A stretch of DNA of 32,000 nucleotides, taken from Longivirga aurantiaca. Its GTDB lineage: Bacteria; Actinomycetota; Actinomycetes; S36-B12; CAIYMF01. Below the pieces are notes generated by a model that did no database searches, was not told the origin of the DNA, and saw only the letters and a list, made by a program, of their open reading frames with translations. This document shows, piece by piece, positions 1 to 32,000 of this stretch. Position 1 is the stretch's first letter; each line of letters opens with the position of its first letter. The position numbers were made by a program, and so were the translations under genes. The stretch spans positions 90,001-122,000 of the forward strand of contig NZ_JBHSTI010000008.1 of the NCBI RefSeq assembly GCF_042660085.1, given 5' to 3'.

Positions 1-1
1 C

Positions 2-463
2 CCCAAGGAGGTCGGCGCCGACCGCATCGCGAACACCCTGGCGGCGCACCACCTCTACGGCGGCCCGTGCATCGTCGTCGACTTCGGCACCTCGACGAAC
101 TTCGACGTCGTCTCCGCCAAGGGGGAGTTCCTCGGCGGCGCGCTCGCACCAGGAGTCGAGATCTCGCTCGACGCGCTCGCGCAGCGCGCTGCCCAGCTGC
201 GCAAGGTCGAGTTCGTCGCTCCGCGCTCGGTCATCGCCAAGAACACGGTCGAGGCGCTGCAGTCCGGCGCGCTCTACGGGTTCGCGGGCCAGGTCGACGG
301 CATCGCGTCGCGCATCATCGCCGAGCTCGGCGGCTCGGTCACCGCGGTGATCGCCACCGGTGGTCTCGCGCCCGTCGTCATCCGGGAGTCGTCCACCGTC
401 ACCGTGCACCGCCCCGACCTCACGCTGCAGGGCCTGCGGCTCGTCTACGACAAGAACGTCTAG
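2..463 (+). CDS. coaX: Type III pantothenate kinase (CoaX), C-terminal part; the 5' end lies outside the window
   Basis: The frame is open from the window edge, so there is no start codon in the window and it is absent from the ORF track. It translates to PKEVGADRIANTLAAHHLYGGPCIVVDFGTSTNFDVVSAKGEFLGGALAPGVEISLDAL...VIATGGLAP...[24 protein letters not shown] and GGxxxPG are CoaX/ASKHA-type motifs. Stop TAG is at 461-463. It is adjacent to lysS, as in other actinobacteria. Confidence 0.85.
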   Translation, partial: PKEVGADRIANTLAAHHLYGGPCIVVDFGTSTNFDVVSAKGEFLGGALAPGVEISLDALAQRAAQLRKVEFVAPRSVIAKNTVEALQSGALYGFAGQVDGIASRIIAELGGSVTAVIATGGLAPVVIRESSTVTVHRPDLTLQGLRLVYDKNV

Positions 464-1209
464 GGGCGCGTCCAGCGGTACGTCGCCGTCACGTACGGGA
501 ACTCGACCACGGCGCGGCCGCGCGTCTGCGGGTGCGTGGCCATGAGCTCGCGCACCGCGGCGTACAGGTCGTCGGCGTCCTCGCGCAGGTAGACGTAGGA
601 GTACGTCGAGACCAGGCCGACCACCTGGTCGGGGGTCATGAGCACGGTGTGCGGGATGTCGGCGCGCACGACTCCGGGGTGCACGGCGTCGATCGCCTCG
701 AACGCCTCCGTGCGGTTGGAGCGGAACGAGTCGCCGCCGTCGACGATGTCCGACAGCGCATCCATCCACGGCACGCGGGTGTCGCGGGTGTTCCAGACCA
801 GCACGACGACGCCGCCTGGGCGCAGCACGCGCGTGAACTCCGCGGCAGCGGCCGGCGCGTCGAACCAGTGCCAGGCCTGGGCCGCGGTGACGGCGTCCAA
901 CGACGCATCCGGTAGCGGGAGGGACTCGGCCGGCGCCTGGGCGCGCAGCACGCCGGGCAGGGCCGCGCCGAGCTGCTCGAGCATCCCGGCGTCGGGCTCG
1001 TAGGCGCGGACGTCGAGCCCGAGATCGACCAGCGAACGGGTGAGCAGGCCGGTGCCCGCGCCGACGTCGGCGACGTCGCGGACCGTGCGCGTGGCGCCGT
1101 GCAGGCCCCAGACGAGGGCGTACGCCGGGTAGCCCGGGCGCAGGGCGTCGTACCGGTCGGCCGAGGCCCCGAAGGAGAGGCGGCGGTCGGCGTAGCTGGG
1201 CTCGGTCAC
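460..1209 (-). CDS. Class I SAM-dependent methyltransferase (Methyltransf_11-like)
   Basis: 249-aa ORF with the SAM-binding motif [16 protein letters not shown] and an acidic loop following (DVRAYEPD), then [12 protein letters not shown]. The substrate cannot be inferred. Its stop overlaps the convergent coaX stop within the palindrome CTAG (460-463). Confidence 0.8.
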
Positions 1210-1217
1210 GCCGCGAC

Positions 1218-1254
1218 GTTATCCCTGCGAAGCGCGCTTCGGGGCCCCGATAAC
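1218..1254. promoter_or_regulatory. Nested inverted repeat in the 54-bp divergent methyltransferase/lysS intergenic region (candidate operator)
   Basis: The sequence reads GTTATC-cctg-CGAAGC-GC-GCTTCG-gggcccc-GATAAC. The outer 6-bp arms are 1218-1223 and 1249-1254. The inner perfect palindrome is 1228-1241. Confidence 0.25.
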
Positions 1255-1263
1255 CTTGCGCGC

Positions 1264-2772
1264 ATGACTGACCAGCCCGCCGTGCCCGTCGATGCCGAGG
1301 ACGACCTCCCCGAGCAGATCCGGGTCCGCCGGGACAAGCGCCAGCGCCTCCTCGACTCCGGCCAGGACGCCTACCCCGTCTCGGTGCCGCGCACGCACTC
1401 CATCGCCGACGTCCGAGCGGCCCACCCCGGTCTCGAGCCCGACACCGCCACCGGCGAGATCGTCTCGGTCGCCGGTCGCGTGATCTTCGTGCGCAACACC
1501 GGCAAGCTCTGCTTCGCCACCCTGCGCGCCGGCGGCGGCGCCGAGATCCAGGCGATGCTCTCGCTCGACAAGGTGGGCGAGGACCGCCTCGCGGCGTGGA
1601 AGTCCGACGTCGACCTCGGTGACCACGTCAGCGTGACCGGCGAGGTCATCACATCGCGCCGCGGCGAGCTCTCGATCCTGGCCGACTCGTGGCTGCTCGC
1701 GGCGAAGACGCTGCGTCCGCTCCCGGTCGAGCACAAGCCGCTCGCGGAGGAGACCCGTGTGCGGCAGCGGTACGTCGACCTCGTCGTCCGCCCTCAGGCC
1801 CGCGAGGTCGCGCGCCTGCGCATCGCGGTGGTCGCCTCGCTGCGCGAGAGCTTCGCGCGCCGTGGCTTCCTCGAGGTCGAGACGCCGATGCTGCAGACGC
1901 TGCACGGTGGCGCCACCGCCCGGCCGTTCGTCACGCACTCCAACGCCTTCGACATGGACCTCTACCTGCGCATCGCGCCCGAGCTGTTCCTCAAGCGCTG
2001 CATCGTCGGCGGCATGGAGCGCGTGTTCGAGATCAACCGGAACTTCCGCAACGAGGGCGCCGACGCCACGCACTCGCCGGAGTTCGCGATGCTCGAGTAC
2101 TACGAGGAGTACGCCGACTACCGCACCAACGCAGCGATGACGCGCGAGCTGATCCAGGAGGCCACGCTCTCGACGTACGGCTCCTTGCAGTTCACCCGCT
2201 ACGACGGCCAGGAGCGCGACTTCTCCGGCGAGTGGGACGAGGTCTACGTCTACCCGTCGGTGTCCGAGGCGGTCGGTCGCGAGATCACGCCGTCCACCCC
2301 GGTGGAGGAGCTGCGCGAGCTCTGCGAGGCCGTGGGCATCAAGCCCGAGAAGACCTGGGTCGCCGGCAAGTACGTCGAGGAGCTGCTCGAGCACCACGTC
2401 GTCGAGCACCTCACGCGCCCGACGTTCGTCTACGACTACCCCGAGGACACCTCGCCGCTCGTGCGCAGCCATCGCACGCAGCCCGGCGTCGTGGAGAAGT
2501 GGGACCTCTACATCGACGGCAACGAGCAGGGCACGGGCTACTCCGAGCTCGTCGACCCGGTGCTGCAGCGCGAGCGGCTCGTGGCGCAGTCGCTCCTCAA
2601 GGCCGGCGGCGACGTCGAGGCGATGCAGGTCGACGAGGACTTCCTCCGCGCGCTCGAGTTCGGCATGCCGCCCTCGGGAGGTGTCGGTGTCGGCATCGAC
2701 CGCCTGCTCATGAACCTCACCGGCCTCAACATCCGCGAGACGATCCTCTTCCCGCTCGTGAAGCCCGAATGA
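1264..2772 (+). CDS. lysS: Lysine--tRNA ligase, class II
   Basis: ORF 1099..2772 is trimmed to ATG 1264 ([10 protein letters not shown]...) because the upstream part overlaps the divergent methyltransferase. It has an OB-fold anticodon-binding region ([26 protein letters not shown]) and class II motifs ([22 protein letters not shown]). The 502-aa length is typical. Confidence 0.92.
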
Positions 2773-3278
2773 GCCCGGCGTCCCGCGTCGTCGTACGGGC
2801 CGCGCGCACGGCCGACGTGCGCGCCATCCGCGCCCTCGTCGACACCTATGCGCCCGACCGGCGTCTGCTCTCCAAGGCCACCGTCGCGCTCTACGAGGAC
2901 ATCACGGAGTTCCTCGTCGCCGACCTCGACGGCGAGGTCGTCGGGTGCGGTGCGGTGCACGTGTTCTGGGAAGACCTCGCCGAGGTCCGCACGGTGGCCG
3001 TGGACCCGGCGTTCGTCGGCACCGGGATCGGCAGCGTGCTGCTCACCGCGCTCGTCGGCCGCGCGCGCGAGCTCGGCGTCGCGAAGGTGTTCTGCCTGAC
3101 CTTCGAGACCGAGTTCTTCGGCCGGCACGGGTTCGTGGAGATCGAGGGGACGCCGGTCGACCACGACGTCTTCGAGCAGCTCCTGCGCTCGTACGACGAG
3201 GGCGTGGCCGAGTTCCTCGACCTCGAGCGCGTGAAGCCCAACACCCTGGGCAACCACCGCATGCTGCTCGTCCTGTAG
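2769..3278 (+). CDS. argA: Single-domain GNAT amino-acid N-acetyltransferase (short N-acetylglutamate synthase type, Rv2747-like)
   Basis: 169 aa, with start ATG overlapping the lysS stop (ATGA at 2769-2772). The sequence [21 protein letters not shown]...[21 protein letters not shown]...[28 protein letters not shown] closely matches my memory of the mycobacterial short ArgA (Rv2747). The gene symbol is tentative. Confidence 0.8.
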
Positions 3279-3312
3279 CCGCCGCGCCCCGCCACGGCGA
3301 GGGTCGGGTGCC

Positions 3313-3338
3313 GGATCCCGGGCTCTGCCCCGGAATCC
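3313..3338. terminator. Candidate bidirectional hairpin between the convergent argA-like and gpx genes
   Basis: GGATCCCGGG-ctctg-CCCCGGAATCC forms about a 10-bp stem with one mismatch. There is no U-tract. Confidence 0.3.
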
Positions 3339-3365
3339 ACCGTCCGACGTGGGATGCGGCAGCGG

Positions 3366-3866
3366 TCAGGCTGCGCGGGAGACGAGCACGGCCTCGATGT
3401 CGGCGCGCATCGACAACGGGTCGGTCTTCGGTGCGTAGCGCGTCACCGTGGTGCCGTCGGGCGCGACGAGGAACTTGGTGAAGTTCCACTTGATCGTCGA
3501 GGACATCAGGCCGCCGCCGCGCTTCTTCAGGAAGCCGAACACGGGGTGGGTGCCGCGGCCGTTCACATCGACCTTGGTCGACAGCGGGAACGTGACGCCG
3601 TAGTTGATGGTGCAGAACTGCTCGATGGCGGCGTCGTCGCCGGGCTCCTGGTGCGCGAACTGGTCGCAGGGGAAGCCCAGCACGACGAGCCCGCGGTCGG
3701 CGTACTCCTCGTACAGCGCCTGCAGCGCCTCGTACTGCGGCGTGAGGCCGCACTTGCTGGCCGTGTTGACCACGAGCACCGGGCGCCCGGCGTACTGCGC
3801 CAGCGGCACCTCCTGCCCGGCCGGGCTGGTGTAGCTGAGGTCGAACAGGGTCGCGTCGCTGGTCAT
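3366..3866 (-). CDS. Glutathione peroxidase family protein (Cys-type)
   Basis: 166 aa. GPx signature regions are VLVVNTASKCGLTPQY (catalytic Cys), LGFPCDQFAHQEPG and IKWNFTKFLV. Confidence 0.88.
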   Translation of the reverse strand: MTSDATLFDLSYTSPAGQEVPLAQYAGRPVLVVNTASKCGLTPQYEALQALYEEYADRGLVVLGFPCDQFAHQEPGDDAAIEQFCTINYGVTFPLSTKVDVNGRGTHPVFGFLKKRGGGLMSSTIKWNFTKFLVAPDGTTVTRYAPKTDPLSMRADIEAVLVSRAA

Positions 3867-3925
3867 GGCTCCATTGTCCCCCGGTTACGGGACCCGGCGA
3901 ACCGAGCGGGCCACGAGCGCTGCGC

Positions 3926-3981
3926 CTCACCCACCGAAGTGCCCGAAGACCCTTGTGATCTCTGGCACTTCGGTGGGTGAG
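3926..3981 (-). terminator. Large hairpin immediately downstream of the ppc stop
   Basis: Perfect 18-bp inverted repeat CTCACCCACCGAAGTGCC (3926-3943) / GGCACTTCGGTGGGTGAG (3964-3981) with a 20-nt loop. It begins 6 nt after the ppc stop codon on the minus strand. There is no obvious U-tail, which I understand is common for high-GC actinobacterial terminators. Confidence 0.55.
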
Positions 3982-3986
3982 ACGCG

Positions 3987-6782
3987 TCAGCCGGTGTTGC
4001 GCAGGCCGGTGGCGATGCCGTTGACCGTCAGCAGCAGTGCACGGCGCAGGGTGGGCTCGACGTCGGAGTGCTCGCCGCCTGCCGTCGTCGCGCGGGCACC
4101 GCGGACGCGGGCGAGCAGCTGCACCTGCAGGAGCTGCAGGGGCAGCAGGTACCGGTCGCGGGTGGCGAGGGTCGAGGCGAGCATCGGCTGCGCACCGAGC
4201 AGCTCGGTCTCACCGGTCAGGGCGAGCACCTCCTGCAGGGTCAGCGCGTGCTCGGCCTCGATCGCGGCGAACACGTGCTGCAGCTCGGCTGGCACCAGGG
4301 CGTCGACGTACTCGCGGGCCACCCGCAGATCGGTCTTGGCGAGGGTCATCTCGACGTTGGAGATGAAGTTGCGGAAGAAGTGCCAGCTGGAGTGCATCTC
4401 GTGCAGCGCGTCGCCGAGGCCCGCCTCGCGGGCGGCCCGCAGGCCTGACCCGACACCGAACCAGCCGGGCACGATCTGCCGCGACTGGGTCCAGCCGAAC
4501 ACCCACGGGATCGCGCGCAGCGACTCGATGCCGGCGCCCTCCGTCGCGCGTCGGGCGGGGCGCGAGCCCAGGTGCATGTCGGCGAGCTCCTCGACGGGGG
4601 TGGAGGTCGCGAAGTAGTGCGGCAGGTCGGGGTCGTCGACGAGCGAGCGGTAAGCCTTCTGCGCCTCGGTCGACACGAGGTCCATGGCCGGGTCCCAGTG
4701 CGCGAGGTTCGTCGCGTTCGCCCGCGGCTGCTGGTGCAGCACGGTGGCCTCGACCACCGCGGCGAGCAGCAGCTCGAGGTTCTCGCGCGCGAGCCCGGGC
4801 AGCAGGTACTTGTCGGAGATGACCTCGCCCTGCTCGGTCAGCTTGATCTCGCCGTCGAGGACGCCCCACGGCTGCGACAGCACGGCCTCGTACGTCGGCC
4901 CGCCGCCGCGCCCCACGGTGCCGCCGCGGCCGTGGAACAGCCGCAGCCGCACGCCGTGCGCCCGCGCCACATCGCGGAGCCGGCGCTGCGCGAGGTGGAT
5001 CTCCCACTGCGAGGTCGTGATGCCGGCGTCCTTGTTGGAGTCGGAGTAGCCGAGCATGACCTCCTGCACGTCGCCGCGCAGCGCCACGATCTCCCGGTAC
5101 GACGGGTCGGACAGCAGACCGTCGAGCAGGTCGCCCGCCCGGCGCAGCTCGTCGACGGTCTCGAGCAGCGGGGAGAACCCGACCCGTGCGACGCCGCCGG
5201 CGATGTCGACCAGCCCCGCCTCGCGCGCGAGCACCACGGCCGCAAGGACGTCGTCGACGCCTTTGGTCATCGAGACGATGTAGGTCTCGCACACCTCGGG
5301 GCCGTACTTGTCGAGCGCCTCGCGGATCGCCACGAACGCGCTGTAGGTGCGCAGGTCGTCGCCCTCGAGCGGCGGGGGCGTGGGCGCGAGGGGCCGGCGC
5401 GAGGCCAGCTCGGCCGACAGCAGCCGCAGCCGGTGCTCGCGCGGCAGGTCCTCGTAGCGCCAGCCCTGCTCGCCGAGGCGGTCGACGAGCTTCGCGACGG
5501 CGCTGTGGTGCATCGACGCATGCTCGCGGACGTCGAGCGTGACGAGCGACAGGCCGAACGCGGCCACGGAGCGGATCGCGCGCGCGACCACGCCCCGGGC
5601 AGCCAGCTCGCCGCGGTTCGCCTCGAGCGAGGTCTGCACGAGCATGAGGTCGTCGAGCAGATCGCGCGTGGAGAGGTAGTCGCGCCCCGCGCGGTGCGGC
5701 GTGCCACCGGTGATGCGCGCGCGGGTGTTGACCAGCTTGGCGCGCACGCACGTGAGCTTGAGCCGGTAGGGCTCCTCGGCGTTCAGCCGGCGGTAGCGCG
5801 GGTCGAGCTCGGTGAGCGTCGCGAGGTCGGCGTCGAGCGAGGCGCGCAGCTCGGGCGTCACCTCGTTGAGCCGCTCGGACACCGAGAGGTCCTCGAGCAG
5901 CTTGTCGATGACGGGGAGCAGGTCGCGGATCGCGTGGTCGCGGACGAGGTCGACCACGCGCAGCGTGACGTCGGGCGTGACGAACGGGTTGCCGTCGCGG
6001 TCGCCGCCGATCCACGATCCGAACGACAGCGGCCGGGCGTCGGACGGGAGCTTGACGCCGACGGTCGACAGCGCGTGCGCGAGGTCGTCGAGCACCTCCG
6101 ACACCGGCCCGCTCGCGAGGTCGTCGAGGTAGTAGAGCGCGTTGCGCGCCTCGTCGAGCACCTCGGGGCGGTCGAGGCGCAGCTCGTCGGTCTGCCAGAG
6201 CAGGTCGACGAGCTCGGCGGCACGCGCCGAGACCCGGGCGTCGTCGAGGCCGATGCCGTCGGCCTCGGCGCGGTCGAGCAGGTCGGCGATGGCGCGCAGC
6301 TTCAGGAGCACCGAGCGGCGGGCCGCCTCGGTCGGGTGCGCGGTGAAGACCGGGCGGGCCGACAGACGGGCGACCCCCGCGGCCACCGACTCGGGCGTCA
6401 CCTCGCCGGCGGAGATCGCGGCCGAGATGCGGGTGGCTGCGCGCGAGAGCGGGTCGCCCGCCACACGGCGCGCGTCGCGCTGCTCGCGGGCGCGGTGCAC
6501 CTGCTCGGTCACGTTGGCGAGGTGGAAGTACGTGGAGAACGCCCGCGCCAGCCGGGTCGCGGTCTCCACGTCGAGGCCAGCGAGCAGGTCGGAGGTCTCG
6601 CCGAGGTCGGCGCGGGCGGTCCGGCGGATCTGCTCGACGAGCCCGAGCAGCGACGCCGACTCCTGCCGCACGAGGGTCGCGCCGAGCAGCTCGCCGAGCA
6701 CCCGGATGTCGCGGCGCAGGGCGGCGGTGTCCTCGGAGACGCCGAGGGAGGACTCGAGAGCGAGATGCAGGTCGCCGGTCAT
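3987..6782 (-). CDS. ppc: Phosphoenolpyruvate carboxylase
   Basis: 931 aa. PEPC motifs are [38 protein letters not shown] and the C-terminal [11 protein letters not shown]. Confidence 0.95.
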
Positions 6783-6899
6783 GAGCGTCCGTCCGCTTAA
6801 GGGTGAAAGGGACGGCGCGGCGTCGCTGACGCACCGGGGGGAAGCCTACCGGGGTCCCGGCTGCCCGCCTGCCGCCCGTCCGGGCGCGGCAGGGCTCCG

Positions 6900-7071
6900 C
6901 CCATTTCCCGAGCTCGTGTTTCGACTTTCCACCGGTAATCCCCATCCTGTGGATATCCCGTCCGAGTGAATTCGCCTCCTGAATTTCATCCCCGGGCTTT
7001 CCTGTGCTTTCCTTTTCCCGCTCCGGGGAATCCCGGACAAACACCGGAATATGCGACAGGAATGGTGCGCC
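6900..7071 (+). promoter_or_regulatory. Lower-GC, pyrimidine-rich leader/promoter region upstream of lsr2 (divergent from ppc)
   Basis: My hand count gives roughly 55% GC over 6901-7070, well below the rest of the window. It contains T/C tracts (ctttcctgtgctttccttttccc) and GAATT direct repeats. No -10/-35 assignment is attempted. Confidence 0.35.
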
Positions 7072-7413
7072 ATGGCTCAGAAGGTCCAAGTCGTGCTCGT
7101 GGACGACCTCGACGGCGGCACCGCCGACGAGACGGTCACCTTCTCCCTGGACGGCGTCTCCTACGAGATCGACCTGACCCACGACAACGCCGCCCGCCTG
7201 CGCGACCTCCTCGCGCCGTACGTCGGCCACGGCCGGCGTATCGGCGGCGGACGCCGCTCGGGCTCCACCGGCGGCCGGACCACCGGCAAGAGCACCGGCG
7301 GGGTCGACCCCGCGCAGGTGCGCGCCTGGGCCAAGAGCGAGGGCATCGCCGTGAACGAGCGCGGTCGCATCAGCGCCGACCTGCTGGCCAAGTTCCAGGC
7401 CGCGCAGTCCTGA
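7072..7413 (+). CDS. lsr2: Nucleoid-associated protein Lsr2
   Basis: ORF 7051..7413 is trimmed to ATG 7072, so the product begins MAQKVQVVLVDDLDGGTADETVTFSLDGVSYEIDL (canonical Lsr2 N-terminus). There is a Gly/Arg-rich linker and a C-terminal DNA-binding region VRAWAKSEGIAVNERGRISADLLAKFQAA. It is preceded by a lower-GC leader. Confidence 0.93.
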   Translation: MAQKVQVVLVDDLDGGTADETVTFSLDGVSYEIDLTHDNAARLRDLLAPYVGHGRRIGGGRRSGSTGGRTTGKSTGGVDPAQVRAWAKSEGIAVNERGRISADLLAKFQAAQS

Positions 7414-7423
7414 CGGCGGCCGC

Positions 7424-7864
7424 ATGACCGTCCTGGCCCGTCGTGACGACGGGCTCGTCATCGACGACGACCCCGACCGTGTCGACCTCGACGCCACGTA
7501 CGCGATGGTCGTGGGCGAGGGCTACTGGGCCAACGCGCGAACGCCCGGCACCGTGGCCGCCTCGGTGCGGGGCTCGTGGGTGTTCGGCGTGTACGACGGC
7601 GCCGCCCAGGTCGGCTTCGCCCGGGCCGTCACCGACCGCGCGACCTTCGCGTGGATCTGCGACGTGATCGTGACCGAGGACTACCGCGCCCGGGGGATCG
7701 GCTCGTGGCTGGTCGCGACCGTGTTCGACGCCGTCGAGGCCACCGGCGTGCAGCGCCAGCTGCTCGCGACCCTGGACGCGCACGAGGTCTACGCCCGCGA
7801 AGGGTTCACACCCCTGGCGAAGCCGGAGACCTGGATGGAGCGCGACCGGCGCCCACCGGCCTGA
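7424..7864 (+). CDS. GNAT family N-acetyltransferase
   Basis: 146 aa with a GNAT core (VIVTEDYRARGIGSWLVATVFDAVEATG ... EVYAREGFTP). It lies 10 nt downstream of lsr2 on the same strand. The substrate is unknown. Confidence 0.75.
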   Translation: MTVLARRDDGLVIDDDPDRVDLDATYAMVVGEGYWANARTPGTVAASVRGSWVFGVYDGAAQVGFARAVTDRATFAWICDVIVTEDYRARGIGSWLVATVFDAVEATGVQRQLLATLDAHEVYAREGFTPLAKPETWMERDRRPPA

Positions 7865-7867
7865 GCG

Positions 7868-9898
7868 TCAGCCGACCGGGACCGGCGACTTCACCTTCGG
7901 GCCGAGGAGGAACGCCCCGGCGTAGAGCAGCGCGGCGAGCCCGAGCAGCGCCGGGTAGCCGACGACGAGCGCGAGGTACTCCAGGCACCCGCCGACCATC
8001 GCGCCGAGCAGGTTGGCCGCGAACGCCCCGGTGGCGTCCTCGGTGGTGTCGAAGCGCGTCGCGAACACGATGTTGGATGCGAAGACGGGGCCGAAGGCGA
8101 TGGCGACGGCCACGACCACGCGCAGCCCCATCGGCAGGCTCAGCAGCCAGGACGTGGGCACGAGCCAGGCGATGAGCAGCGTGGCCCCGAGGAACCCGAA
8201 CGCCACCGGTCTCGACGGGCGCTTCTTCATCCGCCGGGTCACCTCCACGGCGAGCAGCACCACGATGAGCACACCGGCGAACACGATCGCGTTGACCACC
8301 CAGGTGGTGCCGAACAGCAGCGCCGACCACGTCACCGCCCGCGTCTCGAGCAGGAGGAACGCGGCGCCGAGGCACGCGAGGTCGGCGTACGGCGCCATCC
8401 GGCGCAGCGGCCCCCCGATCACGCGCACGGCGATGAGCGAGACCAGCAGCACCATGACGATCACGAGCAGGAACGTGCCCGGGATCGAGGCGTCCTTCAG
8501 GTAGAGGAAGGGGCGCTCGTCGTGCACCGGCGGCGGGCCGGACAGGTCGGTGACGACGGACGCGTCGACGGCGGGGTCGCCGCAGCGCTGGTCGGCCTCG
8601 GTGAGGCCGGCGACGATGACGGCACTGCGCGCGCGGAAGGCATCGACGCACGGGGCGTGCCCGAACGCGGCCTCGGCGGTGTTCGCGAGCCGGCCGATCA
8701 GCCAGTTCTCGCGGTAGTAGTTGTACATCGCGAACGCGCCGCCGGGCTTGAGCACCGCCTTCACGTCCTCGAGCGCCTCCTGGGTGAACAGGTAGCTCTC
8801 GAGCCGCAGCTGGTTGGACCCGGCCACCAGCGTGAGCGAGTCGGGCAGCGCGAAGATCACGAGGTCGTACTTCTTGTCCGTCGTGTGCAGGAAGGCGCGG
8901 CCGTCGCCGATGTACGGCGTGACCCGCGGGTCGTCGTACGGCTTCTGCGGGTGCAGCTCGACACCGAGCTGCTTGATGCGGGGGTCGATCTCGACGGCGT
9001 CCACGCTGGTGGCGCCCTGGCGCAGAGCGAGCGCGACGTCCGACCCGTTGCCGGCCCCGACGACGAGCACGTCGCCCACTGGGCCCTCGGTGATCCGCTC
9101 GTACGGCTGGGCGTAGAAGGGCTCCGCCTCGAGCCGGAAGTCGAGGTCGACGATCGCCTGGTGCGGAACGCCGTTGGCGATGACGGCGTACGCCGGGGTC
9201 TGCGTGCCGGCCTGGTCGGTGGCGACCTGGTCGATCACCTGGATCTTGTAGTACGGCGACCAGATGTCTCCCTCGCGCAGCACGCCGACCGACATCGAGT
9301 AGACGACCACGCCCAGCGCGACCACGGCGATGCCCTGGGTGGTGAGCCGGCTCCCGCCGACCAGCGCCAGCACGAGGGCCGCGATGACGATCGACCAGAC
9401 CACCGGTCCGGCGCCGACGTACGACAGGACGGCGAAGCTCACCGTGCCCGCGAGGCTGCCGAGGAGGTCGAAGCGGTAGGCGTCGAGGCGGGGGAGCTCG
9501 AAGAAGCACTCGGCGACCATGATCGCCGGGCCCATGAGCACCGCGGCGACGGCCACGAAGACCAGCGTGAGGGTGACGACCGGCGGCCATGCGCCCTCGG
9601 TGCTCACCGCGGTGAAGTAGATGAGGTCCGAGCCCGTCTGGTCGACCCCGCCGGGGATGAACGGCACCGCGAGCAGCAGCACGGCGAGGGCGGGGGCGAA
9701 CCATGCCCCGCGGCGGCGGTCCGGCTTGGCCACGAGGAACCCGAGGCCGATGCCGAGGAACGACCCCAGCAGGACGATGTTGGAGAAGTACGACAGGTGC
9801 AGGAGGTTGGCGCCCAGCCAGCGGATGAGCATCAGCTCGGTGAAGAGCATGAGCGCGCTGGCGAGGAAGAGCCGAAGCCTGACCGACATGCGGCGCAT
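7868..9898 (-). CDS. Polytopic membrane protein with a central spermidine-synthase-like (SAM-dependent aminopropyl/methyltransferase) domain
   Basis: ORF 7868..10066. The central domain has VLVVGAGNGSDVALAL (SAM/dcSAM-binding Gly loop), IGDGRAFL and YDLVIFALPDS. Multi-TM hydrophobic regions lie on both sides of it. The start is uncertain: ATG 9898 or ATG 9889 (GAGAGGA lies 8 nt upstream of 9889) is preferred over GTG 10066, which has no Shine-Dalgarno sequence. Confidence 0.7.
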   Translation of the reverse strand: MRRMSVRLRLFLASALMLFTELMLIRWLGANLLHLSYFSNIVLLGSFLGIGLGFLVAKPDRRRGAWFAPALAVLLLAVPFIPGGVDQTGSDLIYFTAVSTEGAWPPVVTLTLVFVAVAAVLMGPAIMVAECFFELPRLDAYRFDLLGSLAGTVSFAVLSYVGAGPVVWSIVIAALVLALVGGSRLTTQGIAVVALGVVVYSMSVGVLREGDIWSPYYKIQVIDQVATDQAGTQTPAYAVIANGVPHQAIVDLDFRLEAEPFYAQPYERITEGPVGDVLVVGAGNGSDVALALRQGATSVDAVEIDPRIKQLGVELHPQKPYDDPRVTPYIGDGRAFLHTTDKKYDLVIFALPDSLTLVAGSNQLRLESYLFTQEALEDVKAVLKPGGAFAMYNYYRENWLIGRLANTAEAAFGHAPCVDAFRARSAVIVAGLTEADQRCGDPAVDASVVTDLSGPPPVHDERPFLYLKDASIPGTFLLVIVMVLLVSLIAVRVIGGPLRRMAPYADLACLGAAFLLLETRAVTWSALLFGTTWVVNAIVFAGVLIVVLLAVEVTRRMKKRPSRPVAFGFLGATLLIAWLVPTSWLLSLPMGLRVVVAVAIAFGPVFASNIVFATRFDTTEDATGAFAANLLGAMVGGCLEYLALVVGYPALLGLAALLYAGAFLLGPKVKSPVPVG

Positions 9899-10192
9899 CC
9901 TCTCGGACCCGGACCCCTCGGGGTGGGAGGTCGCCGAGACCGGCCCCTCCGCGCCGCCCAGGCCTGCCGGCCGGGTGCCCGAGGCAGGCCCCGGCCTGGT
10001 CGGTGGTGACGACCGGTCGGGCCCCCGTCCGAGCCCCGCGAGGGACCGTCCGGGGGCCCGGTTCACCGAGGGCGTAACGGCCGGAGGAACGTCCTGTGCG
10101 CCAGGAGGGTTCTGCGGAGGTGAGCCCTGGGGATACCCGGGCTAGGCTTGCGAGAACGGCCGTGACGCGGCCGCTCGTGGTGAGGAGTGCAG

Positions 10193-12742
10193 ATGTTCGA
10201 GAGGTTCACCGACCGGGCTCGCCGGGTCGTCGTCCTGGCCCAGGAAGAGGCCCGGATGCTCAACCACAACTACATCGGCACGGAGCACATCCTGCTCGGC
10301 CTCATCCACGAGGGCGAAGGGGTGGCTGCCAAGGCGCTCGAGTCCCTCGGGATCTCGCTCGAGGCCGTGCGCCAGCAGGTCGAGGAGATCATCGGCCAGG
10401 GCCAGCAGGCCCCGTCCGGCCACATCCCCTTCACCCCGCGCGCCAAGAAGGTGCTCGAGCTGTCCCTGCGCGAGGCGCTGCAGCTCGGCCACAACTACAT
10501 CGGCACCGAGCACATCCTGCTCGGCCTCATCCGTGAGGGCGAGGGTGTCGCCGCCCAGGTGCTCGTGAAGCTCGGCGCCGACCTCAACCGTGTCCGCCAG
10601 CAGGTCATCCAGCTGCTGTCGGGCTACCAGGGCAAGGAGCCCCAGCAGGCCGCCGGCCCGCAGGAGGGCACGCCCTCGACCTCTCTCGTCCTCGACCAGT
10701 TCGGCCGCAACCTCACCCAGGCGGCCCGCGAGGGAAAGCTCGACCCGGTCATCGGGCGCGAGAAGGAGATCGAGCGGGTCATGCAGGTGCTGTCCCGCCG
10801 CACCAAGAACAACCCCGTGCTCATCGGTGAGCCCGGCGTCGGCAAGACCGCGGTCGTCGAGGGCCTGTCCCAGATGATCGTCAAGGGCGAGGTGCCCGAG
10901 ACGCTCAAGGACAAGCAGCTCTACACGCTCGACCTCGGTGCCCTCGTCGCCGGCAGCCGCTACCGCGGTGACTTCGAGGAGCGCCTCAAGAAGGTGCTCA
11001 AGGAGATCCGCACGCGCGGCGACATCATCCTGTTCATCGACGAGATGCACACGCTCGTCGGCGCGGGTGCGGCCGAGGGCGCGATCGACGCGGCCTCGAT
11101 CCTCAAGCCGATGCTCGCCCGCGGCGAGCTCCAGACCATCGGTGCCACCACCCTCGACGAGTACCGCAAGTACGTCGAGAAGGACGCCGCGCTCGAGCGC
11201 CGGTTCCAGCCGATCCAGGTGCAGGAGCCGACGCTGGCCCACACCATCGAGATCCTCAAGGGCCTGCGCGACCGCTACGAGTCGCACCACCGCGTCTCGA
11301 TCACCGACGCCGCGCTCGTCGCGGCCGCCACCCTGGCCGACCGCTACATCAGCGACCGGTTCCTCCCGGACAAGGCGATCGACCTCATCGACGAGGCGGG
11401 CTCGCGCCTGCGCATCCGTCGGATGACGGCGCCGCCGGACCTCCGCGAGTTCGACGAGCGCATCGCCGACGTCCGCCGCGAGAAGGAGAGCGCGATCGAC
11501 GCGCAGGACTTCGAGAAGGCTGCCTCGCTCCGCGACAAGGAGAAGCAGCTGCTCGGCGAGAAGGCCACGCGCGAGCGCGAGTGGAAGGCCGGCGACATGG
11601 ACGTCGTGGCCGAGGTCGACGAGGACCTCGTCGCCGAGGTCCTGGCCGCGTCCACCGGCATCCCGGTCTTCAAGCTGACCGAGGAGGAGAGCCAGCGCCT
11701 CATCCGCATGGAGGACGAGCTCCACAAGCGCGTGATCGGCCAGGAGCAGGCGATCAAGTCGCTGTCCCAGGCGATCCGCCGTACGCGCGCCGGCCTCAAG
11801 GACCCGAAGCGTCCCGGCGGCTCGTTCATCTTCGCCGGGCCCTCGGGCGTCGGTAAGACCGAGCTGTCCAAGACCCTGGCGGAGTTCCTGTTCGGCGACG
11901 AGGACTCGCTGATCTCGCTCGACATGAGCGAGTTCTCCGAGAAGCACACGGTCTCGCGCCTGTTCGGCTCGCCGCCCGGGTACGTCGGCTACGAGGAGGG
12001 CGGCCAGCTCACCGAGAAGGTGCGCCGCAAGCCGTTCTCGGTCGTGCTCTTCGACGAGGTCGAGAAGGCGCACCCGGACATCTTCAACTCGCTGCTGCAG
12101 ATCCTGGAGGACGGTCGCCTGACCGACTCGCAGGGCCGGGTCGTCGACTTCAAGAACACCGTCATCATCATGACGACCAACCTCGGCACGAGGGACATCT
12201 CCAAGGGCCAGGGCCTCGGCTTCTCCAACGCCGACGACACCAAGTCGTCGTACGAGCGGATGAAGCAGAAGGTCAACGACGAGCTCAAGCAGCACTTCCG
12301 GCCCGAGTTCCTCAACCGCGTCGACGACATCGTCGTGTTCCACCAGCTCACCCAGGACGAGATCGTCACGATCGTCGACCTCATGGTGGCCAAGCTCGAC
12401 CAGCGTCTGCGCGACAAGGACATGGGGATCGAGCTGACCCGTGCGGCCAAGGACCTCCTTGCCGAGCGGGGCTACGACCCCGTCCTCGGTGCGCGTCCGC
12501 TGCGCCGCACGATCCAGCGCGAGATCGAGGACGCGCTCTCGGAGAAGATCCTCTTCGGCGAGCTGCGTCCGGGCTCGATCGTGGTGGTCGACGTCGAGGG
12601 CGAGGGCGCCGAGCGGCAGTTCAACTTCCGCGGCGAGCTCAAGACCGAGGTGCCGACCATCGACGACATCGTCGAGGCCGTCGGAGCCGGCGGGCCCGAG
12701 GAGCCCCCGGCCGCCCCGGCCTCCGGCGACGTCCCCGCCTAG
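10193..12742 (+). CDS. clpC1: ATP-dependent Clp protease ATP-binding subunit ClpC1
   Basis: Start ATG 10193 ([13 protein letters not shown]), with GAGGAG ending 5 nt upstream. It has two Clp_N repeats, Walker A motifs GEPGVGKT and GPSGVGKT, and a UVR-like middle region ([18 protein letters not shown]). Length is 849 aa. Confidence 0.96.
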
Positions 12743-12762
12743 CACCACCGCACGCACCACCG

Positions 12763-12796
12763 CCGAGGGCGGCACCCACCCGGGTGCCGCCCTCGG
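12763..12796 (+). terminator. clpC1 terminator hairpin
   Basis: Perfect 15-bp stem CCGAGGGCGGCACCC (12763-12777) / GGGTGCCGCCCTCGG (12782-12796) with a 4-nt loop. It starts 21 nt after the clpC1 stop. A single T follows and there is no U-tract. Confidence 0.6.
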
Positions 12797-12797
12797 T

Positions 12798-12868
12798 CGT
12801 GTGCGATGAAGCGTGTGCGATGAAGGCGACCTTCATCCAATAGAGCCGAACAACTCCTCCCATCACCG
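12798..12868 (+). repeat. Intergenic repeat family, copy A (short form)
   Basis: A 14-nt tandem duplication CGTGTGCGATGAAG x2 (12798-12811, 12812-12825) leads into the 8-3-8 palindrome GATGAAGG-CGA-CCTTCATC (12819-12837). The 3' box CAATAGAGCCGAACAA and CTCCTCCCATCAC follow. The 35-nt core is identical to copy B. Confidence 0.85.
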
Positions 12869-13043
12869 GTGTGGCACTGCACGCCGTGGCGCAGAACGAC
12901 GGAAGCCGGCGCCGGGTCCTGCCCGTCGCCGCACCTCGTCCAGGCGCCCGACGCGGCGATGCAGCGGCACGGGCCACGCCGGGCACGGAATCGGCGAGAC
13001 TGGCCGGGGATCCCGGTGGGCGGCGTACGGCGAGGAGGCGGCG

Positions 13044-14309
13044 GTGGGGGCGTACGTCGACGGCCTGCTCACCCCCGCGCGGGTGCGCGTCGCGGCATGG
13101 GTCGTGGTCGGGCTGTGCGTCGTGGCCGCGGTGCTCAACGTCGTGCTCGGCGACCTGCCCGGGACGGCGATCGGTACGACGTTCCTGCCCGACTGGTTCG
13201 CGCACTGGACCGGCGGCCGCATGCTGCTCGACGGTCGCGCGTCCGAGCTCTACGACCCGGCCGCGCAGCAGGCGTTGCAGGACTCGGTGACAGGTGGACT
13301 ACCGGTCCTCGCGTGGTTCGTCGCGCCGCCCGTCGCGGCGCTGGTGTACGCGCCGTTCGCCGCGCTCCCGTACGTCGCCAGCGGTGTCGTCTGGGCCGCG
13401 GTCACCATCGCGCTCCTCGTCGCCAGCGCCGCGCTCCTGCGCCCGCTGCTGCCGACGTACACGGACCGGCAGTGGCGGCTCGCACTGCTCTGCGTGGCGG
13501 CGAGCCAGCCGGTGCTCGAGCTCGTCTGCGGCGGCCAGGACTCAGCGCTCCTGCTCCTGGTCTGGGTCGCCGGCCTCCGGCTGCTGCACGCGCACCGCGA
13601 CCTCGCCGCCGGCGCCGTGCTCGCGCTGGGCCTGGTGAAGCCCCAGCTGTTCGTGCTCGTCCCGCTCGTGCTGCTCGTGCAGCGGCGCTGGTCGGCGCTC
13701 GGCGCCTGGGTCGCCGCCACCCTCGCGCTGGTCGGCGCGTCCCTGGCCGTCGACGGCATCGACGGCAACCGCGCGTGGGTCGAGGCGCTCACCTCCGACC
13801 GCTACCACGAGGTCGTGCAGCTGGGCCAGAGCTGGATGATGCACGGCATCCCGTCGGCGCTGGTGTCGCTGCTGCCGTCGTCGTACGCCGGTGCCGCGCA
13901 GCTGGTCGGCCTCGCCCTCGGCGCGGTGCTCGTGGTGGCGCTGCTCCTCGTCGTACGCCGCACCCCGGAGGCGACGGTCTCCGCGACGTGGGCGCTCGTC
14001 GCGCTCACGACCGTGCTCCTGACGCCGCACATCCTCAGCTACGACCTCGTGCTGCTGATCCCCGCCGTCCTGCACCTCGCGCGCGGCGGTGGCACCCGCA
14101 CGACCCGGCTCTCGCTGCTGGCGCTCTTCCTCCTCACCTGGACGGCGTGGCCGAGGCACGAGCTCGCCGCGCTCTCGCCCTGGCTCGGCTGGATCGGCGT
14201 CTCCTGGGCGGTCGTGCCGCTCCTCGTCCTCTGGCGCGAGGCGTACCGCGACCTCGCCGCTGCGAGCACCGACGCGGACGCCACCACGGAGTCGGCGCGA
14301 GCCGCCTGA
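13044..14309 (+). CDS. Polytopic membrane protein, DUF2029/GT87-like (putative GT-C polyprenol-phosphate-sugar dependent glycosyltransferase)
   Basis: ORF 12813..14309 is trimmed to GTG 13044 (GAGGAGG 5 nt upstream), because the 5' extension runs through an intergenic repeat. It is very hydrophobic with many predicted TM segments. The early loop DWFAHWTGGRMLLDGRASELYDP followed by FVAPPVAALVYAPFAALP resembles DUF2029 proteins. The family call is from memory only. Confidence 0.55.
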   Translation: MGAYVDGLLTPARVRVAAWVVVGLCVVAAVLNVVLGDLPGTAIGTTFLPDWFAHWTGGRMLLDGRASELYDPAAQQALQDSVTGGLPVLAWFVAPPVAALVYAPFAALPYVASGVVWAAVTIALLVASAALLRPLLPTYTDRQWRLALLCVAASQPVLELVCGGQDSALLLLVWVAGLRLLHAHRDLAAGAVLALGLVKPQLFVLVPLVLLVQRRWSALGAWVAATLALVGASLAVDGIDGNRAWVEALTSDRYHEVVQLGQSWMMHGIPSALVSLLPSSYAGAAQLVGLALGAVLVVALLLVVRRTPEATVSATWALVALTTVLLTPHILSYDLVLLIPAVLHLARGGGTRTTRLSLLALFLLTWTAWPRHELAALSPWLGWIGVSWAVVPLLVLWREAYRDLAAASTDADATTESARAA

Positions 14310-14406
14310 CCGAGCAGTCCGAACGGCCCCATGCCGACGCGGTCGGCTCGGCCCTTCCTCCGGACGTGTTTCTCTGCCCACGGCCGGACGCAGAGCGGGG
14401 ACCGCC

Positions 14407-14462
14407 CAGCGGGCCAGCGGGCCAGCGGGCTATCGGGCAAGCGGGCGAGCAGGGCGAGCGGG
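14407..14462 (+). repeat. 8-nt tandem microsatellite (NAGCGGGC)n forming regularly spaced GGG runs
   Basis: The units are CAGCGGGC x3, TATCGGGC and AAGCGGGC, then degenerate GAGCAGGG/CGAGCGGG units. It lies in the convergent GT87-like/GyrI-like intergenic region. Confidence 0.8.
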
Positions 14463-14463
14463 A

Positions 14464-14931
14464 TCAGCGGCAGGGGGCGGTGAGGATCGTGCGGTGGGGG
14501 TCGGCCTCGGGGCCGTCGAGGTAGGTCTCCCACGGGTCGCCCGCGCGCTCGAGGGCGTGCTCGGCGAAGAACGCCTCGACCGCGGCGTACGCCTCGCCGA
14601 GCTCCTGCCACCGGCCGACGTGCACGGCCACGACGGCGTCGCCGCCCGGCAGCTCCACCCGCTCGACCGGGCCCGAGCCCTCGAAGCCCGGCGGGCACGG
14701 GAAGCCGGCCTCGAGCGCGAAGACCTGCGCGGCGCCCGAGGCGTCCATCGCGCCCAGGGCGTAGCGGATGACCGGCGCGCCGACGGGGCCGAGGCCCTGG
14801 GCACCCAGCGCCGCCACGACGTCGCCGTACGCCGCCCCCACGAACGCACCGATCTCCTCGGGGCGCGCGGTGCCGCGCACCGCCGCCGCGGGCTGGGGCT
14901 GGAGGCGCTCGACGCCGATGCTCTCGATCAC
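14464..14931 (-). CDS. GyrI-like small-molecule-binding domain protein
   Basis: This is the C-terminal part of track ORF 14464..15843. Start GTG 14931 overlaps the mutY stop (GTGA). The sequence VIESIGVERLQPQPAAAVRG...VHVGRWQELGEAYAAVEAFFAEHALERAGDPWETYLDGPE is typical of GyrI/SOUL-like effector-binding domains. Confidence 0.7.
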   Translation of the reverse strand: MIESIGVERLQPQPAAAVRGTARPEEIGAFVGAAYGDVVAALGAQGLGPVGAPVIRYALGAMDASGAAQVFALEAGFPCPPGFEGSGPVERVELPGGDAVVAVHVGRWQELGEAYAAVEAFFAEHALERAGDPWETYLDGPEADPHRTILTAPCR

Positions 14932-15824
14932 GCGTCGATCGTTCCACCGACGCCCGGCAGGCGGTAGCGGCCGTTGGCCAGCGGCTCGGCGAGGCCGTCC
15001 GCCACCAGGCCGTCCAGGGCTCGCTCGCGCTGGACGGCGTCGTCCCAGACGGCGTCGAGCGCAGGCTTCGGCACGGGCGCGTGCGCCTCGCGCAGCACGG
15101 CCATCAGCCGTCCGCGCACCTGGCGGTCGGTGCCCGCGAACTTCTGCACGGGCCGCTCCGGGCCGTCGTACGCCGGCTTCCCGAGCGCGACCCAGGTGCA
15201 GGTGGCCGACACGGGGCAGGCCCCGCAGGAGGGCGACGCCGCGGTGCAGACGAGCGCGCCGAGCTCCATCACGGCCACCGACCAGAGCGCCGCCTCGCGG
15301 TCGAGGTCGGGCAGCACGGATGCGGCGAGGGCCCGCTCGGCGGCGTTGATCGTGGGCCGGGGGTGCTCGCTGCCCGTGAGGAGCCGGGCGAGGACGCGGC
15401 GCACGTTGGTGTCGAGCACGACCGCGCGCCGACCGAACGCGAACGACTCGAGGGCGGCGGACGTGTAGTCGCCGACGCCGGGCAGCGAGCGCAGCTGCTC
15501 GGGCTCGTGGGGCACCTCGCCGCCGAAGCGCAGCACGCAGGCCTGGGCGGCCTCGTGCAGCCGGAGCGCGCGGCGCGGGTAGCCGAGGCGGCCCCAGGCG
15601 CGCACGACCTCGCCCGGGGGCTCGGCGGCCAGCGCCGCCGGGGTGGGCCAGCGCCGCATCCACTCGAGCCACACGGGGAGCACCCGGTCGACCGGCGTCT
15701 GCTGCAGCATGACCTCGCTCACGAGGACGCCCCAGGGGGTGCGGTCGGCCGCCCGCCACGGCAGGTCGCGGGACGACGCGGCGTACCAGGCCAGCAGCGG
15801 AGCGTGCAGGTGCGAGGGCGGCAT
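14928..15824 (-). CDS. mutY: A/G-specific adenine DNA glycosylase MutY
   Basis: LLAWYAASSRDLPWR and VMLQQTPVDRV are present, with an HhH-GPD element LPGVGDYTSAA. The 4Fe-4S ligand pattern C-x6-C-x2-C-x5-C is CTAASPSCGACPVSATC. ATG 15824 is preferred over GTG 15857. Confidence 0.9.
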   Translation of the reverse strand: MPPSHLHAPLLAWYAASSRDLPWRAADRTPWGVLVSEVMLQQTPVDRVLPVWLEWMRRWPTPAALAAEPPGEVVRAWGRLGYPRRALRLHEAAQACVLRFGGEVPHEPEQLRSLPGVGDYTSAALESFAFGRRAVVLDTNVRRVLARLLTGSEHPRPTINAAERALAASVLPDLDREAALWSVAVMELGALVCTAASPSCGACPVSATCTWVALGKPAYDGPERPVQKFAGTDRQVRGRLMAVLREAHAPVPKPALDAVWDDAVQRERALDGLVADGLAEPLANGRYRLPGVGGTIDA

Positions 15825-15884
15825 GACCCGCGCATCCTCGCACCCAGCCGCGCGCACGGCAGGCGGCCAGGTAGCGTCGCCCCC

Positions 15885-16529
15885 GTGAGCACGCTGCTGC
15901 GCCCTGTCGGGTCCAAGCCGCCCGGCACCTACTGGGTGCGCCGTGCCCTCGTCCTCCTGATCGTGCTCGCCCTGGTCCTCGGAATCCGGCAGCTCTTCTT
16001 CAGCGGCGGCTCCGCGTCCACCGCGGCCCCCGAGCCGACCGGGTCGTCCTCTGCCGAGCCCGACCCGAACGGCAGCGCATCCCCCTCCACGAGCGCCTCG
16101 CCGAAGCCGTCGTCGAGCGCCAGCTCCGGCATCGGGCCGTGCAAGAACAACCAGATCCAGGTGACGTCCTCGACCGACGCGGCGTCCTACCAGGTCGGCG
16201 CCACGCCGCAGCTGCGCATGCGGATCAAGAACATCTCGAAGTCCGCCTGCCAGCGCGATGTCGGCAGCAAGAACAACGAGCTCGTCATCACCTCGGGCAG
16301 CGCCCGCGTGTGGTCGTCGGACGACTGCAACACCGGCGGCAGCGCGCAGGTCGTGACCCTGCAGCCCGGCCAGAGCTACTCCGTGAACGTCACCTGGCTC
16401 GGGCGTCTCTCGCAGAAGGGGTGCCCGCCCGACCAGCCCATCGCAGACGCCGGCACCTACAAGCTCGTCGGCCGCAACGGCGACGTCAGCTCGGACGGCG
16501 CCGTCTTCTCCCTCACCAAGTCCGCCTGA
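15885..16529 (+). CDS. Membrane-anchored secreted protein (N-terminal TM helix, Ser/Pro-rich linker, 4-Cys beta-rich domain); occupies the position of Rv3587c in the conserved block
   Basis: This is the in-frame distal part of ORF 15081..16529, starting at GTG 15885 (VSTLLRPVGSKPPGTYWVRRALVLLIVLALVLGI = TM anchor). It continues with an S/P-rich linker and a domain with Cys pairs (PCKNN...SACQRD...SSDDCNTG...KGCPPD). It is divergent from mutY. Function is unknown. Confidence 0.65.
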   Translation: MSTLLRPVGSKPPGTYWVRRALVLLIVLALVLGIRQLFFSGGSASTAAPEPTGSSSAEPDPNGSASPSTSASPKPSSSASSGIGPCKNNQIQVTSSTDAASYQVGATPQLRMRIKNISKSACQRDVGSKNNELVITSGSARVWSSDDCNTGGSAQVVTLQPGQSYSVNVTWLGRLSQKGCPPDQPIADAGTYKLVGRNGDVSSDGAVFSLTKSA

Positions 16530-16534
16530 GCACG

Positions 16535-16789
16535 ATGGGGCACAGCCACCGGTCCTGGCGCTCGGAGCGCTCGATCCTGTCGATCGCGTCCACGGGATCC
16601 GTGCTCTCCATCGCCTCGACCGGGTCGGTGCTCTCGATCGGGTCGATCGGGTCGGCCCTGTCGGTCGGGTCGATCGGCTCCGTCCTTAGCCTCTGCTCGA
16701 TCCTGTCGGCAGGCTCGAGCTTCTCCGCGCTGTCGTACCGGTCGTACAAGGCGGCCCTGGCAGCGCACGCGGGCCGCTCGAGCGCCTGA
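16535..16789 (+). CDS. Small (84 aa) serine-periodic repeat protein, (S-x-x)23; function unknown
   Basis: ATG 16535 lies 6 nt after the previous stop. By hand count, about 81 of 85 codons end in G or C. Ser occurs at every third residue from residue 4 to residue 70 and is encoded by both TCN and AGC codons, which argues for selection on the protein. See findings. There is no strong SD, and an antisense frame shares the same third-codon positions, so the coding status is not certain. Confidence 0.5.
   Translation: MGHSHRSWRSERSILSIASTGSVLSIASTGSVLSIGSIGSALSVGSIGSVLSLCSILSAGSSFSALSYRSYKAALAAHAGRSSA
16568..16735 (+). repeat. In-frame 27-nt (9-aa) tandem repeats inside the small Ser-periodic ORF
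   Basis: The units encode RSILSIAST / GSVLSIAST / GSVLSIGSI / GSALSVGSI / GSVLSLCSI, followed by degenerate LSAGSSFSA and LS. TCGATC recurs six times. Confidence 0.8.
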
Positions 16790-16984
16790 TCAGGGCGTCG
16801 CCCCCGACATCCGCCAGGCGCTGGCGCCCGTCGTCGGGCAGCCCCTCGCGGGCCGGGCCGGGCGCGGTCCGGGGGCCGAGTTCCTTCCCCCGTACGGGTC
16901 AAGGACCTGCGACTTCCTGACGATGCCTCCCTCAGAGGACCGGGACGACCGGTTCCGCGAGGCTGCGCAGCGGGAGGGGGTCGC

Positions 16985-18079
16985 GTGTCGATGACCGCGT
17001 CCGACGTCGGCGCGCCGGCCATCCCGGAGCGTCGGGTCTCGACCGTCGTCGTCGCGGGCACGCATGTGCGGCTCGCCCGCCTCAGCCACCTCCTGCAGAT
17101 GTCGGGCGTCGAGGTCCTGGGCGCGGCGAAGACGGCCGAGGACGCCGTGACCCTCGTCGGCACCCTCGGCCCGGACACGGTTCTGCTCGACCTCGCGCTC
17201 GGGGTCGGTGGCCTCGAGGTGGTCGAGCGCGTCATGGCGCGCTGCCCCACGCCGATCGTGCTCATCGGCCCCGCGTCGCAGCAGGCCGACGTCGCGCTCG
17301 CCGCCGGGGCGGTGGACGTCGTGGCTCCGACCGCCGAGCACCTCGGGCCCGGCGCCTTCGCCCGTGTGCTCGGACGTCATCTCAGCGTCGCCAGCCGGGT
17401 CCGGGTCATCACCCACCCGCGCGGCAAGCTCCGCGACCGCGGTCTCGCCTCGGACGGCGTCTCGCCTGCGCCGGTCCAGCACGGCGCCTTCCGCCGTACG
17501 CCGGTGGTCGTCATCGGCGCCTCCACGGGCGGACCGCCCGCCCTCGCCTCCCTCCTCGGATCGCTGCCGCCCGACTTCCCGGCACCGGTGGTCGTCGTCC
17601 AGCACATGGCCGAGGGGTTCGTCGAGGGCCTCGCCGGCTGGCTCGACGGCGTGGTGCCGCTGCCCGTCTCCGTCGCCCTCTCCGGCGACCGCCTGCGCCC
17701 CGGCCATGTCGTGGTCGCCCCGAGCGACGGCAACCTGGTCGTCGAGAGCTCCCTGCGCATCCGGGTGGAGCCGGCGCGCCCCTCGCAGCTGCACGTGCCC
17801 GAGGTCGACCGCACCTTCCGCTCGGTCGCCGAGGTGTGCCGCGACCGCGCCGTCGGCGTCCTGCTCACGGGCATGGGGCGTGACGGCGCAACCGGCCTGC
17901 TCGCGATGCGGCGGGTCGGTGCGTTCACGATCGCCCAGGACGAGAGCACCAGCGCCGTGTGGGGCATGCCGGCCGCTGCGCTCGCGGTCGACGCGGCCTC
18001 GGTCGAGCTGCCGCTCCCCGAGATCGCCGCGGCTGTGCTCGACGCCGTCGCGCGGCTCGCCGTCCCGGAGGCGGTGTGA
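16985..18079 (+). CDS. cheB: Protein-glutamate methylesterase/glutaminase CheB with a degenerate N-terminal receiver domain
   Basis: The C-terminal domain has the CheB catalytic triad contexts VVIGASTGGPPAL (Ser), VVVVQHMAEGF (His) and LLTGMGRDGATGL (Asp). The N-terminal roughly 120 aa has receiver-like topology (VLLDLAL) but lacks the DD pair and the conserved Lys. Confidence 0.85.
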   Translation: MSMTASDVGAPAIPERRVSTVVVAGTHVRLARLSHLLQMSGVEVLGAAKTAEDAVTLVGTLGPDTVLLDLALGVGGLEVVERVMARCPTPIVLIGPASQQADVALAAGAVDVVAPTAEHLGPGAFARVLGRHLSVASRVRVITHPRGKLRDRGLASDGVSPAPVQHGAFRRTPVVVIGASTGGPPALASLLGSLPPDFPAPVVVVQHMAEGFVEGLAGWLDGVVPLPVSVALSGDRLRPGHVVVAPSDGNLVVESSLRIRVEPARPSQLHVPEVDRTFRSVAEVCRDRAVGVLLTGMGRDGATGLLAMRRVGAFTIAQDESTSAVWGMPAAALAVDAASVELPLPEIAAAVLDAVARLAVPEAV

Positions 18080-18080
18080 G

Positions 18081-19481
18081 ATGACCACAGTCGCCCCGAG
18101 CCGTGAGCTCACCGACTCCGAGCACCTGGCCCTCGCCGAGTTCCTCTCGCGGACGGCCGGCCTGGTGTTCGACCGCAGTCGTCGTCCGGCCATCGCCGGG
18201 ATCGTCTCCGACCGCATCGCCGCGACCGGTGCAGCCGACCTCGGTGCCTACCTCGCGCGGGTCAGCGCACCGACGGGCGCCGACGAGCGGCAGCGCCTCC
18301 TCGACGAGGTCACGATCCCCGAGACGCACTTCTTCCGGAACCCGCCGCAGATGCACGCGCTGCAGCACCGTCTGCTGCCCGAGCTCATGCGCCGCGCCGT
18401 CGCCCGCGGCCGCGCGCTGACGATCTGGAGCGCAGGCTGCTCGAGCGGCGAGGAGCCATACTCGCTCGCGATGCTCGCGCTCGAGGTGGCCGAGACGCTG
18501 CCCGAGGCGCCCGAGATCCGCATCGTGGCCACCGACCTCTCCTCCGCCGCGGTCAGCGCGACCGTGCGGGGAAGGTACGCCGGACGCTCCCTCGCCCTCG
18601 TCGAGCCGGAGCGGCTCGAGCGGTTCTTCGCGCCGGGCGTGGGCGGTGCCTTCGAGGTGTCGCCCGAGGTCCGTGCGCTCGTCGACGTACGGCTGCACAA
18701 CCTCGTGACCGACCAGCCGCCGTTCGAGCACGGCGAGGTCGACCTCGTCGTGTGCCGCAACGTCACCATCTACTTCGCGCGCGACACGACCCGCGACCTC
18801 GTCGGACGCTTCCACGGAGTGCTCGGCGCCGGCGGCTACCTGGTGCTCGGCCACGCCGAGACGCTGTGGCAGGTGACCGACGCGTTCACGCTCGTGACCC
18901 TCGGGGACGCGTTCGCCTACCGCAAGGACGTGCCGGTCGTCCGCGTGCCTGAGCCCGAGCCCGAGCCGGAGCCGCGCCCCCGGCGTCCGCTGCCGGCGCC
19001 CCGCGTCGCGCCCCCGCGGCCGCACTCGCGCGACGAGCTCGACCACGTCCCGGACCCCGACCTCGCCACCGACCTGCTGCGCCTCGCCCGCGAGGCGATG
19101 GAGCAGACGAGGTACGGCGAGGCCGCGCGTCTGGCGGCTGCGGCCGCGACGGCGAGCCCGTTCGAGGTCGACGCGTACCTCGTCGAGGGACGCGCCCGCG
19201 CGACCGTCGGCGACGACGCCGGCTCGCTCGTGGCCCTGCGCAAGGCGGTCTACCTGTCGCCCGAGCTCGGGCACGCCCGCTTCGCGCTGGCCGGAGCGCT
19301 GTCGCGCTGCGGCGAGCACGCCGCCGCCGCGCGCGAGTACCGCGCCGCGGCCGTCTCCCTGCCGAGCACGTCGGAGAGCGAGCTCGTCGACCTGCTCGAC
19401 GGCTGCGACGTCGTCCAGCTCGTGACGCTGAGCCGCCGCCTCGCCGACGAGTGCGACCGGCGGGCTGTCGAGGAGGGGTGA
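18081..19481 (+). CDS. cheR: Chemotaxis protein methyltransferase CheR with a C-terminal TPR-like extension
   Basis: ATG 18081 lies 1 nt after the cheB stop. It has a CheR_N region (ETHFFRNPPQMHAL), a SAM-binding core (LTIWSAGCSSGEEPYSLAM, VVCRNVTIYF), a Pro/Glu-rich linker and TPR-like helices (EQTRYGEAARLAAAA...AYLVEGRARATVGDDAGSLVALRKAVYLSPELGHARFALAGAL). Confidence 0.88.
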   Translation: MTTVAPSRELTDSEHLALAEFLSRTAGLVFDRSRRPAIAGIVSDRIAATGAADLGAYLARVSAPTGADERQRLLDEVTIPETHFFRNPPQMHALQHRLLPELMRRAVARGRALTIWSAGCSSGEEPYSLAMLALEVAETLPEAPEIRIVATDLSSAAVSATVRGRYAGRSLALVEPERLERFFAPGVGGAFEVSPEVRALVDVRLHNLVTDQPPFEHGEVDLVVCRNVTIYFARDTTRDLVGRFHGVLGAGGYLVLGHAETLWQVTDAFTLVTLGDAFAYRKDVPVVRVPEPEPEPEPRPRRPLPAPRVAPPRPHSRDELDHVPDPDLATDLLRLAREAMEQTRYGEAARLAAAAATASPFEVDAYLVEGRARATVGDDAGSLVALRKAVYLSPELGHARFALAGALSRCGEHAAAAREYRAAAVSLPSTSESELVDLLDGCDVVQLVTLSRRLADECDRRAVEEG

Positions 19482-19483
19482 GC

Positions 19484-20059
19484 GTGTCCCTGTTCACCGC
19501 TGCACCGACGCCGTCGGCCGCGCGCCGTTCCGCGGCTCCAGCCCCGGCGCCCGCTGCCGTCGAGCCCGGCCCGCGCACGCCGGTGAGCGGCGACGGCGGC
19601 CACGTGCTGTTCGCGGTCGGTGCCACGACCTTCGCCGTCGCCGTGGGCGACGTCCACGAGATCACCCGTGCGCCGCGGCTCGACCTCCTGCCCGAGATCG
19701 ACCGGCCCGGCTACGGCTTGGCCGTCGCGCTCGTCGACGTGCGGGGACGCTCGGTGCCGGTGGTCGACCTGCGCACCGATCGGTCGTGCCCCGGCGATGT
19801 GCTGCTGCCGGTCTACCGGCGGCACGCGGGCCTCGTCGTCGACCGTGTGGTGCGGGTGACCGCTGCGGGCGAGCTCGTGCCCGAGACCGACGAGGTGCCC
19901 GAGACGCTGCCGTCGTGGACGCGCGGGATCGTGCGCCCGGCCGGCGGCGGCGACCCGGTCGTCGTGGTCGCGATGCCCGACGCCGCGGCGATCGAGACCG
20001 GCGGTGCGCGGGCCGGCGAGCCACCGCTCGGGTCGCCGGTGCTCGGCGCCGAGGCCTGA
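19484..20059 (+). CDS. cheW: CheW-like coupling protein
   Basis: GTG 19484 lies 2 nt after the cheR stop. After an Ala/Pro-rich N-terminus comes a CheW-like domain: VLFAVGATTFAVAVGDVHEITRAP...VDVRGRSVPVVDLR...AGLVVDRVVRV. Confidence 0.75.
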   Translation: MSLFTAAPTPSAARRSAAPAPAPAAVEPGPRTPVSGDGGHVLFAVGATTFAVAVGDVHEITRAPRLDLLPEIDRPGYGLAVALVDVRGRSVPVVDLRTDRSCPGDVLLPVYRRHAGLVVDRVVRVTAAGELVPETDEVPETLPSWTRGIVRPAGGGDPVVVVAMPDAAAIETGGARAGEPPLGSPVLGAEA

Positions 20060-20144
20060 GCCGCGGCGAAGCCCGTGCATCGGCGCCACGGGTCCGACAT
20101 CCTGGCTGTGGCGGGCAGGGGGCCCGGAGGGGCAGGTCGCGCAC

Positions 20145-20699
20145 ATGTCGTCGTACCGACGGACCGTGGTGGGCGACGTCGTGCCTGGCCGCGGCGCCAT
20201 CGCGTTCGCCTGGGCGGTCTCGATCGCCGTGTTCGGGCTGTCCTTCGTCGCCACCCTCGTCGTCACGATGCTGCTGGTGTCGCCCGTCGCGATGCGCGCG
20301 GATGCGAGCAACCCCCTGGGCGTGCAGTGGGACTCCTGGGCGTCGTGGCTCTGCCTCGGCCTCGCCCTGCTCGTGGGGACCCTGATGATCACGGCCGGCG
20401 GGGGCAGCGGCCTCGTGTGGAAGTGGGCGGAGCTGCGCGTGCTCGACGGCACGGGCGCCGTGGCGTCATGGCCTCGGCGTGCGCTGCGGCCGCTCGTGCT
20501 CGGTGTCGTGGTGCTCGCGGTGCTCGCCGTACGGCACGACACCGGGGGTGCGCTGATCGGGATCGCCCTCGTGGGCGTGGCGCTCGGAACGTCGCTGGCT
20601 GCGGCGGACCGCCGCGGGGTGATGGAGCGGGCGCTCGGGCTGCGCGACGTGACCTACGGTCAGGTGCCCGCCCCCGACGACCACCCCGTGACGACCTGA
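20145..20699 (+). CDS. Small integral membrane protein (about 4 TM), possibly RDD-family-like
   Basis: ATG 20145 lies within ORF 20004..20699. Hydrophobic segments include AIAFAWAVSIAVFGLSFVATLVVTMLLV, WLCLGLALLVGTLMI, LVLGVVVLAVLAV and ALIGIALVGVALG. Resemblance to RDD proteins is weak, and the family call has low confidence. Confidence 0.5.
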   Translation: MSSYRRTVVGDVVPGRGAIAFAWAVSIAVFGLSFVATLVVTMLLVSPVAMRADASNPLGVQWDSWASWLCLGLALLVGTLMITAGGGSGLVWKWAELRVLDGTGAVASWPRRALRPLVLGVVVLAVLAVRHDTGGALIGIALVGVALGTSLAAADRRGVMERALGLRDVTYGQVPAPDDHPVTT

Positions 20700-20711
20700 G
20701 CCGTCGGTGCG

Positions 20712-21809
20712 TCAGACGTAGCGCTCGAGGATGCTGGACTCCGCGAGCCGGCTGAGGCCCTCGCGGATCGAGCGGGCGCGCGTTTCGCCCACGCCCTCGA
20801 CGGCCTGCAGGTCGTCGATGCTCGCGGCCAGCAGGCGCTGGAGCCCGCCGAAGTGGTCGACGAGGCGGTCGAGCACGACCTCGGGCAGGCGCGGCACGCG
20901 GGCGAGCAGGCGGAAGCCGCGCGGGCTGACGGCCTGGTCGAGCACCTCGGGCGCGGTCGGGAATCCGATCGCGCGGGCGACCGTCGTGAGGTCGAGGAGC
21001 TCGGTGGCGGTCAGCGCGTCGAGGTCGTCGAGCGCCGTCTCGAGGGTGCGGGCCGACTTCTTGCTCGTGGGAGCCGGGAGGTAGTCGCGGATCACGAGCT
21101 GGCGGTCGATGTCGACGCCGGCGATGAGCTCGATGAGCTGCAGCGAGAGCAGGCGGCCGTCGGTGCCGAGCTCGACGAGGTAGTCGGAGATCTCCGCCGA
21201 GATGCGCCGGACCATCTCGAGCCGCTGGGCCACCGCGCAGACGTCGCGGACGGTGACGAGGTCCTCGATCTCGAGCGCCGAGAGGGTGCCGCTGACCTCG
21301 TCGAGGCGCATCTTGTAGCGCTCGAGGGTGGCGAGGGCCTGGTTGGCGCGCGACAGGATCTGGCCGGAGTCCTCGAGCACGTGGCGGCGACCGGCCACGT
21401 ACAGGGCGATCGTGTTCATGGACTTGCTGACGCTCACGACGGGGAAGCCGGCCTGCTTGGAGACGCGGTCGGCGGTGCGGTGGCGGGTGCCCTGCTCGTC
21501 GGTGGGGATCGTGGGGTCGGGCAGGAGCTGGACCGCGGCGCGCAGCAGGCGGGTGCCCTCGCGGTCGCAGATGACCGCGCCGTCCATCTTCGCGAGCTCG
21601 CGCAGGCGCTGCGCCGAGAACTCGATGTCGAGGGAGAAGCCGCCGGATGCCATCGCCTCGATGGTGCGGTCGTGGCCGAGGACGACGAGCCCGCCGGTGC
21701 GACCGCGCAGGATGCGCTCGAGGCCGTCGCGCAGGACCGTTCCCGGGGCCACCGCGGCGATCGCCGCCCGCAGGGCGAGGTCGACCTCGTCGCGCTTCTC
21801 GCTCGCCAC
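20712..21809 (-). CDS. disA: DNA integrity scanning protein DisA (diadenylate cyclase)
   Basis: 365 aa with a GTG start. The DAC domain has GGLVVLG, DGAVICD and the RHRTA motif. A linker and a C-terminal HhH region follow (LLDLTTVARAIGF...LQAVEGVGETRARSIREGL). It lies downstream of radA on the same strand, the conserved radA-disA pair. Confidence 0.93.
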   Translation of the reverse strand: MASEKRDEVDLALRAAIAAVAPGTVLRDGLERILRGRTGGLVVLGHDRTIEAMASGGFSLDIEFSAQRLRELAKMDGAVICDREGTRLLRAAVQLLPDPTIPTDEQGTRHRTADRVSKQAGFPVVSVSKSMNTIALYVAGRRHVLEDSGQILSRANQALATLERYKMRLDEVSGTLSALEIEDLVTVRDVCAVAQRLEMVRRISAEISDYLVELGTDGRLLSLQLIELIAGVDIDRQLVIRDYLPAPTSKKSARTLETALDDLDALTATELLDLTTVARAIGFPTAPEVLDQAVSPRGFRLLARVPRLPEVVLDRLVDHFGGLQRLLAASIDDLQAVEGVGETRARSIREGLSRLAESSILERYV

Positions 21810-21969
21810 CGTCGGCCCCCTGCGTCTCGCGCCCGGGCTCGTGGGTTCACGCGCTGGCTGCGGCTCCCGGGCGCCGCCACTCTAGCGACGCGCGGCGAGC
21901 GGGTGCCGCTCCGGGTCGCGCCGATACGTTCTCGAGACGTGCGAGCCCGCGTTGCGCGCTGCTGGTCGG

Positions 21970-23472
21970 TCAGACGACGGAGAGGTGGCGCAGCATCGCG
22001 AACGCGTCCTCGAGGTGGTGCACCTCGGTGATGCGTGCGCCGTCGAGGGCGCCGCGGGCATCCGGCGGCAGCTTGGCCCTGGTGCCGCGGGGGACGAGGA
22101 TCCGCTCGAAGCCCAGGCGGCGCGCCTCGGCCACGCGCTGGGCGAGGAACGGCACGGGTCGCACGTCGCCCGACAGGGCGACCTCGCCGATCGCGAGCAC
22201 GTCGCCGTGCAGCGCGCGGTCGAGGCTCGCCGACGCGATCGCGAGGCAGACCGCGAGGTCGCAGGCAGGGTCCGAGAGCTTGGCCCCGCCGACGGTGGCG
22301 ACGTACACCTCCTTGTCGGAGATGGGTCGGCGTACCGAGCGCTCGGTGACCGCGATGAGCATGGAGACCCGGGCGGCGTCGAGCCCGCTGACGCCGCGAC
22401 GGGGGTTGGGGGTGGCGGCGTTGGTGACGAGCGACTGCACCTCGGCCAGCATCGGGCGCCGGCCCTCCATCGTGACCGTGACGCAGACGCCGGGGACGGG
22501 CTTGTCGCGGTGCTCGCGGAACAGGTCGCTGGGGTCGGTGACCTCGCGCAGGCCGTCCTCGGCCTGCTCGAAGCAGACGATCTCGTCGGCCGGGCCGTAG
22601 CGGTTCTTCACCGCGCGCAGCAGGCGCAGCGCGGTGTGGCGGTCGCCCTCGAAGGTGAGGACGGTGTCGACGAGGTGCTCGAGGGCGCGGGGCCCGGCGA
22701 TGCTGCTGTCCTTGGTCGACTGGCCGACGATGAGCATCGGCGTACGGCGGGACTTCGCGACCCGGCTCAGCACCTGGGTGACCTCGACGACCTGCGAGAC
22801 GCCGCCGGCGCGGCCCTCGACGTCGGCGCTGGCGATGGTCTGCACCGAGTCGACGATGATCAGCGCGGGATCGTGCTCCTCGATGTGGCCGAGGAGGGTG
22901 GCGAGGTCGTTCTCGTCGGCGAGCAGCAGGCGCTCGGAGTCGGCGCCGATGCGCCGGGCCCTGACGCCGATCTGCTCGACCGACTCCTCGCCCGAGACGT
23001 ACAGCACGGTGCTGCGCCCGCCGGTGACGCCGGCGTCCCACTCGCCCGCCGTCGCGGTGCCGCCGGAGGCCGCCGAGGAGGCGCTGCGCCCCGCGTCCGT
23101 GCCGCCGGGCTCGGCGAGGCGCTCGGCGACGTGGTGGCCCACGGCGAGCAGCAGCGTGGACTTGCCGACGCCCGGCTCGCCCGCGACGAGCACGACCTGG
23201 CCGGGGACGAGGCCGCCGCCGAGGACGCGGTCGAACTCGCCGATGCCGCTGGAGGAGCGGACGACCTCCTGCTCGGCGATCTGGCTGACGGGTCGGGCCG
23301 CACGCGTGGGGGCCACGCCGTCCGTGCGGGCCTTGAGCCCCGACGCCGACGTTGGCGCCGACACCTCGGCCACCGTGCCCCACGCCTGGCACTCGCCGCA
23401 GCGGCCGACCCACTTGGGCGACGTCCACCCGCACTCCGTGCACCGGAACCCCGGCAGCCGCACCTTCGCCAT
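21970..23472 (-). CDS. radA: DNA repair protein RadA/Sms
   Basis: ORF 21970..23673 is trimmed to ATG 23472 ([32 protein letters not shown] = zinc ribbon). It has Walker A [12 protein letters not shown], the KNRYG motif and a Lon-protease-like C-terminal domain. A low-complexity insertion follows Walker A (see findings). Confidence 0.92.
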   Translation of the reverse strand: [500 protein letters not shown]

Positions 23473-23525
23473 GCCCCGCACCCTACGGACCCCCACCGAC
23501 CCCACCCCGACCCCGTCGACCCTCG

Positions 23526-23582
23526 GTTCCGGATGAAGGCGACCTTCATCCAATAGAGCCGAACAATCCTTCCCATCACGGA
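23526..23582 (+). repeat. Intergenic repeat family, copy B (short form)
   Basis: GATGAAGG-CGA-CCTTCATC (23532-23550) is followed by CAATAGAGCCGAACAATCCTTCCCATCAC. It lies in the divergent radA / AbiEi-like intergenic region. Confidence 0.85.
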
Positions 23583-23647
23583 CGGCGTTATCCACAGCCC
23601 CCGCATTCATCCTGGCCGCGGTTCCAGGCGGCGTGGAGCCTGAGGGC

Positions 23648-24634
23648 ATGCCTCGCCGCGCCGAGTGGAGCAAGGACGCCGTACGCCTGGTCGCGGCGCG
23701 TCAGCTCGGACTCATCACCAGTGCCCAACTGACCAGCCTGTCGGTTCCGCGGTCGACGATCGCGTGGTCCGAGCAGGTGGGCGGAATGTTCAGCTGGGTC
23801 CTTCCGGGGGTCCACAGGTTCGAGGGCTCTGGCCCGCTCACGCGTGATCAGGAGAACCTCGCGTCGCTCCTCTGCGGCGGGTTCGGATCCATGCTGAGCG
23901 GTGCCCGGGCGTTGGAGCTGTACGGCGTACGCGCGGCCAGGCGCCGCTCGTTCGGTGGTGACCAGTGGGCACTGGTTCTGGTGCCCCACGAGCGCAAGCG
24001 TTCGAGCCGCGAGTTCGTGCGCATCGAGCGGACTCTCTGGCTCCCGGAGCCGAGGAGCCTCGGCCTCGTCCTCGCCGCGCCACCTGCTCGTGCAGCGATG
24101 GACGCTGCCCGCGCGTGCACTGTGGAGGACGACGTCCGGGCGCTCATCTTCGAGGTGGTGCAGCGGGGGATCACGACGCCCGAGGCGCTATCAGACGAGC
24201 GGATCCGCGGCCAGATCCGCGGATCTCGTTTCGCCCGCCTCGCGCTCGAGGAGGTGTTCGCCGGCGTGCGCTCCGTCCCGGAGGGCGACGTACGGCGGAT
24301 CTTCGAATCCCGCGGCGTGACCGGGCTGCTCTACAACCCGATGCTCTACCTGCCCGACGGCAGCTTCCTCTGCTCGCCCGATGCCTACGACCCGCTCACC
24401 GGCACCGCGCTCGAGGTCGACAGCCGCGAGCATCACTTCTCGGTCCAGAGCTGGGAGGCCACGATGCTGCGCCACGGCCGCATGACCGCTGCCGGGCTCG
24501 GAGTCCTGCACTCGCCGCCGAGCCGCATCACGCGGCAACCGGACGACGTCGTCGACGAGTTCTGCCGTACGCAGTCGTCGCGTCTCGGCTGGGTGCCGAC
24601 CGTTGTCGTGCGACCCTCGTCGCCCGCCGCGTGA
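23648..24634 (+). CDS. AbiEi-antitoxin-like N-terminal domain / DUF559-like (Vsr-type endonuclease fold) C-terminal domain protein
   Basis: ATG 23648 (alternative GTG 23633). The N-terminal LVAARQLGLITSAQLTSLSVPRSTIAWSEQVGGMFSWVLPGVHRF matches the AbiEi_4-type winged-helix pattern. The C-terminal PDAYDPLTGTALEVDSREHH...MLRHGRMTAAGLGVLH resembles DUF559. No AbiEii-type partner is adjacent. Confidence 0.6.
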   Translation: MPRRAEWSKDAVRLVAARQLGLITSAQLTSLSVPRSTIAWSEQVGGMFSWVLPGVHRFEGSGPLTRDQENLASLLCGGFGSMLSGARALELYGVRAARRRSFGGDQWALVLVPHERKRSSREFVRIERTLWLPEPRSLGLVLAAPPARAAMDAARACTVEDDVRALIFEVVQRGITTPEALSDERIRGQIRGSRFARLALEEVFAGVRSVPEGDVRRIFESRGVTGLLYNPMLYLPDGSFLCSPDAYDPLTGTALEVDSREHHFSVQSWEATMLRHGRMTAAGLGVLHSPPSRITRQPDDVVDEFCRTQSSRLGWVPTVVVRPSSPAA

Positions 24635-24638
24635 CGGC

Positions 24639-25085
24639 CTAGCGCGTACGGCGAGGCAGCGGGAACCGGTCGGGGTCGACGTCGAACCGCTGGCGCGCCG
24701 TCAGCGTCGAGACGACCAGGTCGTACGAGTCCTCGACGAGCTCGCGCAGGACGTCGTCGGGCACCGATCCGTCGAGCGTGACGGAGATCCAGTGCCGCTT
24801 GTTCATGTGGTAGCCGGGCTCGATCGCCGGATGCTCAGCGATCAGCGTGGGCCCGACCTCGGGTTCGACCTTGAGCGTGACGATGCCGGGGTCGCCCCAC
24901 AGGCCGATCATCGCGAAGAGCTTGCCGCCGGCGTGGCGCCCGGTGCCGACGTCGGTCGCTGTGGCGATACCGACCTTGTACACGTTCACGTCGTCGCCGA
25001 ACGGGTGGGTCAGCGTGGCGCCGGGCAGCTCGAGCGGCATCGCGAGCGCCCTCGTCCGCTGATCCGTCGTACGCCGTCGAGCCAT
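24639..25085 (-). CDS. MmcQ/YjbR family DNA-binding protein
   Basis: 148 aa. PFGDDVNVYKVG...KLFAMIG...VTLKVEPE...GYHMNKRHWISVTLDGSVPDDVLRELVEDSYDLV is the characteristic YjbR pattern. Confidence 0.8.
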   Translation of the reverse strand: MARRRTTDQRTRALAMPLELPGATLTHPFGDDVNVYKVGIATATDVGTGRHAGGKLFAMIGLWGDPGIVTLKVEPEVGPTLIAEHPAIEPGYHMNKRHWISVTLDGSVPDDVLRELVEDSYDLVVSTLTARQRFDVDPDRFPLPRRTR

Positions 25086-25131
25086 GGCACGACTGTACGG
25101 ACGCCCGAGGACAACGGCCGCGGCGCTGGAC

Positions 25132-25232
25132 GTGGTTGCCGGGATTGTTCGGCTCTATTGGATGAAGTCCCCTACCGGGCGAGGCCTCCGGCCATCGTCG
25201 CCCGGCGGGGGCCCATCCCTTCATCGCAAACG
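25132..25232 (-). repeat. Intergenic repeat family, copy C (long form with internal GC-rich hairpin)
   Basis: The minus strand reads CGTTTGCGATGAAGG-[GATGGGCCCCCGCCGGGCGACGATGGCCGGAGGCCTCGCCCGGTAGGGGA]-CTTCATCCAATAGAGCCGAACAATCCC. These are the same 5' and 3' boxes as copies A and B, with a roughly 50-nt hairpin replacing the CGA(C) loop. Confidence 0.85.
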
Positions 25233-25240
25233 ATCGAGGG

Positions 25241-26104
25241 CTATTCGGGGTCGGCGGGATGGGGGGCGAAGGGGAGGAGGGCGGCGGCGCGCTCGGCGGG
25301 GGTGCGCTGGCGGGCGGCGACCTTGCGCGCGGCGGTGAGGGCGGCCATGCGCGCCTCGCAGTGCGCCTCGAGGACGTCGTACGCCGGCTGGCCCATGAGC
25401 TCGATCAGCGTGCCCCGCTCGGTGACGTAGACCGGCTCGGGCGCGACATGCGCCTCGGTCGAGCCGCTGCAGTACCAGTCGAGGTCGTGGCCGCCCGGGC
25501 CCCAGCCGCGACGGTCGTACTCGAAGATCTGCACGAGCAGGATCTGCGTGCCGTCGGTGCGCTCGACGTGCTGGAAGGTGCGGCGTACCGGCAGCTGCCA
25601 GCACACGTCGGGCTTCACCTCGAGCGGCTGCTTCCCGATGCGCAGGGCGAGGCTGTGCAGCGAGCACCCCTCGCCACCCTCGAAGCCCTTGCGGTTGAGG
25701 AACACGCACGCGCCGTCGACCACGCGCGTCTTGCGCTGGCCGTCCTCGTCCCTCTCGACGACGCCCTTCTTGCGGCCGGTCTTCTCGTACTGCCACGTCT
25801 CGGGCGTGAGCATCGCGGCGTACTTCTTCATGCGCTTCTCGTCGTCCTTGTCCGAGAAGTGCGCGCCGAGGACGCAGCAGCCGTCGTCCGGCTTGGTCGC
25901 GTCGATGCCGTGGCAGCCGCTGCCGTAGATGCACGTCCATCGGCTCGTGAGCCAGGTGAGGTCGCAGCGGTAGACGGTGGTGCCGTCGGCGTCCGCCGGG
26001 TCGGGGAACTCGATCCACGCGCGTGGGAAGTCCAGCGGCACCTCGTCGCCGCGTCCGATGACGACGTCGACCGGACCGCTCTTCTTCTTGCCTCCACCAG
26101 CCAC
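25241..26104 (-). CDS. DUF3027 domain-containing protein (Cys-rich, actinobacteria-specific)
   Basis: 287 aa with a GTG start. Cys-rich motifs are [52 protein letters not shown] and [11 protein letters not shown], as I remember them for DUF3027. Confidence 0.75.
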
Positions 26105-26282
26105 GCCGCAACCCTAGGCCGTGGCCGCGGACCGCACGTGCCTGGGCGCCGTTCCGACGCCGCGACGAGACGTACGCCGGGGCCTCGCCCTCGCGCCGTA
26201 CGCCGACCCAGGGCGGCACGGTTGGCGCAACGCCACGGCCGCTGTACGCGGCCCCCTGGCTGGCCGGCCGGGGCTATGCAGG

Positions 26283-26375
26283 CCGGGTTCTTGCGCTCTG
26301 AGCAGCGAAGTCCCCTCCCGGGCGAGGGCTTCGCCCATCGTCGCCCGGTGGGGGCCCATCCCTTCATCGCACACG
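26283..26375 (-). repeat. Intergenic repeat family, copy D (long form, degenerate 3' box)
   Basis: The minus strand reads CGTGTGCGATGAAGG-[GATGGGCCCCCACCGGGCGACGATGGGCGAAGCCCTCGCCCGGGAGGGGA]-CTTCGCTGCTCAGAGCGCAAGAACCC. The 5' box and hairpin are clearly homologous to copy C, while the 3' box is diverged. Confidence 0.8.
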
Positions 26376-26458
26376 GGAATCGTCCGCGAGGGGTGAACAA
26401 TCGGTGCGATTGCGCGGGGCGTGTCCCCGCCCAGGCGTGCGCCGCCTAGGCTCGGGCC

Positions 26459-27388
26459 GTGCGCCTCGGAGTCCTCGACGTCGGTTCGAACACCGTCCAC
26501 CTCCTGGTGGTGGACGCGCACCACGGTGCTGCCCCGCTGCCGGCGCACTCGCACAAGGTCGAGCTCCGGCTCGCCGAGCTCATCGACCCCGACGAGCGCA
26601 TCACCGACGCAGGCGTCGACCGGCTCGTCGAGTTCGTCCGCTCGGCGCAGGAGGTGGCCGAGGACCTCGGCGTCACCCAGATGCACGCCTTCGCCACCTC
26701 GGCGATCCGCGAGGCGACGAACGGCGAGGACGTCCTGCGACTCGTCCTCGAGCGCACCGGCGTCGACCTGCAGGTGCTGTCCGGTGCCGACGAGGCCCGG
26801 CTCACCTTCCTCGCCGTGCGCCGGTGGTTCGGCTGGTCGTCCGGCCGCCTGCTCGTGCTCGACATCGGCGGCGGCTCGCTCGAGATCGCGCTGGGTTCCG
26901 ACGAGACCCCCGACGTCGCCGTCTCGCTGCCGCTGGGCGCCGGCCGTCTCACCCGGGCCTACCTCGCGCACGACCCCGCCCGGCCCGAGGAGATCAAGGC
27001 CCTGCGCAGGCACACGCGCGCGACGATCGCCGAGGTCACGGGCACGCTCGCCCGCGCCGGCGAGCCGCGCCACGTCGTCGCCACGAGCAAGACCTTCCGG
27101 TCGCTCGCCCGGATCATGGGGTCGGCGCCGTCCAGCGAGGGCCCGTTCGTGCAGCGGCTGCTCGCGCGCGACGACCTGCGCACCTGGGTCCCCAAGCTGG
27201 CGTCGATGACGGCCAGGGAACGCGCCGCACTGCACGGGGTCAGCCCTGGCCGCGCCCCGCAGCTCCTGGCCGGCGCGCTGGTCGCGGAGTCGGCGATGGA
27301 CCTCCTCGGGCTCGATGCGCTCGAGATCGGTCCGTGGGCCCTGCGCGAGGGCATCATCCTCGAGCTGCTCGACGGGCTCGACCGGTGA
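26459..27388 (+). CDS. ppx: Ppx/GppA family phosphatase (exopolyphosphatase-like)
   Basis: 309 aa. The N-terminal ASKHA phosphate-1 motif is [15 protein letters not shown], followed by [16 protein letters not shown] and [12 protein letters not shown]. Confidence 0.88.
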
Positions 27389-27476
27389 CGCAGCCGTCCG
27401 TCGCACCGTCGTACGTCGACGGCGCCGCCACCGGTGCCGCGACGACGGCGACCGATGGCGCGCAGCGGGCCGCGGG

Positions 27477-29849
27477 ATGACGGCGCCGACCCGCGAGGTG
27501 GTCGACCCCGCTCGCGGGCTCTCCGCGGCAGAGGTCGCGGAGCGCGTGGCGACCGGCCGCGTCAACGCCGTCAAGGACCGCAACGCGCGCAGCCTCGGCG
27601 ACATCGTCCGCGCCAACACGTTCACGTACTTCAACGCGCTCATCGGGTTCTTCTGGGTCCTGATGCTCGTGAGCGCGCCGCTCATCGACTCGCTGTTCGG
27701 CCTCGTGATCGTGGTCAACACCGCGATCGGCATCATCCAGGAGTACCGCGCGGCCCGGACCCTCGCGAAGCTTTCCCTCGTCGGCCTGCAGCAGCCGACC
27801 GTGCGGCGCGACGGCGTCGATGCCGAGATCGCCACGCACGACCTCGTGCTCGACGACGTGATCCTGCTACGCACGGGCGACCAGATGCTCGTCGACTCCG
27901 TGGTTCTGGAGTCCAACGGCCTCGAGCTCGACGAGTCCCTGCTCACCGGCGAGGCCGACCCGGTCGCGAAGGAGATCGGCGACGACGTGCTGTCGGGCTC
28001 GTTCGTCGTCGCGGGCTCCGGGGTGGTGCGTGCGACGCGCGTCGGCCACGACTCCTACGCGTCGAAGATCGCCGACGAGGCGAGCAAGTTCTCGGTCACG
28101 CGGTCCGAGCTGCGCTACTCGATCCAGCGCTTCATCAAGGTCGTGTCCTGGTTCCTGGTGCCCGTCGGGTTCTTCCTCTTCATCTCGCAGTACCGCGCGA
28201 ACGACGGCGACATCCGCGCCTCGATCGCGGGAACGGTGCCCGGCGTCATCACGATGGTGCCCGAGGGCCTGGTGCTGCTGACGAGCGTCGCGATGGCCGT
28301 CTCGGTCATCCGGCTCGCGCAGAAGAAGGCGCTCGTCCAGGACATGCCCGCCGTCGAGGTGCTCGCCCGGGTCGACGTCGTCTGCGTCGACAAGACCGGC
28401 ACGCTCACCGAGCCCGGCATGGCCGTGCAGCAGGTGGTCACGATCGACGACTCGCTGCCCGTCGCCGACGCCCTCGGCGCGCTCGGTGCCAGCGAGCCCG
28501 AGCCCAACCAGACCCTCGTCGCGATCGCGGCGAAGTACCCGGCCACCGAGGGCTGGACGGTCACCGCCACCGTGCCGTTCTCCAGCTCGCGCAAGTGGTC
28601 GTCGGCGACGTTCGGCGACCGCGGAGCCTGGGTGCTCGGCGCCCCCGAGATGCTGCTGCCCGACGGCGACCCGGTACGCACGCAGGCCGACGGCCTCGCC
28701 CAGGGGGGAGCGCGCGTCCTCGTCCTCGCGTCCTCGGCCGGCGAGCCCAGCTCGGACGACGGTGCCGGCGACCTGTCTCCCGCGGCGCTCGTCGTCATCA
28801 ACCAGACGCTGCGCTCGGACGCCGCCGAGACGGTCGCGTACTTCCTCGAGCAGAACGTGAAGATGAAGGTGATCAGCGGCGACAACGCCGTCACCGTCGG
28901 GGCGATCGCCGCGCAGGCCGGCGTCCCGGGCGCCGACACCCCCGTCGACGCCCGCGACCTTCCGGACGACCAGGAGTCGCTCGCCGAGATCCTCGAGACC
29001 CACAGCGTCTTCGGCCGGGTCACGCCGGCGCAGAAGCGCGCGATGGTCGGCGCCCTGCAGAGCCGCGGCCACGTCGTCGCGATGACCGGCGACGGGGTCA
29101 ACGACTGCCTCGCGCTCAAGGACGCCGACCTCGGCATCGCCATGGGCTCCGGTGCCGGCGCAACCCGCGCGGTGGCGCAGATCGTGCTGCTCGACGACCG
29201 CTTCGCCGTCATGCCGTCGGTCGTGGCCGAGGGCCGCCGGGTGCTCGGCAACGTGGAGCGCGTCGCCCAGCTGTTCCTGTCCAAGAGCTTCTACGCGATG
29301 GTCGTCTCGCTCGCGACGATCCTGCTGACGCTGCCGTTCCCGTTCCTCAACAGGCACCTCACCATCGTCACGGCGCTCACCATCGGCGTCCCGGCGTTCT
29401 TCCTGGCGCTGCTCCCGAACACCGAGCGCTTCCGCCCGGGGTTCTTCGGGCGCGTGCTCGTGTTCGCCATCCCGTGCGGCCTCGTGTGCGCGCTGTCGGC
29501 GTACGCCACCTACGGCTACGTCCTCAACGTCAACGACGGCGACGTCGACACCGCGCGCACCGCGGCCGTCACCACCCTGTTCATCGTGGCGTGGTGGATC
29601 CTCATGCAGGTCGCCAAGCCATGGGACGCGATCCGCCTCGGCATCTGCGGCGCGATGCTCATCGGCTTCGTCGGCGTCCTCTACATCCCCTGGCTCTCGA
29701 ACCTTTTCCAGATGTCGTGGGCGCCCGACCACGACGGCCTCGCCGCCCTCGCGATCGGCATCGTCGGAGCCACGATCGTGAGCCTGCTGCACGCCTTCGT
29801 GATCAGGGGTCGGCAGGCTGCGGGTGGAGACCTGGCGCCCGCCGGGTGA
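27477..29849 (+). CDS. Cation-translocating P-type ATPase (P2-like, CtpE-like size and architecture)
   Basis: ATG 27477 lies within ORF 27315..29849. Motifs are TGEADPV (actuator TGE), MVPEGL (TM4 PEGL), [10 protein letters not shown] (phosphorylation site) and [22 protein letters not shown] (hinge). Length is 790 aa. Ion specificity cannot be read from the sequence alone. Confidence 0.9.
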
Positions 29850-29859
29850 GGATGGGCAC

Positions 29860-30702
29860 GTGAGCGCTGCGCAGCCTCGGACCCCCGTGGTCACCCTGTC
29901 GACCGCGTCGACGTACCCCGAGTCGACCGCGGCCGCCTTCGAGATGGCCGCGCGCCTCGGCTACGACGGCCTCGAGGTCATGGTGCTCACCGACGCCGTG
30001 AGCCAGGACGCCAACGCGCTGCTGCGCCTGCGCGACCACTACGGCATCGCGATCACGTCGATCCACGCGCCCTGCCTGCTCGTCAGCCAGCGGGTCTGGG
30101 GCACCGAGCCGTGGCCGAAGCTGCAGCGGGCCCAGGCCGCCGCGGAGCTGCTGGGGGCCGAGACGGTGGTGGTGCACCCGCCGTTCCGCTGGCAGCGCGA
30201 CTACGCGCGCGACTTCGTGGCCGGCATCGAGTCGATGCAGAGCGAGACCGACGTCCGCTTCGCGGTCGAGAACATGTACCCCTGGAAGGCGGCGAGCCGG
30301 GAGTTCATGGCCTACCTGCCCGACTGGGACGTCCGCAACGACGACTACCTGCACACCACGCTCGACCTCTCGCACACCTCGGTGTCGCAGAGCGACGCGC
30401 TGGAGATGGCCGACGACCTCGGCGAGCGTCTCGTGCACCTGCACCTCGCCGACGGCTCGGGCTCGACCCGCGACGAGCACCTCGTGCCCGGGCGCGGCAA
30501 CCAGCCCTGCGGCGAGGTGCTGCGCGGTCTCGCCGAGCGCGGGTTCGACGGCCAGGTGGTCGTCGAGATCAGCACGCGCAAGGCGACGACCCGGGAGCAG
30601 CGCGAGATCGACCTGGCCGAGTCGCTCGCCTTCGCCCGGCACCATCTGTCGGGCGTCGCGGAGGATTTCGTGCCCGCCGTGGCCCGGGAGGTGCTGCCAT
30701 GA
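29860..30702 (+). CDS. Sugar phosphate isomerase/epimerase family protein (xylose-isomerase-like TIM barrel)
   Basis: GTG 29860 has GAGGA 7 nt upstream (alternative GTG 29824 overlaps the ATPase). [29 protein letters not shown] and LHLADGSG are typical of AP_endonuc_2/TIM-barrel proteins. Confidence 0.75.
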
Positions 30703-31295
30703 GCTCGTCCGACGACGTCTCCAAGATCCTGCTCGACGCTGCTCGCGCCGCGTACGACAAGCGCGGCTACCTCGGCACCACCATCAAGGGGGTGGCCGCC
30801 GCGGCAGGCGTGGCCCCCGATGTCGCGATGCGCTACTACCGCAACCGCGAGCAGCTGTTCGCCGCTGCGATGCGGCTGCCGTTCGACCCGTCGACGTCGA
30901 TCGCGCAGCTGCTCGCGCCCGGGATCGACGGGCTCGGCGAGCGCCTCGTCCGCATCACGCTGCGCATGCTGGACGACCCCGAGACGCGCGACCAGCTCGC
31001 CGAGATGGTGCGCGCGGGCGCGGGCGCCTCGAAGGCCACGGCGTCCCTGCGCGAGTACCTCGAGAGCGCCGTCGTCGACCGTGTCGTCACGGTGCTCGGC
31101 GTCCCGGACGCGCGGATGCGCGTGTCGCTCGCTACGTCGTACCTCCTCGGGATCGCGAGCATGCGCTACGTCCTGAGGATCGAGCCGCTCGCCTCCGCGA
31201 CGGAGGACGAGATCGTCGCCCTCGTCGCGCCGGCCGTGCAGGCGGCGCTCACGACCCCGACCGAGCCGACGAAGGCGCAGTCGTCCGGGCGCTGA
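30699..31295 (+). CDS. TetR/AcrR family transcriptional regulator
   Basis: ATG 30699 overlaps the upstream stop (ATGA). The N-terminal HTH is [45 protein letters not shown]. Length is 198 aa. Confidence 0.82.
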
Positions 31296-31367
31296 CCCGT
31301 GCGACGCGTGGCGGCCGCGTGGCGCGTGCGGCAAGGTGGGCCTGTGGCCACGAGGCCAGCGCATCCG

Positions 31368-31889
31368 ATGCCTGAGGGGTACGTCGTGAACAAGGGAATG
31401 CTCGCTGTCCTGAACGAGTCCGAGCGTCTGCTGGTCCTCGAGACCGAGAAGGCCGAGCTCGCGAAGCTCGACGAGGACGGCCTCGTCGCGCTGCACGACC
31501 GCATCCGTCGCGCCCGCAACAAGTACACGGGCCAGTACCGCCGCGGCGGCGCGAGCAAGGTGCCCGCCAAGGGCGGTCGCGGCAAGGCCAGCCAGCAGAA
31601 CTCCGCCGCCCGGGCCAAGGCCGAGGCCTTCGAGGTCGCCCTCGCGAACGTGAGCACGGCGCTCGCCGCCGCAGCGCGCCGTACCGCGGCCGAGCTCAAG
31701 GCGGAGCGGATCGCGGCAGCCCGCGGTGAGGGCGCCCCCGCGGTCGCCAAGGCTCCGGCGACCGGGCGCAAGGCAGCAGCGAGCCCCGCGACGAAGCGCA
31801 CCCGCAGCGACTCCTCGGCAGTTGCGAAGAAGAACGCCTCGACCCTCGCGGCCGGCGCGCGTCGTCAGGCCAAGCGCGACAGCCGCTGA
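31368..31889 (+). CDS. Hypothetical Ala/Lys/Arg-rich protein (basic, low-complexity C-terminus)
   Basis: ORF 31299..31889. The start is uncertain, with candidates at ATG 31368 and later in-frame GTG/ATG codons within the next 30 nt. GC3 is high. The coiled-coil-like N-terminus is LNESERLLVLETEKAELAKLDEDGLVALHDRIRRARNKY, followed by a basic A/K/R-rich tail. I recognise no family. Confidence 0.45.
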   Translation: MPEGYVVNKGMLAVLNESERLLVLETEKAELAKLDEDGLVALHDRIRRARNKYTGQYRRGGASKVPAKGGRGKASQQNSAARAKAEAFEVALANVSTALAAAARRTAAELKAERIAAARGEGAPAVAKAPATGRKAAASPATKRTRSDSSAVAKKNASTLAAGARRQAKRDSR

Positions 31890-31940
31890 CCGCTCACGGC
31901 ATCCAGGCCCCCGGCCGCCGACCGGGGTCGATCACCACGG

Positions 31941-31987
31941 CGTCGGCCGCCCTGCTCCGAGTAGCCTGACGGAGAGGGCGGCCGACG
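31941..31987 (+). terminator. Strong hairpin about 50 nt downstream of the last CDS
   Basis: CGTCGGCCGCCCT-g-CTCCG-agtagcctga-CGGAG-AGGGCGGCCGACG gives 18 bp in total with one bulged G and a 10-nt loop. No U-tract is visible before the window ends. Confidence 0.35.
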
Positions 31988-32000
31988 TCGGTCGCAGGTG

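Follow-up and report, generated by a model that had tools for sequence, protein, structure and literature searches.

On the forward strand of the window, by which we mean the whole 32,000-nt stretch of DNA that was analysed, positions 16535..16789 hold a complete ORF of 84 codons plus a TGA stop codon, whose product is a small protein belonging to a 'Ser-x-x ladder' family that has not been described. The translation is exactly the one written in the original prediction: serine occupies every third residue (4, 7 … 70) through 23 consecutive Ser-x1-x2 triplets (16544..16744, forward strand), with mostly I, V or A at x1 and mostly G or L at x2. By comparison, when all six frames of the 32-kb window are screened for any residue recurring with period 3, the next longest run has a length of 8. 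The Ser-x-x register is already present in the N-terminal flank MGHSHRSWRSER (16535..16570, forward strand), which is rich in Trp, Arg and His and corresponds in the alignment to the family motif (R)WS(L/I)(W/R)SE.S.LSI. The flank is followed by an uncharged and Pro-free core of 56 residues (SILSIAST...SSFSALSY; 16571..16738, forward strand), composed of Ser, Gly, Ile, Leu, Val and Ala, and then by the C-terminal flank with its short tail, RSYKAALAAHAGRSSA (16739..16786, forward strand). Trypsin-based proteomics would overlook the core, which contains neither Lys nor Arg. According to the alignment and the tail statistics, this last part, which is positively charged, takes the place of the family motif SRWS.LSWRS, without the extra hydrophobic helix and Arg cluster that are present in 38% of the homologues. 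The same protein, residue for residue, is encoded by 5 independent Logan contigs.

Part of the ladder consists of imperfect 27-nt (9-aa) tandem repeats, recognisable as GSVLSI(A/G)S(T/I) units, at positions 16583..16677 of the forward strand. TRF reported two overlapping arrays in this segment with 2.7 copies of the 27-nt period, 80-82% matches and no indels, as well as a 9-nt sub-period with 4.9 copies at 16634-16677. Five 9-aa units had been described as 27-nt DNA repeats; five units are indeed present in the protein (residues 13-56), but at the DNA level TRF delimits only ~3.5 of them. In its second half the ladder keeps its serines although the DNA there is not repetitive.

The ORF begins where it had been placed, immediately behind the gene of a 214-aa membrane-anchored protein (15885-16529), with the upstream stop codon at 16527-16529 and the ATG at 16535. 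The resulting stop-start junction, TGA-gcacg-ATG (16527..16537, forward strand; from the sequence and the gene calls), contains no Shine-Dalgarno-like sequence before the ATG. Co-transcription or translational coupling with the upstream gene is possible. The neighbours in the window encode GT87, a GyrI-like protein, MutY, the 214-aa protein, CheB, CheR and CheW, and the ORF lies directly upstream of cheB-cheR-cheW, as had been noticed, with CheB starting ~200 nt downstream (Pfam CheB_methylest, 5e-58) and followed by CheR and CheW. A search for RNA elements, promoters and terminators in and around the ORF yielded no noteworthy Rfam match, nor did it reveal a consensus promoter or terminator.

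Coding status and selection on the sense frame

A GC-rich ORF of this kind could be a non-functional by-product of tandem DNA or of an antisense or overlapping gene, held open by base composition, and several features of the locus are compatible with such an origin. The ladder is partly tandem DNA with 27-nt and 9-nt periods, the ATG has no Shine-Dalgarno sequence, and the serine codons are dominated by TCG (TCG 16, TCC 6 and AGC 4 in the ORF, with AGC at 2 of the 23 ladder serines; AGY makes up 9% of the ladder Ser codons across 85 loci of the family, again with TCG dominating). In addition, an open frame of 250 codons runs antisense to the ladder with the same wobble position, within a minus-strand ORF at 16513-17265 where it reads as DPI/DPV repeats, and its GC3 of 0.95 equals that of the ORF, for which we measured 94.1%, in agreement with an earlier hand count of about 95%. 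The antisense frame also has the more typical GC1>GC2 pattern. GC3 alone therefore cannot pick the strand, and GC3 frame analysis was discarded for this purpose as indecisive, whereas the comparative data do pick it.

For the codon comparison we used the closest relative, L009, which is 89% identical. In the sense frame, 28 codons differ between the two loci, 19 of them by synonymous changes and 9 by replacements, and every change in residues 15-70 is synonymous. Read in the antisense shared-wobble frame, the same divergence amounts to 7 synonymous changes, 22 replacements and a stop. A further locus, L055, with a GC content of 55%, encodes SILSIASTGSILSIASTGSVLSIGSIGSVLSIGSVGSVLS using AGY codons instead of TCG at 12 of its 14 ladder serines, so that the same peptide is given by different codons, and its antisense peptide is unrelated to that of the window. 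The antisense frame is interrupted by stops in 9 of the 85 loci. In L050 it contains 2 stops, whereas the sense frame and one other forward frame contain none.

Frame and serine positions are conserved in the homologues, with indels of whole triplets only, as had been anticipated. The proposal that selection acts on the amino acid rather than on a DNA motif is weakly suggested within the window by 2 AGC codons among 23 ladder serines; across the family it is decisively borne out by the AGY codons of L055 and by the exclusively synonymous divergence of the ladder core from L009. We conclude that the ORF at 16535-16789 is a genuine protein-coding gene under purifying selection on its sense frame. 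An origin as a by-product of base composition is largely refuted already by the codon and the L055/L050 comparisons, and it is further contradicted by the serines kept in the non-repetitive half of the ladder, by non-repetitive flank motifs conserved across classes and by the 1362 family representatives described below; we regard it as highly improbable.

An unnamed family of small proteins in Actinomycetota

The ORF, with its short tail, belongs to a conserved but unnamed family of small proteins that stand alone and occur mainly in Actinomycetota. What is conserved in these proteins is, in its entirety, a (Ser-[I/V/A]-[G/L])~22 ladder framed by Trp/Arg-rich flanks. At E<=0.01 there were 340 homologues, and a profile search returned 1362 cluster representatives at E<=1e-3, of which 787 reached E<=1e-10. 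A genome scan with a 7-sequence alignment located at least 564 genomic loci in Actinomycetes and Acidimicrobiia, and the carriers include Streptomyces, Rhodococcus, Nocardia, Actinoplanes, Cellulomonas and many uncultured lineages from soil and water; Rhodococcus pyridinivorans (WP_200359685.1) and Cellulomonas cellasea are cultured examples. The ladder has a median of 22 triplets, with 19-26 in most members, and a Ser occupancy of 98%, and the anchor-to-anchor distance was a multiple of 3 in 210 of 211 cases. A 9-residue superperiod of the x2 position is seen family-wide: at a lag of 3 triplets a large residue recurs with a frequency of 0.68 (base 0.44) and Gly with 0.67 (base 0.42), Gly itself occupying only ~42% of the x2 positions. 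The core consists of 35% S and 18% G, with less than 2% charged residues, 0% Pro and 0.2% His, and its uncharged, Pro-free stretch has a median length of 50 aa (5-95%: 39-70), compared with 56 aa in the window. Both flanks contain Trp and carry a mean net charge of +0.8 (N-terminal) and +1.4 (C-terminal), and their non-repetitive motifs align across classes. An ATG or GTG is found 3-54 nt upstream of the ladder in nearly all of the 85 loci. A C-terminal hydrophobic 15-mer followed by at least 2 Arg/Lys is present in 85 of 226 homologues, and the Rhodococcus/Nocardia subgroup has a conserved Cys-rich C-terminal motif.

Three further possibilities were considered for the family and rejected. Longer database entries (up to 384 aa) turned out to be Arg-rich N-terminal over-extensions of high-GC ORFs without added domains rather than domain fusions. 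A phage origin found no support, with 0 tblastn hits in 50,697 phage records and 1 locus only in 2.9 million viral contigs. N-terminal flanks such as SRRSLLS, which occur in a few members, might suggest a twin-arginine signal; the usual flank, RWS.(W/R)SE, has no paired Arg.

The gene neighbourhood was assessed by gene calls at 3 homologues, a crude GC3-based gene map of 83 loci, Pfam scans and BLAST clustering. In the Pfam scan of 83 upstream and 82 downstream neighbours the commonest family was seen 6 times, and BLAST clustering of the +-3 genes at the 83 loci, examined for a conserved operon or partner, gave local synteny only. The suggested link to cheB-cheR-cheW or to the upstream membrane-anchored protein did not hold up, since the closest relative, L009, alone has this context and the 83 other loci have unrelated neighbours; adjacency to cheBRW is a lineage-specific feature, and the gene neighbourhood is not conserved. 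GT87, TED proteins, radical-SAM genes and cheBRW were accordingly rejected as family-linked genes, local synteny being all that was seen. The protein encoded upstream of the ORF in the window is not related to the one in that position in Rhodococcus, and at many other loci the family gene lies <=60 nt downstream of a co-directional, unrelated gene. Among the neighbours of the 83 loci, neither a glycosyltransferase nor any other modifying gene was consistently linked.

That no described family shows this pattern was supported by searches of Pfam, NCBIfam, PADLOC, the PDB and the literature, all of which remained without a match, and the proteins of the family are labelled "hypothetical" in the databases. 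When the window protein and 5 homologues were compared with PADLOC-DB, 0 families reached E<=1. With the window protein and 30 homologues, Pfam Hexapep had no hit at E<=1, and Pfam Collagen gave nothing significant (best E=0.056, in 1 of 30 members). The literature on the Ser-X-X motif or on tripeptide repeats in Streptomyces contained nothing relevant in our search. PDB profile hits were exclusively to synthetic (GSA)n/(GST)n linkers of engineered constructs and were set aside as matches of composition, not homology. The sole score against any library model came from NCBIfam HxsA4 (His-Xaa-Ser repeat protein), with E=0.1 and 13.5 bits.

Comparison with known serine- and glycine-periodic systems

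The HxsA4 score is the only database hit in favour of a RiPP-type precursor, whose Ser ladder would be processed by an enzyme with a three-residue register, by analogy with the His-Xaa-Ser/triceptide radical-SAM systems, with dehydration, cyclodehydration, cross-linking and epimerisation as candidate chemistries. [quoted passage not shown] What HxsA (NF038313) and the window protein have in common is a three-residue unit repeated in tandem, in which every third position is Ser; moreover, a variable N-terminal region precedes the repetitive core, much as a leader precedes the core of a precursor peptide, and the Cys-rich ending of the Rhodococcus/Nocardia subgroup may be read in the same direction. 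However, the 13.5 bits are far below the NF038313 cut-off of 55, and the repeat of the window protein, S-[IVA]-[GL], has no His at its first position, is hydrophobic, runs to ~22 copies and lacks aromatic residues. The HXS system requires HxsB, HxsC and HxsD adjoining HxsA (PMC13128918), none of which is found among the window neighbours, and no radical-SAM, YcaO or Lan-type gene adjoins the window ORF. A Radical_SAM domain was detected in 2 of the 83 upstream neighbours of homologues and lay outside the 25 most frequent families downstream, and the genes around the 83 loci recur by local synteny without linkage to a maturase. Taken together, we consider a RiPP-type precursor improbable.

A long Ser-periodic low-complexity sequence is also a feature of the serine-rich repeat adhesins (SRRPs) of Gram-positive bacteria, which are very large, are built from dipeptide (S-x) repeats and have an LPXTG anchor as well as dedicated SecA2/Y2 and glycosyltransferase genes. 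The ladder protein differs from these in its size of 84 aa, its period of 3 and the absence of SecA2/Y2 or glycosyltransferase genes nearby.

The fish antifreeze glycoproteins, (Ala-Ala-Thr)n, likewise place a hydroxyl amino acid at every third position; these proteins come from eukaryotes, are secreted and rich in Ala, and carry a glycan on every Thr. The ladder family, by contrast, has neither a conserved glycosyltransferase neighbour nor a signal peptide. Collagen and the polyproline-II (PPII) bundle of the snow-flea antifreeze protein, the latter of an overall size similar to that of the ladder protein, keep to a strict 3-residue period for tens of residues and fix one small residue in each triplet; the original prediction had likened the ladder to collagen or PPII-type proteins. 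In the ladder family the fixed residue is Ser rather than Gly and the core is aliphatic, uncharged and free of Pro, and it shows neither the Gly at every third residue nor the high Pro content of a collagen-like triple helix. The ladder can also be divided into [IV]-[GL]-S-[VI]-[GL]-S hexads reminiscent of the left-handed beta-helix of Hexapep proteins ([LIV]-[GAED]-x-x-[STAV]-x), and a coil of 18 residues would stack the 9-residue superperiod in register. The small residue at i+4, however, is not of the STAV type, there was no Hexapep hit at E<=1, and AlphaFold2 placed no strands in its low-confidence model.

Proposed membrane embedding and the geometry of the ladder

The best overall explanation, to which we give somewhat less than an even chance, is a genuine gene of the ladder family whose product is most likely a small membrane-embedded protein. 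Unlike the status of the gene, the membrane location is a best guess, inferred with low confidence. It is the composition that makes membrane embedding the leading reading, as the 56-aa uncharged, Pro-free stretch between positively charged flanks fits the ~45-55 uncharged residues that a hairpin model calls for. In this model the Ser/Gly/aliphatic core of 50-56 residues would be placed in the cytoplasmic membrane, in the simplest form as a helical hairpin with both positive Trp/Arg flanks at the cytoplasmic interface, and might self-associate via its many small-residue (Ser/Gly) contacts. The protein would act alone, without a dedicated partner enzyme, and the lack of a conserved neighbour fits such an autonomous small protein. 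In many relatives a C-terminal tail-anchor helix would be added. Within the membrane the ladder itself may form a polar seam, line a pore, contribute to packing or be a target of modification.

Hydropathy is borderline for this purpose. The uncharged, Pro-free stretch has a mean Kyte-Doolittle value of 1.2, with a plateau of 1.1-1.7 in 19-residue windows (KD-19) and a borderline maximum of 1.74, and the best 19-mer on a summed Hessa-type scale reaches +2.6 kcal/mol in the window protein and up to +3.9 otherwise, which is marginal for spontaneous insertion. AlphaFold2 runs with 30- and 121-sequence alignments were unconfident (pLDDT 50 and 55); the low-confidence model has a helix at residues 41-83, in keeping with the membrane reading, but coil in the first half of the ladder and no strands, and pLDDT exceeds 70 solely in the C-terminal flank (16739..16786).

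E. coli ElaB and YqjD are examples of tail-anchored small membrane proteins. Family members share with these and with the tail-anchored proteins of Streptomyces (TAMPs; PMC3087755) their small size and the lack of an N-terminal signal peptide, and the C-terminal hydrophobic helix with terminal Arg/Lys is likewise found in the 38% of members mentioned above, which speaks for the membrane reading. They differ in that the conserved part of the family is the ladder and not the anchor, and in that there is no sequence similarity to any named family. The tail of the window copy, RSYKAALAAHAGRSSA, is not hydrophobic, and this lack of a tail anchor was counted against the membrane reading. In relatives that bear such an anchor, a two-span hairpin plus a third span would place the terminal Arg cluster outside the cell, which also counts against it.

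The earlier remark that a strict 3-residue period is not what a normal transmembrane helix gives is geometrically right. An alpha-helix, with 3.6 residues per turn, spreads period-3 positions evenly, and a helical hairpin therefore leaves the 98% Ser at strict period 3 unexplained. The 9-residue superperiod is likewise unexplained by a helical hairpin.

An alternative that addresses this periodicity is a ladder with three-fold geometry (PPII-like, 3-10 helical, or a beta-solenoid whose coils comprise 9 or 18 residues) that would assemble into a rod or bundle, for example a trimer staggered by one triplet. Such a structure would present a Ser stripe, an I/V/A stripe and a G/G/L stripe in which a Leu knob fits into Gly-Gly holes, and the Ser stripe might be uniformly modified (e.g. 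O-glycosylated), like Thr in the fish antifreeze glycoproteins. The strict period of 3 with 98% Ser, length changes in triplets only, the x2 superperiod in both large residues and Gly, and the narrow length distribution all point in this direction, as does x1, where the beta-branched I and V favour extended conformations. The failure of AlphaFold2 to produce a confident monomer is what an obligate oligomer would predict. However, AlphaFold2 usually predicts beta-solenoids readily and did not do so here, Pfam gave no Hexapep or Collagen hit above noise, and, unlike in collagen and the snow-flea antifreeze protein, Pro is absent and Gly does not occupy every third position. Neither a consistently linked glycosyltransferase or modifying gene nor an evident signal peptide, as expected for a surface structure, accompanies the ladder. 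A three-fold assembly of this kind is possible, although on balance unlikely.

Membrane embedding remains our leading reading. The family comprises more than 1000 sequence clusters in two Actinomycetota classes, yet no name, domain model, structure or paper was found for it, and structure prediction of today (AlphaFold2) leaves the ladder fold without a confident model. Annotation pipelines likely miss the gene or call the wrong strand, because it is small and repetitive, often has no obvious RBS and is matched by an antisense frame with equally good GC3. Since common secondary-structure geometry fails to explain 98% Ser at period 3 over ~66 hydrophobic and uncharged residues, an unusual fold, an unusual assembly or a uniform chemistry of the Ser stripe is indicated. 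It is conceivable, though we think it rather doubtful, that (Ser-[I/V/A]-[G/G/L])n represents a new structural principle, the Ser counterpart of Gly-x-y and Ala-Ala-Thr repeats, which would form a helical rod or bundle of three-fold geometry, either within the membrane or on its surface. If this were true, the continuous stripe of ~22 hydroxyls would act as a polar seam, provide a path for conduction or offer a uniform site of modification, and the Leu-Gly-Gly superperiod would set the register between strands.

The serine ladder and its coding strand

The ORF at 16535-16789(+) encodes 84 aa, and its originally predicted translation was reproduced exactly, with Ser at residues 4, 7 and onwards to 70, corresponding to 23 consecutive triplets (16544-16744). 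In a six-frame scan of the 32-kb window the longest other period-3 run of any residue was 8, so the ladder is a unique outlier there, and the observation is confirmed far beyond chance. The Ser codons are TCG (16), TCC (6) and AGC (4), with a GC3 of 94%. Tandem Repeats Finder reported two overlapping arrays of a 27-nt repeat at 16583-16677 (2.7 copies, 80-82% identity, without indels) and a 9-nt sub-period at 16634-16677; the DNA-repetitive part thus spans ~95 nt, and the Ser period runs on for roughly 100 nt more, on both sides.

The window has a G+C content of 72%, and an antisense ORF of 250 codons (16513-17265, minus strand; GC3 0.85-0.95) overlaps the ladder gene, the gap that follows it and the 5' end of cheB. 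To it belongs the antisense frame whose wobble positions coincide with those of the ladder ORF and which reads DPI/DPV/EST repeats; at the ladder the GC3 of this frame equals that of the sense frame (0.95), and its GC1>GC2 pattern is the more conventional one. A simple GC3-based gene picker chose it in many homologous loci. The strand is undecidable from composition, and therefore comparative data were used, of which three lines agree. The closest relative, L009, lies on a contig of an uncultured Actinomycetes MAG with the gene order of the window and ~82% identical flanking DNA, and its ladder ORF of 84 codons is 89% identical to the window copy. The two differ in 28 codons, by 19 synonymous changes and 9 replacements, and within residues 15-70 all changes are synonymous, whereas the same substitutions read antisense are synonymous in 7 cases, replace a residue in 22 and create one stop codon. 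The second locus, L055, whose contig has 55% GC and bears the label Anaerolinea, encodes SILSIASTGSILSIASTGSVLSIGSIGSVLSIGSVGSVLS with AGY at 12/14 ladder positions where the window has TCG or TCC; the sense peptides are nearly the same, whereas the antisense peptides (LPTLPILNTLP... vs DPIDPTDRADP...) are unrelated. Finally, the shared-wobble antisense frame contains in-ladder stops in 9/85 loci; in L050 (61% GC) it has two stops, against none in the sense frame and in one further forward frame.

Because the L009, L055 and stop-codon data agree, selection acts on the Ser-ladder protein. The earlier suggestion of selection on Ser itself is upheld by the synonymous-only core and by the AGY-coded peptide, and a non-functional ORF is extremely improbable. 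The 250-codon antisense ORF was rejected as a gene on these three lines and is a compositional artefact.

Size, spread and sequence features of the family

A word-indexed search returned 340 proteins at E<=0.01, all small, without a Pfam domain and, wherever named, called "hypothetical protein". Of 1.84 billion cluster representatives searched with a profile, 1362 matched at E<=1e-3, 787 of them at E<=1e-10, and when one genome of each GTDB species was scanned, at least 564 ladder loci were confirmed. The matches listed include Streptomyces, Kitasatospora, Embleya, Actinoplanes, Kribbella, Nocardioides, Cellulomonas, Sinomonas, Microlunatus, Mumia and one Mycobacterium MAG, and many of them are Acidimicrobiia and other uncultured actinobacterial MAGs; the protein search added Rhodococcus and Nocardia homologues. 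In the phages and viral contigs searched the family is essentially absent. It does occur on ~124-128-kb Streptomyces zaomyceticus plasmids, where NZ_CP108526.1, NZ_CP108226.1 and four others (matches H1-H6) carry copies almost identical to homologue P0004 (98.7% over residues 6-82), annotated hypothetical protein. The copy at L055:6007-6285, outside Actinomycetota by its Chloroflexota MAG label and with Ser codons almost exclusively AGY, represents either a transfer adapted to host codon usage or a binning error.

Ladder length in 227 members runs from 14 to 29 triplets, mostly 19-26, with a median of 22, and Ser occupancy is 98%; the first position after Ser is I, V or A and the second is G or L. 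Over the triplets lies a 9-residue superperiod with the consensus SIG-SVG-SVL, in which a large residue at the second position recurs three triplets on with a frequency of 0.68 vs a base of 0.44. The flanks keep the Ser-x-x register and change to Trp, Arg and Glu, with the motifs (R)WS(L/I)(W/R)SE.S.LSI on the N side and LSA.SRWS.LSWRS on the C side. When homologues were checked for indels that are not multiples of 3, the spacing between these motifs proved divisible by 3 in 210/211 cases. An ATG or GTG stands 1-18 codons ahead of the ladder in nearly every locus; the long N-terminal extensions of database entries were rejected as domains, being Arg-rich over-calls. The C-terminal tails vary: in 85/226 members a hydrophobic helix leads into an Arg/Lys cluster at the very end of the protein, and in 36/226, the window copy among them, the tail is <=20 aa. 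In a Rhodococcus/Nocardia subgroup (L007:8001-8384; P0064, P0065, P0083, P0120) the hydrophobic tail is replaced by a conserved acidic, Cys-rich terminus, DEPDLC.DPTCHCQT/S, which could be a metal-binding or modification site.

That no described family shows this pattern, as first proposed, still stands. Against Pfam the window protein had no match at E<=1 and 30 homologues gave noise only, PADLOC gave no match, and full-text literature searches with motif strings and descriptions of Ser-x-x repeats found nothing relevant. PDB profile matches were rejected, being engineered (GSA)n/(GST)n linkers only, and Rfam, promoter and terminator scans showed nothing of note. The single NCBIfam match, the His-Xaa-Ser repeat protein HxsA4, was sub-threshold (13.5 bits vs a cut-off of 55). 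The His-Xaa-Ser system depends on HxsD and on two radical-SAM enzymes encoded next to the repeat protein (PMC13128918), all of which are absent at the ladder ORF, and a RiPP precursor is an improbable reading.

Genomic neighbourhood

In the window, the stop codon of a 214-aa gene (15885-16529, plus strand) lies 5 nt ahead of the ladder ATG, and the CheB, CheR and CheW genes begin ~200 nt 3' of the ladder ORF. The gene order lysS-ppc-clpC-GT87-gyrI-like-mutY ... disA-radA is a conserved actinobacterial block, and between mutY and disA stand the 214-aa gene, the ladder ORF, cheB-cheR-cheW and a 184-aa ORF. The che cluster, 16985-20059(+), sits in an otherwise conserved clpC-mutY-disA-radA housekeeping block; no cheA, cheY or receptor gene was identified in the annotated parts of the window, and the CheB receiver domain scored slightly under the Pfam cut-off (29.3 vs 30.2 bits). 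In the 214-aa protein a hydrophobic N-terminal anchor is followed by a Ser/Pro-rich linker and a C-terminal domain whose DUF4232 match is weak (E=0.022); proteins encoded upstream of the ladder gene in other genera share no homology with it. ORFs of 184 aa (20145-20699(+), directly 3' of cheW), 333 aa (23633-24634(+)) and 287 aa (25241-26104(-)) had no Pfam match at E<=1e-5, and the sole domain of a 732-aa protein between ppc and clpC (7868-10066(-)) is a central spermine/spermidine-synthase-like one (E=4e-8).

Crude gene maps were drawn for 83 other loci; the nearest upstream and downstream proteins were then compared with Pfam, and BLAST served to cluster the neighbours within three genes on either side. 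The commonest families were TED and PLipase_C_C upstream (6/83 each) and Transgly_assoc downstream (5/82), and the neighbour clusters reflected synteny among close relatives only. Often the ladder gene follows a co-directional, unrelated gene at <=60 nt, and often it is the last before a convergent gene. The link to chemotaxis genes drawn in the original prediction fails, as CheB was found downstream once (1/82) and the arrangement with the 214-aa gene and cheBRW is common only to the window and L009. We conclude that the ladder protein acts independently of any dedicated partner encoded nearby, and that its position beside cheBRW is incidental. Two Streptomyces paralogue groups each have their own local synteny (L049, L056, L075, L080, L081 and L084 at about 4300-6000(+); L026, L028, L032, L040 and L072 at about 6360-6710(+)). 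The ladder gene of one group comes immediately 3' of a homologous co-directional gene for a ~500-aa protein, probably the six thioester-domain (TED) matches; in the other a homologous 88-aa ORF follows it, probably the five Transgly_assoc (GlsB/YeaQ-type) matches.

Possible structure and significance

The ladder core is free of proline and has <2% charged residues along a stretch whose median length is 50 residues and which reaches 56 in the window copy; its mean Kyte-Doolittle hydropathy is 1.2, and its flanks are net positive, with Trp. In so diverse a family, such a composition would be the signature of a water-shielded segment. Judging from its length and the two positive flanks, the core may form a membrane helical hairpin with both ends cytoplasmic, to which many relatives would add a putative bacterial tail anchor. 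Tentatively, we favor a membrane-embedded small protein. Against a membrane hairpin count the borderline KD-19 maximum of the window protein (1.74) and its summed Hessa scale of +2.6 kcal/mol. AlphaFold2 predicted a helix for residues 41-83 at a pLDDT of only 50-77, and coil for the first half of the ladder.

A weightier objection to the hairpin is that an alpha-helix spreads period-3 positions evenly around its surface and gives no reason for the 98% Ser occupancy, the triplet-only indels and the 9-residue superperiod. These features point to a true three-fold geometry, either a helix of the 3-10 or PPII-like kind or a solenoid with 9 or 18 residues per coil. Ser, I/V/A and G-G-L would then line up as separate stripes, of which the Leu-Gly-Gly one could set the inter-strand register; uniform chemistry on the Ser stripe could be an alternative source of the same features. 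A three-fold rod or bundle, possibly modified, appears rather unlikely, and in descending order of probability the readings are a membrane-embedded protein, such a rod or bundle, a RiPP precursor and a non-functional ORF, with the rest of the probability left unassigned.

The window gene very probably encodes a real conserved protein, and its family, large and conserved, is entirely uncharacterised, with a defining repeat for which there is no described counterpart. Genes of this family may be missed, or called on the wrong strand, by automatic annotation.

Follow-up and report, generated by a model that had tools for sequence, protein, structure and literature searches.

We find that the cheB, cheR and cheW genes lying side by side in the 32,000-nucleotide stretch of DNA analyzed here (the window) most probably encode one half, that for adaptation and coupling, of a single non-flagellar, ACF-type chemosensory pathway that is encoded at two chromosomal sites. 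We put the probability of this reading at roughly 85%. The genome carries a receptor-kinase locus that lacks cheB and cheR, and this locus and the window cluster are inherited together almost perfectly. Roughly one in three of the genomes sampled from the actinobacterial class has the complete pathway, at two fixed sites. It is an ordinary system with a slightly unusual layout, and it does not overturn the current understanding of such pathways.

The window cluster and its partner locus

GC3 frame analysis and stop-to-stop open reading frames resolved cheB, cheR and cheW as three plus-strand genes. The cheB gene (16985-18079, +; GTG start at 16985, alternative ATG at 16991) encodes a methylesterase with an N-terminal pseudo-receiver. 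Across a TGA-G-ATG junction it is followed by cheR-TPR (18081-19481, +), encoding a methyltransferase that a Pro-rich linker joins to a TPR domain at the C-terminus. A TGA-GC-GTG junction then leads to a cheW paralogue (19484-20059, +) encoding a second coupling protein whose N-terminal extension is rich in Pro and Ala. The initial annotation had described three tightly packed genes of these kinds, and this holds, with spacers of 1 and 2 nt.

Performing Pfam searches, we obtained 196 bits for CheB against CheB_methylest (PF01339), 170.7 bits for CheR against PF01739, and 35 bits, against a cut-off of 23.5, for CheW with PF01584. The third-position gene measures about 135-170 aa in nearly all syntenic loci and is alignable there with 12 invariant columns; 20 of 20 members passed PF01584. 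CheR has both the N-terminal helical domain and the SAM-binding domain. The CheR_N and TPR families gave weak sequence matches to it, and the TPR tail stands out clearly in the AlphaFold model (pLDDT 89; eight helices, residues 326-465). Foldseek matched this model to 1bc5/1af7 (TMt 0.87), and its TPR domain to 2vyi (TMt 0.87), bearing out the claim of a TPR-extended methyltransferase. CheR-TPR proteins were once thought to be nearly absent from Gram-positive bacteria; here, 108 of 301 genomes have an orthologue.

The domain search of the window's open reading frames agreed with the earlier statement that the window is devoid of CheA, MCP and separate receiver proteins: it detected no MCPsignal, second CheW or CheA domain, and no receiver domain in the other main frames. 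The cluster had consequently been called an orphan, a label said to fail if a canonical che operon elsewhere lacked its own cheB and cheR and the window genes classified with that system. Our inventory finds a che locus without cheB and cheR, arranged cheW-mcp-cheA::REC-REC::GAF, 328 kb from the window cluster on the same contig. The genome, which is 96% complete, has one CheB and one CheR by domain search, both in the window cluster. Since these are the sole CheB and CheR, and the partner locus on the same contig has neither, the cluster is not an orphan. Three CheW domains were counted, one in the window cluster and two in the partner locus, along with two MCPs.

The partner-locus CheA carries Hpt, HATPase, CheW and REC domains, and the His and receiver residues of the locus are canonical. 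Its receptor (535 aa) spans the membrane with about six helices and lacks a periplasmic domain; the second receptor gene lies at C8:339 kb. The partner-locus receptor extends 142 residues beyond the hairpin tip (G393/E394), a residue count that would exclude the 44H class and fit 40H. It is collinear with the model of Pseudomonas CtpM, and the same span is 36 residues longer than in the model of E. coli Tar. Glx pairs are present, strict matches to the methylation consensus number only two, and neither receptor ends in a C-terminal tethering pentapeptide. Neither FHIPEP/FlhA nor flagellin was found in the 96%-complete genome.

In the pathway that we propose, the receptors and the two CheW proteins would control autophosphorylation of CheA, and phosphate would pass to the CheA receiver and to the REC-GAF protein. 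CheR-TPR would add methyl groups to the Glu/Gln pairs of these receptors. CheB would remove them or deamidate the receptors, thereby resetting sensitivity.

Co-inheritance and chromosomal setting

About 48 related species have both cheB-cheR-cheW and the partner locus, each at a fixed place in the chromosome. The phylogenetic profiling recommended in the initial annotation shows that the cluster tracks the CheA orthologue: of 301 class-level genomes, 107 encode orthologues of both CheR and CheA and 184 lack the two, with CheR found by itself in 1 genome and CheA by itself in 9. These counts make the co-occurrence look statistically stronger than it is, as the related genomes in our samples are not independent. 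Where the two orthologues share a contig, they are always 250 kb to 2.3 Mb apart. The partner locus was syntenic in 12/12 genomes examined. The search for MCPsignal was positive in 46 of the 49 genomes that have the syntenic cluster, versus 35 of 201 in the order sample. Order-level CheB hits numbered 60/201, most of them in frames of 1300-1750 aa that were left out of the orthologue count. At face value the count would imply many genomes with CheB and no MCP; judged by frame size, most of these hits are probably CheB-CheR-sensor-kinase fusions.

The sister genus g2 has MCP in 0/20 genomes, and both loci are absent from it. In the five g2 genomes examined at the site, the gene that elsewhere precedes cheB converges directly on disA. 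An Acidimicrobiia relative has an unsplit operon, cheW-cheA::REC-cheB-cheR-cheW-REC::GGDEF, in which the cheB-cheR-cheW block keeps the same order. The nearest non-actinobacterial CheBs also belong to cheR-cheW-mcp-cheA-cheB-RR operons.

These results bear on the two readings that had been offered for the cluster. The favored one was a methylation and demethylation module that works independently of CheA on a substrate other than a chemoreceptor. The pseudo-receiver of CheB, the 328 kb between the cluster and cheA, and a promoter box of its own that the other locus lacks (see below) would all suit such a module. But the cluster includes a CheW, and to our knowledge the only role of CheW is to couple receptors to CheA. 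CheR occurs with the CheA orthologue in 107 genomes and alone in just the one, the unsplit operon of the Acidimicrobiia relative is of an ancestral type, and relatives with identical synteny have a CheB receiver that is canonical and phosphorylatable. A CheA-independent module would, moreover, leave the two MCPs of the genome without adaptation enzymes. We thus regard it as very unlikely, contradicted as it is by the sole CheB and CheR, the partner locus and the co-inheritance. The inventory and the co-inheritance support the other reading on offer, that the enzymes serve receptors encoded elsewhere.

The cluster had also been described as inserted among conserved genes. This wording is misleading, as the site, with the Rv3587c-like gene on one side and disA on the other, is an old one that has been passed on stably. 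On the left lie mutY (14928-15857, -) and the gene for the Rv3587c-like membrane protein (15885-16529, +), which has a weak DUF4232 match and precedes cheB in essentially all syntenic loci. On the right, disA (20712-21809, -; DAC, DisA-linker and HHH domain matches) forms a conserved flank convergent with the che operon and is followed by radA (21970-23673, -). The order mutY, Rv3587c-like gene, cheBRW, disA is kept in about 48 species, and this constancy could be taken to mean that the che module adjoins disA, radA and mutY through a functional link to DNA-damage or c-di-AMP signaling. We consider that most improbable. The cheW and disA genes are convergent and hence not co-transcribed, and searches of the three che proteins with Pfam and NCBIfam detected no domain that binds c-di-AMP. 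The flanking order is also kept in actinobacteria with or without che genes, the empty site of g2 being an example. Since the flank order does not depend on the presence of che, inherited gene order is the simplest account of the adjacency.

Two small genes border the cluster in the window. A Ser-x-x repeat microprotein of 84 aa (16535-16789, +) is encoded upstream of the promoter box, and a protein of 184 aa with four membrane helices (20145-20699, +; ATG start after GGAGGGG) is encoded between cheW and disA. Both were detectable only in the nearest species (L010), the microprotein at 89% identity (dN/dS 0.21) and the 4-TM protein at 72% (dN/dS 0.30), and neither matched a Pfam or NCBIfam family. 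A weak paralogue of the microprotein gene is seen at C2:157399. In loci other than that of L010, cheW directly adjoins disA. The five-gene unit proposed earlier is therefore not conserved, as cheB-cheR-cheW recurs in about 48 species and the two small genes in L010 alone. Judged by these comparisons, the microprotein and 4-TM genes are lineage-specific additions outside the conserved unit.

The pseudo-receiver of CheB

The N-terminal domain of CheB scored 29.3 bits against Response_reg, under the cut-off of 30.2 (Pfam). Alignments to 7esg and 1a2o show AG in place of the DD pair, Gly in place of the Ser/Thr and loss of the Lys, while the phospho-acceptor Asp is kept. The receiver fold is nevertheless retained in the AlphaFold model (pLDDT 88.8). 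Going by these residues, the receiver of this CheB is predicted to be incapable of phosphorylation. The catalytic side is unaltered: the GASTGG, QHM and GMGRDG motifs are intact in the window CheB and in all aligned orthologues.

The pseudo-receiver state is conserved across species whose CheB identity is only 48-87%. A sister group that shares the synteny and the partner locus has canonical receiver residues, and the residue pattern marks the pseudo-receiver as a derived trait of one sublineage. The initial annotation had noticed the degenerate receiver, rightly, and had taken it as a pointer to the CheA-independent reading. That second step does not stand: because relatives with the same synteny and partner keep a canonical receiver, the degeneracy is not a sign of another substrate. 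What the sublineage does appear to miss is one canonical link between CheB and CheA, since its CheB receiver is not phosphorylatable. Demethylation in the sublineage of the window would for the same reason probably run free of kinase feedback.

A degenerate receiver in a genome without flagellar genes might also suggest that a chemotaxis system was lost and that the cluster is its remnant, now decaying. The receiver is in fact less conserved relative to the catalytic domain in the pseudo-receiver group (mean pairwise identity 0.53 vs 0.68) than in the canonical group (0.70 vs 0.73). Decay is hardly credible against the rest of the evidence. The three frames are intact and under purifying selection, with dN/dS of 0.14 for cheB (measured against L010), 0.13 for cheR and 0.21 for cheW, and the catalytic residues of CheB are invariant across at least 44 orthologues. 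The partner locus, too, is intact, different species of the group share the pseudo-receiver state, and the domain is predicted to fold.

In the literature, we found nothing specific on a pseudo-receiver CheB or on chemosensory genes of Nanopelagicales or Frankia. A folded CheB receiver that apparently cannot be phosphorylated and has long been kept would provide nature's own test of whether phospho-feedback on CheB can be dispensed with.

A predicted WhiG-type promoter, a possible pilus link and comparison with known systems

A predicted promoter box of the WhiG/sigma-28 type, TCAA-N16-GACGA(TG), lies at 16899..16926 (+), 86 nt upstream of the cheB start. It fits the rule published for WhiG2 searches, T(A/C)AA-N16-GCCGA (PMC12871210), when one mismatch is allowed in position 1-2. 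Of 40 syntenic loci, 26 have a box of this type in the 200 nt before cheB, versus 38 of 1841 control windows, and the genome encodes a FliA/WhiG sigma factor (C8:898040). The cheB operon is thus probably transcribed from a WhiG-type promoter. Scanning 15800-20800 for sigma-70 promoters and terminators returned nothing, a result that is uninformative at 75% G+C. No WhiG-type box was found at the receptor-kinase locus or upstream of the second MCP. Because the box is at the cheB locus only, the two halves of the pathway may be expressed under different conditions.

The pilus locus of this genome, which is not adjacent to the che loci, has five WhiG-type boxes and encodes, besides PilT and a PilB that carries an MshEN domain, a Roadblock protein, a small GTPase and a PATAN/DUF4388 protein. 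A PilT orthologue is present in 115 of 117 che-positive versus 68 of 184 che-negative genomes, again a count from related genomes. Simple co-loss of che and pilus genes is ruled out, as the che-less sister genus keeps the PilB/PilT ATPases. The leading candidate for the output of the pathway, tentatively put, is control of type IV pilus behavior. The conserved WhiG-type box, which of the two halves only the adaptation half carries, has counterparts at the pilus locus and so offers a clue to the output that can be put to the test.

A broader picture can be drawn, which we offer as speculative and, taken as a whole, somewhat unlikely. A large, mostly uncultured clade of actinomycetes would possess a two-locus Frz/Wsp-like pathway with an undescribed REC-GAF output. 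The genes of the adaptation half would belong to a WhiG (sigma-28) regulon together with type IV pilus genes, the CheB of the window's sublineage would be kinase-blind by virtue of a stable pseudo-receiver, and the pathway would steer pilus-based behavior. If true, adaptation without phospho-feedback would be a natural variant of the textbook circuit, and a chemosensory pathway would be steering pilus behavior in bacteria regarded as non-motile.

The combination of CheR-TPR with a multidomain response regulator is a signature of the ACF class, and GAF is among its typical regulators (PMC3447774). The present genome has no flagellar genes and has CheR-TPR, REC-GAF and CheA::REC, and by its domain content the gene set, which is Wsp/Frz-like, would be placed in the ACF class. 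In Pseudomonas, the Wsp system combines an MCP in the membrane with a pair of CheW proteins, a TPR-tailed CheR, a CheA-receiver fusion, a CheB and a multidomain response regulator. Compared by description, Wsp (WspA-F and WspR, ACF) has the same parts list as the pathway here (established knowledge and PMC3447774). Like the present pathway, it is unrelated to flagella, and the operon of the Acidimicrobiia relative is Wsp-like down to its REC::GGDEF output. However, Wsp is a single seven-gene operon with a REC-GGDEF output (WspR), whereas the genes here form two loci 328 kb apart and end in REC-GAF. Two further differences are the likely non-phosphorylatable CheB receiver and the build of the chemoreceptor, which has about six membrane helices but lacks a periplasmic domain.

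In Myxococcus xanthus, the Frz system has FrzE, in which CheA is fused to a receiver, FrzG as its CheB, and two CheW-type proteins. Frz steers type IV pilus motility via a small GTPase and a Roadblock protein in a host without flagella. The genome studied here likewise combines a CheA-receiver fusion, CheR-TPR, CheB and two CheW proteins with the lack of flagella; its pilus locus encodes Roadblock and small GTPase proteins, and WhiG-type boxes are common to the pilus locus and the cheB operon. In contrast to the cytoplasmic FrzCD, the receptor here is membrane-embedded, and where the Frz output is a dual-receiver protein, here it is REC-GAF. The CheR of the Frz system, FrzF, likewise carries a regulatory TPR domain (PMC2535941).

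The closest parallel in layout comes from Acidothermus cellulolyticus 11B, which differs in having flagellar genes and an F5 system as well. Its ACF set lists CheB, CheR and CheW consecutively (WP_011719060, WP_011719061 and WP_011719062), with a further CheW (WP_011720706) and CheA (WP_011720708) far off in number (PMC10746217, Table S3); the classes in that study are stated as checked against MiST. With orthology judged from the accession pattern, the Acidothermus ACF set would share both the two-site pattern and the block order of the pathway described here.

The cheB-cheR-cheW cluster and its distant partner locus

Since the window has a G+C content of about 72%, we called genes by third-position G+C and stop-to-stop frames. 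Frame analysis placed cheB (16985-18079), cheR (18081-19481) and cheW (19484-20059) consecutively on the + strand, with spacers of 1 nt and 2 nt. The order in the window is clpC1, a GT87 glycosyltransferase gene, mutY(-), an Rv3587c-like gene(+), an 84-aa Ser-x-x microprotein gene (16535-16789), cheB-cheR-cheW, a gene for a 184-aa 4-TM protein (20145-20699, between cheW and disA), disA(-) and radA(-). Performing Pfam searches, we find that the cheB product matches CheB_methylest (196 bits) and, slightly below the 30.2 cut-off, a receiver (29.3 bits), the cheR product matches CheR (170.7 bits), and the third product matches CheW (35 bits; cut-off 23.5). A domain search of the remaining ORFs in the window found no receiver, CheA or MCP domain. 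Frames and Pfam together confirm a tight cheB-cheR-cheW cluster without CheA, MCP or a further receiver in the window, as first annotated. TPR families matched the CheR tail weakly in sequence. In an AlphaFold model from an alignment of 33 orthologues (pLDDT 89), a Pro-rich linker without order (residues ~290-325) joins the CheR core to eight paired helices (326-465). In Foldseek searches with this model, the core resembled the CheR structures 1bc5/1af7 (TMt 0.87) and the tail resembled TPR domains, e.g. 2vyi (TMt 0.87).

The initial annotation proposed an orphan cluster, perhaps a CheA-independent module with a substrate of its own. We searched the whole assembly (3.67 Mb, 96% complete), in which the window is C8:90001-122000 (C8, contig NZ_JBHSTI010000008.1). 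Profile searches returned a single CheB_methylest match and a single CheR match, namely the cheB and cheR of the window, along with two MCPsignal matches (C8:435924 and C8:339041) and three CheW domains (C8:434487, C8:437964 and the window cluster). At C8:434-440 kb lie, in order, cheW, mcp (535 aa), cheA and a REC-GAF response regulator gene; this CheA combines Hpt, HATPase_c, CheW and a C-terminal receiver. The Hpt histidine and both receivers of this receptor-kinase locus are canonical, and cheB and cheR are absent from it. Thus, the only CheB and CheR of the genome sit in the window while a che locus on the same contig lacks both, the very arrangement that the initial annotation had named as contradicting its proposal, and the cluster is not an orphan. 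The other option of that annotation, receptors encoded elsewhere, agrees with the cheA and MCP genes present; as for flagellar genes, FlhA and flagellin were not found in the 96%-complete genome.

Near its N terminus, the 535-aa receptor spans the membrane with about six helices; it has no periplasmic domain. Its 142 residues after the hairpin tip fit the 40-heptad class and rule out 44H, and it carries no C-terminal pentapeptide. The second MCP gene of the genome (C8:337553-339661) is longer and contains HAMP; the receptor-kinase locus itself holds one receptor copy. Between an FtsH-like gene and cheW, C8:433929-434333 (L008:5929-6333 in the locus extract) looks like a gene for a small, hydrophobic membrane protein, one that may be co-transcribed with cheW.

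Conservation and origin of the split layout

A protein-guided scan of species-representative genomes recovered about 48 actinobacterial MAG species (CheB 47-87% identical) that retain the order mutY(-)/Rv3587c-like(+)/cheB/cheR/cheW/disA(-). In nearly all of these syntenic loci, the third gene encodes a CheW of 135-170 aa, with 12 invariant alignment columns, and 20/20 members pass the Pfam CheW model. One such locus, L015 (JANWJC010000027.1), is labelled 'Acidobacteria bacterium' despite this actinobacterial synteny at 56-77% identity; the public record was probably given the wrong taxon or binned wrongly.

The receptor-kinase locus is equally fixed, lying in 12/12 genomes between a PIG-L deacetylase and FtsH-like gene on one side and flavin reductase and vanW on the other, with one to four tandem receptor genes. 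In several species (L091, L093, L099 and L100 among the relatives' loci), the receptor gene stands in three or four tandem copies. MCPsignal was found in 46/49 genomes with the syntenic cluster versus 35/201 in an even order sample. An evenly drawn class sample of 301 genomes included 108 with a CheR orthologue (43-76% identity) and 116 with a CheA::REC orthologue: both in 107, CheR only in 1, CheA only in 9 (mostly fragmented MAGs) and neither in 184. When on one contig, the two were never neighbours, with 250 kb to 2.3 Mb between them. Because the genomes are related, these counts describe a pattern and are not proof; the pattern also holds within each family. Of two genera in one family, g1 has CheB in 20/23 and MCP in 21/23 genomes, while g2 essentially lacks both loci (MCP 0/20), and five g2 genomes show the empty site, with disA directly next to the convergent Rv3587c-like gene. 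Many order-level relatives without MCP genes nevertheless match CheB_methylest, within 1300-1750-aa frames (e.g. G009:C6:80327, G026:C1:253980, G150:C5:7103); these proteins probably fuse CheB and CheR to sensor kinases, which would be a separate, MCP-independent use of the domains.

Beyond the clade, the nearest CheBs belong to single operons of the form cheR-cheW-mcp-cheA-cheB-RR. A Wsp-like operon in an Ilumatobacteraceae (Acidimicrobiia) MAG, cheW-cheA::REC-cheB-cheR-cheW-REC::GGDEF, shares the cheB-cheR-cheW block order with the window but ends in a GGDEF output in place of GAF. Given these unsplit operons and the shared block order, the window cluster is best read, from gene order, as one block of a Wsp-like operon that would have parted long ago from the receptor-kinase block.

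Divergence of the CheB receiver and of the flanking genes

In an alignment of 80 CheBs, the syntenic actinobacterial members split into two groups. The pseudo-receiver group, to which the window CheB belongs (loci L010-L028 and L063, plus L052, L057 and L068 from partial receiver alignments), has AG or AA for the Mg-binding DD pair, Gly for Ser/Thr and, through a small deletion, no Lys; it retains the acceptor Asp. The canonical group (L029-L051 and L055, labelled Frankiales/Mycobacteriales) keeps DD..D..S..K. The same substitutions appear in HMMER alignments with two CheBs of solved structure, 7esg and 1a2o, and catalytic motifs are intact throughout. AlphaFold predicts a (beta-alpha)5 fold for the pseudo-receiver, with pLDDT >90 over most of residues 19-136. 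Measured against the catalytic domain, the receiver is less conserved in the pseudo-receiver group (0.53 vs 0.68) than in the canonical group (0.70 vs 0.73). The degenerate receiver had been taken to favour another substrate. As canonical receivers occur in relatives with this same synteny and partner locus, it is instead a derived trait within one pathway. In the pseudo-receiver lineage, CheA likely no longer stimulates demethylation, judging from the lost residues.

The suggested five-gene unit also dissolves: among syntenic loci, the microprotein and 4-TM genes are detectable in the nearest species only, and the conserved part is cheB-cheR-cheW. Against that species, dN/dS was 0.14 (cheB), 0.13 (cheR), 0.21 (cheW), 0.21 (microprotein), 0.30 (4-TM gene) and 0.46 (Rv3587c-like gene), ratios by which none of the six is decaying. 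The microprotein is under purifying selection and 89% identical to that of the nearest species; C2:157399-157629 encodes a weak paralogue (34% identity over 79 aa). The 4-TM protein has no family match and a weak paralogue at C2:528599-528934.

A candidate output and the place among known systems

A WhiG-type box, TCAA-N16-GACGA, lies at 16899-16923, 86 nt 5' of cheB. It conforms to the WhiG2 search rule of PMC12871210, T(A/C)AA-N16-GCCGA, which tolerates one mismatch in position 1-2. Lying upstream of this predicted promoter box, the microprotein gene is probably outside the cheB transcript. Such a box occurs within 200 nt 5' of cheB in 26/40 syntenic loci versus 38/1841 control windows (pseudo-receiver 19/21, canonical 7/19), with spacers that vary among loci; the receptor-kinase locus has none. 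This genome, without FlhA or flagellin, encodes a FliA/WhiG-family sigma-28 factor at C8:898040-898723 (279.5 bits; curated cut-off 189.6). Of the 89 perfect boxes genome-wide, a 17-kb type IV pilus locus (C8:1443001-1460000) contains five on its coding strand (C8:1443650, 1448351, 1453050, 1457568 and 1459341). This locus encodes Roadblock/LC7, DUF4388 (PATAN), a small Ras-like GTPase, PilB with MshEN, PilT, PilC, a pilin, minor pilin-like proteins, a prepilin peptidase and PilM. In the class sample, a PilT orthologue is present in 115/117 che-positive versus 68/184 che-negative genomes; the che-less sister genus still has pilus ATPases. With the box enrichment, the pilus-locus boxes and the PilT counts, the leading candidate for the output, albeit a tentative one, is control of pilus-based behaviour, as Frz exerts it in Myxococcus.

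Taken together, we consider it highly probable (roughly 85%) that in the cluster we see the adaptation and coupling half, now detached, of a Wsp/Frz-like pathway of the ACF class, and neither an orphan nor a new kind of methylation module. Distinctive here are the conserved split layout, a lineage-specific CheB that would be blind to the kinase, and the uncharacterised REC-GAF output. CheR-TPR proteins have been surveyed (PMC3447774), FrzF being the studied example (PMC2535941). Actinobacterial chemosensory systems of flagellated species were classified in PMC10746217, where Table S3 credits Acidothermus cellulolyticus 11B with an ACF set. In that set, the accessions of CheB, CheR and one CheW run consecutively, far in number from those of CheA and the second CheW; as read from the accession numbers, this is the same two-site pattern as in L. 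aurantiaca.

Follow-up and report, generated by a model that had tools for sequence, protein, structure and literature searches.

Modular palindromic DNA repeats in one genus of high-GC actinobacteria, with a candidate AbiEi/DUF559-like nuclease partner

Results

Genes and repeat copies in the window

The window, i.e., the whole stretch of 32,000 nucleotides that was analyzed (G000:C8:90001-122000), comes from a 3.67-Mb assembly (genome G000; 72% G+C, 71 contigs, 96% complete) and carries four copies of a palindromic repeat, here named A to D. Copy A (12798..12865, + strand), a short form of subfamily A (“type A”) with a tandem-duplicated 5' box, is found directly past the terminator of a Clp ATPase. 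Copy B (23526..23578, +), also a short form of type A, is followed by TTATCCACAG and lies ~65 nt upstream of the ATG of a 328-aa gene (23648..24634, +), at which it is aimed, as the earlier note had observed. This gene, matched by PADLOC to AbiEi (2.9e-9), sits between copy B (+) and copy C (-) and is the candidate partner of the repeat, with a predicted AbiEi-type winged-helix N-terminal part and a predicted DUF559/Vsr-like nuclease domain at the C-terminus. In most homologues the conserved start is MPR, from ATG 23648, and GTG 23633, the first in-frame start of this frame, is probably not used.

Downstream of the nuclease gene lie a YjbR/MmcQ-family gene (24639..25085, -; Pfam YjbR 1e-25, also matched by NCBIfam) and copy C (25134..25232, -), a long form of type A which, inverted relative to copy B, flanks the nuclease gene on its downstream side. 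Copies C and D are separated by a 287-aa gene (25241..26104, -) which is conserved in four related genomes; the name DUF3027 that it had been given was not reproduced, as Pfam yielded only a weak sub-threshold match to DUF3109 and NCBIfam nothing. Copy D (26277..26375, -), a long form of subfamily B (“type B”), was recovered from the sequence, from HMM and covariance-model matches at C8:116277-116375 and from the type-B pattern with one mismatch. Its end is 178 nt from the start of the 287-aa gene, inside the 354-nt gap that precedes the divergent ppx gene (Ppx/GppA phosphatase; 26459..27388, +; Pfam 1.9e-69), in agreement with the earlier placement.

The inner-stem swap between copies C and D

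Copy D is composed of a 5' box, a nested hairpin module (26311..26358, -; nhmmer match 116358-116311, E 2e-11, and fold), a type-B 3' box and a terminal CCGGCCTGCA, and its module consists of a clamp (GGGCCCCC.../...GGGGAC), an 8-bp arm, a 4-nt bulge and an inner stem-loop. The module of copy C occupies 25168..25215 (-; nhmmer match 115215-115168, E 6e-12, and fold). The inner stem-loop of copy C reads ggcctccggcc on the + strand (25183..25193), i.e., GGCC-GGA-GGCC in the sense orientation of the - strand, and that of copy D reads gggcttcgccc (26326..26336), i.e., GGGC-GAA-GCCC. Thus the letters bear out the reported compensatory change, in which the third pair goes from C-G in copy C to G-C in copy D and the triloop from GGA to GAA. 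Likewise, the 5' boxes of the two copies are nearly identical, as had been noted (one of 15 positions differs), and so are the long arms, whose two differences both fall within the internal loop. The two copies have 69 nt in common at 91% identity (repeat family D8 of the window), including a 20-mer found twice in the window (zero expected), and both fold into the proposed long hairpin, with sense-strand z-scores of -2.8 and -3.4.

On the other hand, the 3' box of copy D, which the earlier note took to be a decayed version of that of copy C, turned out to be an intact box of the second subfamily: the box of copy D (CTTCGCTGCTCAGAGCGCAAG) is one base off the type-B pattern CTTCGYTGCTMAGAGCGCAAC, which matches 28 places in the genome, and in two related genomes the orthologous copy has the canonical box of type B. 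Moreover, copies C and D are not a local pair but members of a repeat family of ~65 loci.

Architecture and copy number of the repeat family

Iterated HMM searches of G000 returned 67 merged loci (~65 copies in 3.67 Mb), which were intergenic in all contexts examined. The type-A 3' box AGAGCCGAACAA occurs 36 times with one mismatch allowed (~38 type-A copies in all), while the type-B 3' box CTTCGTTGCTCAGAGCGCAAC gave ~24 copies in a first scan and 28 by a pattern search with two mismatches allowed. Both subfamilies have the 5' box GTKYGCGATGAAGG and the terminal CCGGCCTTCA in common and differ in their 3' boxes, CATCCAATAGAGCCGAACAA in type A and GTTGCTCAGAGCGCAAC in type B, with the complementary CTTC... 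strand fused to either of them. In either subfamily the loop consists of 4 nt (short form) or of the ~50-nt hairpin module (long form; 23 in G000), which is nested in the loop of an 8-bp palindrome and lengthens its stem. The ends of the element, GATGAAGG and CCTTCATC, are inverted with respect to each other; in one composite copy the module is flanked by TGAAGG on either side, and some type-A copies are full palindromic doublets. Copies C and D are long-form members of this modular, palindromic and non-coding family.

With respect to their neighbors, the copies showed no gene-orientation bias and no preference for gene starts or stops: the upstream/downstream neighbor types were stop/start (21), start/start (13), stop/stop (13) and start/stop (13), as counted with a rough GC3-based gene caller of 76% coverage and unreliable starts. 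Nor was there any replication-strand bias on the 2.36-Mb contig, where GC skew is weak (12 + to 8 - orientations on a stretch rich in + genes). Repeat-flanked genes were functionally unrelated (e.g., MFS transporter, SDR, dienelactone hydrolase and acyltransferase), and the genes bracketed by other inverted pairs of the repeat were ordinary housekeeping genes, with no mobility genes among them.

Several variations on this architecture were seen. Two near-identical A+B doublets in inverted orientation, at C2:245805-245914 (+) and C2:247263-247371 (-), enclose a single MFS transporter gene (L064; G000:C2:245600-247600), a layout that resembles a composite transposon or a recent inverted duplication. 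A third variant of the module interior (CTCGCGCCGGAGGAACGACGGCGCGGG) lies outside any A or B element at G000:C35:2986-3159, on a contig of 3.2 kb, opposite a type-B long form at a distance of 77 nt. A tandem duplication of the 5' box by itself (GTGTGCGATGAAG) precedes copy A (window 12798-12826), and the box is duplicated again, in a different form, at the orthologous site of genome G037 (L112); it behaves as a separable unit. A DnaA-box-like motif (TTATCCACAG or TTGTCCACAGG) stands at a fixed offset behind some elements: it is present at window 23579-23606 and, 18-19 nt past the element, in seven of 64 copies of G000, and almost all orthologues of the AbiEi-like nuclease gene have it upstream. 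With only these seven copies carrying it, a DnaA-box-like tail (TCCACAGG) was rejected as a feature of the family.

Covariation of the hairpin module

The 23 long forms of G000 were aligned (alignment A1) and scored against the structure originally proposed for copies C and D. Standard pairs made up 94.8% of the cells, five pairs were changed on both sides, and none of 500 shuffles reached the observed covariation score; controls with a slid structure dropped to 32-56% paired. Thus the earlier claim that pairing rather than sequence is conserved, made from two copies, holds over 23. The swapped pair was G-C in 11 copies, C-G in 10 and something else in two; one of these two (C21) is an alignment shift and really paired, which brings C-G to 10-11 and leaves a single truly mismatched copy (GGAC/GCCC), so mismatches in this stem are rare, and the outcome named in advance as a refutation (mismatches as frequent as compensated changes) was not seen. 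In one further copy each side of the stem has lost one nucleotide, i.e., a compensated deletion. Other pairs varied in the same manner: pair 29-58 was C-G in 18 copies and U-A in four, and pair 33-54 was C-G in 21 and U-A in two.

The A1 covariance model detected long forms in related genomes as well (seven in G007, six in G037, four in G018 and one in G010), together with weaker relatives in other genomes of the genus. Among 31 distinct copies from these relatives, 15 of the 23 pairs were changed on both sides and 91% of the cells were paired, in an alignment which was fitted to the covariance model and therefore leans toward the structure.

The two states of the inner stem did not separate into clean lineages. 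C-G was found in six type-A and three type-B copies and G-C in three type-A and eight type-B copies, and nearest neighbors over the rest of the module had the same inner-stem state in only 49% of cases. As both states occur in both subfamilies and neighbors agree so rarely, the dimorphism does not go back to one inherited event; the third-pair swap between copies C and D is an instance of a family-wide dimorphism.

Turnover of sites and copy number among related genomes

The family was found in a single genus of uncultured high-GC actinobacteria: it was absent from all 12 other genera of the order that were sampled, and the module clamp from 135 genomes of other genera in the order. In a public species collection it was found in three MAGs, with the labels Candidatus Nanopelagicales (two) and uncultured Actinomycetes (one). 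Copy number varied widely between species: type A numbered 38, 41, 29 and 34 in four genomes, with no more than one copy in the other 24, and type B reached 28, 25, 22, 21, 17 and 13 copies in six genomes, with few in several others and none in most.

Individual sites turned over to a similar extent. i) Site D holds a long type B in G000, G037 and G010 and no element in G007; its inner stem is GGGC/GCCC in G000 and G010 and GGCC/GGCC in G037, where a second pair is compensated too (variant CTGGG/CCCAG). ii) Site C is occupied by a long type A in G000 and by a short type A in G037, is empty in G010, and carries in G007 a composite in which a 5' box is followed by a worn module and this by a short hairpin. 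iii) Site A, past the Clp ATPase terminator, holds a short type A in G000, a long type B in G018 and a short type B in G037. Such turnover of sites and copy number is the behavior of mobile or rapidly converting repeats. A clean empty site with a target duplication was not recovered from G010 and G007, whose empty sites are too diverged. Contigs C94 and C6 of G007 (L107, L110 and L119) break at or beside repeat copies; the family thus fragments assemblies, and copy numbers from MAGs are lower bounds.

Could the paired changes have arisen with no selection on structure? Quasi-palindrome correction is an established mutational route, and template-switch correction combined with gene conversion might have produced them in a family that is the decaying junk of a lost mobilizer. 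The shuffling of inner-stem states against other variable sites and across both subfamilies is what conversion or recombination predicts, the subfamily can differ at one orthologous site, and copies are kept in G018, in which no orthologue of the nuclease gene discussed below was found. However, the clamp and stem stay paired across the genus despite full replacement of the interior, which is hard to explain without purifying selection; moreover, copies within a genome are very similar and variants are species-specific, which argues for ongoing amplification rather than decay. We therefore regard this explanation as unlikely, though it fares best among the alternatives to a repeat whose folded form is under selection.

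Association of the repeats with an AbiEi/DUF559-like nuclease gene

The nuclease gene between copies B and C combines two parts. Among 20 homologues, Pfam recognized AbiEi_4 in 17, REase_MTES_1575 in seven and DUF559 in one (E 0.018), and distant paralogues in G000 itself carry Pfam DUF559. The AlphaFold model of the 328-aa protein (pLDDT 87, pTM 0.82) was compared with known structures by Foldseek: its first ~200 residues matched the Streptococcus agalactiae AbiEi 6y8q (E 1.4e-4), and its last ~107 residues matched 3hrl, an endonuclease-like protein of the DUF559 type, and 3r3p, the catalytic domain of the homing endonuclease I-Bth0305I (probability 0.97-0.98, target TM-score 0.63-0.73). The block PD...LEVDSxxHH is conserved, with D245, E256, D258 and H263 invariant. 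Six other genes of G000 are recognizable by Pfam as DUF559, and none of them adjoins any of the type-A or type-B copies listed; the candidate partner is a more diverged paralogue. A Y1/RAYT transposase (PF01797) had no match in G000 (96% complete), while control genomes gave matches.

The gene is single-copy, with orthologues at 54-82% identity in at least 12 other genomes of the genus. At all 12 of the 12 orthologue loci (that of G000 included) the start is preceded by a repeat at a distance of 65-120 nt, the gene is followed by an inverted copy, and the repeat at the gene varies along with the dispersed repeats of the same genome: i) type A flanks the gene in exactly G000, G037, G007 and G001, the four type-A-rich genomes; ii) the variant CCATGACCAATAGACCC at the gene in G032 has 21 copies there and none in G000 or G015; iii) G011 has its own variant, CTTCGGTGC, at the gene and in ~20 dispersed copies; iv) the variant CCCTGGTTGCTTAGAGAGC numbers 27 copies in G017 and 24 in G004, and a further variant 12 copies in G034. 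The gene-flanking variants of G032, of G017 and G004, and of G034 are multi-copy in their own genomes only. Conversely, G010 and G018 have no gene at the nuclease locus and no type A. Thus the repeats co-occur and co-vary with the nuclease gene, the gene-flanking variant being multi-copy in the same genome in at least 10 of the 12 orthologue genomes, a co-occurrence that overstates the support since these genomes are kin and represent few independent lineages. As for type B, G018 has 17 copies, four of them long forms, and no nuclease orthologue was found in it; in G000, type A flanks the gene, and the assembly has no dedicated partner for the 28 copies of type B, among them copy D.

Inverted repeats in their own promoters serve AbiEi antitoxins for autoregulation (PMC7319586, PMC3985639), which raises the question of whether the GATGAAGG palindromes are a dispersed set of operators, bound by the AbiEi-like protein or another regulator as a regulon in which the module is a tolerated spacer. 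Every orthologue does have one copy ahead of its start, at a fixed distance, and G031 and G039, with gene-flanking copies only, fit a plain operator equally well. However, many copies lie between convergent gene ends or past stops and terminators, i.e., at places not expected to hold a promoter; with 50 bp inserted between the half-sites a dimer would no longer bind duplex DNA, yet the insert stays self-complementary; the sites turn over between close species; and the flanked genes have unrelated functions. A set of operators thus appears quite improbable as an account of the dispersed copies.

DNA repeat or structured RNA

The module itself is strand-symmetric: over its 16 pairs, G-U was found three times versus four times for A-C, and sense and antisense energies were equal. 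The outer stem, by contrast, is asymmetric (29 G-U versus five A-C, on the sense strand only), an asymmetry which stems from type B, where GCGATGAAG is opposite CTTCGYTGC; the CTTCGYTGC strand is also able to pair with GCAAC inside its own box. Over whole long forms the sense strand folded 2.5 kcal/mol better (p=0.001), and a strand-specific single-stranded form, whether RNA or DNA, could still play a part. Rfam gave no match in the window at the gathering score and, at a relaxed E-value cut-off, four sub-threshold matches only, none of them to a plausible related family.

A TANNNT hexamer 6 nt before the start is the geometry of leaderless actinobacterial genes. A conserved TAGGGT ends 6 nt before the GTG of the 287-aa gene (window 26105-26125), and TAGGCT ends 6 nt before the GTG of ppx (window 26440-26461). 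Judged from these conserved hexamers by themselves, both genes look leaderless, which would place copy D between two divergent promoters and outside any 5' UTR; scans for consensus sigma-70 promoters and terminators around copies C and D returned nothing. Most likely, copy D has no dedicated role in regulating the downstream gene.

The least probable alternative is that the long form is a structured RNA (5'-UTR element or small RNA) whose hairpin is preserved by selection on RNA folding, with copy D regulating its downstream gene: strong covariation, the somewhat better sense-strand fold of the full long form, sense-strand G-U wobbles in the type-B outer stem and the many copies directly past stop codons (which would be transcribed as 3' ends) all suit an RNA, but against it stand a strand-symmetric module, the lack of any Rfam match even at a relaxed threshold, ~65 copies that are spread over each of the four possible arrangements of neighboring genes and do not favor gene starts, single sites with different subfamilies or no element in sister species, leaps in copy number from 0 to ~40 between species, and the leaderless look of the downstream gene and ppx, by which copy D would fall between two promoters.

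Discussion

A probable selfish repeat with a candidate nuclease partner

Taken together, we think it fairly probable that copies C and D are REP/REPIN-like palindromic DNA repeats which are kept folded as DNA and have an AbiEi-winged-helix/DUF559-like nuclease as partner. The family would then probably be a selfish repeat rather than an RNA switch controlling the neighboring gene. Most likely, recognition, cutting or copying acts on the element in its folded state, a DNA hairpin or cruciform that has to keep the two GATGAAGG half-sites together: in duplex DNA the module would push the half-sites 50 bp apart, while in a hairpin or cruciform it would merely lengthen the stem. Selection for the folded DNA form would thus keep pairing and not sequence. 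Hairpin-templated correction of the palindrome probably helps to make the paired changes and, together with conversion among copies, would both supply and shuffle them. By analogy with the AbiEi autoregulators, the nuclease protein may bind the palindrome upstream of its own gene, and by analogy with REPIN-RAYT pairs it may keep the dispersed copies alive, with folding as DNA, protein binding, cutting and the route of dispersal being the steps which we infer rather than observe.

The likeness of the family to REP/REPIN-RAYT systems is threefold: i) short extragenic palindromes in tens of copies, as singlets and inverted doublets; ii) compensated stem changes and species-specific variants; iii) a single-copy gene flanked by inverted copies of the genome's own variant, although here the gene belongs to another protein family. 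Unlike the REP/REPIN elements of Proteobacteria, the present ones come with no Y1/RAYT, the partner being an AbiEi-winged-helix/DUF559-like nuclease; they have no GTAG/CGTC head, the head being GTKYGCGATGAAGG, with GTAG inside the module only (CGGTAGGGGAC); and they are built of modules, among them either of two 3' boxes and, in part of the copies, a nested hairpin of 50 nt.

The candidate partner resembles the AbiEi antitoxins of type IV AbiE systems (6y8q; M. tuberculosis Rv2827c) in the predicted fold and the profile of its N-terminal part and in the inverted repeat upstream of its own gene, as in AbiEi autoregulation (PMC7319586). Unlike in AbiE systems, no gene for an AbiEii toxin (DUF1814 nucleotidyltransferase) is adjacent, the downstream neighbor being the convergent YjbR gene; moreover, the C-terminal part is nuclease-like, and the operator-like palindrome is dispersed ~30-40 times in the genome. 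In the model, the C-terminal ~107 residues superpose on DUF559/Vsr-like endonucleases (3hrl) and on the EDxHD homing endonuclease I-Bth0305I (3r3p), but sequence similarity to these is marginal and there is no intron or intein context, and we call the protein a candidate nuclease.

Other modular intergenic repeats with short and long forms, i.e., the BIMEs of E. coli, Correia elements and the MIRUs of mycobacteria, also often abut stop codons and terminators. However, MIRUs are direct tandem units without a long palindrome, BIMEs consist of REPs and spacer motifs bound by IHF or gyrase, and none of the three has a hairpin nested in the loop of a palindrome or tRNA-Ala-linked relatives. The present analysis contributes the long-form module, its covariation, the turnover of sites and the locus where type A brackets the candidate partner.

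REP-like repeats are poorly described in Actinobacteria, and our literature searches found no paper combining AbiEi with DUF559 or REPIN/RAYT with Actinobacteria; among papers sharing the terms DUF559, palindromic and repeat, none was on such repeats. If the partnership holds, it would represent a new means by which a single-copy gene sustains or disperses a palindromic repeat, as well as a second, RAYT-independent route to REPIN-like systems, and the actinobacterial AbiEi-DUF559 fusions, which form a large orphan family, would be given a function. More generally, a compensatory swap beside a gene is not evidence of a riboregulator when the hairpin is a dispersed palindromic repeat, and masking such repeats is advisable before RNAs are sought by covariation in these genomes.

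Clamp hairpins downstream of tRNA-Ala genes

Hairpins of ~95 nt whose interiors covary freely are closed by the same clamp as the module (GTGGGCCCCCGCYG...CRGTAGGGGAC). At least six genomes of the genus have such clamp hairpins at a distance of 60-170 nt behind tRNA-Ala genes (L043:1450-1840, L054:1450-1760 and L061:1480-1960, all -; L042:1070-1340, +). At the end of each, 9-14 nt from the 3' end of the tRNA itself are repeated, in some cases as two copies in series. Rfam does not contain these hairpins, gathering and relaxed thresholds giving generic hairpin matches only. They may be the source of the module, integration remnants or a small RNA.

A wider scenario, which we offer as tentative and consider doubtful, joins the two observations: a REPIN-like partnership run by the AbiEi/DUF559 nuclease, plus a ~50-nt hairpin that colonized the palindrome loops and derived from the ~95-nt tRNA-Ala clamp hairpin. 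Were the tRNA-Ala origin true, the long form would be one repeat carried inside another, its source being linked to a tRNA; how such modules arise can seldom be observed, and the nested module with its tRNA-Ala-linked relatives provides an opportunity to do so. The 5' flank of the tRNA-Ala clamp hairpins resembles the 5' box of the repeat, and G000 itself has a diverged clamp hairpin behind its tRNA-Ala-GGC gene (C8:2198400-2198880, -).
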